Shown here in pieces: positions 1 through 47,202 of a DNA stretch of 47,202 nucleotides. How positions within the stretch are numbered: position 1 is the first letter of the stretch; every line of letters starts with the position of its first letter. The stretch is from the NCBI GenBank assembly GCA_029858565.1, contig JAOUEV010000026.1, forward strand, positions 1 through 47,202. Direction: 5' to 3'. A program made the translations under genes and the position numbers. Source of the stretch: Nitrospirota bacterium. GTDB lineage: Bacteria > Nitrospirota > UBA9217. A model generated the notes under the pieces. The model had not been told where the DNA came from and did no database searches. It saw nothing but the letters and a program-made list of their open reading frames with translations.

Positions 1-207
1 CGAAAACTCGGCCTGCGGCCTCAGACATTCGCGTTCGCCCTTTGGGACGCTACCTTAGGCCAAGACGTGTGCCCCAAAATCTTATAGGGCTGCTTCCGGG
101 GACATGCGGGTTTTGGGTAAAAGCTTTAAAGCCTTTGAATCTAACCCCATGCGAACATTCCCGTTACGCTGGTTCCTTTCCCGCCCGCTTCGTCCGGCCC
201 GGACGGA

Positions 208-236
208 TTGACACCCCTGCGGCCTGGGGGTACTAT
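208..236 (+). promoter_or_regulatory. sigma70-type promoter of uvrB (probably leaderless mRNA)
   Basis: TTGACA(208-213)-17 nt-TACTAT(231-236); the ATG follows 5 nt later with no Shine-Dalgarno. Confidence 0.7.
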
Positions 237-241
237 CAATC

Positions 242-2248
242 ATGCCGCGATTCACCATCCAGTCCGAATTCAAGCCCACGGGCGATCAGCCGCAGGCCAT
301 TGAGAGCCTTTCCGAGGGTGTTATAAAAGGACTGCGGGACCAGGTCCTGCTCGGCGTGACCGGTTCCGGCAAGACCTTTACCATGGCCAACGTGATAGAG
401 CGGGTCCAGAAGCCAACGCTCGTGATCGCGCACAACAAGACCCTGGCGGCACAGCTCTATAACGAGTTCAGGGAGCTCTTTCCGCAGAACGCGGTGGAAT
501 ATTTCGTTTCCTACTACGACTATTACCAGCCCGAGGCCTATCTTCCGACCACGGACACCTATATCGAGAAGGACTCGGCGATCAACGAACAGATCGACCG
601 CATGCGCCACGCGGCAACGAACGCGCTGTTCGAGCGGAACGATGTGATCGTGGTCGCCTCGGTCTCCTGCATCTACGGCCTGGGATCGCCTGAGGCATAC
701 CACGGCATGCTGCTCTTCCTGGAGAAGGGACAGCGCATCGAACGGAACGAGATGCTCCGGAAGCTCGTGGACATCCAGTATGCGCGGAACGATTTCGATT
801 TTCAGCGGGGCACCTTCCGGGTGCGCGGCGATGTGTGCGAGATCTTTCCGGCTTCCCATGAGAGCACGGCCATTCGCGTGGAGATGTTCGGAGACGAGAT
901 CGACAGCATCTCGGAGTTCGATCCGCTGCTCGGAACGCCGCTGCAAAAGCTGGACAAGATAGCGGTCTACCCGAACAGCCACTTCGTGATCCCCGAATCG
1001 CGCATGAAAGCGGCGGTTGACGGCATCCATGAGGAATTGCGGGAGCGTATCCAGCATTTTCGCAGGGCGAACAAGCTGATCGAGGCGCAGCGCATCGAGC
1101 AGCGCACGATGTTCGACCTGGAGATGATCCGGGAAATGGGCTACTGCCACGGCATCGAGAACTATTCGCGCCACTTCTCGGGCAGGGCTCCCGGCGAACC
1201 GCCGCCCACGCTGCTCGATTACTTCCCCAAGGACTACCTGCTGATCATCGACGAATCCCATGCAACGGTCCCGCAGATCGGCGGCATGTTCAACGGCGAC
1301 CGGGCGCGAAAGACCACGCTTGTGGAATTCGGGTTCCGTCTGCCTTCGGCGCTGGACAACCGGCCGCTCAACTTCGAGGAGTTCAAGGACCGGACGAACC
1401 AGGCCGTCTACGTGTCCGCCACGCCCGCGGACTACGAAATGGAGAGGAGCGGGAACCGCATTATCGAGCAGGTGATCAGGCCTACCGGCCTCACGGACCC
1501 GACGATCGCGGTGCGGCCGGTGAAAGGGCAGGTGGACGACCTGCTGAACGAGGTGCGGAACCGCGCCGAGCAAAAGGAGCGGGTGCTGGTCACCACGCTC
1601 ACGAAGCGGATGGCCGAGGACCTGACGGAACATTACAAGGAGCTGAACGTCAAGGTCGCTTATCTCCATTCGGATATCGACACCCTGGAGCGGGTGGACA
1701 TCATCCGCGACCTGAGGCTGGGAAAATACGATGTGCTGATCGGCATCAACCTGCTGCGCGAAGGACTTGACATCCCCGAGGTCTCGCTCGTGGCGATCCT
1801 GGACGCGGACAAGGAAGGGTTCCTGCGTTCAACGCGGTCGCTCATCCAGACCATGGGCCGCGCCGCCCGGCACGTGAACGGCGAGGTGATCCTCTACGCG
1901 GACAAAATGACCGACTCCATGTCCCGGGCCATCAGCGAGACCAGCCGCAGGCGCGCGATCCAGGAGGAATACAACCGGAAGAACAACATAACTCCTCAAT
2001 CGGTGAAGAAGAACATCATGGCCGCGCTCCGGACCGTGTATGAGCAGGATTACTTCACCGTGCCGATCGCGGCGGAGGAGGCGGGCGAGTATGTCCCGAC
2101 CGTGGATATCCCGAAACTGATCTCCCGGCTGGACAAGGAAATGCGGCAGGCGGCAAAGGAACTGGACTTCGAAACAGCGGCGGAGCTGCGCGACAAGATA
2201 CGATCGCTCCGGCAGAAGGAACTTGCCGTGGGAGTCAAGGTGGAGTGA
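242..2248 (+). CDS. uvrB: excinuclease ABC subunit B
   Basis: 668 aa; [14 protein letters not shown] Walker [11 protein letters not shown] beta-hairpin, DESH, C-terminal UVR motif [11 protein letters not shown]. Confidence 0.98.
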
Positions 2249-2250
2249 CT

Positions 2251-2285
2251 CGAATTCGAAATGTGGAATTCGGAATGCGGAATAG
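2251..2285 (+). repeat. degenerate heptamer tandem array (5 units, GGAATNC-like)
   Basis: cgaattc gaaatgt ggaattc ggaatgc ggaatag. Confidence 0.7.
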
Positions 2286-2293
2286 GAGCGAAG

Positions 2294-2626
2294 ATGAATA
2301 TCCATGAAGTTGCAGGAAAGCTCATCGGCTCAGGCGAGCATATCCTCGGCGCCGACGCGACAGGCAGCCACGCCTGTTATCTCATCTACGGCGTTTTGAA
2401 GGCGGGGGAAAAGGGGCGGGTGCTGAAGCCAGGTGCAGGTCACGAGGAGATGGTCCTGGCCGTGAACGGAGACATTATCCTGCACGGCAGGTCCATGTTC
2501 GTGCTCGGCAAAGGACAGGCAGCGCATTTAGTCGGGGAAGAAACGTTCCTGGCAGAAAACCCGGGCAGCAGTGATGTTATCTACGTTGTTGCGGGCGGCC
2601 ACGGGGCGGGCGGCCACGCGCATTGA
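2294..2626 (+). CDS. small cupin-like beta-barrel hypothetical protein
   Basis: AGGAG RBS before ATG 2294; cupin-like pattern GHEEMVLAVNGDI...LGKGQAAHL...LAENPG..VIYVVAG; His-containing C-terminus. Confidence 0.65.
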   Translation: MNIHEVAGKLIGSGEHILGADATGSHACYLIYGVLKAGEKGRVLKPGAGHEEMVLAVNGDIILHGRSMFVLGKGQAAHLVGEETFLAENPGSSDVIYVVAGGHGAGGHAH

Positions 2627-2649
2627 GCATGCTCAAGACAGAGGAAATC

Positions 2650-4284
2650 ATGGAAAAGAAGACCGAAGGGAGCGGACAGGACTGGCTGCTGCGGTACAAG
2701 AAGAAGATCATTCTTGCGATCGTGTGGATCATCACCGCCGCGGTCGTGCTCACCATGCTCACCATTGCCTGGACCTTGCGGGCGCAACTGATGACCCAGA
2801 GCATGCTGCAGGCCCAGGAACTGGGAGCGCTTATCCACTCGAGCCTGAACCACCTGATGCAGGTGCGCGATCCGGACAGGATGCAGACCACATTGGAGGC
2901 CATCGGACGCGAGAACCCCTCGCTCGTCCGTGCATTCATTCTCGACAGCCGCGGCAGGGTCGCCTATTCAACGGACCGCCGGGAGATCGACTCGGTCATC
3001 GACCGGTTCACCCACGTGTCCTGCAAAGGGTGTCACAGCGGCGCTGTCGTGGTGCCTCATGACACGACCATGACCATAACCATCGAAGGCAAACGGGTGC
3101 AACGGTACGTGCATGTCATAGAGAACCAGCCGTCCTGTCACGGCTGCCACGCGGCGTCTACACGGATCAACGGCAAGCTGATCATCGACCGGTCCCTTGA
3201 GGCCACCGACGCGCTGGTCAGGACCGTGGTTGCCATCATCTGCATTCTGGGGTTCGGATGCCTTCTGGTCCTGGTGCCCTTTCTGTGGCGGATCCTGTCA
3301 AAAGGCGTTAATACCTACATTGCCGAGATCCGGCTCAAGTCATCGGAACTGGTCACGCTCTACAGTATAGTCGAGCGTCTGAGCACGACCATCGACCTTG
3401 AGGAACTGAAGAGGATCATCATTGACATCATCAGCGACGCCTACCGCGCCGATGAGATCGACATGGTCATGCCCAGCGAGTACCGGGAAATGGGCGCGAT
3501 CGTCTGGAGCAAGACCGGAAGGTCCATGGCCCGGAAGAAGGTCGATCCCGCGTCGGAACTGCACGGGTTGATTCAGCGATGGCTTGAAGACCCGGCGGCA
3601 GAACCGTCCGTGACCGGCAACGGACGAAGCATTACCATGCCTGTTGCCAAGGGCGGTACGCGGTTGGCCCTCATCGTCGTCCACAGCTCTCAGCAGACCT
3701 TTGACGAGGAACATCTTCCGCTCATACGCGGCATGGCAAACCATATTGCCGTGGCCTTTGACAATGCGATGCTCTACCAGCTGGCGATCACCGACGAACT
3801 GACAGGATTGTACTCGCCCCGCTATTTCCGCCAGGCCATCAGCAAGAAGCATGTGCTCTTTGAAGAGTACGGCGAGAAGATGACCCTGCTCATGGTGGAT
3901 ATTGATAATTTCAAGCGGGTCAATGATACCCATGGCCACCCCGCGGGGGACGCCATCCTCAAGGAGGTCAGCCGGTGCATTCTGAGCGCTGTCCGCACCG
4001 ATGACCTGGCGTTCCGGTACGGAGGCGAGGAATTCGCCGTTATCCTGCCGGCAACGGATCCTGATGCGGGAAAGGCCGTTGCCGAACGGATGCGGGCGCT
4101 GATCGAGCATTATCCGTTCAAGGCGGACCAGCACGTTCTATCGATAACCGTGAGCATAGGGATCGCGGCCTGGCCCGCGAGCGCCGAGACCATCAAGGAG
4201 ATCATCCTGCAGGCGGATAAGGCGCTGTACGAGGCCAAACACAGCGGGAAGAACCGGGTTGTGGTGAGGGAAGGCAAGGAGTAA
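2650..4284 (+). CDS. membrane diguanylate cyclase with periplasmic diheme-c (2x CxxCH) sensor, GAF and GGDEF domains
   Basis: Two TM helices; CKGCH and CHGCH between them; GAF-like segment; DIDNFKRVND, RTDD I-site, RYGGEEF; GAGGA RBS before ATG 2650. Confidence 0.9.
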   Translation: MEKKTEGSGQDWLLRYKKKIILAIVWIITAAVVLTMLTIAWTLRAQLMTQSMLQAQELGALIHSSLNHLMQVRDPDRMQTTLEAIGRENPSLVRAFILDSRGRVAYSTDRREIDSVIDRFTHVSCKGCHSGAVVVPHDTTMTITIEGKRVQRYVHVIENQPSCHGCHAASTRINGKLIIDRSLEATDALVRTVVAIICILGFGCLLVLVPFLWRILSKGVNTYIAEIRLKSSELVTLYSIVERLSTTIDLEELKRIIIDIISDAYRADEIDMVMPSEYREMGAIVWSKTGRSMARKKVDPASELHGLIQRWLEDPAAEPSVTGNGRSITMPVAKGGTRLALIVVHSSQQTFDEEHLPLIRGMANHIAVAFDNAMLYQLAITDELTGLYSPRYFRQAISKKHVLFEEYGEKMTLLMVDIDNFKRVNDTHGHPAGDAILKEVSRCILSAVRTDDLAFRYGGEEFAVILPATDPDAGKAVAERMRALIEHYPFKADQHVLSITVSIGIAAWPASAETIKEIILQADKALYEAKHSGKNRVVVREGKE

Positions 4285-4290
4285 AAGGAA

Positions 4291-4353
4291 AGTGGTAAGT
4301 AATAAGTGGTAAGCAGTCAGCAGTCAGGAGATAGGAGCCAGTAGTAAGTAGCG
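4291..4353 (+). repeat. degenerate heptamer tandem array (9 units, each starting AG)
   Basis: agtggta agtaata agtggta agcagtc agcagtc aggagat aggagcc agtagta agtagcg, between convergent genes. Confidence 0.75.
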
Positions 4354-4374
4354 GTAGCCTTACCTCTGTCTCTC

Positions 4375-5508
4375 TCAGAGCGGCAGCTTTTTCGTCTCCT
4401 CTAACGAGGGGCCGCGGTCCGCGCCGCTCATGGATTTCAGCCGGTCATCGAACTTATCGAGCCGTTTGTCCGCATCATCGTATTTTGACTTCACGTTCGT
4501 CAGGTGTTTGCCCACCAGCTCGAAATCCCCTTTGAACTTGTCAAAATCGCCTGAGAGCTGCGCAAGACCTTTCAGGATCTCCTGCGCCCGTTCCTCGATA
4601 TGCAGCCCCTTGAGCCCCAGCATGATGGTCTGGAGATAGGCGTAGAAACTGTTGGGCGAGACCGGGATGACCCGCTTCTGGAAGGAATAGGTGAGAAGCC
4701 CCTTGTCCGTGTCGATCGCCTCGTCCTTGATGATCAGTTCGTAATAGACGTTCTCCGCCGGGATGTACATGAGCGCGAAATCGCAGGTCCCCTCGTCGGG
4801 CAGGATGTACTTGTTCGATATGGCATCGATATGCTTTTTCACGTCAGCCATGAACTTCCGCCGGGCGGCCTTCTGCTCATCCTCGGACGTCACCTCGATG
4901 ATGCGCCTGAAGTTCTCGAGCGGGAACTTGGCGTCCACGGGCACCATGCTCTGTCCCAGCTTGATCACCGCGTCCACGGCCTCGCCGCTCTTGAAGCGGT
5001 GCTGAAGGCTGAAATGCGCCGGCGGCAGGATCTGCGCCAGCAGGTCTCCCAGAAACAGTTCGCCCAGACCTCCCCGGAGCTTCGGCGACCGCAGGATCTC
5101 CTGCAGGCTCGCGATGTCCTTTCCCACCTCAAAGACCCGCTTGGTTGCTTCCCCGAGACTTCCCAGGTTCTTGGTCACGTCCTGGATGACCGTAGCCGCT
5201 TTGTCCAGCCGCGTGTTCAGATCGCCCGTTGATTTCTGGAGCTGCTCCGTGACCTGGCCAAGACGCGTGTTCATCTGCGCGGATACCTGGCCGAGCTGGG
5301 CGTTCACCTGGGTCGTGACCTGTCCGAGCTGCTGATTCACGGTCTCCTGGTTCCTGAGCATGGCGTCCGAGAGCTGTCCGCGGAGCGACTGGATCTCCTG
5401 CTGCAGCAGCGCGGCCGTGGCGTCGACCGCGGGTTTCCTGGACTGCAGTACGAGCCAGAGGACAACGAGCAGGACGGCGGCAAGGAGGATGATGATGGCA
5501 AGTTCCAA
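4375..5508 (-). CDS. rmuC: DNA recombination protein RmuC
   Basis: N-terminal TM, coiled coil, PKLRGGLGE, VDAKFPLE, DFALMYIPAE; AAAGGA RBS before a TTG start. Confidence 0.92.
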   Translation of the reverse strand: MELAIIILLAAVLLVVLWLVLQSRKPAVDATAALLQQEIQSLRGQLSDAMLRNQETVNQQLGQVTTQVNAQLGQVSAQMNTRLGQVTEQLQKSTGDLNTRLDKAATVIQDVTKNLGSLGEATKRVFEVGKDIASLQEILRSPKLRGGLGELFLGDLLAQILPPAHFSLQHRFKSGEAVDAVIKLGQSMVPVDAKFPLENFRRIIEVTSEDEQKAARRKFMADVKKHIDAISNKYILPDEGTCDFALMYIPAENVYYELIIKDEAIDTDKGLLTYSFQKRVIPVSPNSFYAYLQTIMLGLKGLHIEERAQEILKGLAQLSGDFDKFKGDFELVGKHLTNVKSKYDDADKRLDKFDDRLKSMSGADRGPSLEETKKLPL

Positions 5509-5611
5509 AGTATACGGTCCTTTCTGTTACGAACGCTGTGAACAAGAATGAATTGCGATACTATAGCACAACAAGCAAACGCTGACAACAGCGACCTCTG
5601 TGGCATCACCG

Positions 5612-5640
5612 TTGACAAGAGACCGTATGAAGAATATGAT
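5612..5640 (+). promoter_or_regulatory. sigma70-type promoter of the Crp/Fnr gene (probably leaderless)
   Basis: TTGACA-17 nt-TATGAT; ATG 7 nt downstream, no SD. Confidence 0.65.
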
Positions 5641-5647
5641 ACCTCCC

Positions 5648-6277
5648 ATGACCAAGGCTGAGTTCCTCAAGACCTTTCCCGCATTCACCCGGAGCGACGA
5701 TGCGCTGATATCAACGCTCGTCTCCGCGGGCCAGCGCAAGACCATTCCGGCCGGTGCCCAGATCTACCGGGTAGGCGATGCCTGCAGCGCGATCGCCTTT
5801 GTGCTGTCCGGCGAGATCAGGGTATACAAGATCGGTCAGGGGGGCAGGGAGATCACCCTTTATGAGATCGGGCCTGGTGAGACCTGCATCCTGAATGCTT
5901 CCTGCATCCTTTCCGGCAGGACCTATCCCGCGCATGCGCTGACACTTGCCGAGACCGTAGTATTCATGGTTCCCTCTGACCTCTTCCACCGTCTGGTGAA
6001 TGAGTTCGACATCATGCGCGATTTCGTGTTCACGCTTCTTTCCCAGCGCCTGACCGGGGTCATGGAACTGGTGGAGGAGGTGGCATTCGGCAGGATGGAC
6101 GAGCGGCTCATGGATTACCTTGTCGAGAAGAGCCAGGACAACCGGCTCGAGACTACCCACCAGAAGATCGCCAATGACCTGGGAACCTCCCGGGAAGTGG
6201 TGAGCCGGCTGCTGAAGGACCTTGAACGTAAAGGAACAGTCAGGCTTTCCAGAAATGAGATTAACCTCCTGAAATAG
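5648..6277 (+). CDS. Crp/Fnr family transcriptional regulator
   Basis: cNMP-binding fold (GEIRVYK..GREITLYEIGPGE) and HTH THQKIANDLGTSREVVSRLL; start chosen from promoter spacing. Confidence 0.92.
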   Translation: MTKAEFLKTFPAFTRSDDALISTLVSAGQRKTIPAGAQIYRVGDACSAIAFVLSGEIRVYKIGQGGREITLYEIGPGETCILNASCILSGRTYPAHALTLAETVVFMVPSDLFHRLVNEFDIMRDFVFTLLSQRLTGVMELVEEVAFGRMDERLMDYLVEKSQDNRLETTHQKIANDLGTSREVVSRLLKDLERKGTVRLSRNEINLLK

Positions 6278-6403
6278 GCCGGATAGAATACACCGGGCAC
6301 GTGACGGGGAGAAAGCCGGTGCTTCCCATCACCTTATCGCAAGATCCCACTATATCATCCTGACCTGTTCTCCATTCCGGCCTTCTCCTGCTCCTGCTCC
6401 GAA

Positions 6404-6420
6404 CTGTGACTAAGTCACAG
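6404..6420. promoter_or_regulatory. perfect palindromic Crp-like operator upstream of the DUF2892 gene
   Basis: CTGTGAC-TAA-GTCACAG (TGTGA-N5-TCACA). Confidence 0.65.
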
Positions 6421-6507
6421 AACTCCCTTTTCTCGCATGGTATTGTTCGTTCATCAAGAGCGATGGCAAATGCCGCTGCTCATACGATCTCTGAGGAGGA
6501 TATTATC

Positions 6508-6699
6508 ATGAAGAAGAACGTCGGTGCTGCTGAGCGTATCGCACGTATTGTGCTCGGCCTGGTCATTCTGGCATTTGCCTTTGTAGGCCCCAAGACCGCC
6601 TGGGCCTATCTGGGCATCATCCCCCTGGCAACAGGGCTCATCGGCTGGTGCCCGCCGTACGCGTTGTTCGGCATCTCAACCTGCAAGACCTGCAAATAA
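6508..6699 (+). CDS. DUF2892 / YgaP-like small membrane protein
   Basis: GAGGAGG RBS; MKKNVGAAERIARIVLG...GWCPPYALFGISTC family signature. Confidence 0.9.
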   Translation: MKKNVGAAERIARIVLGLVILAFAFVGPKTAWAYLGIIPLATGLIGWCPPYALFGISTCKTCK

Positions 6700-6742
6700 T
6701 CGCGGCTTCACCGGGAGTGCCTCGACAGCACTCTCTCCTTGC

Positions 6743-6780
6743 AAGCGCACCGTCCCCCCCGGCGGTGCGCTTTTTATTTA
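6743..6780 (+). terminator. intrinsic terminator
   Basis: AAGCGCACCG..CGGTGCGCTT stem followed by a T-tract. Confidence 0.75.
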
Positions 6781-7255
6781 TATCCATAGCTCCCGCGTAT
6801 CCATTAGACCTGCATACCAGCTTCCTGATATTAGATCCAAATTGAGAACGGGTTTTTCTTAACCGTACATGGCTAGATATCCGATGAGCCGTGATAGAGG
6901 ATTTATGGATTAAGCCACAATCACCATTGGGCAATGCGACTCCGAACAAGAAAGAGTTGCATATGTTAATACAAGATAAACTGTGACGAGCAAAATAAAA
7001 AAGCATCTTATTGACATACTATGGCAGTTAGAGGTAAAATTTCGCCATAGCAAATCATAATAATGCAATAAATGGCTGGGAGTTGACAATTTGAAGTGAT
7101 TATAAACTGATTTTATAGTGATTTTTGAGTTGATATTCACCCGTTTTTGTTAGAAATCTGACTCTTACAGGGGGGTAAGGACAACGGATATATGTTCAGA
7201 GGAGGCAATTGTTACGTTGTGAATAATGTATAATTGCAAGAAGCTATTAGGCTGA

Positions 7256-7414
7256 GCACATGACTTGGTTAAGACCTCTCTCCAGACGGTCAATCCGGAT
7301 AGCCGCGAGGCAGAGAAGATATCAGAAGTGGCAAGGATCACGGGCCTCACTTCGATCATGGACAAACGGCACGAACTGCTCAAGCAGACCGCAAAACTGT
7401 CAGGCGCGTTCTAG
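7256..7414 (+). pseudogene. C-terminal remnant of a PhnD-like substrate-binding protein
   Basis: Frame reads AHDLVKTSLQTVNPDSREAEKISEVARITGLTSIMDKRHELLKQTAKLSGAF*, colinear with the C-terminus of the 9247-10109 protein (TAEKVRAALLKLKPNSPEAGTISGPAKITGFAPINDKDYDMLRQAAKLAGEF*). Confidence 0.75.
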
Positions 7415-7503
7415 GGGCCATGTAAAACACCTGCGTTTCAAGCCGGATATCTCTACTGCAGAATCACGCAGGAACGGCTTGTGTGGAAGTGAAGGGGGTC
7501 TTT

Positions 7504-9078
7504 ATGAAAATTCGAGATTGGTCTGTAACAAAGAAGTTCCTGGCTGGAATCATTCTGGTACTTTTGGCGGTATCGGCAACGCTGGTCATTGTTCTCGGCA
7601 TCAGCCAACGAAGCGCGCTGATGAATGCCCTGGAGGATAAGGGACAGTTCACGACTACGTTCCTCGCCGCGATCTGCGCAGAACCGATACTTTCATACAA
7701 TTTTTCCTATCTCGAGAATTATGTAAAGGATGCTGCGCGGGACGAGGATGTCGAGTCAGCCTCGGTGCTGGACAAACAGGGCAATTTGCTTGCCAAGGCT
7801 GGTGAGGAATCAAAGGGAAAAAGCGACGTCCTTGAGTTTACGAGCCCGATCATGCAGGGTTCTGAACAGATCGGCGCGGTCCGGCTCATTTTAACTCAAA
7901 AACATGTGAATGCTACTACCCGGAAGGCGCAAGGAGTAATACTTGCCCTGTGCATCGGCGCGGGGGTGCTCATTTCCGCGGTGGTGTACCTGCTGTTCAG
8001 AAGGGTCATTGTAAAACCTCTTGGCTCCCTGAAAACTTCCATGGAAAAACTGGCTGCAGGCGACCTGGACCTGACCGTGGAGGTCGGCAGCAAGGATGAA
8101 GTGGGACAACTCGGGCATTCCATTCGCGCCATGGTTGCGAAACTGCGGGATGTGGTCGCAGATGTGAAAAGCGCATCGACGAGCGTGTCCGAGAGAAGTA
8201 AGCAACTCTCGGAGGGCGCTGCCCAGCTGTCGCAAGGAACGACTGAGCAGGCCGCTTCAACAGAGGAGGCTTCGTCATCGGTCGAGGAAATGGACGCGAC
8301 GATAAGACAGAACGCGGAAAATGCCGGACAAACGGATAGGATCGCGAATAAGTCGGCTCAAGACGCTGGCGAGAGCGGGAAGGCTGTATCCGACGCAGTG
8401 CATGCCATGAAGCAGATAGCGGAGAAGATCTCGATCATCGAGGAGATCGCCCGTCAGACCAACTTGCTCGCCCTGAACGCGGCCATTGAAGCGGCCCGGG
8501 CAGGTGAGGCGGGCAAGGGGTTTGCCGTGGTTGCGGCGGAAGTGCGCAAATTGGCGGAGCGGAGCCAGGCCGCCGCTGGAGAAATAAGCAGACTGTCCTC
8601 ATCGAGCGTCGATGTTGCTGAACGGGCCGGCTCCATGCTGAAGCAGCTTGTGCCGGACATCCAGAAGACAGCGGAGCTGGTCAAGGAAATATCCGCGGCG
8701 TCGAAGGAGCAGGCTGGCGGATCGGACCAGATCAACAATGCCCTTCAGCAGCTGAACCGTGTGGTTCAGCAGAACGCGGGCGCTGCCGAGGAAATGTCAA
8801 CTATGTCGGAGGAACTATCATCACAGGCTGATCAGCTGCAGACGGCCATTGGATATTTCCGTCTGAATCAGCGTGGTGACTCACTCTCGACAGTTTCCCG
8901 CCGAGTTTTGCGCGAGGTGCCCGGGGAGCGATCTGGTTCCGCGAAAAGCAGCACTCAGTTGCTGGGAAGCCCGCAACCGGGATTGGTGCGAGAAAAACCG
9001 TTGCGTCGCGGCGTTACTTTGAAGATGCATGACAGCATTAAGGGAGATAAGCGTGATGAGGAGTTCGAGAAATTCTGA
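7504..9078 (+). CDS. methyl-accepting chemotaxis protein
   Basis: Two TMs, small periplasmic domain, [34 protein letters not shown] signalling tip, C-terminal EFEKF tether pentapeptide. Confidence 0.96.
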
Positions 9079-9246
9079 TGCTGCCACCGGGACAGGGATG
9101 ACGCTCGTAAGCACCTCCGGGGATGTCCGGCTTTCGTCCTGGCAGTAGTGATGGTTTCTTATCGCGGAGGCAATGACCGGACGAGTCGGCTGCTCATCCG
9201 GTGAAAATAATTAGCGAGTCTAAGGTGAACCATAAAGGAGGACAGT

Positions 9247-10109
9247 ATGAGTAAGTACCAGGTGTTTTCCTGCGAGCAGCTGTAGCTATGGTCCTGATGG
9301 TGCTGGTGGTAGCGCCCGGGGTAGCGATGGCCGAGATCAAGCTTGGCCTGCTTCCGAGACTAAGTGCGACGGAGATGACGATCATGTTCACCCCGCTTGC
9401 CGACTATTTGAGCAGGGAGTCGGGCGAGAAAGTGACGTTGGTGATCCCGAAGGACTTTGACGCCTTCAAGGCGCTGGTGAACTCCGGTCAGGTCGACATG
9501 GGATTTGCCAATCCGCTGATCTATGTCCAGTTGAAGAAGAACAGTGCAGCGCTCGATCCGTTAGCTCTTGCTTCGGAAAAGGCCGGCACCAAGTTCCGGG
9601 GGATCATCATCAGCCGCAAGGACAGCGGTATCGAGAAGGTACAGGACCTGAAGGGCAAGAAGCTCATCTTTGTTGAGAAGGATTCCGCCGCCGGCCATGT
9701 GTTTCAGATGCTCACGTTAAGCAAGGCCGGCCTGGACGTGCACAAGGATTTTACCAAACTGCCTTTTGCCAAAAAGCATGACAATGTCGCGCTGGCCGTG
9801 TTCAATAAGGCGGCGGACGCGGGCGGTATCCGCGAGGACGATCTTGAAAAGATGAAGGACAAGGTTGACCTGTCTCAGATCAAGATCGTGGCGTACACCG
9901 ACTATTACCCGAACTGGCCCTTGTTCACCACGGACAAGATGAGCAAGGCGACAGCGGAGAAGGTCAGGGCCGCTCTTCTGAAGCTCAAACCGAATAGCCC
10001 CGAAGCGGGGACCATCTCCGGTCCGGCGAAGATCACCGGATTCGCACCGATCAATGATAAGGACTATGACATGCTGAGGCAGGCAGCAAAGCTCGCCGGC
10101 GAGTTCTAG
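9247..10109 (+). CDS. phosphate/phosphite/phosphonate-type (PhnD-like) periplasmic binding protein; 5' end apparently frameshifted
   Basis: IKLGLLP, FTPLADYL, FRGIIISRKDS, DSAAGH, KHDNVALAV, YPNWP motifs; the AAAGGAGG RBS and ATG 9247 are out of frame with the ORF from 9288. Confidence 0.85.
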
Positions 10110-10187
10110 GACCTGCGCGCGCACCGGAGCTTCTGCCTCCGGGGCGTTCAACTACATGAGTCACCAGGATCGGCTTGTGCGAAGGAG

Positions 10188-10549
10188 ATGAGTGTTTCGT
10201 CCGGGGAACAAACAGGCGGCGCGGACCAGATCAACGGAGCGATCCGGCAGCTGAACCAGGTTGTGCAGCAGAATGCCGGAGCTGCCGAGGAAATGGCTTC
10301 GACGTCGAGGAGGTTGCGTCTCAGGCCCGGCAGTTTCAGGATGCCACGGAATTCTTCCAGGTGGATGAACAGAAACAGTTGATGATGAGCCGGTCTGGAG
10401 GAACAACGGAAATGCGGGGGAGACAGCGGGAATTACCCTCGTCCGCCGAGGCAACAAAGACGAAACGCAGCGGGAAGGGCGTGCATCTGGATATGGGACA
10501 TCCCGGCAAGATAAAAAGCAGTATGGACAATGAGGAATTTGAGAAATTC
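10188..10549 (+). pseudogene. frameshifted C-terminal remnant of a second MCP
   Basis: [33 protein letters not shown] in one frame, then [19 protein letters not shown]...GVHLDM...DNEEFEKF in another; no N-terminal part; stop lost. Confidence 0.85.
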
Positions 10550-10656
10550 TTTGCGAGAGAAACATGGGGGCAAGGTCTGTTTGCAATGCATTTTATCCGG
10601 ATACATACCACAGCTGACCGCCGAACGATCCTTGACCCTTAAGACGGGAGCCAATC

Positions 10657-11157
10657 ATGGCAATGATAACAACAACCGAAACAACACAATATCTAACCTT
10701 TAAACTCGGCGATGAGGTCTACGCCTTGGACATTGGAAAGGTGCGGGAAGTGTTGGACTTCACCTCGGTCACCAAGGTTCCGCGGACACCGGATTTTATG
10801 CGGGGCGTGATCAACCTGCGAGGCAGCGTTGTGCCGGTGGTGGACCTGCGGCTCAAGTTCGGGATGAGCATCACCGAGAAGACGGTGAATACCTGCGTGA
10901 TCATTACCGAAGTGACGGTTGACAAGGATACGACCATCCTTGGCTGTCTGGCGGACTCGGTCCAGGAGGTGCTGGACCTGGATGCAAGTCACATATCTCC
11001 CGCGCCGCGGATCGGCACCAAGCTTAAAACCGAGTTCATCAAGGGAATGGGAAAACGGGACGACCGCTTCATCATCATTCTGGATGTTGACAAGGTTTTT
11101 TCAGCTGAGGAACTGGCCTTGGTGGATGCAGGCGGACAGCAGGAGCCTGCATCGTAA
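10657..11157 (+). CDS. cheW: chemotaxis adaptor CheW
   Basis: QYLTFKLGDEVYA, VPRTPDFMRGVINLRGSVVPVVDL. Confidence 0.96.
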   Translation: MAMITTTETTQYLTFKLGDEVYALDIGKVREVLDFTSVTKVPRTPDFMRGVINLRGSVVPVVDLRLKFGMSITEKTVNTCVIITEVTVDKDTTILGCLADSVQEVLDLDASHISPAPRIGTKLKTEFIKGMGKRDDRFIIILDVDKVFSAEELALVDAGGQQEPAS

Positions 11158-11220
11158 TACTTTATCATCGCTATTTAAAGAGTGGATTTTCCCTCAGCCT
11201 ATTGTAAATGCAGTTCCGAG

Positions 11221-11252
11221 ACGCGCAGCCCTTAGAGCGGCGCGTTTTTTTT
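11221..11252 (+). terminator. intrinsic terminator
   Basis: ACGCGC..GCGCGT stem followed by a T-tract. Confidence 0.7.
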
Positions 11253-11352
11253 ATCTCAAATACCGTTATAAATTGCTCTTGACAGAACTCGGGAAAAAAG
11301 CAAGAATAGGCGTCAGGTAGAGCCTACGGCAATCCTTTGCCTAGGGAACCCT

Positions 11353-12636
11353 ATGACACTAGGCAACCAATTACCGTCCAGCAAGATATCCTCCGGCGTT
11401 GAGAGCCTGGACATCCTTATTAGCGGCTTCTCGATCGGCGATAACGTGGTCTGGGAGGTCGAGGCCGGGACCGCCTACGGCATATTCATCAGAAATTTCC
11501 TCCGTCGATCCTTTGCCGAAGCCCAGAAGGTCATCTACGTCAGCTGCAACCGCTCTCCCCAGACGATCCTGAACGACTTCGGCAGTCTGCTCGATGAGGA
11601 GCACTTCACGCTCGTTGACGGGTTCACGTCCGGCAAAGGGAAGAACGACAACACCTTTCTCAAGTTCTATGATAAGCCGACAGCGACCAATGTGGTGCGC
11701 ATCGAGAACCCGAAGGACATCGAGCGGTTCACCGCGACGCTGAACGCCATCGAGGACCGTCTCCCTCCGGGAGCGCGGTACGTGTTCGACAGCCTGACCG
11801 GCATGCAGGACCTCTGGGGCGACGAGAACGAAACGCACCGGTTCTTCACCTACATGTGCCCGCGGCTCTACGATCTCGGTACCGTTGCCTACTGGCTGCT
11901 CGAAAAGGACGCCCACAGCCCGAAGTTCAAGGCGAACCTCAGGCATATCACGCAGGTCGTGCTCGATCTTTACAAACGGAAGAACGCGCTCTATATCAAG
12001 GCTCTCAAACTGGAGGGCAGGCAGAACCGGGAAGCGTTCAAGCCCCATGCTTACGAGATTCGCGATGAAGTTGTAACGATCGCGCCGCAAAAGAAGGAGA
12101 CCTCGTCGGATATCGGCGTCCGGCTCAAGGATGAACGGATGCGGCTCGGCATGAGCCAGAAGGAGGTCGCCGACCGGGTGAACGTTACCCCGAGCTTCCT
12201 GTCGCAGCTCGAGAGTAATCAGGTCAGTCCTTCGCTTCCCACGTTCCTGCAGATATGCAGGGCCCTGGGCATCAATCCGGGCCAGTTCCTCGACCTGGGC
12301 GGGGAAAAGCACGATACGCCCTGGCTGCTTCGCAAGGAACAGATATTCTCCCGGCCCGCAGGCCGCGACGATGGCGCGAAAATCTACGAAGTGGCAGGGG
12401 GAGGCAAACACTCGGCACGCATCGTGGTCCTGGCGCCGAGTTCCGTTCTGAACCGTCATTTCAACTACCTTAAGGAAGAAGAGCTCATATATGTACTGAA
12501 AGGCGATCTCACCGTTACGATGGGGGGCAGGGAGGAGCGTATACGAGTTGGCGATATCATCCGTCTCAAAGAGTCTTTCCCCTCACAATGGAAGAACGAA
12601 GGAGGTGATGAGGCTGAATTACTTGTACTCTGGTAG
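11353..12636 (+). CDS. regulator: degenerate KaiC/RAD55-like domain + XRE HTH + cupin
   Basis: N-terminal SSGVESLD..IGDNVVW and YVFDSLT (RecA/KaiC-like, Walker A eroded); RLGMSQKEVADRVNVTPSFLSQLESNQVSPS HTH; EEELIYVLKG cupin. Confidence 0.8.
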   Translation: MTLGNQLPSSKISSGVESLDILISGFSIGDNVVWEVEAGTAYGIFIRNFLRRSFAEAQKVIYVSCNRSPQTILNDFGSLLDEEHFTLVDGFTSGKGKNDNTFLKFYDKPTATNVVRIENPKDIERFTATLNAIEDRLPPGARYVFDSLTGMQDLWGDENETHRFFTYMCPRLYDLGTVAYWLLEKDAHSPKFKANLRHITQVVLDLYKRKNALYIKALKLEGRQNREAFKPHAYEIRDEVVTIAPQKKETSSDIGVRLKDERMRLGMSQKEVADRVNVTPSFLSQLESNQVSPSLPTFLQICRALGINPGQFLDLGGEKHDTPWLLRKEQIFSRPAGRDDGAKIYEVAGGGKHSARIVVLAPSSVLNRHFNYLKEEELIYVLKGDLTVTMGGREERIRVGDIIRLKESFPSQWKNEGGDEAELLVLW

Positions 12637-12832
12637 GCAATATCCCATTTCCTTTTGACGGAATTTTCTAATATAAAGGTGACGGGATTTTTTTTGCCTT
12701 TCGAGTCAAGTAATGCTTAATTCGATAAGCAATAATTAAGTACAAGTAACTTTGTTAAAACGCAGTAAGGTAGTTCTGCATGGTCGCTATTTCCGGGAAA
12801 AATACAATCATACCTATTCAAAGGAGAATTCC

Positions 12833-14425
12833 ATGAATCTGCAACAGCCCAATGCAAATGACGCCACAAGAACTGCGAACCGTTCCAGAAATGTGTCTCC
12901 CATGAGTGGCCTCTGCACCCGCTGCATCGACGGATGCCGGGGAAATTGCGAGGTTTTCAAAGCGACCTTCCGCGGCCGCGAGCTCCTCTACCCGGGTCCT
13001 TTCGGAAGCATCACCGCCGGAGGAGATAAGAACTATCCCATAGACTATTCCCATCTCAATATTCATGGCTACGCGCTCGGCGCAAAGGGTCTTCCGGCCG
13101 GACAGGTAGGAGACCCGGACACTGCCCGGTTCCCCAATGTGAACACCGAGACGAGCTACGGCTGGGACAAAAAAGTGAAGATGAAGGTGCCGATCTTCAC
13201 AGGAGCGCTCGGCTCGACCGAGATCGCGCGCAAGAACTGGGAGCACTTCGCCATCGGCGCGGCCATCTCGGGCGTCACGATCGTCTGCGGCGAGAACGTC
13301 TGCGGCATCGATCCGGAGCTCGAACTCGGCAGCAATAAGCTGGTCAAGAAAGCGCCGGACATGGACCGCCGCATCGCATTGTATAAGAAATACCACCAGG
13401 GATACGGCGAGATCCTGGTGCAGATGAATGTCGAGGACACGCGGCTGGGCGTCGCCGAGTACATCATCGACAAGCACAAGCTTGATACCATCGAGCTGAA
13501 ATGGGGCCAGGGCGCCAAGTGCATCGGCGGCGAGATCAAGGTGAGCTCGCTGGAGCGGGCGCTTGAACTGCAGAAGCGCGGCTACATCGTGACGCCGGAC
13601 CCGTCCGATCCCGTGGTGCAGGCGGCGTTCAAGGAAACGGCGATCAAGGAGTTCGAGCGCCACAGCCGCCTCGGCTTCATCGGCGAACAGGAGTTTTACG
13701 CCGAGGTCGAGCGTCTACGGAAGCTCGGGTTCAAGCGCATTACCCTCAAGACCGGCGCCTACGGCCTGCGCGAGCTGGCCATGGCGCTCAAGTGGTGCTC
13801 CAAGGCAAAGATCGATCTCCTGACCATCGACGGCGCACCCGGCGGAACGGGCATGAGTCCCTGGCGCATGATGGAAGAGTGGGGCATGCCGTCGCTCTAT
13901 CTCCATGCCGCCGCTTATGAGTTCGCGTCGAAACTGAAGGCCAAGGGCGAGCGCGTGCCGGACATCGCGTTCGCCGGCGGGTTCAGCAGCGAGGACGGTG
14001 TGTTCAAGGCCCTGGCCATGGGCGCTCCCTTTGTCAAGGCGATCTGCATGGGCCGGGCGCTCATGATCCCGGGCATGGTCGGCAAGAACATCAACGAATG
14101 GATCAAGAACAACGACCTTCCGAAGACAGTAAGCGAGTTCGGCAACACGGTCGAGGAAATCTTCGTGAACTACGAGGATGTGAAAAAGCAGGTCGGCGCG
14201 GGCGAGATCAAGAACATCCCGCTCGGCGCGATCGGCATCTTCAGCTACTCGAACAAGATCAAGGTGGGCCTGCAGCAGCTCATGGCCGGCGCACGGTGCT
14301 TCAACATCGACTCGATCACCAGGAACGAGCTGATGTCCCTGACCGAGGAGTGCGCCAAGGTCACGGGTATCCCGTACCTCATGGATTCCTATCGCGACGA
14401 GGCGTTGAAAATCCTGAACTCGTAA
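12833..14425 (+). CDS. stand-alone FMN-binding glutamate synthase family protein (paralog 1)
   Basis: IELKWGQGAK, IDGAPGGTG, AFAGG, KALAMGA; N-terminal CxxCxxxCxxxC; AAGGAG RBS. Confidence 0.88.
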   Translation: MNLQQPNANDATRTANRSRNVSPMSGLCTRCIDGCRGNCEVFKATFRGRELLYPGPFGSITAGGDKNYPIDYSHLNIHGYALGAKGLPAGQVGDPDTARFPNVNTETSYGWDKKVKMKVPIFTGALGSTEIARKNWEHFAIGAAISGVTIVCGENVCGIDPELELGSNKLVKKAPDMDRRIALYKKYHQGYGEILVQMNVEDTRLGVAEYIIDKHKLDTIELKWGQGAKCIGGEIKVSSLERALELQKRGYIVTPDPSDPVVQAAFKETAIKEFERHSRLGFIGEQEFYAEVERLRKLGFKRITLKTGAYGLRELAMALKWCSKAKIDLLTIDGAPGGTGMSPWRMMEEWGMPSLYLHAAAYEFASKLKAKGERVPDIAFAGGFSSEDGVFKALAMGAPFVKAICMGRALMIPGMVGKNINEWIKNNDLPKTVSEFGNTVEEIFVNYEDVKKQVGAGEIKNIPLGAIGIFSYSNKIKVGLQQLMAGARCFNIDSITRNELMSLTEECAKVTGIPYLMDSYRDEALKILNS

Positions 14426-14440
14426 TTGAGGCAAGGAGTT

Positions 14441-14550
14441 AAAGCCTTTTCACCACGGAGGCACAGAGGTAGCGGAGAAAAGCAAAAGAGCGATGCAAAA
14501 TCGTATTCAGGTTTTCCCTGTATCTCTGTGTTCTCTGTGGTAAATGGTTT
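14441..14550. repeat. imperfect inverted repeat built from CACAGAG-type subunits
   Basis: caccacggaggcacagaggtagcggagaaaa ... ttttccctgtatctctgtgttctctgtggt. Confidence 0.75.
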
Positions 14551-14598
14551 TCCAAATTTTCAAACTATCCTGATTCTTAAAGAAATCACCGTGGGGGT

Positions 14599-16191
14599 AT
14601 GACTATGGGACCAGGACAGGCAAATGCAAGTTCGGCAACCGGAACAAAAAACAGGGTGCATGACGCAGCGCCGCAGTCGGGCATCTGTTCGGTCTGTCTT
14701 GACGGATGCCACGGGCCCTGTGAAGCGGGCAAATCATCTTACCGGGGACGGGAAGTTCTTTATCCCTTGCCTTTTGGAAAGGTCACGGCCGGCGCGACCA
14801 AACAGTATCCGGTCGATTACAGCCATCTGAACATCCAGGGCACCTGCGTGGGCGCTGTGGGGATCGAGGCCGATCCGGACAAGGCGATTTTTCCGGCGGT
14901 ATCGACCGAGACAACAGTCGGGTTCCGGCACAAGGTAAAATTGTCCTTGCCGGTCTTCACCGGCGCGCTCGGGTCCACGGACATTGCCAGGGACAACTGG
15001 GAGGGGCTCGCCATCGGCGCTGCCATCTCGGGCATCATGGTCGTCATAGGCGAGAACGTGGTCGGCATGGACCCGAAGGCCGAGATCCATGACGGCCATG
15101 TGGTTCATTCACCGGAACTCGAACGACGGGTGAAATGCTTCAAGGAATGGCACAACGGCGCAGGCGAGATCATCCTGCAGCAGAATGTGGAGGACACCCG
15201 GCTCCGGTCAGCGGAGTATGCCATTGAGAAACTCGGGGTAAACTGTATCGAGCTCAAGTGGGGGCAGGGGGCAAAGAACATCGGCGGTGAAGTGAAGCTC
15301 AAGAGCATGGAGCGCGCCGATGAACTGAAAAAGCGCGGCTATATCGTAGTGCCCGATCCGACCGATGCAACGGTGCGGAAAGCCTTTGAGAATGAGGAGT
15401 TCAGGGAGTTCGAGCGCCATTCCCGGCTCGGCATGGTCGAGTTCGAGAGCTTTGAAAAGGCGGTGCGCCGCTACCGGTCCGCGGGCGCCAAGTTCGTTTC
15501 GCTCAAGACCGGAGCCTACCGCGTATCTGACCTGGCACGGGCAATACGCTACTGCTCGGACGCGGAGATCGACCTTTTGACCATCGACGGCGCGGGCGGC
15601 GGCACGGGCATGAGCCCCTGGCGCATGATGAACGAGTGGGGGATTCCGACGATCTATCTCCAGTCGCTGGCATACAAGTTCGCGTCTCTGCTCAAAGCAA
15701 AGGGAAAGTATGTTCCCGACATGGCGATCGCCGGGGGCTTCTCTTTGGAGGATCATCTCTTCAAGGCCCTTGCCCTGGGCGCGCCGCATTTCAAGGCGGT
15801 CTGCATGGGCAGGGCGCTCATGATCCCTGCGTTCGTGGGAAAGAACATCAAACAGTGGTCGGACGAAGGCAAGCTGCCGCAGGAGATCAAGAAGTACGGA
15901 GACACGCCCGAGCGCATTTTCATAACATCCGAGACGCTCAAGGCGAAGTACGGCAAGGACTTCGGAAGGATCCCCTGGGGAGCGGTGGCAATGTACACGT
16001 TCACGGACCGCCTGAAGCTCGGTCTGCAGCAGCTCATGGCTGGATCGCGCAAGTTCGCTTTGCCACATGTGGACCGCAATGATCTTGTGTCCCTGACAAG
16101 GGATGCCGCAGAAGTCACCGGCATACCCTATGTCATGGATTCGGACATGAAGGAAGCCGAGCGCATCCTGTGCAATGGATCGTGCCGCTGA
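14599..16191 (+). CDS. stand-alone FMN-binding glutamate synthase family protein (paralog 2)
   Basis: Colinear with paralog 1: YPVDYSHLNI, FTGALGST, IELKWGQGAK, GGTGMSPWRMM, N-terminal CxxCxxxCxxxC. Confidence 0.88.
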   Translation: MTMGPGQANASSATGTKNRVHDAAPQSGICSVCLDGCHGPCEAGKSSYRGREVLYPLPFGKVTAGATKQYPVDYSHLNIQGTCVGAVGIEADPDKAIFPAVSTETTVGFRHKVKLSLPVFTGALGSTDIARDNWEGLAIGAAISGIMVVIGENVVGMDPKAEIHDGHVVHSPELERRVKCFKEWHNGAGEIILQQNVEDTRLRSAEYAIEKLGVNCIELKWGQGAKNIGGEVKLKSMERADELKKRGYIVVPDPTDATVRKAFENEEFREFERHSRLGMVEFESFEKAVRRYRSAGAKFVSLKTGAYRVSDLARAIRYCSDAEIDLLTIDGAGGGTGMSPWRMMNEWGIPTIYLQSLAYKFASLLKAKGKYVPDMAIAGGFSLEDHLFKALALGAPHFKAVCMGRALMIPAFVGKNIKQWSDEGKLPQEIKKYGDTPERIFITSETLKAKYGKDFGRIPWGAVAMYTFTDRLKLGLQQLMAGSRKFALPHVDRNDLVSLTRDAAEVTGIPYVMDSDMKEAERILCNGSCR

Positions 16192-16217
16192 CGTGCGGAC
16201 TACGTGAAACCTATCCC

Positions 16218-16255
16218 GCCCGTTCCGCCTGATCAAGGCGGAGCGGGACCTTTTT
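16218..16255 (+). terminator. intrinsic terminator-like hairpin
   Basis: CCCGTTCCGCCT..AGGCGGAGCGGG followed by a T-tract. Confidence 0.6.
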
Positions 16256-16268
16256 GGAGCCCCTATTC

Positions 16269-17264
16269 ATGAACAAGACCATGCATGCCGTGCTGTCCAT
16301 CCTTGATAAACAGTCCGAGATCGTCGGGTCCCGCGAACTGTCGCGGATGCTCAAGATGCATGGCATCGACCTTACCGAGCGGACGGTACGGTACTATCTC
16401 AAGATGCTGGACCGGCAGGCCTACACCGAGGTCTTCGGCAAGGAGGGCCGCAGGATAACCGACTCAGGCAGGGCGGAGCTCAGGCGGGCGCTGGTCTCGG
16501 ACAAGGTTGGCTTCGTGATCAGCAAGATCGAGACGCTTTCCTACCTCACCCGGCTGGACACGGACCGCATGGAAGGCCAGATCATCCTGAATATCTCCCT
16601 GTTCCCGCAGAAGAACCTGAGGAAAGTGCTGACGCTCCTGAAGCCCGTTTTCGCATCGCCCTACGTGATGAGCGACCGGGTCGTGGTGGCGGTCAGCGGA
16701 GAACGCATCGGCGCGCTGCAGGTGCCCCCGGGCATGGCCGCGCTCGGGACCGTCTGCAGCGTCACGATCAACGGCATCTTCCTGAAGGCGGGTGTTCCGG
16801 TCACGTCGCGGTACGGCGGGGTGGTGGAGATCGATCGCGGCGAGCCCAAGCGATTCCTTTCCCTCATCAGCTACGACGGGTCGTCGCTCGATCCGCTGGA
16901 GATCTTCATCAAAAGCGGGATGACCGACGCGGAAGGCGCGGTCAGGAACGGCTGCGGAAGGATCCTTGCGAGCTTCCGCGAGATCCCCGTGGTCTGCCTG
17001 GACCAGGCCCAGCGGCTCGCAACGCACCTGAATGAACGGGGCATCCGGGGAGTTCTTTTGATAGGCAAGCCGAACACGCCCCTGCTCGGCGTTCCTGTGG
17101 GCATCGATAAGGCCGGGATCGTGGTCATCGGCGGCCTGAATCCCGTGGCCGTTCTTGAAGAGCACGGCATCGAGACCGAGAACACGGCCATGTCGACGCT
17201 CATGGAGTATTCCCGCCTGGTCCCGTTCTCGACCGTCCTGTCGCGGGTCAAGGCTGCTTCGTGA
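16269..17264 (+). CDS. nrpR: NrpR-family nitrogen repressor (wHTH + single NRD/DUF128 domain)
   Basis: LTERTVRYYLKMLD HTH; TVCSVTINGI, ISYDGSSLDPLEIF, ILASFREIP, GGLNPVA. Confidence 0.88.
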   Translation: MNKTMHAVLSILDKQSEIVGSRELSRMLKMHGIDLTERTVRYYLKMLDRQAYTEVFGKEGRRITDSGRAELRRALVSDKVGFVISKIETLSYLTRLDTDRMEGQIILNISLFPQKNLRKVLTLLKPVFASPYVMSDRVVVAVSGERIGALQVPPGMAALGTVCSVTINGIFLKAGVPVTSRYGGVVEIDRGEPKRFLSLISYDGSSLDPLEIFIKSGMTDAEGAVRNGCGRILASFREIPVVCLDQAQRLATHLNERGIRGVLLIGKPNTPLLGVPVGIDKAGIVVIGGLNPVAVLEEHGIETENTAMSTLMEYSRLVPFSTVLSRVKAAS

Positions 17265-17306
17265 TTTTCCAATTCGAACGACTCCGAAAAAGCGAAGCTA
17301 AAAAGC

Positions 17307-17403
17307 ATCTCTCGCAAAGCCGCAAAGTCGCAAAGAAAAGATAAAAACCTAATGACGGACAATATTCTGTTTTTCTTGGCGTCTTTGCGGCTTTGCGCGA
17401 GAT
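17307..17403. repeat. 33-bp inverted repeat (3 mismatches) built from CGCAAAG subunits
   Basis: atctctcgcaaagccgcaaagtcgcaaagaaaa (17307-17339) / ttttcttggcgtctttgcggctttgcgcgagat (17371-17403). Confidence 0.8.
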
Positions 17404-17486
17404 AGTTCTTTGTCGTTGCCCTTCACACTTCTTCATCGCGACCAGTCTTCCAGTAATAATTCCTCGCCATCCCGGATAATTTCCGC

Positions 17487-17575
17487 TTGACACCATATTG
17501 CAGTCAGGTGTATTTTGCTCACCTGACGGCAATCGATTGCCGTCGACAGAAGCCCCTCGGCGAGGGGCTTTTTTT
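17487..17575 (+). promoter_or_regulatory. promoter followed by hairpin and terminator (attenuator or small RNA) upstream of the glutamate synthase operon
   Basis: TTGACA-18 nt-TATTTT; palindrome GACGGCAATCGATTGCCGTC; AAGCCCCTCGGCGAGGGGCTT plus T-tract. Confidence 0.55.
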
Positions 17576-17762
17576 GCCGTTGCTTATGAGCAGAAACAGG
17601 GGTCGTTTGTCCGCCTGTGAAGGGTCTCCCGCCCGGCATAATGACAAGCACTAAATCCTAACTATTTGATAAGAATGACCGATGGCCGGGGCGTCGTTGA
17701 TATATAATTGGCCCATGACCGCCTGAATTCATTCGATCCGGATTGATCAGAGGAGCAATTCT

Positions 17763-18875
17763 ATGTGCCGTTTGAGCGCGATCACGTCGAGCGACTATAT
17801 CTCTCCCATGGAGAACATCCTGGCGCTCGAGACCATGAAGGAAGGCCATGACGGTTCCGGTCTGGGCCTGATGCTCAAGGACCTGGGCGGGCCCTTCAAG
17901 GACATGAAGAAATATCCCATCCTCTCCGCCATCTGCTCGAACAGGGGGCTGGAGACGCTCGATGAGTTCATGAAGTCCCAGGGGTTCCGGGAAAAGATGA
18001 CCTGGGCGCCCTCCATCAAGCAGATTGCCGGGATCGAGCGACGGGAACACTACATCGCCAAGGTCTATGATTATCCCGAATCCTACAAGGACGCGGACAT
18101 GCGGGTGAAGGAAGACCTGCTGATGAACACGCGGCTGGCGATCAGGAAGATCGGCGAGCCTGACGAGTCCATCTTCTGCTTCTCCTTTTATCCCGATGTG
18201 CTGACGCTCAAGGAAGTTGGCGACCCGCTCGCAGTTGGTGAGTTCTTCGGCCTGGACAATTCCGATGTTAAAGCGAAGATCGTGCTGGCCCAGGGCCGTC
18301 AGAACACCAACTACGCCATCTACCTCTACGCATGCCACCCGTTCTTTATCCAGGGCTATGGCACCATGACGAACGGCGAGAACACGGCCTTTGTGCCGAT
18401 CCGCGAGTTCCTGATGGGAAGGGGCAATCCGGGATACATGGGCTACAATTCGGACTCCGAGGTCTTTACCCACATCCTGCATTACAGCAACCGGCAGCTC
18501 GGGTATCCGCTACATTATTATAAGGACGTGATCACTCCGCTCAAGGACAACGAACTGGCAAAACGATCCGACGGGGCCGCCATGAAGCTTCTGAAGAAGT
18601 CGCTGCGGCCGCTCTGCATCGACGGACCGAACTGCGTGATCGGGTTCACGCCCGACGGATCGGTCTTCATGGTGCAGGATGCGAAGAAGCTCCGGCCCGG
18701 CGTGGTCGGCGGCACGGCAGGCAAGAAGTTCGGTCTCATGTCCGAGGTCTGCGGCCTCGACTCGGCGGTCCCGGACCGCGACAAATCAACGGATATTTTC
18801 CCCATGAAGTACGACATGGTGATCATCGCGCCCCAGGCGCGGGAGGTCAAGGTATGGAATCAGCTGCACGTCTAG
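17763..18875 (+). CDS. glutamate synthase, class II (Ntn) glutamine amidotransferase subunit
   Basis: N-terminal Met-Cys nucleophile, DGSG, HPFF, NGE, SDSEV, DGP, LRP. Confidence 0.88.
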   Translation: MCRLSAITSSDYISPMENILALETMKEGHDGSGLGLMLKDLGGPFKDMKKYPILSAICSNRGLETLDEFMKSQGFREKMTWAPSIKQIAGIERREHYIAKVYDYPESYKDADMRVKEDLLMNTRLAIRKIGEPDESIFCFSFYPDVLTLKEVGDPLAVGEFFGLDNSDVKAKIVLAQGRQNTNYAIYLYACHPFFIQGYGTMTNGENTAFVPIREFLMGRGNPGYMGYNSDSEVFTHILHYSNRQLGYPLHYYKDVITPLKDNELAKRSDGAAMKLLKKSLRPLCIDGPNCVIGFTPDGSVFMVQDAKKLRPGVVGGTAGKKFGLMSEVCGLDSAVPDRDKSTDIFPMKYDMVIIAPQAREVKVWNQLHV

Positions 18876-20509
18876 ACCAGAACCATCAGCTCACGCTGAA
18901 GGAATTTCCCTACATCGTCCGTTGGCGCGAGGACCGCTGCACCCGCTGCGGCCGCTGTACCGCAGTTTGCCCGGTGAAGGCCATTGAACCGGCGGTCCGC
19001 TCCCAGCGCATAGTTTCGTCGGAAGGGTCGTCGCCGGAACCCCAGGTCACGCGCAGGCTGACCCACGTGGTGCAGCAGTCCACGGATATCGACCGGTATT
19101 GCATCGGTTGTACCACCTGTTCGCTTGTCTGCCCGACCGACGCGATCTTCCCGGAATACAATTTCCAGCACAAGTTCAATCACTACAAGAACAAGGGCGG
19201 CATTCCGTACATGCGCGGCGGCCGCAGGAACGACCCTTCGGTCTCCACGCTGGACAAGCTCAAGTTCACGCGCATATCCATGCTCACCGACCCGGCGCTC
19301 GACGCAGGCAGGCACGAATTCCGCATCAGGACCATCCTGGGAAGGAACCTCTCGCCTGATCAGCTGCCGATCAAGGTGGCCGGGGACAAGCTCGAGCTGG
19401 ATCCCAAGGTGTTCGTGCCGCCGACGCGGGAGATCTATCCCATCCGCATCGGCTCCATGTCCATCGGCGCATTGTCTCCCCATATGTGGGAAGGCCTTGC
19501 CATGGGCATCACCTATTTGAACGAGGTGGAAGGCCTGCCCGTTGTCATGTGCTCGGGCGAGGGCGGCATGCCGCCGAGCATCCTGAAATCGCGCTACATT
19601 AAATATTTCATCCTCCAGATCGCGTCGGGCTACTTCGGCTGGGACGAGATCATTCGCAGCCTTCCGGATATGACCGAGGACCCCTGCGCGATCGAGATCA
19701 AGTACGGCCAGGGCGCAAAACCCGGCGACGGCGGTCTGCTCCAGGCTTACAAGGTGCTGGGACTCATCTCGAAGATCCGCGGCGTGCCCGAGTTCGTTGA
19801 CCTGGCATCGCCTCCGACCCACCAGACCAAGTACTCCATCGAGGAAGCTGTTGCGAAAATGATCACCTCCATGTCCATGGCCTGGGGTTTCCGCGTTCCC
19901 GTGTATCCCAAGATCTCGGGAACCAAGACCGCCCGGGCGGTGCTGAACAACCTGGCGCGCAATCCCTATGCAGCGGCGCTCTGCATCGATGGCGAGGACG
20001 GCGGCACCGGCGCTGCCTACAACGTGTCCATGGACAAGATGGGCCATCCTATTGCATCGAACATCCGCGACTGCTACCTCGATCTCGTGAAGCAGGGCAA
20101 ACAGAACGAGCTTCCGCTGATCGCTGCAGGCGGAGTCGGCAAGGCGGGCAATCTCGCGGCGAATGCAGCTGCCCTCATCATGCTCGGTGCATCTGCCGTG
20201 GACATCGGCAAGTACATCATGCAGACCGCGGCAGGCTGCTTCGGCGACGAGTACAACCGCTGCAATGTCTGCAACCTGGGCAAGTGCCCGCGGGGCATCA
20301 CGACCCAGGACCCGAAGCTGTATCGGCGGCTGGACCCGGACAAGATCGCCGAGCGTGTGGTCGAGGTCTTTAAGGCCGCCGACGTTGAGCTCAAGAAGAT
20401 CTTTGCGCCGCTCGGCCGCTCCACCGAGCTTCCCATCGGCATGTCCGATGCGCTGGGCGTGGGGGAGAAGGACATCGCGGACCGGCTGTCGATTTCTTAT
20501 GTATGCTAG
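18854..20509 (+). CDS. glutamate synthase FMN-binding subunit with N-terminal 2x[4Fe-4S] and C-terminal [3Fe-4S]-type Cys motif
   Basis: CTRCGRCTAVCP, CIGCTTCSLVCP, MSIGALS, IEIKYGQGAKPGDGG, CNVCNLGKCPRGITTQDP. Confidence 0.92.
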   Translation: MESAARLDQNHQLTLKEFPYIVRWREDRCTRCGRCTAVCPVKAIEPAVRSQRIVSSEGSSPEPQVTRRLTHVVQQSTDIDRYCIGCTTCSLVCPTDAIFPEYNFQHKFNHYKNKGGIPYMRGGRRNDPSVSTLDKLKFTRISMLTDPALDAGRHEFRIRTILGRNLSPDQLPIKVAGDKLELDPKVFVPPTREIYPIRIGSMSIGALSPHMWEGLAMGITYLNEVEGLPVVMCSGEGGMPPSILKSRYIKYFILQIASGYFGWDEIIRSLPDMTEDPCAIEIKYGQGAKPGDGGLLQAYKVLGLISKIRGVPEFVDLASPPTHQTKYSIEEAVAKMITSMSMAWGFRVPVYPKISGTKTARAVLNNLARNPYAAALCIDGEDGGTGAAYNVSMDKMGHPIASNIRDCYLDLVKQGKQNELPLIAAGGVGKAGNLAANAAALIMLGASAVDIGKYIMQTAAGCFGDEYNRCNVCNLGKCPRGITTQDPKLYRRLDPDKIAERVVEVFKAADVELKKIFAPLGRSTELPIGMSDALGVGEKDIADRLSISYVC

Positions 20510-20513
20510 TTTT

Positions 20514-20640
20514 GCCACGGATGGACACTGATAGACACGGATAACGGCAAAAACAATGGGCTAAATTAGGACGCGGATAAAAACGGAAAAAACGGATTCG
20601 TTTTATTTTAAATCCGTGTTCATCCGTGTGAATCCGTGGC
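20514..20640. repeat. inverted repeat built from 10-nt ACACGGAT-type subunits, with an extra internal left-arm copy
   Basis: gccacggatggacactgatagacacggat / atccgtgttcatccgtgtgaatccgtggc; second arm ggacgcggataaaaacggaaaaaacggatt at ~20569-20598. Confidence 0.75.
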
Positions 20641-20659
20641 TGATAAAAGGGTCTGAAAA

Positions 20660-22990
20660 ATGATAATTCAAGGCAAAGTGAACGGAAAACGAGTCCCTTC
20701 AAAGGACCTGGAAGACCAGCTCCAGCAGGCGATCAAGGACGGCGCCCGTGACCTGACGGTCAAGGCCGACGGCCAGCACGGCATCGGCGGCCGCATCTTC
20801 CCGCGCGGCGAGAAGGTCAGGGTGACCATTGAGGGCACCTCGGGCCAGCGCGTCGGCTCCATGGGCATGGAAGGCACCGAGATCGTGGTCAAGGGTTCGT
20901 CGTCCGATGACACGGGCTGGATCAACTGCGGCGCGACGATCACCGTGCTCGGCGACGTTGCAAACGGCGCGCATAACGCGGGCGCCCAGGGCAAGCTCTA
21001 TGTCCAGGGCGGCGGCGGAGCGCGCTGCGACACCATGACCAAGAAGAATCCGCGCTTCCCGGACCTCGAATCGTGGTATTTCCGGAGCGTAGGCGACTCC
21101 TTTGCCGAGTTCAAAGCAGGAGGCATTGCCGTGGTCTGCGGCGTGAACCCGCGCGACCCCGAAAATATTCTGGGCTACCGGCCCTGCGTGGGCATGGTCG
21201 GCGGCACGATCTTCTTCCGCGGACCGATCCGTGACGAATACTCCAAGGTTGACGTGAAGGTCCTTGATCTCGCGCCGCAGGACTGGGAATGGCTCTGCGC
21301 GAACATGAAGCCGTACCTCCAGGCTATCGACCGGATGTCGCACTATGAGGAGCTGACCAGGGACATCAAGGCCTGGAAAAAGATCGTATCCTTCACTCCC
21401 GCTGAGAAGGCCAAGAAAAAGGGCGGCCTCAAGATGGGGCTCTCTGATTTCCGGCTGAACGTATGGGAAAAGGAAGTGGGCAAAGGCGGCATGTTCGGCG
21501 CGTATATCACCCACGACCGTTCGGTGCTTCCCTATGTCACCTCGGGCGATGATCGCCGGACAAAGCCGGTGTGGAAGAACGACAAATATCTTCCGCCCTG
21601 CGCCTATGCCTGCCCGTCGCGCATCCCGTCGCACAAGCGCGCGACCCTGCTGCGGCAGGGCAGGACCGCGGAAGCCCTTTCCCTGGTGCTGCAGTACACG
21701 CCGCTGCCGGCAACGGTCTGCGGAACGGTCTGCCCGAACCTCTGCATGACCGATTGCACGCGCGGCCGTGTAGACCAGCCGTTGGATATAAAGAAGTACG
21801 GGCAGCTGGCGCTGAACCTCAAGGCGCCGAAAAAGGCGAAGCCCACGGGTCATAAGATCGCGGTCATCGGCGGGGGCCCGGGCGGTCTGTCCGTTGCCTG
21901 GCAGCTCGGTCTGAAGGGCCATACGGTCAGCCTGTTCGAAGCAGGGAAGAAGATCGGCGGAAAGATCGAGATGTGCATCCCCCGGGAACGTCTGCCCAAG
22001 AAGATCCTGGACAAAGAGCTTTCCCGGTTCGCCGAGATCGGCGTGAGCGTGAAGGTGAACACGCCGGTGGATAAGAAGAAGTTCGAGCAGCTCTACAAGG
22101 ATCATGAGGTCGTGATCATTGCCGTGGGCGCCCATGAGCCGCGCATTATCCCGTTCCCGGGCCACGAGGACGTTGTGCCGGGCATCGAGTTCCTGAAAGA
22201 GATCAATTTCGGAAAAGGCCGGAATCTGAAGGGCAAGAACGTTGTGGTGATCGGCGCTGGCAACGTGGGCATGGACATCGCCTGCCAGGCCTGGGACAAC
22301 GGCGCCGCCAGCGTAACCGCTGTGGATATCCAGAAACCTGCTGCATTCGGCAAGGAAATGGAGATGGCGACCTCCAAGGGCACCAAGATCCTGTTTCCCA
22401 AGATCACGGAGAAATACGACGCCAAGGGTAGGAAGATCTATTTCAAGGACGGCTCCTCGCTCGATGCGGACATGGTGATCATCGGTATCGGTGAAAAACC
22501 GGTGGTGGATTTCCTGCCGCCCACGATCAACATTGAGCGCGGATTCGTTGCCGTGAACGACCTTCGTCAGACCTCGGACACCAAGGTCTTTGCCATCGGC
22601 GACGCGACCCGGCCGGGTCTCGTGACCGACGCTATCGGCCAGGGCAGGATCGCGGCGGATGTGATCCACGCCCAGCTCATGGACTTCACGTACACGCCTG
22701 AAGAGGCCAAGGTGATCCCCTATGACCGCGTGAAGCAGCAGTACTATGAGGTTTGCCGCGTTGACGAGTTGAAATTCTCTCCCAGGAAAGAAGCTGACCG
22801 CTGCATGTCCTGCGGTTCCTGCCGTGACTGCGGCATGTGCGTTGAGTCCTGCTACTACGGGGCCATCACGCGCAAGAAACTGCCGAATAAGTCCTTTGAG
22901 TACTCGGTCGATGCATCCAAGTGCATTGGATGCGGTTTCTGCGCCGGCATCTGTCCCTGCGGCGTGTGGGAGATGACGGAAAACGTTTAG
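20660..22990 (+). CDS. fused glutamate synthase GXGXG beta-helix domain + GltD-like FAD/NAD(P) oxidoreductase + ferredoxin domain
   Basis: GQHGIGG, VGDSFAEFKAGG, CVGMVGG; CAYACP, CGTVCPNLC; GGGPGG; GAGNVGMD; CMSCGSCRDCGMC and CIGCGFCAGICP. Confidence 0.9.
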   Translation: MIIQGKVNGKRVPSKDLEDQLQQAIKDGARDLTVKADGQHGIGGRIFPRGEKVRVTIEGTSGQRVGSMGMEGTEIVVKGSSSDDTGWINCGATITVLGDVANGAHNAGAQGKLYVQGGGGARCDTMTKKNPRFPDLESWYFRSVGDSFAEFKAGGIAVVCGVNPRDPENILGYRPCVGMVGGTIFFRGPIRDEYSKVDVKVLDLAPQDWEWLCANMKPYLQAIDRMSHYEELTRDIKAWKKIVSFTPAEKAKKKGGLKMGLSDFRLNVWEKEVGKGGMFGAYITHDRSVLPYVTSGDDRRTKPVWKNDKYLPPCAYACPSRIPSHKRATLLRQGRTAEALSLVLQYTPLPATVCGTVCPNLCMTDCTRGRVDQPLDIKKYGQLALNLKAPKKAKPTGHKIAVIGGGPGGLSVAWQLGLKGHTVSLFEAGKKIGGKIEMCIPRERLPKKILDKELSRFAEIGVSVKVNTPVDKKKFEQLYKDHEVVIIAVGAHEPRIIPFPGHEDVVPGIEFLKEINFGKGRNLKGKNVVVIGAGNVGMDIACQAWDNGAASVTAVDIQKPAAFGKEMEMATSKGTKILFPKITEKYDAKGRKIYFKDGSSLDADMVIIGIGEKPVVDFLPPTINIERGFVAVNDLRQTSDTKVFAIGDATRPGLVTDAIGQGRIAADVIHAQLMDFTYTPEEAKVIPYDRVKQQYYEVCRVDELKFSPRKEADRCMSCGSCRDCGMCVESCYYGAITRKKLPNKSFEYSVDASKCIGCGFCAGICPCGVWEMTENV

Positions 22991-23056
22991 CTGGTGTTCC
23001 TCGCCCTGTGCGGGAGTTGGTTGGGTGTGGGGAACCTCGCTGGAATATAATTATCT

Positions 23057-23091
23057 AAGCCTCTTGTCTGGATTCGGACAATGGGCTTTTT
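23057..23091 (+). terminator. intrinsic terminator
   Basis: AAGCCTCTTGTC..GACAATGGGCTT plus T-tract. Confidence 0.6.
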
Positions 23092-23124
23092 GACTTCAAC
23101 TTCCCGCCCGGTTACTTTGCTCCC

Positions 23125-23703
23125 ATGAAGAACGTCATTATCCTCGCATCTGCCTCGCCCCGGAGGAAGGAACTGCTTAAGCAGGTCGGGATCCCCTATG
23201 TTGTTGATCCCGCTGATGTGGACGAGTCGATACGTTCCGGCGAGTCGCCGGAGGTCTATGCTGTCCGGGTAGCTCTGGATAAAGCACGCGTTGCAGCGCG
23301 ACGCGCGGTGAAGGGGATTGTGCTCGCTGCAGATACGATCGTTGTGGTTGACGATTCCATCCTGGGGAAACCCGCTGACGCGGAAGATGCTGCTCGCATG
23401 CTCACGCAGCTGTCAGGAAGGGAGCACGAGGTGATTACCGGGGTCGCCCTGATCAACACGGACCTGGGGACCGAACAGACGCGGGCCGAGTCCACCCGTG
23501 TCAAATTCCGCAATTTGACGGAACAGGAGGTCAGGTCCTACGTTGCCACCGGTGAACCCCTGGACAAGGCTGGCTCCTACGCTATCCAGGGAAAGGGCGC
23601 GCTTCTGGTAGAGAGTATCACCGGGTGCTATTTCAACGTGGTCGGGCTTCCCTTGTCCGCTGTCGAGAGCATGCTCCAGGAGCACGGTGTAGACCTGTGG
23701 TGA
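23125..23703 (+). CDS. maf: Maf family nucleoside triphosphate pyrophosphatase
   Basis: IILASASPRRKELL, AADTIV, GKP, DKAGSYAIQG, NVVGLP. Confidence 0.95.
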   Translation: MKNVIILASASPRRKELLKQVGIPYVVDPADVDESIRSGESPEVYAVRVALDKARVAARRAVKGIVLAADTIVVVDDSILGKPADAEDAARMLTQLSGREHEVITGVALINTDLGTEQTRAESTRVKFRNLTEQEVRSYVATGEPLDKAGSYAIQGKGALLVESITGCYFNVVGLPLSAVESMLQEHGVDLW

Positions 23704-23834
23704 TCAGAGAGTTGCATGCCGATGCATTTCAACAATAAGATGTCCCTGCCTTGACAAACCTTCGTAACCCCATCTACAATTAAAACTTAAGTTGTCATCC
23801 GGAGCGATCGCAGCCTTGGCAAGGAGAAGCATCC

Positions 23835-24482
23835 ATGGGCGTTATCAATATTATGATCGTGGACAGCGACCCTGTACAGCTCGAAAAATTGTCCGCCTCT
23901 TTTGGTGCTTCACAGGATATTCGTGTCATATCATCGGTCTCCAAACGCGAGACCGCCATCAAGCAGCTTTCCCTGGAGCCGCAGGTGATCATCCTGAATC
24001 CCGATATTCTGAAACAGCGCACGCTTTCCCGTTTTCTCAGGTCGCTTCAGTGCAAACTGCCTATGACCCGGGTTCTCATGGTACATGCATCCCGGCCTGA
24101 TGATGAGGTCCTGATCGAGGAGATCCGTCTCGGTGTCCGGGGGTACCTTCGCGCATCCGATCCTGCGGCAATGCTGGCCAAGGCTGTGCGCTCTGTTGTC
24201 TCAGGAGAGATCTGGGCGGAACGGCGCATCCTGGAAAAGACCATTGCAAAACACATGTTGATGCCTGATACGCTCAGGGAACGGGTGCCGGACCTTGATC
24301 CGCTTACCAGCAGGGAAATGGATATGCTCACCATGGTCATGAAAGGTTCTTCGAACCGTGAGATCGCTGAACAGAGCAATATCAGCGAGCGGACCGTCAA
24401 GACCCACCTTTATCGGGTATATCGCAAACTCAAAGTGAAAAGCAGGGCAAAGGCAATCGCGCTGTTGTCGCACACATCCTAG
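23835..24482 (+). CDS. NarL/LuxR-type response regulator with atypical (Asp-less) receiver
   Basis: REC-like N-terminus with IILN where the phosphoacceptor D is expected; LuxR HTH LTSREMDML..SNREIAEQSNISERTVKTHL. Confidence 0.88.
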   Translation: MGVINIMIVDSDPVQLEKLSASFGASQDIRVISSVSKRETAIKQLSLEPQVIILNPDILKQRTLSRFLRSLQCKLPMTRVLMVHASRPDDEVLIEEIRLGVRGYLRASDPAAMLAKAVRSVVSGEIWAERRILEKTIAKHMLMPDTLRERVPDLDPLTSREMDMLTMVMKGSSNREIAEQSNISERTVKTHLYRVYRKLKVKSRAKAIALLSHTS

Positions 24483-24690
24483 CCCTGTCGACGCATTCCA
24501 TCAAACTCCCTGGCTAATTCATGAGAATTTCGTGCCGTGGAGAGCACTGTTCCCGTCAGGCTGATGATGTAAAGTCAAGGGATGATGCTCTTGTATGATT
24601 CAGGAACGTAATACAAGGTTATTCCTCGCTTACGAAGAAACCTATTTCCCGTTATATTCTGCAATTCCATAAAATACGAACTTAGGTCCA

Positions 24691-24718
24691 TTGACACCCG
24701 CAGGGGTACTGCTATGAT
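24691..24718 (+). promoter_or_regulatory. sigma70-type promoter with extended -10, not followed by a credible ORF
   Basis: TTGACA-16 nt-TATGAT, with TGn extension. Confidence 0.65.
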
Positions 24719-24724
24719 TGATGC

Positions 24725-24958
24725 AAACGGCGACGCTGTGCGCCGCGGGGATCAGTCCGCACCCTTCATCCCTCTCATCATCCTATCCCCCCCAAGGAAG
24801 GCTGCGGAAGATGTGGTGAACTGATACCCTGCGACGCGGGTGAGCATAAGGTGTTCCATCACCCCAGTATCTTGATGTGACAGCGTTGCTTAGGGCGTCC
24901 CGATGTTCGGATGATCATCATGATACTCCGTCGAGAACATCGGGACGCCGTGTTCTTG
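24725..24958 (+). ncRNA. putative novel structured small RNA with a C-rich apical loop
   Basis: Closing stem 24729-24739/24880-24890, nested helices, 29-nt CU-rich loop, 15-bp perfect 3' hairpin 24894-24908/24935-24949; G-U pairs favour the + strand. Confidence 0.55.
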
Positions 24959-25065
24959 CAGCAGATTCGCTCGCACTTTCCCGCACGATTTCCTGCACTT
25001 CTTGCAATCCAGCCGGTTATCACCTACAATAGAAGCAATTGATGGTTTTCTCTTCTCCTCATACT

Positions 25066-25947
25066 ATGAAGGACGATCTGCTTCGCCGTTATATCGACTA
25101 TCTTGCCGTGGAAAAAGGGCTTTCCAAGAACACCCTTGAGTCCTACGGCCGCGACCTGAGAGGATATTTCCTTTTTTTTAGGGACCGGGAAGCAAAAAGC
25201 ATCGATAAAAAGGATATCGAGGTTTTTCTTGGTTCACTTTCAACTGCAGGGATCGCGGCACCTTCCATCGCGAGATGTTTAGCCGCCGTGCGGGGATTTC
25301 ACAAGTATCTTCTCATGGATGGTCTGTCGGACATCGACCCGACTTCCGCCATAGAGGCGCCGCGCGGCTGGAAACGGCTGCCCAAGACGCTTAACGGGGA
25401 AGATGTGGTCTCACTGCTGAACCAGCCCGATCTGAGCAATCCCCGGGGTCTTCGCGACAAGGCCATGCTCGAACTTCTTTACGCGACCGGCCTCAGGGTG
25501 AGCGAACTGGTCGGCTTGAACGTTGCCGACGTGAACCTGGAACGGGGCTTCCTGATCGTGGTCGGGAAGGGGAGCAAGGAGCGTATCGTTCCCCTCGGCG
25601 AGATCGCCGCAGGCCACGTGCGGGCCTATGTCGAACGGGGACGTCCTCTCCTGATGCGCGGTCATCAGGCTGATGCGCTCTTTGTGAGCAACCGGCGGCA
25701 TGGGTTGACGCGGCAGCTTTTCTGGGAACGGATCAAGCACTATGTGGCCAAGGCGGGCATCAGCAGCAAGGTCTCACCGCACACGCTCCGCCATTCCTTT
25801 GCCACCCATTTGCTCGATAATGGCGCTGACCTTCGCGCGGTACAGGCAATGCTCGGTCACGCGGATATCTCAACAACGCAGATATACACCTATGTGTCAC
25901 GCGAACGGCTGAAGCAGATCCACGAGAAGCACCATCCGAGAGGGTGA
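25066..25947 (+). CDS. xerD: site-specific tyrosine recombinase XerD
   Basis: EKGLSKNTLESYGRDL, RDKAMLELLYATGLRVSEL, HTLRHSFATHLL, LGHADISTTQIYT, HHPRG; start may be 25039/25042. Confidence 0.92.
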   Translation: MKDDLLRRYIDYLAVEKGLSKNTLESYGRDLRGYFLFFRDREAKSIDKKDIEVFLGSLSTAGIAAPSIARCLAAVRGFHKYLLMDGLSDIDPTSAIEAPRGWKRLPKTLNGEDVVSLLNQPDLSNPRGLRDKAMLELLYATGLRVSELVGLNVADVNLERGFLIVVGKGSKERIVPLGEIAAGHVRAYVERGRPLLMRGHQADALFVSNRRHGLTRQLFWERIKHYVAKAGISSKVSPHTLRHSFATHLLDNGADLRAVQAMLGHADISTTQIYTYVSRERLKQIHEKHHPRG

Positions 25948-28569
25948 ATGATGGACATCATCACCAGCCATACGAACGCTGATTTCGACGCACTGGCCTC
26001 CATGGTCGCGGCGAAGAAGCTCTATCCCGAGGCGAAGATCGTGTTCGCCGGTTCCCAGGAGAAGAGCATGCGCGACTTTTTCCTTGATTCAGCGGCCTAT
26101 GCTGTCGAGACGGAGCGGCTGCGCAATATCGATGTGTCGGCGGTCACGCGACTGATCATCGTGGACAATCGGAACCCCGGCAGGATCGGAAAACTGGCTG
26201 AGGCGCTTGACCGGCCGGGCCTGTCCGTGCATATCTACGATCACCATCCTGCCGTGCCCGGGGATATTCGCGGCGAGCTCGAGGTCATCGATGAGGTTGG
26301 GGCGACGACCACACTCATGGTCGAGATCCTGCGCAAACGCGATATCCCCATCGCCCCGTTCGAGGCGACCATACTCGCCCTGGGGATTTACGAAGAGACC
26401 GGTTCTCTGACCTATGTTTCGACCACGAGCCGTGACGCTGAGGCGGCAGGGTATCTCATCGGAATGGGCGCGAATTTGAACGTAGTGTCTGACTTCATCT
26501 TTCGGGAACTGACGCCTGAACAGGCCATGGTCCTGAACGAGCTGATCGAATCGGCGAAGCGCTATGATATCAACGGCATTCCCGTGGTTATTTCGGCCCT
26601 GTCCACGCCGCATTTCCTTCCGGATATCGCGGCGCTGGCCCACCGGATACGCGACCGCGAGAACATCGATGTGCTCTTTCTTGTCGTGCAGATGAGCGAC
26701 AAGACCCATATTATCGGTCGGGCCCGGGTGCCGTCTGTGCACGCGGGCAGGGTGCTCGAGGCGTTCGGAGGCGGCGGGCATATGACCGCCGCCTCTGCCG
26801 TGGCGCGGGACATGACGCATCTGGAGGCGCGGGAGAAGCTGATCGACGCTTTGAAGCGGCACATCAAGCCGGGAAAGACGGCAGCGGATATCATGACCGC
26901 GCCGGTCATGACCATATCCGCCAATGGCACGATCGCAGAGGCGGGAGAGGACATGACCCGCTTCAGCGTCAATGTTCTGCCGGTGCTTGAGGAGGAACGA
27001 TTCCTCGGCATCATCACGCGTGAAGTAGTGCAAAAGGCGCTGTTCCACGGACTAGGGGACCACCGGGTGACCGAATTCATGTCAACCGGAGTGCCTGCGG
27101 CGAGTCCGGGCATGCCCATGACGCGGGTCGAGCAGACCATGCTGGAGGAAGGACAGAGATTCATGCCGGTCGTTGGTGAGAGCGGCGCCATCATCGGCGC
27201 TATAACACGCACGGACCTCCTGCGGTCGCTCCAGGAACAACGGTTCGCTCCTGAGGCATCAGCGGGAGAATTGGGCCACCGGCCGGTCAGGAACATGCGG
27301 GGTATGCTTGAGGAACGTCTCCCCCCTGACATCCGGGAAGTGCTTAAATCCGTGGGAGCAATAGCGGACGAATATCGGTATCCGGTTTATCTTGTTGGCG
27401 GAATAGTCCGGGACCTGTTCCTGCGCACGACCAATCCTGATATGGACGTCGTCGTCGAAGGCGACGGGATCACCTTCGCCGGACTGTTGGTGCGAAAACT
27501 TGGAGGCCGGATGAGGACCCACCAGAAATTCGGCACCGCGGTCGTTGTCCTGCCAAACGGCCTCAAGCTGGACATCGCCACGGCGCGGCTCGAATACTAC
27601 GATTCTCCGGCAGCGCTTCCCACGATCGAGCTCTCCTCCATAAAGAAGGACCTTTACCGCAGGGACTTCACGATCAATACGCTGGCAGTGCGGCTGAACA
27701 AGGCCCAGTACGGCGAATTGATCGATTTTTTTGGAGGTATGCGGGACATCAAGGAGCGGACCATCCGCATCCTGCACAATCTATCATTCGTCGAAGATCC
27801 CACACGGGTCTTCCGGGCGATACGGTTCGAACAGCGCTTCGGTTTTCAGATCAGCAAACATACCCAGAATATGATCAAGACCGCGGTGTCCATGCGACTC
27901 TTCTCCCGGCTCTCAGGCGAGCGCGTCTATGACGAACTGGTGCACATGTTCTCCGAGTTGGACCCGCTGAAGGTACTGAAGCGCATGCAGGAGTTCGACC
28001 TGCTCAAGTTCCTGCATCCCAATCTGCGGTGGGGCGCGCCGCTCGAGCAGCTCTTTGTCCAGATCGGGGAAACGCTCACCTGGTACCGGCTGCTCTATCT
28101 CGACGTTACGGTGGAACGGTGGTTCGTCTATCTGCTCGGGCTGCTGGACAGGGTCAAGGACGACGCCGCCCAGGAGGCGCTGGAGCGCCTTTCCGTACCG
28201 CTGCGGATACGGAACCGCGTCATGGCTGCACGACAGCAGTGCCGTGATATTCTCTACGAGTTCTACCGAGACCCTGACATTCCGGCGAGCAGGGTCTATG
28301 ATCTGCTGAAGCCCCTTGCTATAGAGCAGGTCCTGCTGCTCATGGCCAAGTCCCGGAAGGAAAGGGCAAAAAAGTACATTTCCCTGTATCTGACCCATCT
28401 CCGGAACGTACGGATTTCACTCAGCGGAGAGGATCTGAAGAAGCTCGGCATTCCCCAGGGGCCGAAATACAAGAAGATCCTTGCCGCTCTGCTCGATGCC
28501 AAGCTGGATGGGAAAGTGGCGACAAGGGCGGATGAAGTGCGGTTCGTCCAGCAGCAGTACTTGAAATGA
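25948..28569 (+). CDS. DHH/DHHA1-CBS-CBS tRNA nucleotidyltransferase (CCA- or A-adding type)
   Basis: HTNADFDA, DHH, GGGGH, CBS pair, LVGGIVRD, DMD, RRDFTIN, EDPTRVFRAIRF. Confidence 0.9.
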   Translation: MMDIITSHTNADFDALASMVAAKKLYPEAKIVFAGSQEKSMRDFFLDSAAYAVETERLRNIDVSAVTRLIIVDNRNPGRIGKLAEALDRPGLSVHIYDHHPAVPGDIRGELEVIDEVGATTTLMVEILRKRDIPIAPFEATILALGIYEETGSLTYVSTTSRDAEAAGYLIGMGANLNVVSDFIFRELTPEQAMVLNELIESAKRYDINGIPVVISALSTPHFLPDIAALAHRIRDRENIDVLFLVVQMSDKTHIIGRARVPSVHAGRVLEAFGGGGHMTAASAVARDMTHLEAREKLIDALKRHIKPGKTAADIMTAPVMTISANGTIAEAGEDMTRFSVNVLPVLEEERFLGIITREVVQKALFHGLGDHRVTEFMSTGVPAASPGMPMTRVEQTMLEEGQRFMPVVGESGAIIGAITRTDLLRSLQEQRFAPEASAGELGHRPVRNMRGMLEERLPPDIREVLKSVGAIADEYRYPVYLVGGIVRDLFLRTTNPDMDVVVEGDGITFAGLLVRKLGGRMRTHQKFGTAVVVLPNGLKLDIATARLEYYDSPAALPTIELSSIKKDLYRRDFTINTLAVRLNKAQYGELIDFFGGMRDIKERTIRILHNLSFVEDPTRVFRAIRFEQRFGFQISKHTQNMIKTAVSMRLFSRLSGERVYDELVHMFSELDPLKVLKRMQEFDLLKFLHPNLRWGAPLEQLFVQIGETLTWYRLLYLDVTVERWFVYLLGLLDRVKDDAAQEALERLSVPLRIRNRVMAARQQCRDILYEFYRDPDIPASRVYDLLKPLAIEQVLLLMAKSRKERAKKYISLYLTHLRNVRISLSGEDLKKLGIPQGPKYKKILAALLDAKLDGKVATRADEVRFVQQQYLK

Positions 28570-28770
28570 TGATCGAGATCCGGAAAAACCGCTTATGGTG
28601 AGACGATGACGCGGATCGGTGGCTGACAAAAGGACGATTACGTCTGATTGCCCGTGAGAAGTTGCTTGCTGATCATAGTTTCCCGTTGACGGCATGCGTT
28701 GATTCAGGCATAGTATGTTTCAACGAAGGAACTGCGGCATTTTAACCAGGGGAGGTCGGGTCCCTAAGCT

Positions 28771-30411
28771 ATGATCTATTTCAATCTTTTTGGCGGCGTT
28801 CTCCTGATGCTTTACGGCATCAAGTTGGTGAACGATGGTCTCCAGAACGCAGCCGGTCCCCGCATCCGCTCCCTGCTCCGTTCCCTTACGAGCAACAGGC
28901 TTGCTGCGGTGGGTGCTGGCGCTTTCCTGACCGGATTGATCCAGTCCAGCAGCGCCACCTCGGTCATGCTCGTGGGATTCGTGAGTGCAGGGCTCATGAG
29001 CTTTCGCCAGACGTTGGCGGTGATCCTCGGAGCGGACATCGGCGCAACGCTTACGGTCCAGCTGATCGCTTTTCATGTGTCCGATTACGCTATCCTGCTG
29101 ATAGGCATCGGTCTTGCGATCACGCTGTTTGCCCATCGCCATCATCTTAGGACGATCGGCAGCGGGTTGCTCGGTTTTGGATTCGTGTTCCTGTCGATCA
29201 GGATCATGTCTGACGCGCTTCAGCCGATGCAGAACAGCGTGTTGTTCCGCGAGGTTCTGATGGCGCTGGTGGGCGCGCCGTTCACCGGAATTCTTCTTTC
29301 CGCGGCGTTCACCGGGCTCATTCACAGCAGTGCCGCGACCATAGGGATCGCCCTCGCGCTCGCGGGAAATGGTCTGATCCCTCTGGACGGCGCAATCAAT
29401 ATCGTCCTGGGGGCCAATATCGGAACCTGCTCCACCGCGCTGATGGCCAGCCTCCGGGCGCCGGCCGAGGCCCGCCGCGTCGCCTGGGCGCATATTCTTT
29501 TCAAGACCGTCGGCGTCGGTCTCATGCTTCTCGCGCTGCCGCTCTTCCAGAAGATCGTGGCGGCTTCCGGTGACGGCCTGTCGCGCCAGATAGCCAATGC
29601 ACACACGCTGTTCAATGTGGTCATGGCGCTCTGCTTCCTGCCGTTCCTTGCGGCTTTTTCGAAATTGCTCGTCCGGCTTGTGCCGGAATCCCCGGCTGAC
29701 CAGAAATTCGGACCCAAGTATCTCGATGATCATGTGCTCGGAACACCGGCACTTGCGCTTGGCCAGGCGGCGCGCGAGATGCTGCGGGAATCGGACATCG
29801 TGCGCGAGATGTTGCTCGATTCGATCAAGGTGTTCCAGGTCGACGATCCCGGGCTGGTAACGGGGATAAGGGACAAGGACAATCTGGTCGATATCCTTGA
29901 CCGCCAGATCCGGCTCTACCTTATCCGTCTTTCCTCCGCTACGCTTACGGAGACCCAGTCGCGCAGATCGGTGGCGCTGCTGGAGGCAAGCCGGGATTTG
30001 GAGAACATCGGGGATATGATCGACCGGAACCTGATGCCCCTGGCGCTCAAGCGCATCAGCAAAGGATTGATGTTCTCTGAGGAGGGAATGAACGAGATCA
30101 TCGGATATCACAAAAAAGTGGTCGAGAACTTCGATATGACCGTCTCGGCCTTTGCCAACCAGGACCGCGACCTGGCCCGGCGGGTGCTGCGAAACAAGGA
30201 AGAACTTGATGCGCTCGAGCGGGAGCTCACGCAAGCCCATCTGGAACGGTTGCGGAGGGGATTGCGTGAATCGATGGAGACAAGCCACATCCATTTAGAC
30301 ACGATCGGAAGTCTTGCGCGCATCAACTCCCTGATCACCCATGTTATCTATCCCATCTTCGAGGATGCTCGGAGCAAAGGGCGGGAAGATACCTTTGTGA
30401 TCGGAGGATGA
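28771..30411 (+). CDS. Na+/Pi cotransporter family protein with PhoU-like C-terminus
   Basis: QSSSAT and HSSAAT repeats, GADIG/GANIG, AHTLFN, DLENIGD. Confidence 0.93.
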   Translation: MIYFNLFGGVLLMLYGIKLVNDGLQNAAGPRIRSLLRSLTSNRLAAVGAGAFLTGLIQSSSATSVMLVGFVSAGLMSFRQTLAVILGADIGATLTVQLIAFHVSDYAILLIGIGLAITLFAHRHHLRTIGSGLLGFGFVFLSIRIMSDALQPMQNSVLFREVLMALVGAPFTGILLSAAFTGLIHSSAATIGIALALAGNGLIPLDGAINIVLGANIGTCSTALMASLRAPAEARRVAWAHILFKTVGVGLMLLALPLFQKIVAASGDGLSRQIANAHTLFNVVMALCFLPFLAAFSKLLVRLVPESPADQKFGPKYLDDHVLGTPALALGQAAREMLRESDIVREMLLDSIKVFQVDDPGLVTGIRDKDNLVDILDRQIRLYLIRLSSATLTETQSRRSVALLEASRDLENIGDMIDRNLMPLALKRISKGLMFSEEGMNEIIGYHKKVVENFDMTVSAFANQDRDLARRVLRNKEELDALERELTQAHLERLRRGLRESMETSHIHLDTIGSLARINSLITHVIYPIFEDARSKGREDTFVIGG

Positions 30412-30484
30412 GCGGCGGGAGCGTAAATCGATCGGACGGGATTATCCCGCTTTTCAGCGGACGGAACCAGCTCAAGGAGAGAGT

Positions 30485-30883
30485 ATGATACGACAGATGC
30501 GCGTCAAGACGAATGCCCGGACCGAATTGATCGACATCACCCAGGCGGTGCAGCGGTTGGTGGCTGAGAGCGGGGTGCGCTCCGGTCTCTGCTATTTACA
30601 CGTACCGCATACCACCTCGGGGGTCACGATCAACGAGAACACCGATCCCAACGTGGGAATGGACATTCTGAAGGAACTGAACAAGGTCATCCCTTTTGAT
30701 GACAAGTACGGTCACTCGGAAGGCAATTCCGCTGCGCATATCAAGTCCTCTCTTGTCGGGGTGTCAAAGACGATCATGGTAGAAGAGGGGAGACTGGCGC
30801 TCGGAACCTGGCAAGCCATCTTCTTCTGCGAGTTCGACGGTCCCCGGGAGCGGCGGGTCATGGTCAAGGTCATGAAGGACTGA
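30485..30883 (+). CDS. yjbQ: YjbQ/UPF0047 family protein
   Basis: PHTTSGVTINEN, HSEGNSAAHIKS, LGTWQAIFFCEFDGPR. Confidence 0.93.
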   Translation: MIRQMRVKTNARTELIDITQAVQRLVAESGVRSGLCYLHVPHTTSGVTINENTDPNVGMDILKELNKVIPFDDKYGHSEGNSAAHIKSSLVGVSKTIMVEEGRLALGTWQAIFFCEFDGPRERRVMVKVMKD

Positions 30884-30886
30884 ACA

Positions 30887-32053
30887 ATGTCAACGGTAAT
30901 GAAGAGACCATTATTCTCCGCTCTGATCAAGGTTGTTCTGAACCGTTCCGGCATTCTACTGACAATATCGCTGTTTTTCCTCGCTACCCCGGCCTGGGGA
31001 CAGACTGCCGAGCTTACCACCTATAAGCGATACGTCAAATCGGGTTTCGAGCAGTTGGACGCGAAGAACTTCCAGTCTGCGCGTGATGATTTCGACTCAG
31101 CACTTCGATATTACCAATCCGATGGCGCAGCATATCTTGGTCTCGGGGCCGTCTATTTCCATCTGAAGGACGATCGTGCTGCCGAGCGCGCTTTGACCCG
31201 AGCGCTTGAGCTGAACCCCCAGGAAAAGAACGCCTATCAGATCATGGGGGAAATGGCATACAGGCGGGACGATCCGGCTGAGGCGATAACTGCGTGGGAA
31301 AAAGCTCTTGCGATCGATCCCTCCGACGCTGCGCTCAAGGCACGGCTCGATCGCATTAAAAAAGAACACCGTACGGAGCAGTATTTCAACAGAGAGGTGA
31401 CAGGACATTTCCTGATCAAGTATGAAGGCCGGGAGCGCATTGATGCGGGCCGGATAATCCTGCGCATTCTGGAAGACGCCTACGGCGAGGTCGGCAGAGC
31501 TCTGTCCTTTTATCCTGATCAGGAGATCCAGGTGATCCTCTATTCAGGCCAGCAGTTCCGCGAAGTGACCGATGCTCCCGGGTGGAGCGGGGGTATTTAT
31601 GACGGCAAGATACGCTTGCCGATCGGCGGTATCGATCAGGAAACGCCTGGATTGCGCAGGCTGCTTTTCCATGAGTATACCCACGCTGTGGTACGGGCTA
31701 TTACCCGCCGCGTTCCAACATGGGTGAATGAGGGGCTCGCGCAGTATTTCGAGGGTCGTTCCTACGGTCGGCCGGAGCGGGAGGGATTGTCCCGTCTGGC
31801 GCTGGCAGGAAAACTGCCGCCACTGGCAATGCTGGAAGGATCGTTCATGGGTTTGGACCAACATCAGGCCGGACTCGCGTACTTGATCAGTCTGTCTGCA
31901 GTGCGCCACATGATCGATCATTTCGGCATGTACCGCGTCAGGATAATGCTCGATGAGCTTGCAGCGGGGAAGGATTCAGCCGCGGCGATCCATAACGGGT
32001 TACTCGTTTCAGCCGAGGATTTCGAACGGGGCTGGATACGAAGCCTTGAATGA
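30887..32053 (+). CDS. secreted TPR protein with peptidase MA (HExxH) domain
   Basis: Signal peptide, TPR repeats, HEYTH...PTWVNEGLAQYFE. Confidence 0.85.
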   Translation: MSTVMKRPLFSALIKVVLNRSGILLTISLFFLATPAWGQTAELTTYKRYVKSGFEQLDAKNFQSARDDFDSALRYYQSDGAAYLGLGAVYFHLKDDRAAERALTRALELNPQEKNAYQIMGEMAYRRDDPAEAITAWEKALAIDPSDAALKARLDRIKKEHRTEQYFNREVTGHFLIKYEGRERIDAGRIILRILEDAYGEVGRALSFYPDQEIQVILYSGQQFREVTDAPGWSGGIYDGKIRLPIGGIDQETPGLRRLLFHEYTHAVVRAITRRVPTWVNEGLAQYFEGRSYGRPEREGLSRLALAGKLPPLAMLEGSFMGLDQHQAGLAYLISLSAVRHMIDHFGMYRVRIMLDELAAGKDSAAAIHNGLLVSAEDFERGWIRSLE

Positions 32054-32161
32054 AAGGAATCGGACGATCCCACAGGTACTTCCCGTGCGCGCCGCGTCAT
32101 CCGTTCGCTGCCGGGTCTTTTCCCTTTTTCAGGATTCTCCGGTGTGGTAATATCACCTACG

Positions 32162-33202
32162 ATGATGGCGAATGCGCAGGATCTGACCCTTGCTGATTTT
32201 GATTTTGAGCTTCCAGAGGACCTGATCGCCCAGACGCCTGCTGCGGAGCGTGACAGATCCCGGCTCCTGGTGCTGGATCGGAATAGCGGCGCCGTCAGCC
32301 ATCGCAGCTTCTCGGATATCGTGGATATTCTGAGGGAAGGCGATCTCCTGGTGCTGAATGATACCCGTGTGATGCCCTGCCGCATTATCGGAAAAAAGAG
32401 CGGTGGTGGCAGATCAGAGATTTTTCTGCTGGAAGAGACAGGCGTGAACCTCTGGCGCGCCATGGTGAGCAACGGGGTTGGCATCGGGAAGCGGGTCTCG
32501 ATTCCCGGGGGTGTCGATGCAGAAGTGATCGCCGACGAGGGCGACGGAGTCCGCATGGTCCGTTTCCACGGCACGACCGATGTTAAGGAGATCCTTCCGC
32601 AGGTGGGCCTGACTCCGCTGCCGCCATATATCCGGAGGGAACCGAACGGGGACGATCTTGTTCGGTATCAAACCGTATACAGCAGGCGGGAAGGGGCAGT
32701 TGCTGCGCCTACCGCCGGTCTTCATTTTACCGAAGGTCTGCTCAACAGGCTCAGGGAAAAGGGCATCGGGACGGCGATGGTGACATTGCATGTAGGCCCG
32801 GGAACCTTTAAACCGGTGCGCGCCAACAGGGTCGCAGAACACCGCATGCATGCAGAACGGTACGAAATCTCCGAGCAGAGCGCCATGCTGGTCAACCGGT
32901 CACGTGCCGAGGGGCGCAGGATCATCGCAGTAGGCACTACCACCGTACGCACCCTTGAAACAGCTGCTGACGATGAAGGACAGGTATCGGCCGGCAAAGG
33001 ATCTTCGAAGCTTTTCATCCTCCCCGGATATAGATTTAAAACGGTAGACGGTATGATAACGAATTTTCATTTACCTAAATCGACATTGCTGATGCTGGTG
33101 GCTGCTTTCGCAGGCCGGGAGCAGGTTCTGGCCGCCTACCGAGCGGCCGTACAGGCCCGTTACCGATTTTACAGTTACGGTGATGCTATGATCATCTTGT
33201 AG
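32162..33202 (+). CDS. queA: S-adenosylmethionine:tRNA ribosyltransferase-isomerase
   Basis: DFDFELPEDLIAQ, PLPPYI, AAPTAGLHF, LHVGPGTF, TNFHLPKSTL, FYSYGDAM. Confidence 0.97.
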   Translation: MMANAQDLTLADFDFELPEDLIAQTPAAERDRSRLLVLDRNSGAVSHRSFSDIVDILREGDLLVLNDTRVMPCRIIGKKSGGGRSEIFLLEETGVNLWRAMVSNGVGIGKRVSIPGGVDAEVIADEGDGVRMVRFHGTTDVKEILPQVGLTPLPPYIRREPNGDDLVRYQTVYSRREGAVAAPTAGLHFTEGLLNRLREKGIGTAMVTLHVGPGTFKPVRANRVAEHRMHAERYEISEQSAMLVNRSRAEGRRIIAVGTTTVRTLETAADDEGQVSAGKGSSKLFILPGYRFKTVDGMITNFHLPKSTLLMLVAAFAGREQVLAAYRAAVQARYRFYSYGDAMIIL

Positions 33203-33223
33203 GTGTTTGCAAGGGAAGGTGCC

Positions 33224-33895
33224 ATGACCATGATCCGAAATGAACGAGGAGGGATAGTGTCATCGGTGTTCATCATACCCGCGGGGGTGGTGGTGATCAT
33301 CGCGGTCTTCCTCCTGGGGTACTATGTGGGAAAGAACCGGACCGCGCAGGACGCCGTGGCCGAACGGTTGCCGGCGCTGCCTGAGGTGATGTCGTCCCCG
33401 GCGGTGGATAAGGAAAAAGAGGAATTCACCTTTTACCGGACGTTGACGGAAAAGGGCGACAAAACGCTCTCCATCGAGCTGAAGACCAAACCACCATCTG
33501 CGGCACCGTCGTCTGAACGCGCGCTCGAAACGAAGACCGAGTCCGGCAAAATACGAACATCGAACTCCGAGAAACCGGGCGCGGCTAGGCAGCACGCGGC
33601 AAAGACAGCTCCCCCTGCTCAAAAACACGAAGCCCCCTCGCAAAAACAAGCGGTTTCAAAGATCCGGTACACGATCCAGATAGGCTCCTATCCTGACCGG
33701 AATATGGCTGAAGAAGAGATGCGATCGATCAAGAAGCGGGGATACGCGGCCTTCCTCGTGGCATCGGCTATTCCGGACAAGGGCACCTGGTACCGCGTCA
33801 GAATAGGAAGCTTTTCGAACAAGCAGTCGGCAGAGAAACTGGCTGCGGAACTTAAATCCAAGGAAGGTGTTTCGTCCTTTATCACGGTGGAATAA
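33224..33895 (+). CDS. SPOR-domain cell division/envelope protein (FtsN/DedD-like)
   Basis: N-terminal TM, FTFYRTL, low-complexity linker, YTIQIGSY...WYRVRIGSF SPOR domain. Confidence 0.87.
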   Translation: MTMIRNERGGIVSSVFIIPAGVVVIIAVFLLGYYVGKNRTAQDAVAERLPALPEVMSSPAVDKEKEEFTFYRTLTEKGDKTLSIELKTKPPSAAPSSERALETKTESGKIRTSNSEKPGAARQHAAKTAPPAQKHEAPSQKQAVSKIRYTIQIGSYPDRNMAEEEMRSIKKRGYAAFLVASAIPDKGTWYRVRIGSFSNKQSAEKLAAELKSKEGVSSFITVE

Positions 33896-33931
33896 CGGTT
33901 TGTGACAACGGCAGGGGGTTATGAAAACGGC

Positions 33932-34345
33932 TCAGTGCACGTTTTGCTGGTTGATCAGATGGACGGGAAGGGGTGCCAGTGCGACCTGCTCGTCATCGAT
34001 GAGCATCTCGATCCAGTAGGTGCCGGGGACCGAGAAAGTCGAATTGAGCCGGATGGCGATATCGCGATGGCGCTGGGTCTCGTTGAACAGGGAGAACCTG
34101 GAGGCAGATTCGGACAGCACGGTCTTCTGGTCAGGTGCAAGAAGCCTGATCTTGGCTGCAAAGTCACCGCGGCCGCCGCACCATTCATTCACGATCGCGA
34201 ACCGGGCATGGTAGGCCGGGAACGTGTGGGCGGATATCGATTCGAAGAGACCCATGAGGCTGAACTTCCCTCCCAGCTCCTGCCGCACATCATCGCAGAT
34301 GATAGAATAAGATAAGGTCGGTCTGGTTTTTGTTGTTTTGCTCAT
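33932..34345 (-). CDS. hypothetical beta-sandwich protein (DUF6941-like)
   Basis: IICDDVRQELGGKFSLMGLF...PGTYWIE; preceded by TTGACT-17 nt-TACCGT promoter. Confidence 0.72.
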   Translation of the reverse strand: MSKTTKTRPTLSYSIICDDVRQELGGKFSLMGLFESISAHTFPAYHARFAIVNEWCGGRGDFAAKIRLLAPDQKTVLSESASRFSLFNETQRHRDIAIRLNSTFSVPGTYWIEMLIDDEQVALAPLPVHLINQQNVH

Positions 34346-34620
34346 GAGCAGATACGGTAGCACAGGTTTCCTTGTCAGTCAACTGCTTTCTCCAACAATG
34401 CTTTCTCCAACTGCGGTCACACTTCCCGTCGATTGTTCCTGTGCAGGTCAAAGTCGCATCCTGCGGCATCCCCTTTTGAAAAGCAGTTTGCTGCTGTGAA
34501 CACCCGTTCTCATGTTGACATGATTGACCGAGGTTCTCGGGAAAAGCATTTTCTCTTGACAAAGCTCAGCTAGTGATTTAATAAGTAAACAGATGTTTGA
34601 AAATAAGGTATATGTGAAAA

Positions 34621-35061
34621 ATGTTGAAAGTAGAAAAAAAGATAAATATTATCATATCGTTAGCGATTCTATTGATGCTTGGCCCGTCGACTGCCTATGC
34701 TGCGATCACGGTCATAGATGCTGAACAACTGAAGACTCTGCTTGAGGGCACTGGAACAAAGATACTCATCGATACCCGATCTCGGGATGAGTATCGAGAG
34801 GCCCATATTCCCTCGGCTGTGAACATACCCCCCGACCGTATGCATGCAGAGCGGAAACGATTGCCCAAGAACAAGTCCATTCCGCTCATATTCTATTGCA
34901 GAGGCGTCGGCTGAACGCTGAGTCATGCCGGCGCGGTCGCGGCGGCGGAGATGGGCTTTGGCACCCTTATTATTTTTCAGGGAGGGATGCCGGAATGGTC
35001 TGGAAAGATGCTGCCCATAGCAGTCGGCAGCAAGCCCGGATCATACACAACGTCACAGTGA
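34621..35061 (+). CDS. secreted rhodanese-like protein with in-frame UGA (probable selenocysteine)
   Basis: LIDTR..EY..AHIPSAVNIP..LIFYCRGVG-UGA(34912-34914)-TLSHAGA..MGF..IFQGGMPEW; the rhodanese fold continues past the UGA, and a SECIS-like hairpin follows it. Confidence 0.8.
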
Positions 35062-35098
35062 TGGGCAGGAACAGTCATCGTCAGGGAAAGGTCGTTCT

Positions 35099-35896
35099 AT
35101 GAAAAGAGAAAAAGTCAATTATATGATCCAGTCGGTGTCCCATGCAATGGATATACTTGAGTCCTTCACCAGGACCGAGGACGAGTTGGGGGTCACCGAA
35201 CTGTCCAAACGGCTCGGGTTGCACAAGAATAACGTGTTCCGGCTTCTGGCGACGCTGGAACATCGTGGATATATAGAACAGAACCGGGAGACGGAAAATT
35301 ACCGGCTCGGTCCCAAGACGCTCCAGATCGGGTCCATCTTCATTGAACAGCGCGAATGTCGGAGGCAGGCTCGGCCTATTCTTGAGAGCCTGACCGCGGC
35401 GACCGGTGAGACCGCTGTCGTGGCGGTACTACGCTCCACCCAGGTGATCTATATGGACGGCGTGGAAACTAACCGCACGGTCCGGGCGATTTCCCGGGTG
35501 GGTGCCTTGCTGCCAGCGCATTGCACCGCGGTGGGAAAGGCGCAGATCGCGTTTCTTCCACCAGCAGAGATCGAGCGGCTCTACCCGGAGCTGAGTCTTC
35601 AGCAGATCACGCCCCGGACCCTCAAGACCAGGGAAGCGCTGCTTGCGGACCTCAAGGTGATCCGCGACAGGGGGTATGCGATCGAGGATGAGGAGTGCGA
35701 CCTTGAAGTGAAAGGCATCGCAGCGCCGGTCAGGGATTTTTCCAGGAATATCATAGCTGCCGTGGGGATCATTGCGCCTGCCAGCCGGCTTACTGACGAC
35801 CGGATCGAGAAAGATATCGTCGTGGCCCGTGTGCAGGACGCGGCCAAGGCCATTTCCGTAAAACTCGGTTATTTGCAGGTCGCCGCGCGTGCATAA
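35099..35896 (+). CDS. IclR family transcriptional regulator
   Basis: LGVTELSKRLGLHKNNVFRLLATL HTH; PAHCTAVGKA, RGYAIEDEE, IAAPV. Confidence 0.95.
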   Translation: MKREKVNYMIQSVSHAMDILESFTRTEDELGVTELSKRLGLHKNNVFRLLATLEHRGYIEQNRETENYRLGPKTLQIGSIFIEQRECRRQARPILESLTAATGETAVVAVLRSTQVIYMDGVETNRTVRAISRVGALLPAHCTAVGKAQIAFLPPAEIERLYPELSLQQITPRTLKTREALLADLKVIRDRGYAIEDEECDLEVKGIAAPVRDFSRNIIAAVGIIAPASRLTDDRIEKDIVVARVQDAAKAISVKLGYLQVAARA

Positions 35897-35960
35897 CAGT
35901 TGTTGTGGAAGTGCATGACTTTGTTGACACTTCCTTTCCCACCATGTTATTATCGGTTCG

Positions 35961-36815
35961 ATGCAGATTGAACTAGCGTGGGAACGATTGAAGGCAGTGC
36001 TTGACCAGATGGGATGTGCTGTTCTCGCCTACTCCGGCGGTGTTGACAGTTCATTGCTGCTTAAAGCCGCGGCAGAAACCCTTGGACCGAACCTTATCGC
36101 TGTTACCGCAGACTCCCCGACCTATCCTCCCGGTGAACTTCAGCAAGCGACCTCCTATGCCCGGTCGCTGGGCATCCGCCATCGCATCATAGCGAGCGAC
36201 GAACTGGCGCAGGAGGCTTTCGCAGCCAATTCATCGGACCGGTGCTATTACTGCAAGAACGAACTGTTTGCCAAAATTCGCCGTATGGCGGACATCGAGG
36301 GTATCTCCTTTATACTCGATGGCACGAACGCAGACGACAGCAGGGATCATCGTCCCGGATCTAAGGCCGCGGCGGAACAGGGGGTCCGGAGCCCTCTTGC
36401 AGAACTCGGGTTTACCAAGCAGGATATCCGGGACCTCGCGAGAAGCAAGGGACTTCCCATGTGGAACAAACCGTCACTTGCCTGTCTTTCCTCGCGCATA
36501 CCCTATGGAACACCTATCACCCGGGAGCTGCTTGCGACCGTGCAGGCTGCCGAGGATGTCATCCGCGGTCTCGGTGTGAGCCAGGTTCGTGTGCGTCATC
36601 ATGGCGATACTGCCAGGATCGAGATCGCTCAGCAGGAGTTCTCACTCATTCTCGCGGATGGCGTTGCGGAACGGGTGGTCAAGGCGATCAAGGACCTGGG
36701 CTTTACCTATGTCTGTCTCGATCTTGAAGGGTATCGGACCGGCAGTATGAACGCTGTGCTTAAAGCGCCAGTGTCGGGAATGGACGCTATTTCTTCACAA
36801 GGAGCAAAAGAATGA
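35961..36815 (+). CDS. larE: ATP-dependent sacrificial sulfur transferase LarE-like
   Basis: AYSGGVDS PP-loop, RCYYCK, DGTNADD, CLSSRIPYG, GYRTGSMN. Confidence 0.92.
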   Translation: MQIELAWERLKAVLDQMGCAVLAYSGGVDSSLLLKAAAETLGPNLIAVTADSPTYPPGELQQATSYARSLGIRHRIIASDELAQEAFAANSSDRCYYCKNELFAKIRRMADIEGISFILDGTNADDSRDHRPGSKAAAEQGVRSPLAELGFTKQDIRDLARSKGLPMWNKPSLACLSSRIPYGTPITRELLATVQAAEDVIRGLGVSQVRVRHHGDTARIEIAQQEFSLILADGVAERVVKAIKDLGFTYVCLDLEGYRTGSMNAVLKAPVSGMDAISSQGAKE

Positions 36816-38089
36816 ACATTCTCGTCGTTGGCGGCGGTGGCAGGGAACATGCGCTCGTGTGGAAACTTTCTCAGAGTCCCCGGGTCGGTAAGATCTATGC
36901 GGCGCCGGGCAACGCCGGTATGGCGCAGCTTGCCGAGTGTGTTCCGGTCAGTTCAGAGGACCTGGCGGGTCTGCTCAATTTCGCGAAGTCCCGCAAGATC
37001 GACCTTACGGTCGTAGGGCCTGAGGGTCCGCTCTCCCTGGGGATCGTCGATGAGTTCCGCAAGGCCGGGCTGCGCATCTTCGGACCTGCGCGAAGCGCGG
37101 CGGAGATCGAGGCGAACAAGGCTTTTACCAAGGACCTGATGAAGAAGTACGGCATTCCTTCCGCGGAGTACGGCTCCTTTACCGACCGCGGGCAGGCGGA
37201 AGCCTATATCAGGCGGCAGGGAGCTCCAATTGTTGTCAAAGCAGCAGGTCTTGCAGCGGGCAAGGGAGTGATCGTTGCCGAGACCGTTGAAGAAGCGCTG
37301 GATGCAGTTGATCTGATCATGGGAAAGAAAGCTTTTGGCGCCGCAGGAGATGTGGTGGTGGTCGAGGAATGTCTTCTCGGCGAGGAAGCGTCATTCATGG
37401 CCTTTACCGACGGAAAGACCGTGGTTCCCATGGTATCTTCGCAGGACCATAAACGTGTTTTTGACGCGGACAAAGGGCCGAACACGGGAGGTATGGGCGC
37501 GTACTCGCCAGCGCCGATCGTGACGCCCGAGATAGAACGGCAGGTGATGGAGAAAGTCATGCATCCGACGGTCGAGGCCATGGCCAAGGAGGGACGCCTG
37601 TTCCAGGGTGTTCTCTACGCCGGCCTGATGATCCATAACGGACAGGCAAAAGTCCTTGAGTTCAACGCACGGTTCGGTGATCCTGAGACCCAGCCCATCA
37701 TGGCCCGCCTGGATAGTGATCTGATCGATATTTTCGAGGGCATTATCGACGGGAAGCTGGACTCGGTCCCGATCCATTGGAAAAAGGACCCGGCGGTGTG
37801 CGTGGTCATGGCATCGGGAGGGTATCCGGGCACCTATGCAAAGGGCAAGGAGATTCATGGGCTCGACAAGGCAGCGGGACTCAACAACGTCATGGTGTTC
37901 CATTCAGGCACCGCGGGCAGGAACGGCGCCGTGGTGACCGACGGAGGTCGCGTCCTTGGCGTGACCGGTCTGGGACCGACGGTGGCCGCGGCGATCGAGG
38001 CGGCATACTCAGGGGTGAAGGAAATATCCTTCGAAGGCGCTCACTACCGCCGAGACATCGGCGCCCGAGCGCTTGAGCGGGGCGTCTAG
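36812..38089 (+). CDS. purD: phosphoribosylamine--glycine ligase
   Basis: GGGGREHAL, GLAAGKGV, QDHKR, GPNTGGMGAYSP, EFNARFGDPE. Confidence 0.98.
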   Translation: MNILVVGGGGREHALVWKLSQSPRVGKIYAAPGNAGMAQLAECVPVSSEDLAGLLNFAKSRKIDLTVVGPEGPLSLGIVDEFRKAGLRIFGPARSAAEIEANKAFTKDLMKKYGIPSAEYGSFTDRGQAEAYIRRQGAPIVVKAAGLAAGKGVIVAETVEEALDAVDLIMGKKAFGAAGDVVVVEECLLGEEASFMAFTDGKTVVPMVSSQDHKRVFDADKGPNTGGMGAYSPAPIVTPEIERQVMEKVMHPTVEAMAKEGRLFQGVLYAGLMIHNGQAKVLEFNARFGDPETQPIMARLDSDLIDIFEGIIDGKLDSVPIHWKKDPAVCVVMASGGYPGTYAKGKEIHGLDKAAGLNNVMVFHSGTAGRNGAVVTDGGRVLGVTGLGPTVAAAIEAAYSGVKEISFEGAHYRRDIGARALERGV

Positions 38090-38092
38090 GGC

Positions 38093-38869
38093 ATGCCTGC
38101 CGGCCGGTTAGTCGCTTCCTGCAGGGAGATCGCTTCATTCTTGAACAGGACATTGCGGGTTCCTGTGATCAGGGACGCTTCGGTCAATGGATTGCAGGTC
38201 CGGCTTCGTGCGGACAAGTCGGTCAGGACGGTCGGATTCGCTGTTGATGCCTGTCTCTCCACGTTCCAAAAGGCCCGCAAGTTGAACGTAGACCTGCTGG
38301 TTGCTCACCACGGCATCAAATGGCGTCCGCAAAAGGACCGGGAGATCGCCTTGCGCAGGCAAAGGTTCCTTGAGGACCATGCCATGGCGCTGTACGCTGC
38401 CCATCTTCCGCTGGATCTCCACCCACAGTACGGGAATAATGCCGGGCTTTGCCGTCTGTTGGGGCTGGAAGATGTGCGCAGGTTCGGCCGTTACCACGGG
38501 ATCAAGATCGGCTATCAGGGACGCTTTCCGCGTAAGCGCAGACCTGCTGAAATTGCTCGCCGGCTCGATCGGATGCTCTCAACGCGGTGTCGTGTTTACG
38601 ATTTTGGGGCGAAGCAGCTTTCCTCCCTCGGCATCATTTCCGGGGGCGGTGGAAGCATGCTTCTCGATGCAGTGAGGGAAGGTTTGGACGGTTTTCTCGT
38701 CGGCGAGATAGACCTGGCAGTGTATAATGCGGCAAGAGAATACGGCATCACGGTGATATCCGCGGGGCACTATGCCACGGAGACCGTGGGTGTAAAGGCG
38801 CTCATGCCACTGGTCGCGGAACATTTTGGAACCGCCACGGTATTCATCGACGATCGCAAGGATCTGTAA
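38093..38869 (+). CDS. Nif3/YbgI-like dinuclear metal protein
   Basis: NGLQV, AHHG, HLPLDLHPQYGNN, AGHYATE. Confidence 0.92.
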   Translation: MPAGRLVASCREIASFLNRTLRVPVIRDASVNGLQVRLRADKSVRTVGFAVDACLSTFQKARKLNVDLLVAHHGIKWRPQKDREIALRRQRFLEDHAMALYAAHLPLDLHPQYGNNAGLCRLLGLEDVRRFGRYHGIKIGYQGRFPRKRRPAEIARRLDRMLSTRCRVYDFGAKQLSSLGIISGGGGSMLLDAVREGLDGFLVGEIDLAVYNAAREYGITVISAGHYATETVGVKALMPLVAEHFGTATVFIDDRKDL

Positions 38870-38950
38870 AACAAACCATCCTGTTGGGCAGCCGCGAACT
38901 GATCGCGGGAGCCCCTGCAGGTGACACCCTATTTGAAGAAAGGGGCACGC

Positions 38951-39571
38951 ATGGCAAAACCACTTGTTGGAATCCTCATGGGAAGCGATTCGGACCTCCC
39001 GATCATGCAGGAGGCGGGCGCAATGCTGCGGGAGTTCGGTATCGAGTACGAAATGACCATAGCATCGGCACATCGGACGCCGAAGAAAGTGCTGGAGTAC
39101 AGCCAGACAGCGGAGCGACGGGGTCTGAAGGTGCTCATTGCCGGAGCTGGATGGGCAGCGCATCTGGCGGGATTCATCGCATCCCAGACGACGCTGCCGG
39201 TCATCGGAGTTCCCATTGATTCTTCGGCGCTCAAGGGGATGGATGCTCTCTTGTCGACCGTGCAGATGCCCGGCGGCATTCCGGTGGCGACCATGTCGAT
39301 CGGAAAGGGAGGCGCGAAGAACGCAGGGATCTTTGCCGCGCAGATCATTGGAACCGCAGATGTCAAGGTTGCCAACCGACTGAAGGTATTCAAGGTCGAG
39401 ATGGAGCGTGAAGTGGAAGAGAAGGCCAAGAAGCTCGTGGCCGTCTCGGTCGCGGAACCTACTCTGCCCGAACCGGAAGCCGCAGCACCTGCCGGCGCAA
39501 AGAAAAAGCCGCGGCGTCGGCGGTGGAAAAAGAAACCCGCAGCAGGCCAGACCCAGGGACCTGCTTCGTGA
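38951..39571 (+). CDS. purE: N5-CAIR mutase PurE with a basic C-terminal extension
   Basis: MGSDSDL, SAHRTP, AAHLAG, LLSTVQMPGGIPVAT. Confidence 0.96.
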   Translation: MAKPLVGILMGSDSDLPIMQEAGAMLREFGIEYEMTIASAHRTPKKVLEYSQTAERRGLKVLIAGAGWAAHLAGFIASQTTLPVIGVPIDSSALKGMDALLSTVQMPGGIPVATMSIGKGGAKNAGIFAAQIIGTADVKVANRLKVFKVEMEREVEEKAKKLVAVSVAEPTLPEPEAAAPAGAKKKPRRRRWKKKPAAGQTQGPAS

Positions 39572-40455
39572 GAACCGAACTGGAGTGCCTGCCCTGTTTC
39601 TTCAGGCAGGTCAGCAGAACGCTGAGCTACGCCGCCGTCGATCCCGATCTGGGAAAGAGCATTTCCCGGGAAGCGTCGAGGATCGTGGAGACAGCATCAC
39701 TCGACCAGGCACCGGCGCGAATTTCCACGCTCCTGCACAGATTGATGCGGGAACGAACAGGCATGGATCCCTATCGCGAAGTAAAGGAAACCTATAACGG
39801 GATCGCTCTGGAACTTCTTCCCGTTGTCAGGATGCGCGCATCCGGGGCCGGGGAGGGTGGGGACCGGCTCGCAGGCGCTGTCCGCGCAGCGATAGCGGGA
39901 AATATCATAGATTTCGGCATCTACGAAACGATTGATCTTGAACGTTCTCTCCGGGATTCCTTTGAGCTGCCTCTCGCAACCACAGATTATGATCTGTTCG
40001 CACGCGCCGTGGACCGGGCGGAGCGGATCCTCTATCTTTGCGATAACGCCGGAGAGATCGTGTTTGACCGTGTCCTGATCGAGGAACTGCGGGGACGCGG
40101 CAAGGAGGTGACCGCCGTGGTCAAAGGTACGCCGGTCATCAATGATGCGACCATGGATGATGCCCGCGCCACGGGGCTGGCGGACTCAGCGGGTAGGGTG
40201 ATCGATAACGGCAATGATGGGATCGGGACGCTGCTGGAACAGTGTTCTCCCGAGTTCCTTGAAGCCTATCATGATGCCGACCTGATCGTGAGCAAGGGAC
40301 AGGCGAACTTTGAAACGCTGGTACCAGAGCAGGACGAACGGACATTTTATCTCTTTAAAGTGAAGTGCCCGGTGGTAGCTGCTGCGCTGGGAAGGCCCGA
40401 CGGGGACATCGTTCTGTCAGCGTGCCAGAGCGCGTCCGCCTGTCTTAGGAACTGA
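39568..40455 (+). CDS. ARMT1/DUF89 damage-control phosphatase
   Basis: GTG start overlapping the purE stop; ECLPC, DPY..K, GNIID, DNAGE, NDAT, SKGQANFE. Confidence 0.9.
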   Translation: MRTELECLPCFFRQVSRTLSYAAVDPDLGKSISREASRIVETASLDQAPARISTLLHRLMRERTGMDPYREVKETYNGIALELLPVVRMRASGAGEGGDRLAGAVRAAIAGNIIDFGIYETIDLERSLRDSFELPLATTDYDLFARAVDRAERILYLCDNAGEIVFDRVLIEELRGRGKEVTAVVKGTPVINDATMDDARATGLADSAGRVIDNGNDGIGTLLEQCSPEFLEAYHDADLIVSKGQANFETLVPEQDERTFYLFKVKCPVVAAALGRPDGDIVLSACQSASACLRN

Positions 40456-40464
40456 GCGGGACCC

Positions 40465-41085
40465 ATGGCGGCGACCATACTATCCTTAGATCACAAAGAT
40501 CCGGAGCGGTCCTATGCGCAGTGCCGGAGCGTTATCAGGTCAGGCGGTATCATCGCCTATCCAACCGATACGTTCTACGGACTGGGAACGGACCCCCGAG
40601 ATCCTGCTTCTGTCCGGCGGCTCTTTACGATCAAGAGGCGAAGGCTCGAACAGCCGCTCCTGCTGCTGGTGTCCGATATTGAAGAGGTGGAGCAGTGGGC
40701 TGCACAGGTAACCCGTGACGCCCGTGATCTCATGGATCGCTACTGGCCAGGACCCCTGACGCTGGTGCTGCAGGCAAGAGCTGAAGTGCTTCCTGAACTG
40801 ACAGCGGGGACCGGAACTATCGGGCTGAGAGTACCGGGCAACGAAGATACCCGGTCCCTCCTCCGCTCTATCGGGACGGCGTTGACCGGTACGAGCGCGA
40901 ATCGGTCCGGCGAGCCTGAGCCGCGGACAGCGGGAGAGGTCTTCGCATCCCTCGGCGGCGAGCTCGATCTTATCCTGGATGGGGGAAGGGCCAACAGCGA
41001 ACGTCCGTCCACCATAGTGGATGTGAGCGGAAGCGTGCCTCGGATCATCCGCCGCGGCGCAATTGATCTTGAACTGAGCTCGTGA
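40465..41085 (+). CDS. tsaC: L-threonylcarbamoyladenylate synthase (YrdC/Sua5)
   Basis: AYPTDTFYGL, WPGPLTLV, GLRVP, TSANRSG, PSTIVD. Confidence 0.93.
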   Translation: MAATILSLDHKDPERSYAQCRSVIRSGGIIAYPTDTFYGLGTDPRDPASVRRLFTIKRRRLEQPLLLLVSDIEEVEQWAAQVTRDARDLMDRYWPGPLTLVLQARAEVLPELTAGTGTIGLRVPGNEDTRSLLRSIGTALTGTSANRSGEPEPRTAGEVFASLGGELDLILDGGRANSERPSTIVDVSGSVPRIIRRGAIDLELSS

Positions 41086-41136
41086 TATGCGATAGCATTG
41101 AGCGGCCCGGATAACCAGGGAGGAATGGGAACGACC

Positions 41137-42462
41137 ATGAAAAAAGTATTTGTCCTTGATACGAACGTGCTGCTCCATGATCCGAAGGCGATCTTCTCTT
41201 TTGACGACAACGACGTGGTGATCCCGATCGTGGTGATCGAGGAACTGGACAAGTTCAAGAAGGATGTGAACGAGATCGGCAGAAATGCCCGCCAGGTCTC
41301 GCGGATCCTCGATGAGTACCGGCAAAAGGGCAAGCTTTCGCAGGGAGTACCGCTTGAAGGTGGCGGGAGCCTGCGCGTTGAACTCAATCATCAGTCTCCG
41401 GACTGCCTCCCGAACGAGCTTATTGCGACAAAGGCCGACAACCGCATTCTCGCCACCGCACTGAACCTGAAGAGCGACAACATGCCGGTCATTCTGGTGA
41501 CCAAGGATACGAATTTACGCATCAAGGCCGATGCCCTTGGGCTTCGGGCAGAGGATTTCGAGTCCGATACCATCGAGATCAACGAACTTTATCCGGGCGA
41601 GATCGAGATGCTCGTCGAACCGGGGTCGATCGAAGAGTTCTATGGAAAGGGTGAACTGGCGCCGGCAGGGGACACGAAACTGTTCCCGAACCAGTTCGTG
41701 CTGATCAAGAACAATGCCAATCTCTCTCAGACAGCGCTGACCCGTTTCAGCCAGCAGAGGCATATGCTGGTGCCGATCACGAACACCAAACACGGCGTCT
41801 GGGGCATCAATGCGAAGAATAAACAGCAGCAGTTCGCCCTGGACCTGCTCCTGAACGATGATATCCGGCTCGTCACGCTCGTTGGCAAGGCCGGTACGGG
41901 TAAGACCCTCCTCGCGCTGGCCGCCGGCCTGGAAAAGACCATCGAGCAACGTACCTTCCAGCGTCTGGTTGTCTCCCGGCCGGTCTTTCCCCTGGGGAAG
42001 GATATCGGGTTCCTGCCCGGAGACATCGAGGAAAAGCTAAAGCCCTGGATGCAGCCGATCCGCGACAATCTGGACTTCCTGATGGGAGCGTCCACGCCGG
42101 CTGTAACCGGCCGGGCCAAAGGCAAGAAGGACCTCCAGAGTCTTTTCGATCTGGGTATGATCGAGGTCGAGCCGCTCACCTATATCCGAGGCCGGAGCAT
42201 GCCGAACCAGTATCTCATTGTGGACGAAGCGCAGAACCTGACGCCCCATGAGATCAAGACCATTATTACCAGGGCAGGCGAGGGGACCAAGGTCGTGCTG
42301 ACCGGCGATCCCTACCAGATCGACAATCCCTATATCGATTCCTCCAGCAATGGCCTGTCTTTCGTGGTGGAGAGGTTCAAGGAAGAGGCTATTTCAGGCC
42401 ACATTACCCTGATGAAGGGTGAACGTTCAGATCTGGCCGAACTTGCGGCGACGTTGCTCTGA
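41137..42462 (+). CDS. PIN-PhoH fusion protein (PhoH2/YlaK type)
   Basis: VLDTNVLLHDP PIN domain; GKAGTGKT, GFLPG, YIRGRS, DEAQN, GDPYQID. Confidence 0.93.
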   Translation: MKKVFVLDTNVLLHDPKAIFSFDDNDVVIPIVVIEELDKFKKDVNEIGRNARQVSRILDEYRQKGKLSQGVPLEGGGSLRVELNHQSPDCLPNELIATKADNRILATALNLKSDNMPVILVTKDTNLRIKADALGLRAEDFESDTIEINELYPGEIEMLVEPGSIEEFYGKGELAPAGDTKLFPNQFVLIKNNANLSQTALTRFSQQRHMLVPITNTKHGVWGINAKNKQQQFALDLLLNDDIRLVTLVGKAGTGKTLLALAAGLEKTIEQRTFQRLVVSRPVFPLGKDIGFLPGDIEEKLKPWMQPIRDNLDFLMGASTPAVTGRAKGKKDLQSLFDLGMIEVEPLTYIRGRSMPNQYLIVDEAQNLTPHEIKTIITRAGEGTKVVLTGDPYQIDNPYIDSSSNGLSFVVERFKEEAISGHITLMKGERSDLAELAATLL

Positions 42463-42490
42463 TCCGGATCATCAGCAGATCCAATTCCAG

Positions 42491-42523
42491 AAAGCCTCTT
42501 CCCGTGTCCGGGGAGAGGCTTTT
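42491..42523 (+). terminator. intrinsic terminator
   Basis: AAAGCCTCTTCCCG..CGGGGAGAGGCTTT stem followed by a T-rich tail. Confidence 0.7.
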
Positions 42524-42591
42524 GTTCTGTTCCGAACAGTGTTACAAAAATTCCTATTAAAAACCGGTCATCTGTGGTATTATTGCCCGCC

Positions 42592-43458
42592 ATGGCGAAG
42601 ATATTAGAGAAGCGTTTAATACGCCAACCCGATGTTTTTTATTATAAAATCGCAGCTCCCCTTATATCCCGCAAAGCGCGTCCCGGACAGTTCATTATCC
42701 TGAGGCTGCATGAAAAAGGTGAACGTATCCCCTTGTCCCTTGCGGACATCGATCCCCGGGAAGGTACGATCAGCCTTATTGTCATGGCCGTGGGTAAGAC
42801 CACCCATGAACTGTCGCAATGTTCTGCCGGAGACAATATTCGGGATCTCTGCGGACCCCTGGGCATGGCTACTCATATTGAGAACCTAGGTCATGTGGTC
42901 CTGGTGGGTGGAGGATTCGGCGCCGCACCGCTCTATCCCATTGCCCGTTCATTCAGGGATGAAGGCAACCGGGTGACCGTGATCATGGGCGCCAGGAGCC
43001 GGGATCTCCTGATCTACGAGCAGGAAATGGAGCAGGTGGCGGACCGCGTTGTGGTCACGACCGATGACGGCAGCAAGGGCCTGAAGGGGCGGGTGACCGA
43101 TGCTTTGTCCATGGAACTGTCAAGTGGCAAGGTGGATCTCGTGCTTGCGGTAGGTCCGGCTATTATGATGCGGTCGGTCTCCGAAGTAACGCGGGGGACC
43201 GGTGTGCGTACTATTGTGAGCCTTAATCCCATCATGGTGGATGGTACCGGTATGTGCGGAGGCTGTCGGGTCATGGTGGGCGGGGAAACGAAGTTCGCCT
43301 GCGTTGACGGTCCGGAGTTCGACGGACACCTGGTGGACTGGGAATCGCTTATGAACCGCCAAAAGACCTATGTTGCCGAGGAACGAGAGTCGTTCGAATC
43401 GTGGAAGTCCCGCCACGAACGCATGCTGGGCAAGAATAACGCTCCGGTCTGCGAATAG
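42592..43458 (+). CDS. nfnA: NADH-dependent reduced ferredoxin:NADP+ oxidoreductase small subunit (NfnA/PyrK-like)
   Basis: PGQFIILR..GERIPLS, GPLG, MVDGTGMCGGCRV, ACVDGPEFDG; directly upstream of a GltD-like gene. Confidence 0.85.
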   Translation: MAKILEKRLIRQPDVFYYKIAAPLISRKARPGQFIILRLHEKGERIPLSLADIDPREGTISLIVMAVGKTTHELSQCSAGDNIRDLCGPLGMATHIENLGHVVLVGGGFGAAPLYPIARSFRDEGNRVTVIMGARSRDLLIYEQEMEQVADRVVVTTDDGSKGLKGRVTDALSMELSSGKVDLVLAVGPAIMMRSVSEVTRGTGVRTIVSLNPIMVDGTGMCGGCRVMVGGETKFACVDGPEFDGHLVDWESLMNRQKTYVAEERESFESWKSRHERMLGKNNAPVCE

Positions 43459-43470
43459 ACGGCCACGATC

Positions 43471-44901
43471 ATGAAAGAGACACAGGTGAAGGAACAGAAA
43501 CAGGGAAAGAAGATTATCCCGAGCAAAACGCCCGCGCCGGAGCAGGATCCCGACTCCAGGAAGCATAACTTCGACGAGGTCACACGTTGCTATACAGAGG
43601 AGCAGGCATTGCGGGAATCCGAGCGGTGCTTGAACTGCCGGAATCCGCAGTGCGTTGAGGGATGCCCGGTACGTGTACCGATCCCACGGTTCATCAGCGC
43701 GTTGAAACAGGGAAACTTCAAGCAGGCGCTGGACATTATCAAGGAAGCGAGCCTGCTTCCCGCTGTATGCGGCCGCGTTTGTCCGCAGGAAAAACAGTGC
43801 GAGGCGCGCTGCGCCCTCGGGAAGAAGTTCGAACCTGTTGCCATCGGCCGGTTGGAGCGGTTCGCTGCCGACTGGGTCATGGAACACGATCTTGCATCGC
43901 CTCCGCCCGTCCTTCCTCCGACAGGCCGTACCGTGGCGGTCATCGGCAGCGGCCCGGCAGGCCTTGCCTGCGCATACGAACTTTCCAAACTCGGTCATCA
44001 GGTGACCATTTACGAGGCATTCCATGAACCAGGAGGCGTTCTCCTCTACGGTATTCCCGAGTTCCGGCTTCCGAAGAGGATCGTAGCGCGTGAGATCGAA
44101 CTGCTGCGCGCCATGGGCGTTGTGATCGAGACAAACGTGGTCGTGGGCAAATTGATCACCGTCGACGAGATCATGGCGCAGTTCGATGCCTGTTTCATCG
44201 GCACTGGCGCGGGTACTCCGAAATTCATGTGCGTTCCCGGAGAGAACCTGAACGGGGTCTATTCGGCGAATGAGTTCCTGACCCGTATCAATTTCATGCG
44301 TTCTCATTCCTTCCCTGTCTATGATACGCCCATCAGAAAAGGGACGAGGATCGCGGTCATCGGTGGCGGAAATGTCGCCATGGATGCGGTGCGCACCGCT
44401 CTTCGTCTTGGCGCCGAGGATGCCGTTATCGTGTACCGCCGCTCGTTAGAGGACATGCCGGCACGGGGGGAAGAGATCGTTCACGCGCAAGAAGAAGGCG
44501 TCCGCTTTGAGGTCCTGACGGACCTGGTCAGGATCATCGGCGAGAGCGGGTCGGTCCGTGAGATCGAGTGTGTCCGGATGGAACAGGGACCGGCCGACGC
44601 TTCCGGACGCCGCAGATCTGTCCCCGTGCCCGGGTCGGAATTTCGTCTTCCCGTTGACATGGTCATCATGGCGATCGGGACCAACGTGAATCCCCTGGTC
44701 CCGCAAAGTACTGCCGACCTGCAAGTCACTACGTGGGGATATATTGTTGCTGATGAGAAGACCGGTGCGACCAACAAGCTCGGCGTCTTTGCCGGAGGCG
44801 ATATCGTTACCGGCGCAGCAACAGTCATATCCGCCATGGGTGCAGGAAGTAAAGCAGCTAATGCCATTCATGCCTATCTGATCAGAAAGAAACAAATCTG
44901 A
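43471..44901 (+). CDS. nfnB: NfnB / GltD-like NADPH-dependent oxidoreductase
   Basis: RCLNC..CVEGCPV, CGRVCPQEKQCE, GSGPAG, YGIPEFRLP, GGGNVAMD..VYRRS, GGDIVTGAATVISAM. Confidence 0.87.
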   Translation: MKETQVKEQKQGKKIIPSKTPAPEQDPDSRKHNFDEVTRCYTEEQALRESERCLNCRNPQCVEGCPVRVPIPRFISALKQGNFKQALDIIKEASLLPAVCGRVCPQEKQCEARCALGKKFEPVAIGRLERFAADWVMEHDLASPPPVLPPTGRTVAVIGSGPAGLACAYELSKLGHQVTIYEAFHEPGGVLLYGIPEFRLPKRIVAREIELLRAMGVVIETNVVVGKLITVDEIMAQFDACFIGTGAGTPKFMCVPGENLNGVYSANEFLTRINFMRSHSFPVYDTPIRKGTRIAVIGGGNVAMDAVRTALRLGAEDAVIVYRRSLEDMPARGEEIVHAQEEGVRFEVLTDLVRIIGESGSVREIECVRMEQGPADASGRRRSVPVPGSEFRLPVDMVIMAIGTNVNPLVPQSTADLQVTTWGYIVADEKTGATNKLGVFAGGDIVTGAATVISAMGAGSKAANAIHAYLIRKKQI

Positions 44902-45049
44902 TATCCTCCTCCCTCTCAGCCCGTCAGTCAGCTAGCATCGAATAATTCTGTGTCATGGCTAAAATAAAAGGTATTTCGCCATGTCGGCGGAATTCAGTGC
45001 GCAGTCTCTGCAGGTACCTTCCTGGCAACTAATGCCTGAGGAGGTATTT

Positions 45050-45571
45050 ATGCATAAGGAAAGAATGCGGGGATTTACGTTGTTCGAGCTTTTAACGGTT
45101 ATTGCTATTATCGGTACACTGGCGACTATCGCTCATGCGTCCTACCGGGACGTTGTACGGCGAGGTCACTTGTACGGAGCTGTTGACATGATTCGCATGG
45201 ATATCCAGAAGATTCGTCTTGAGGTCTTGAACAGTGGTGAGGAGCACCGAATCGATTTTGAACCCGCAACAGGGTCATACCTGCTGAACGGAATCCATCG
45301 GGTGACGTTGCATCGGGACGTGCGATATGGCGCGGGACCCGGAGTCACAGGCAAACCGTCACAGCCTTATGAGCCCCCTCCGGCGAGCGGTGTAACGTTT
45401 AAAGCTGACGGCACTAATAACCGGGCCGTATTTTTACCAAAGGGAGCGGTCGTTCCGACCGGTGCGGTCTATCTGACGACCGGCAAGGAAACCATGGCAA
45501 TAACAGTCGCACTGAATGGTCATTTACGCTTATGGCGCTCCCGGGGAGGAAATAAGTGGGACTTGCAGTGA
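45050..45571 (+). CDS. prepilin-type (FimT/GspH-like) minor pilin
   Basis: GAGGAGG RBS; RMRG/FTLFELLTVIAII cleavage motif with Glu5. Confidence 0.85.
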   Translation: MHKERMRGFTLFELLTVIAIIGTLATIAHASYRDVVRRGHLYGAVDMIRMDIQKIRLEVLNSGEEHRIDFEPATGSYLLNGIHRVTLHRDVRYGAGPGVTGKPSQPYEPPPASGVTFKADGTNNRAVFLPKGAVVPTGAVYLTTGKETMAITVALNGHLRLWRSRGGNKWDLQ

Positions 45572-45660
45572 AGTTCGATCCTTCGGTCTGAAGAAGCTGT
45601 GCTATGATTACTGCACGTGCGTAATCTGCAAAGTAATCGGCAAAGAGTCCTGGAGGATTC

Positions 45661-46137
45661 ATGTATCGCAAGGTCATAATTTCCCTATTTGTCATCGTCC
45701 TTCTGCTCTCCGGCTGCACCCGTGAGACCGAGGAAGGCAAGATCAAAAAGGTCATAAGCTCCATTCAAGCTGCTGCGGAGAGTAAAAGGATACTTGCGGT
45801 CCTCGAACACCTATCCAAGGACTATCGAGATCCGCAGGGGAATGATTACGAGGGCATCAAAGGTCTCTTGTCATTCTATTTCTTTAAACACCAGGCGGTC
45901 CACGTTTACATTCCAGCGATCGATATCGCCGTAACGGGCTATACGGCTACAGCGGCATTCGATGCCGTACTTACCGGTCGGCCCGCTGACGGTTCCGGAG
46001 GAACGATAATACCGGAGTCGCTTGGCGTTTATCGTTTTGACGTGAGTTTAAAGCGCGAAGGTGACCAATGGAAGGTCCTCTCAGCTAAATGGGAACTGTC
46101 CGGGGAGGGTGGTCCTGTTCCCCCGCCGGCGAGATGA
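45661..46137 (+). CDS. lipoprotein, probable NTF2/SnoaL-like fold
   Basis: GGAGG RBS; lipobox LSG/C; LSKDY, LKREGDQWKV end motif. Confidence 0.75.
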   Translation: MYRKVIISLFVIVLLLSGCTRETEEGKIKKVISSIQAAAESKRILAVLEHLSKDYRDPQGNDYEGIKGLLSFYFFKHQAVHVYIPAIDIAVTGYTATAAFDAVLTGRPADGSGGTIIPESLGVYRFDVSLKREGDQWKVLSAKWELSGEGGPVPPPAR

Positions 46138-46162
46138 AGGAACGCCTCTTATTCGAGTAGAA

Positions 46163-47096
46163 ATAGGGTCAGGTCCTGCGGATTGTCAAATCTCCTGTTA
46201 TGTGATATCCTCCTATCATGTCTCGCCCTCTCCGCATCGAATATCCCGGCGCCGTCTACCATGTGACTTCCCGCGGCAACGAGAAAAAGCCTGTCTTCAG
46301 GGACGACCGCGACCGCGAGAATTTTCTGAACACACTCTTGCACGTCAATAAACGCTACAATTGGATCTGCCACGCCTACTGCCTCATGACCAATCATTAC
46401 CATCTTCTCATCGAAACCCCGGACGCCAATCTCTCTATCGGCATGCGGCAGTTGAACGGCGTGTATACCCAGTTGTTCAACAAATGGCACGGCAGAAGCG
46501 GCCACCTGTTTCAGGGCCGCTTTAAGGCCATCCTGATCCAGAAAGACAGCCATCTCCTGGAAGTCTGCCGGTATGTGGTCCTCAATCCCGTTCGGGCAAA
46601 GATGGTTGAAAAGCCGGAAGCATATCCCTGGTCCAGCTACCTTTCAACGACAGGCCGGGCGAAACCGCATCCCAGCCTTACCACGGACTGGGTCCTAGGC
46701 CAGTTCAGCGTAAAGAGGGGCAAAGCCGAGCAGGAGTACCGCAAATTCGTCACATGGGGAATCGGCCAGAAGTCGATCTGGGCTGAGGTGAGGGGGCAGA
46801 CGCTTCTGGGTGAGGAAGTGTTCGTCGACAAACTAGCCGATCATCTGAAGAAGAAACGCGATATTCCCGAGATACCCCGCAGTCAACGGTATGCTCACCG
46901 GCCGCTCCTGGAAAAGTTGTTCGCCGGCGACGTGCGAACAAACGTGCGGAAACGGCGAGCGGCGGTCAGGAGGGCAGTGGAGCAGTACGGGTATCGCATA
47001 CGGGAGATCGCGACACATTTGGGACTGCATGATTCGTCGGTCAGCAGGATTGCGAAGGGAGAGCGATGAGTGTCAAACCGCAGGACCTGACCCTAT
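46163..47096 (+). mobile_element. Y1/RAYT transposase element bounded by 26-bp inverted repeats
   Basis: ATAGGGTCAGGTCCTGCGGATTGTCA (46163-46188) versus reverse complement of 47071-47096, 2 mismatches. Confidence 0.75.
46218..47069 (+). CDS. REP-associated tyrosine transposase-like (HUH Y1) protein with C-terminal HTH
   Basis: RPLRIEYPGAVYHVTSRGN, CLMTNHYHLL (HUH), GHLFQGRF, RYVVLNP, YPWSSY, REIATHLGLHDSSVSR. Confidence 0.92.
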   Translation: MSRPLRIEYPGAVYHVTSRGNEKKPVFRDDRDRENFLNTLLHVNKRYNWICHAYCLMTNHYHLLIETPDANLSIGMRQLNGVYTQLFNKWHGRSGHLFQGRFKAILIQKDSHLLEVCRYVVLNPVRAKMVEKPEAYPWSSYLSTTGRAKPHPSLTTDWVLGQFSVKRGKAEQEYRKFVTWGIGQKSIWAEVRGQTLLGEEVFVDKLADHLKKKRDIPEIPRSQRYAHRPLLEKLFAGDVRTNVRKRRAAVRRAVEQYGYRIREIATHLGLHDSSVSRIAKGER

Positions 47097-47202
47097 GGGT
47101 GCCGCAGATGTTCAGATACGAGATGTCCACATGCCAATGTTCATGAGGCAGGAGCGGCTGAACGAAGCCGGTTCCCTTTTTGCTGATTTTCTTGTTCCAC
47201 TT

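Follow-up and report, generated by a model that had tools for sequence, protein, structure and literature searches.

What is encoded between a LuxR-type regulator gene and xerD in a Nitrospirota bacterium of the lineage UBA9217? The region belongs to the window, which here means the whole 47,202-nucleotide stretch of contig JAOUEV010000026.1 that was analysed. A sequence-only reading had proposed that a strong promoter is followed there by a novel small RNA (sRNA), which exposes a C-rich, anti-Shine-Dalgarno-like loop and may form a system with the adjacent regulator. The proposal raises three questions: whether the RNA gene is real, whether the RNA belongs to a known family, and how it may act.

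The RNA gene and its transcription signals

Positions 24725-24958 of the + strand almost certainly hold a stand-alone, intrinsically terminated gene for a structured RNA of ~234 nt that is real and conserved (Table 1). The covariance model described below matches at 24721-24958 with an E-value of 9e-33. The stretch had been described as free of open reading frames, and from the stop codon of the preceding gene (24482) to 24876 the + strand has none of at least 40 amino acids. The promoter that had been called strong is indeed near-consensus, scoring 11 of 12 with the TG of an extended -10. TTGAC is kept in all 42 assessable related loci, and a spacer of 16-17 nt followed by a TAnnnT -10, mostly preceded by TG, was scored in 40 of them; in the remaining two, the script picked up an earlier TTGAC.

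Table 1. Features of the RNA locus, in window coordinates
Feature	Position	Strand	Remarks
LuxR/GerE-type regulator with pseudo-receiver N-terminal domain	23835..24482	+	215 aa; GerE 2e-21
Conserved upstream box TGCAAyTCCAnAAAATACrACTT	24660..24683	+	just 5' of the -35; 1-nt insertion in this copy
Sigma-70-type promoter	24691..24718	+	TTGACA 24691-24696, 16-nt spacer, TGcTATGAT, -10 TATGAT at 24713-24718
sRNA	24725..24958	+	~234 nt; predicted start ~7 nt past the -10, end after the terminator tail
P1 closing stem, 5' strand (GGCGACGCUGU)	24729..24739	+	paired with 24880-24890 in MFE
Long irregular arm bearing the C-rich loop	24744..24833	+	form specific to this genome's subtype
C-rich apical region	24768..24796	+	C7 run at 24787-24793
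Side hairpin GGGUGA...UCACCC	24838..24864	+	MFE
P1 closing stem, 3' strand (ACAGCGUUGCU)	24880..24890	+	paired with 24729-24739 in MFE
Intrinsic terminator	24894..24958	+	15-bp stem, conserved sequence (GGCGUCCCGAU...AUCGGGACGCC), then U-rich tail

The promoter is accompanied by a conserved box. The box core AAT[AG]N[AG]AC[TA][TA] stands exactly 18 nt upstream of the -35 in 30 of the 42 loci. A scan of the 64 genomes of the family for the box together with the -35 gave ~69 matches as opposed to ~20 with a reversed control, and 31 of the matches are at the sRNA locus. The combination is close to unique to the sRNA promoter. Seven other box matches were fetched, of which three fall inside coding sequence by reading and one is intergenic (G014), and G010 has six nearly identical matches that appear to be a single repeat. 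The box was rejected as a marker of a regulon since its extra matches are mostly coding, the G010 repeat or the single G014 site; the same scan found no second conserved promoter with the box. Its role would be that of an UP element or an activator site.

At the other end of the gene, the perfect 15-bp terminator stem is formed in the MFE structure by pairing of 24894-24908 with 24935-24949. At least five Ts lie within 10 nt after the stem in 41 of the 43 copies of the family, and the tail of this copy, with five Ts (GUGUUCUUGC), is weak. The sequence of the stem is conserved with G-U and A-U exchanges (UA 28/UG 15; CG 21/UG 14/UA 8). These exchanges also indicate the strand. The + strand RNA (24720-24960) folds to -106.6 kcal/mol, compared with -81.3 +/- 4.8 for shuffles (z = -5.22), and none of 200 dinucleotide shuffles folds as well. 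The - strand folds nearly as well (z = -4.75), as is expected for hairpins, so folding energy alone cannot tell the strand. The frequent G-U pairs would be A-C mismatches on the other strand, and the + strand is therefore the RNA.

An absence of Rfam matches was to support novelty, and this is the outcome: neither the whole window nor the loci of 15 relatives contain anything that reaches the gathering score of an Rfam 15 family. At E-values up to 10, there are three chance matches of 11-16 bits on the opposite strand. The RNA had also been said not to look like SRP RNA, tmRNA, RNase P RNA or 6S RNA, and all four are located on other contigs of the genome. 6S RNA was rejected as the identity of the locus, which it does not match; the true 6S of this genome is at G000:C27:51021-51197 (89.3 bits). 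The thermodynamic prediction gives a closed three-way core plus terminator, and this predicted fold agrees with the earlier remark that the open central bubble of 6S is lacking; 6S RNA is a rod whose large bubble mimics an open promoter. The RNA is like 6S (RF00013) in size (~180-230 nt), strong promoter and high degree of pairing, but it differs in giving no match, in its predicted lack of a central bubble and in being absent from a third of the family. The literature search retrieved no paper on this RNA or on any regulatory RNA of Nitrospirota, although the supplementary motif lists of large noncoding RNA surveys might include the motif. The family is absent from Rfam 15 and from the literature searched, and a mechanism can be suggested for it by analogy.

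Distribution, neighbourhood and conserved structure

A BLASTN search with the sRNA against 40 relatives found no relatives of it. The null result reflects low sequence identity and not absence of the RNA, and synteny and a covariance model were therefore needed. Orthologues of the upstream regulator were found in 18 relatives, and the DNA behind them was read. In 15 of the 18, the regulator is followed by the same unit of box, TTGACA, extended -10 and RNA. The RNA in these 15 has the closing stem GCGCUGU...ACAGCGC, a C-rich stretch and the terminator GGCGUCyCGAU...AUCGrGACGCC followed by Ts. A covariance model built from 16 sequences (this copy and the loci of the 15 relatives) matches over its full length in 42 of 64 genomes of the same family, with E-values from 5e-17 to 3e-55, and the matches span 16 of the 19 genera. 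There is one copy per genome except in G063, which has two, making 43 sequences in all. In this genome the gene is single-copy, and no repeats are found.

The RNA family, uncatalogued in Rfam 15, occurs in one bacterial family only. This is the sole family of its order, and an order-level scan covers the same 64 genomes. In a phylum sample of 151 genomes, full-length matches are confined to this family; 123 genomes of 21 other families gave none, and three short hairpin-only matches. Within the family, the RNA is absent from 22 of the 64 genomes, including two of the three other species of this genus and 11 genomes that keep the regulator, and it is therefore not essential. The loci of the 11 genomes were read and searched unfiltered, and the RNA is truly missing from them. 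A subgroup of genus g17 without the RNA retains a promoter remnant.

The genes maf and then the regulator precede the RNA in 37 of the 42 assessable loci. Among the 64 genomes, the RNA and the regulator are both present in 37, the RNA without the regulator in 5, the regulator without the RNA in 11, and neither in 11. The order is maf, RNA and xerD, with no regulator between, in four genomes of genus g10. The gene downstream of the RNA varies. It is xerD only in this genus and in g10. Many other genomes have a membrane-protein gene there, presumably for an M48-like peptidase, and the genes in the remaining genomes include one for a presumably GAF-like protein. The distance from the RNA to the downstream gene also varies, and the downstream genes have promoter-like sites of their own (25002-25030 here; also in relatives).

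The regulator had been called a pseudo-receiver protein, and the label is fair given a weak receiver match and an Asn at the acceptor in most orthologues. Its N-terminal half reaches 20.4 bits with Response_reg, where the cut-off is 30.2. Of 19 orthologues, 13 have Asn at the phospho-acceptor position and three have Asp. Of the regulator-sRNA system that had been suggested, the association of the two genes is borne out by the synteny in 37 of 42 loci, but control of the RNA by the regulator is something we infer. That the neighbouring LuxR-type pseudo-receiver regulator controls sRNA transcription is a tentative proposal, to which we give clearly less than an even chance.

Conservation of structure among homologues, which the sequence-only reading had left to be examined, is evident as covariation in P1 and in the terminator. 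RNAalifold on a MAFFT alignment of 16 sequences gives a 12-bp P1 (UA, GC, CG and AU occur at one position) and the terminator. Alignments of subfamilies share a common plan: P1, P2, P3, the motif AGAGUCCGCCArC, a variable hairpin, P1' and the terminator. P2 is exemplified by GGAAGC/GCUUCC, CGGCGAC/GUCGCCG and AUGCCGG/CCGGCAU. In the main type, P3 is a short GCGGC/GCCGC hairpin with the C-run in its loop. A second model comprising P1, P2, P3 and the terminator aligned all 43 sequences. In this model-fitted alignment, 89.9% of cells pair, compared with 33-48% when the partners are slid by 1-3 columns. Compensatory change is found in 24 of 36 pairs, and the covariation score is 0.306 versus at most 0.077, a value that none of 500 shuffles reaches. 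By helix, the compensatory pairs are 9 of 12 in P1, 6 of 6 in P2 (77% paired), 2 of 5 in P3 and 7 of 13 in the terminator. This alignment is fitted to the model, and the count was repeated on a MAFFT-only alignment of 14 sequences. Here 91% pair as against 34-46%, the score is 0.274 versus at most 0.089 (again reached by none of 500 shuffles), and 7 of the 12 pairs in P1 are compensatory. RNAalifold on all 43 sequences recovers P1 and the terminator, but not P2 or P3, with each of MAFFT auto, L-INS-i and G-INS-i; the support for P2 and P3 is therefore limited to the main type.

Conservation is also seen in the sequence itself. The stem sequences GGCGUCyCGAU and ACAGCGC are conserved beyond what pairing needs, and a CCAnC motif is nearly invariant among homologues. 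Further pairings are possible candidates from 14 sequences: a pseudoknot of the GUCCG motif with a downstream CGGGC, a GAUG/CAUC helix, and pairing of GAUGCC with GGCGUC of the terminator. On 39 sequences, the pseudoknot gave no standout covariation, and that of the other two pairings was not outstanding.

This genome, G003, G012 and G047 form a divergent subtype whose interior the main model fails to align (34-37 bits). The subtype carries its C-rich region on a long arm, which in G012 and G047 is similar to that of this genome. The fold that had been drawn by hand applies to this divergent subtype only, and most members of the family have a different interior. Within this copy, much of the drawing agrees with the MFE structure, which contains the closing stem, CGCGGGG/CCCUGCG, AUCAGU/ACUGAU, the side hairpin and the 15-bp 3' stem, but the apical part does not. 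There, CCGCA/UGCGG and CCUUC/GAAGG had been drawn as closing a 29-nt C-rich loop, an arrangement that is not the MFE and lies 3.4 kcal/mol above it (-101.0 versus -104.4). The C7 run is unpaired in both versions. Most sRNAs of the seed type are smaller and simpler than this RNA of ~230 nt, whose multi-helix core is conserved.

The exposure of the C-rich loop, the central point of the original description, holds across homologues, in which the loop is conserved and predicted to be open. The dominant C-loop of the family has 5-12 C. Of the 43 copies, 39 have a longest C-run of 5 or more, 35 of 6 or more and 26 of 7 or more. The run is predicted to be unpaired with a mean probability of 0.82, versus 0.40 across whole RNAs; the value is above 0.7 in 38 of the copies. 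Four copies are without a run of five C, and three of these read ACCCUCUU there. By eye, a UUCUU/AGGAA stem could close a pure C7 loop in many members.

Proposed function and competing explanations

Exposed C-rich loops are a known feature of regulatory RNAs. The C- or UCCC-rich loops of RsaE/RoxS, RNAIII and RepG (HPnc5490) pair with G-rich or Shine-Dalgarno sequences. The RNA described here is unrelated to them in sequence and host, with membership judged by the Rfam scan alone, which gave no match. A pairing of regulator and RNA is also familiar from GacA/UvrY with RsmY/RsmZ/CsrB, which works by sequestering CsrA with many GGA motifs. The present locus is like that system in having a NarL/FixJ-type (GerE helix-turn-helix) regulator of ~215 aa and an sRNA gene with a conserved upstream sequence. 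Unlike that system, CsrA was not found, the RNA is C-rich and not GGA-rich, the receiver is mostly without the acceptor Asp, and control by the regulator is presumed.

Two other C-rich RNAs allow a closer comparison. According to PMC3771888, which also mentions RNAIII and HPnc5490, sX13 of Xanthomonas is a short RNA with three C-rich loops that acts without Hfq, and its apical C-rich loops repress mRNAs with G-rich motifs near the translation start. As sX13 is described there, the RNA of this locus is similar in being a stand-alone RNA with a C-run in an apical hairpin loop, but it differs in having no Rfam match, a length of ~230 nt, and one dominant loop of 5-12 C inside a closed multi-helix core. 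The 6C RNA of Actinobacteria is presented in PMC6486639 as a conserved sRNA whose C-rich loops bind several mRNAs; set beside that description, the present sRNA comes from a different phylum, has a different architecture and has no Rfam match. By analogy, it is most likely a new instance of a familiar type of regulator, in which a C-rich loop would address G-rich mRNA sites.

The best overall reading is that the RNA is a trans-acting, base-pairing sRNA of an uncatalogued family, and we give this reading an even chance. In this reading, the unpaired C-run, which is C7 here, and the pyrimidines flanking it would bind G-rich stretches within or close to the ribosome-binding sites of a subset of mRNAs, and pairing would block translation or alter mRNA stability. 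For the C-loop mechanism as such, the chance appears to be even at best. Hfq might be bound at the U-tailed terminator. The fixed-distance box ahead of the -35 would set transcription, and the most plausible factor to act through it is the LuxR-type pseudo-receiver regulator.

The complement of RNA chaperones is compatible with this scheme. Hfq is encoded, with three Hfq-domain matches (one at C126 with 109 bits, two in tandem at C38), whereas searches of this 100%-complete genome for CsrA and ProQ found neither. The ordinary reading is therefore a pairing RNA that works with Hfq or without a chaperone, and judging by the gene content the sRNA is possibly Hfq-assisted. A CsrA sponge was rejected because CsrA was not found, the conserved loop is C-rich and there are no repeated GGA motifs. 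ProQ was likewise rejected as a partner, having not been found.

The proposal of an anti-Shine-Dalgarno loop stands with regard to the exposed and conserved C-run, but no mRNA target emerged from the target searches. The accompanying idea that the RNA would act selectively on transcripts led by a Shine-Dalgarno site, sparing leaderless mRNAs, is a speculative one. Complements of a 13-mer of the consensus loop, with at most one mismatch, are no commoner in the 64 genomes than those of a reversed control. A 9-mer scan of this genome gave 1185 matches versus 470 for the control, an excess driven by common codons (GAUGAUGAG-type). This genome has 615 runs of at least six G, with 113 of them 3-14 nt ahead of a possible start; on its own, a C7 seed is therefore not specific. 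Its ribosome-binding sites are of the ordinary AGGAG type, which is 6-fold enriched.

An alternative with an appreciable, though clearly minor, chance of being correct is that the RNA binds or sequesters a protein. P1, the terminator stem, CCAnC and the poly-C loop would then be a platform for a poly(C)- or KH-type binder, or for the neighbouring regulator. Such a role would suit the size of the RNA and its conserved multi-helix core, the stem sequences kept beyond pairing needs, the near-invariance of CCAnC and the outcome of the target searches, and the near-consensus promoter suggests high abundance. However, CsrA, the classical sponge partner, was not found, the RNA is without repeated GGA motifs, and no candidate partner was identified. 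The U-tailed terminator and the hfq gene fit ordinary sRNAs, and conserved terminator stems are common in sRNA families.

The regulator's own mRNA offers a possible target. In a closed feedback module, the LuxR-type pseudo-receiver would activate the RNA through the box, and the C-loop would pair with a G-run at the ribosome-binding site of the regulator mRNA. The synteny of the two genes and a box that is nearly unique to the promoter, at its fixed 18 nt, are what such a module would predict. In 8 of 17 orthologues, at least five consecutive G directly precede the start in the regulator mRNA, compared with a run of five G in 51 of 2927 crude start windows of this genome, and the duplex between the loop and the start region of the cognate regulator beats shuffles (at 0.06 or less) in 6 of 15 genomes. 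Nevertheless, we regard the module as unlikely. The regulator of this genome has an ordinary AAGGAG site and gives no signal (z = -0.63). The duplex pattern does not covary with the length of the C-run, and the clean six-G run before the regulator start in G009 and G016, which have the longest G-runs, goes with RNAs whose longest C-run is 3. In G017 the G-run is present but the RNA is absent. The RNA occurs without the regulator at the locus in four genomes, and the regulator without the RNA in 11.

A broader version of this idea would make the RNA and the pseudo-receiver LuxR protein a dedicated two-gene module. The protein would be a phosphorylation-independent orphan regulator with this promoter as its main or only target, and the RNA would be its output arm, acting on a regulon of mRNAs with G-runs at their ribosome-binding sites and feeding back on the regulator's G-rich site, with a core that would do more than offer a seed, for instance by binding a protein or sensing a signal. 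We consider this version improbable.

The layout of promoter, structured RNA, terminator and then a gene on the same strand could also suggest a cis-acting leader or attenuator, such as a riboswitch or protein-dependent terminator, controlling the downstream gene (xerD here). This is very improbable, since no constant gene family follows the RNA, the distance varies, the downstream genes carry their own promoter-like sites, and the contig from an RNA library described below stops at the terminator. Least credible of all is a divergent housekeeping RNA (6S-like or other) or a non-functional palindromic or mobile remnant, for which folding of both strands and the strong promoter could be cited, against which stand the housekeeping RNAs found elsewhere in the genome, the absence from 22 genomes, the single copy free of repeats, and the covariation and G-U pairs that argue for a selected + strand RNA.

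The RNA overturns no existing idea. It supplies a cleanly delimited RNA family for bacteria that are known almost entirely from metagenomes, and with it come 43 sequences, a covariance model ready for use, a conserved promoter and a candidate for a dedicated regulator. If pairing through the C-loop is true, the family would be an independent case of the pattern of C-rich loop and G-rich ribosome-binding site seen in Xanthomonas, Actinobacteria, Staphylococcus and Helicobacter, and it would support a repeated origin of that pattern.

Expression and variation among strains

Thirteen sequencing runs share words with the stretch, and one of them is an RNA library. The comparison on 24400-25100 covered this metatranscriptome and three DNA runs; the other runs have small word shares. 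A single 214-nt contig of the metatranscriptome covers 24739-24951 with 95-99% identity. It lies wholly inside the predicted RNA, with nothing beside it, and its identity indicates that it comes from a near strain. The contigs of the three DNA runs reach the flanks of the RNA gene. DNA can be present in RNA libraries. The RNA-library contig is a hint of expression, being one contig at low depth, and contigs show neither ends nor strand.

The contigs also reveal how the gene varies. Within the RNA, the strain differences listed either lie at positions predicted to be in loops or unpaired, or change a G-C pair to G-U, and those in the promoter are within the spacer. The differences at 24849, 24850 and 24855 are in the loop of the side hairpin. 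The C-run itself varies among strains, with 7 C here and 8 or 9 in near strains.

Promoters and spacing at the regulator gene and the sRNA

The regulator gene has a conserved promoter of its own, which consists of cTTGACAA, a gap of ~17-18 nt and TCTAAAAT or TCTACAAT, followed by a leader of ~55-70 nt. A run of 5-6 G residues serves as the apparent ribosome-binding site in 8 of the 17 orthologues, and the source genome carries AAGGAG in its place. Between the regulator stop codon and the sRNA promoter lies a spacer of 208 nt in the source genome. The corresponding spacer measures 10-40 nt in most relatives and ~150 nt in G012, where it is partly similar in sequence to that of the source genome. 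In a near strain (sequencing run X3), the sequence departs from that of the window upstream of 24621.

Coordinates of features (window positions unless a contig is named; L, loci of relatives)
Feature	Position	Further location
Regulator promoter and leader	23751-23834	L007-L023
Regulator-sRNA spacer	24483-24690	
GAUGCC/GGCGUC pairing	~24893-24899	sRNA alignment A3, columns 128-134 with 211-217
Promoter-like site ahead of xerD	25002-25030	
xerD start region	25002-25070	
Intergenic box and -35 (L131)	C3:216567 onward	Relative G014
Tandem Hfq-domain frames	C38:36246-36623	Source genome (G000)

Possible alternative pairing and remnants of the sRNA

In the main type, a conserved GAUGCC follows the AGAGUCCGCCArC motif and is complementary to GGCGUC, the 5' arm of the terminator. 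The two segments pair in 82-87% of cells and covary little, and their complementarity may be coincidental or may reflect an alternative pairing. Within genus g17, one subgroup (L116-L119, in G066, G069, G071 and G072) retains the regulator, and its box and promoter persist in degenerate form. The sRNA body is cut down to a short remnant, with CCCCCC in one copy, and the conserved terminator is absent at these four loci. The sRNA gene of this subgroup looks to be in decay.

Genes downstream of the sRNA

The gene that follows the sRNA in many relatives (L007, L008, L009, L011, L014 and others) encodes a membrane protein, putatively an M48-like peptidase. Because its start lies 7-9 nt past a TATGAT-type -10, its mRNA looks leaderless, in line with the remark on leaderless mRNAs in the sequence-only reading. 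Alignment with relatives indicates that xerD in the window most likely starts at ATG 25067 and not at TTG 25039. Its leader is short and pyrimidine-rich and lacks a Shine-Dalgarno sequence.

Further elements elsewhere in the genomes

An intergenic site in G014 carries a box and a -35 similar to those of the sRNA, and a strong terminator follows after ~190 nt. This stretch has no match in Rfam and may be another sRNA. In G010, the box-plus-promoter pattern has six near-identical matches of 23 nt, four of them within 300 nt of a contig start, and G024, G063 and G067 each have a single near-identical match. This 23-nt sequence probably represents a repeat or the end of a mobile element. In addition to the canonical hfq on C126, the source genome contains two tandem Hfq-domain reading frames that score 54 and 57 bits.
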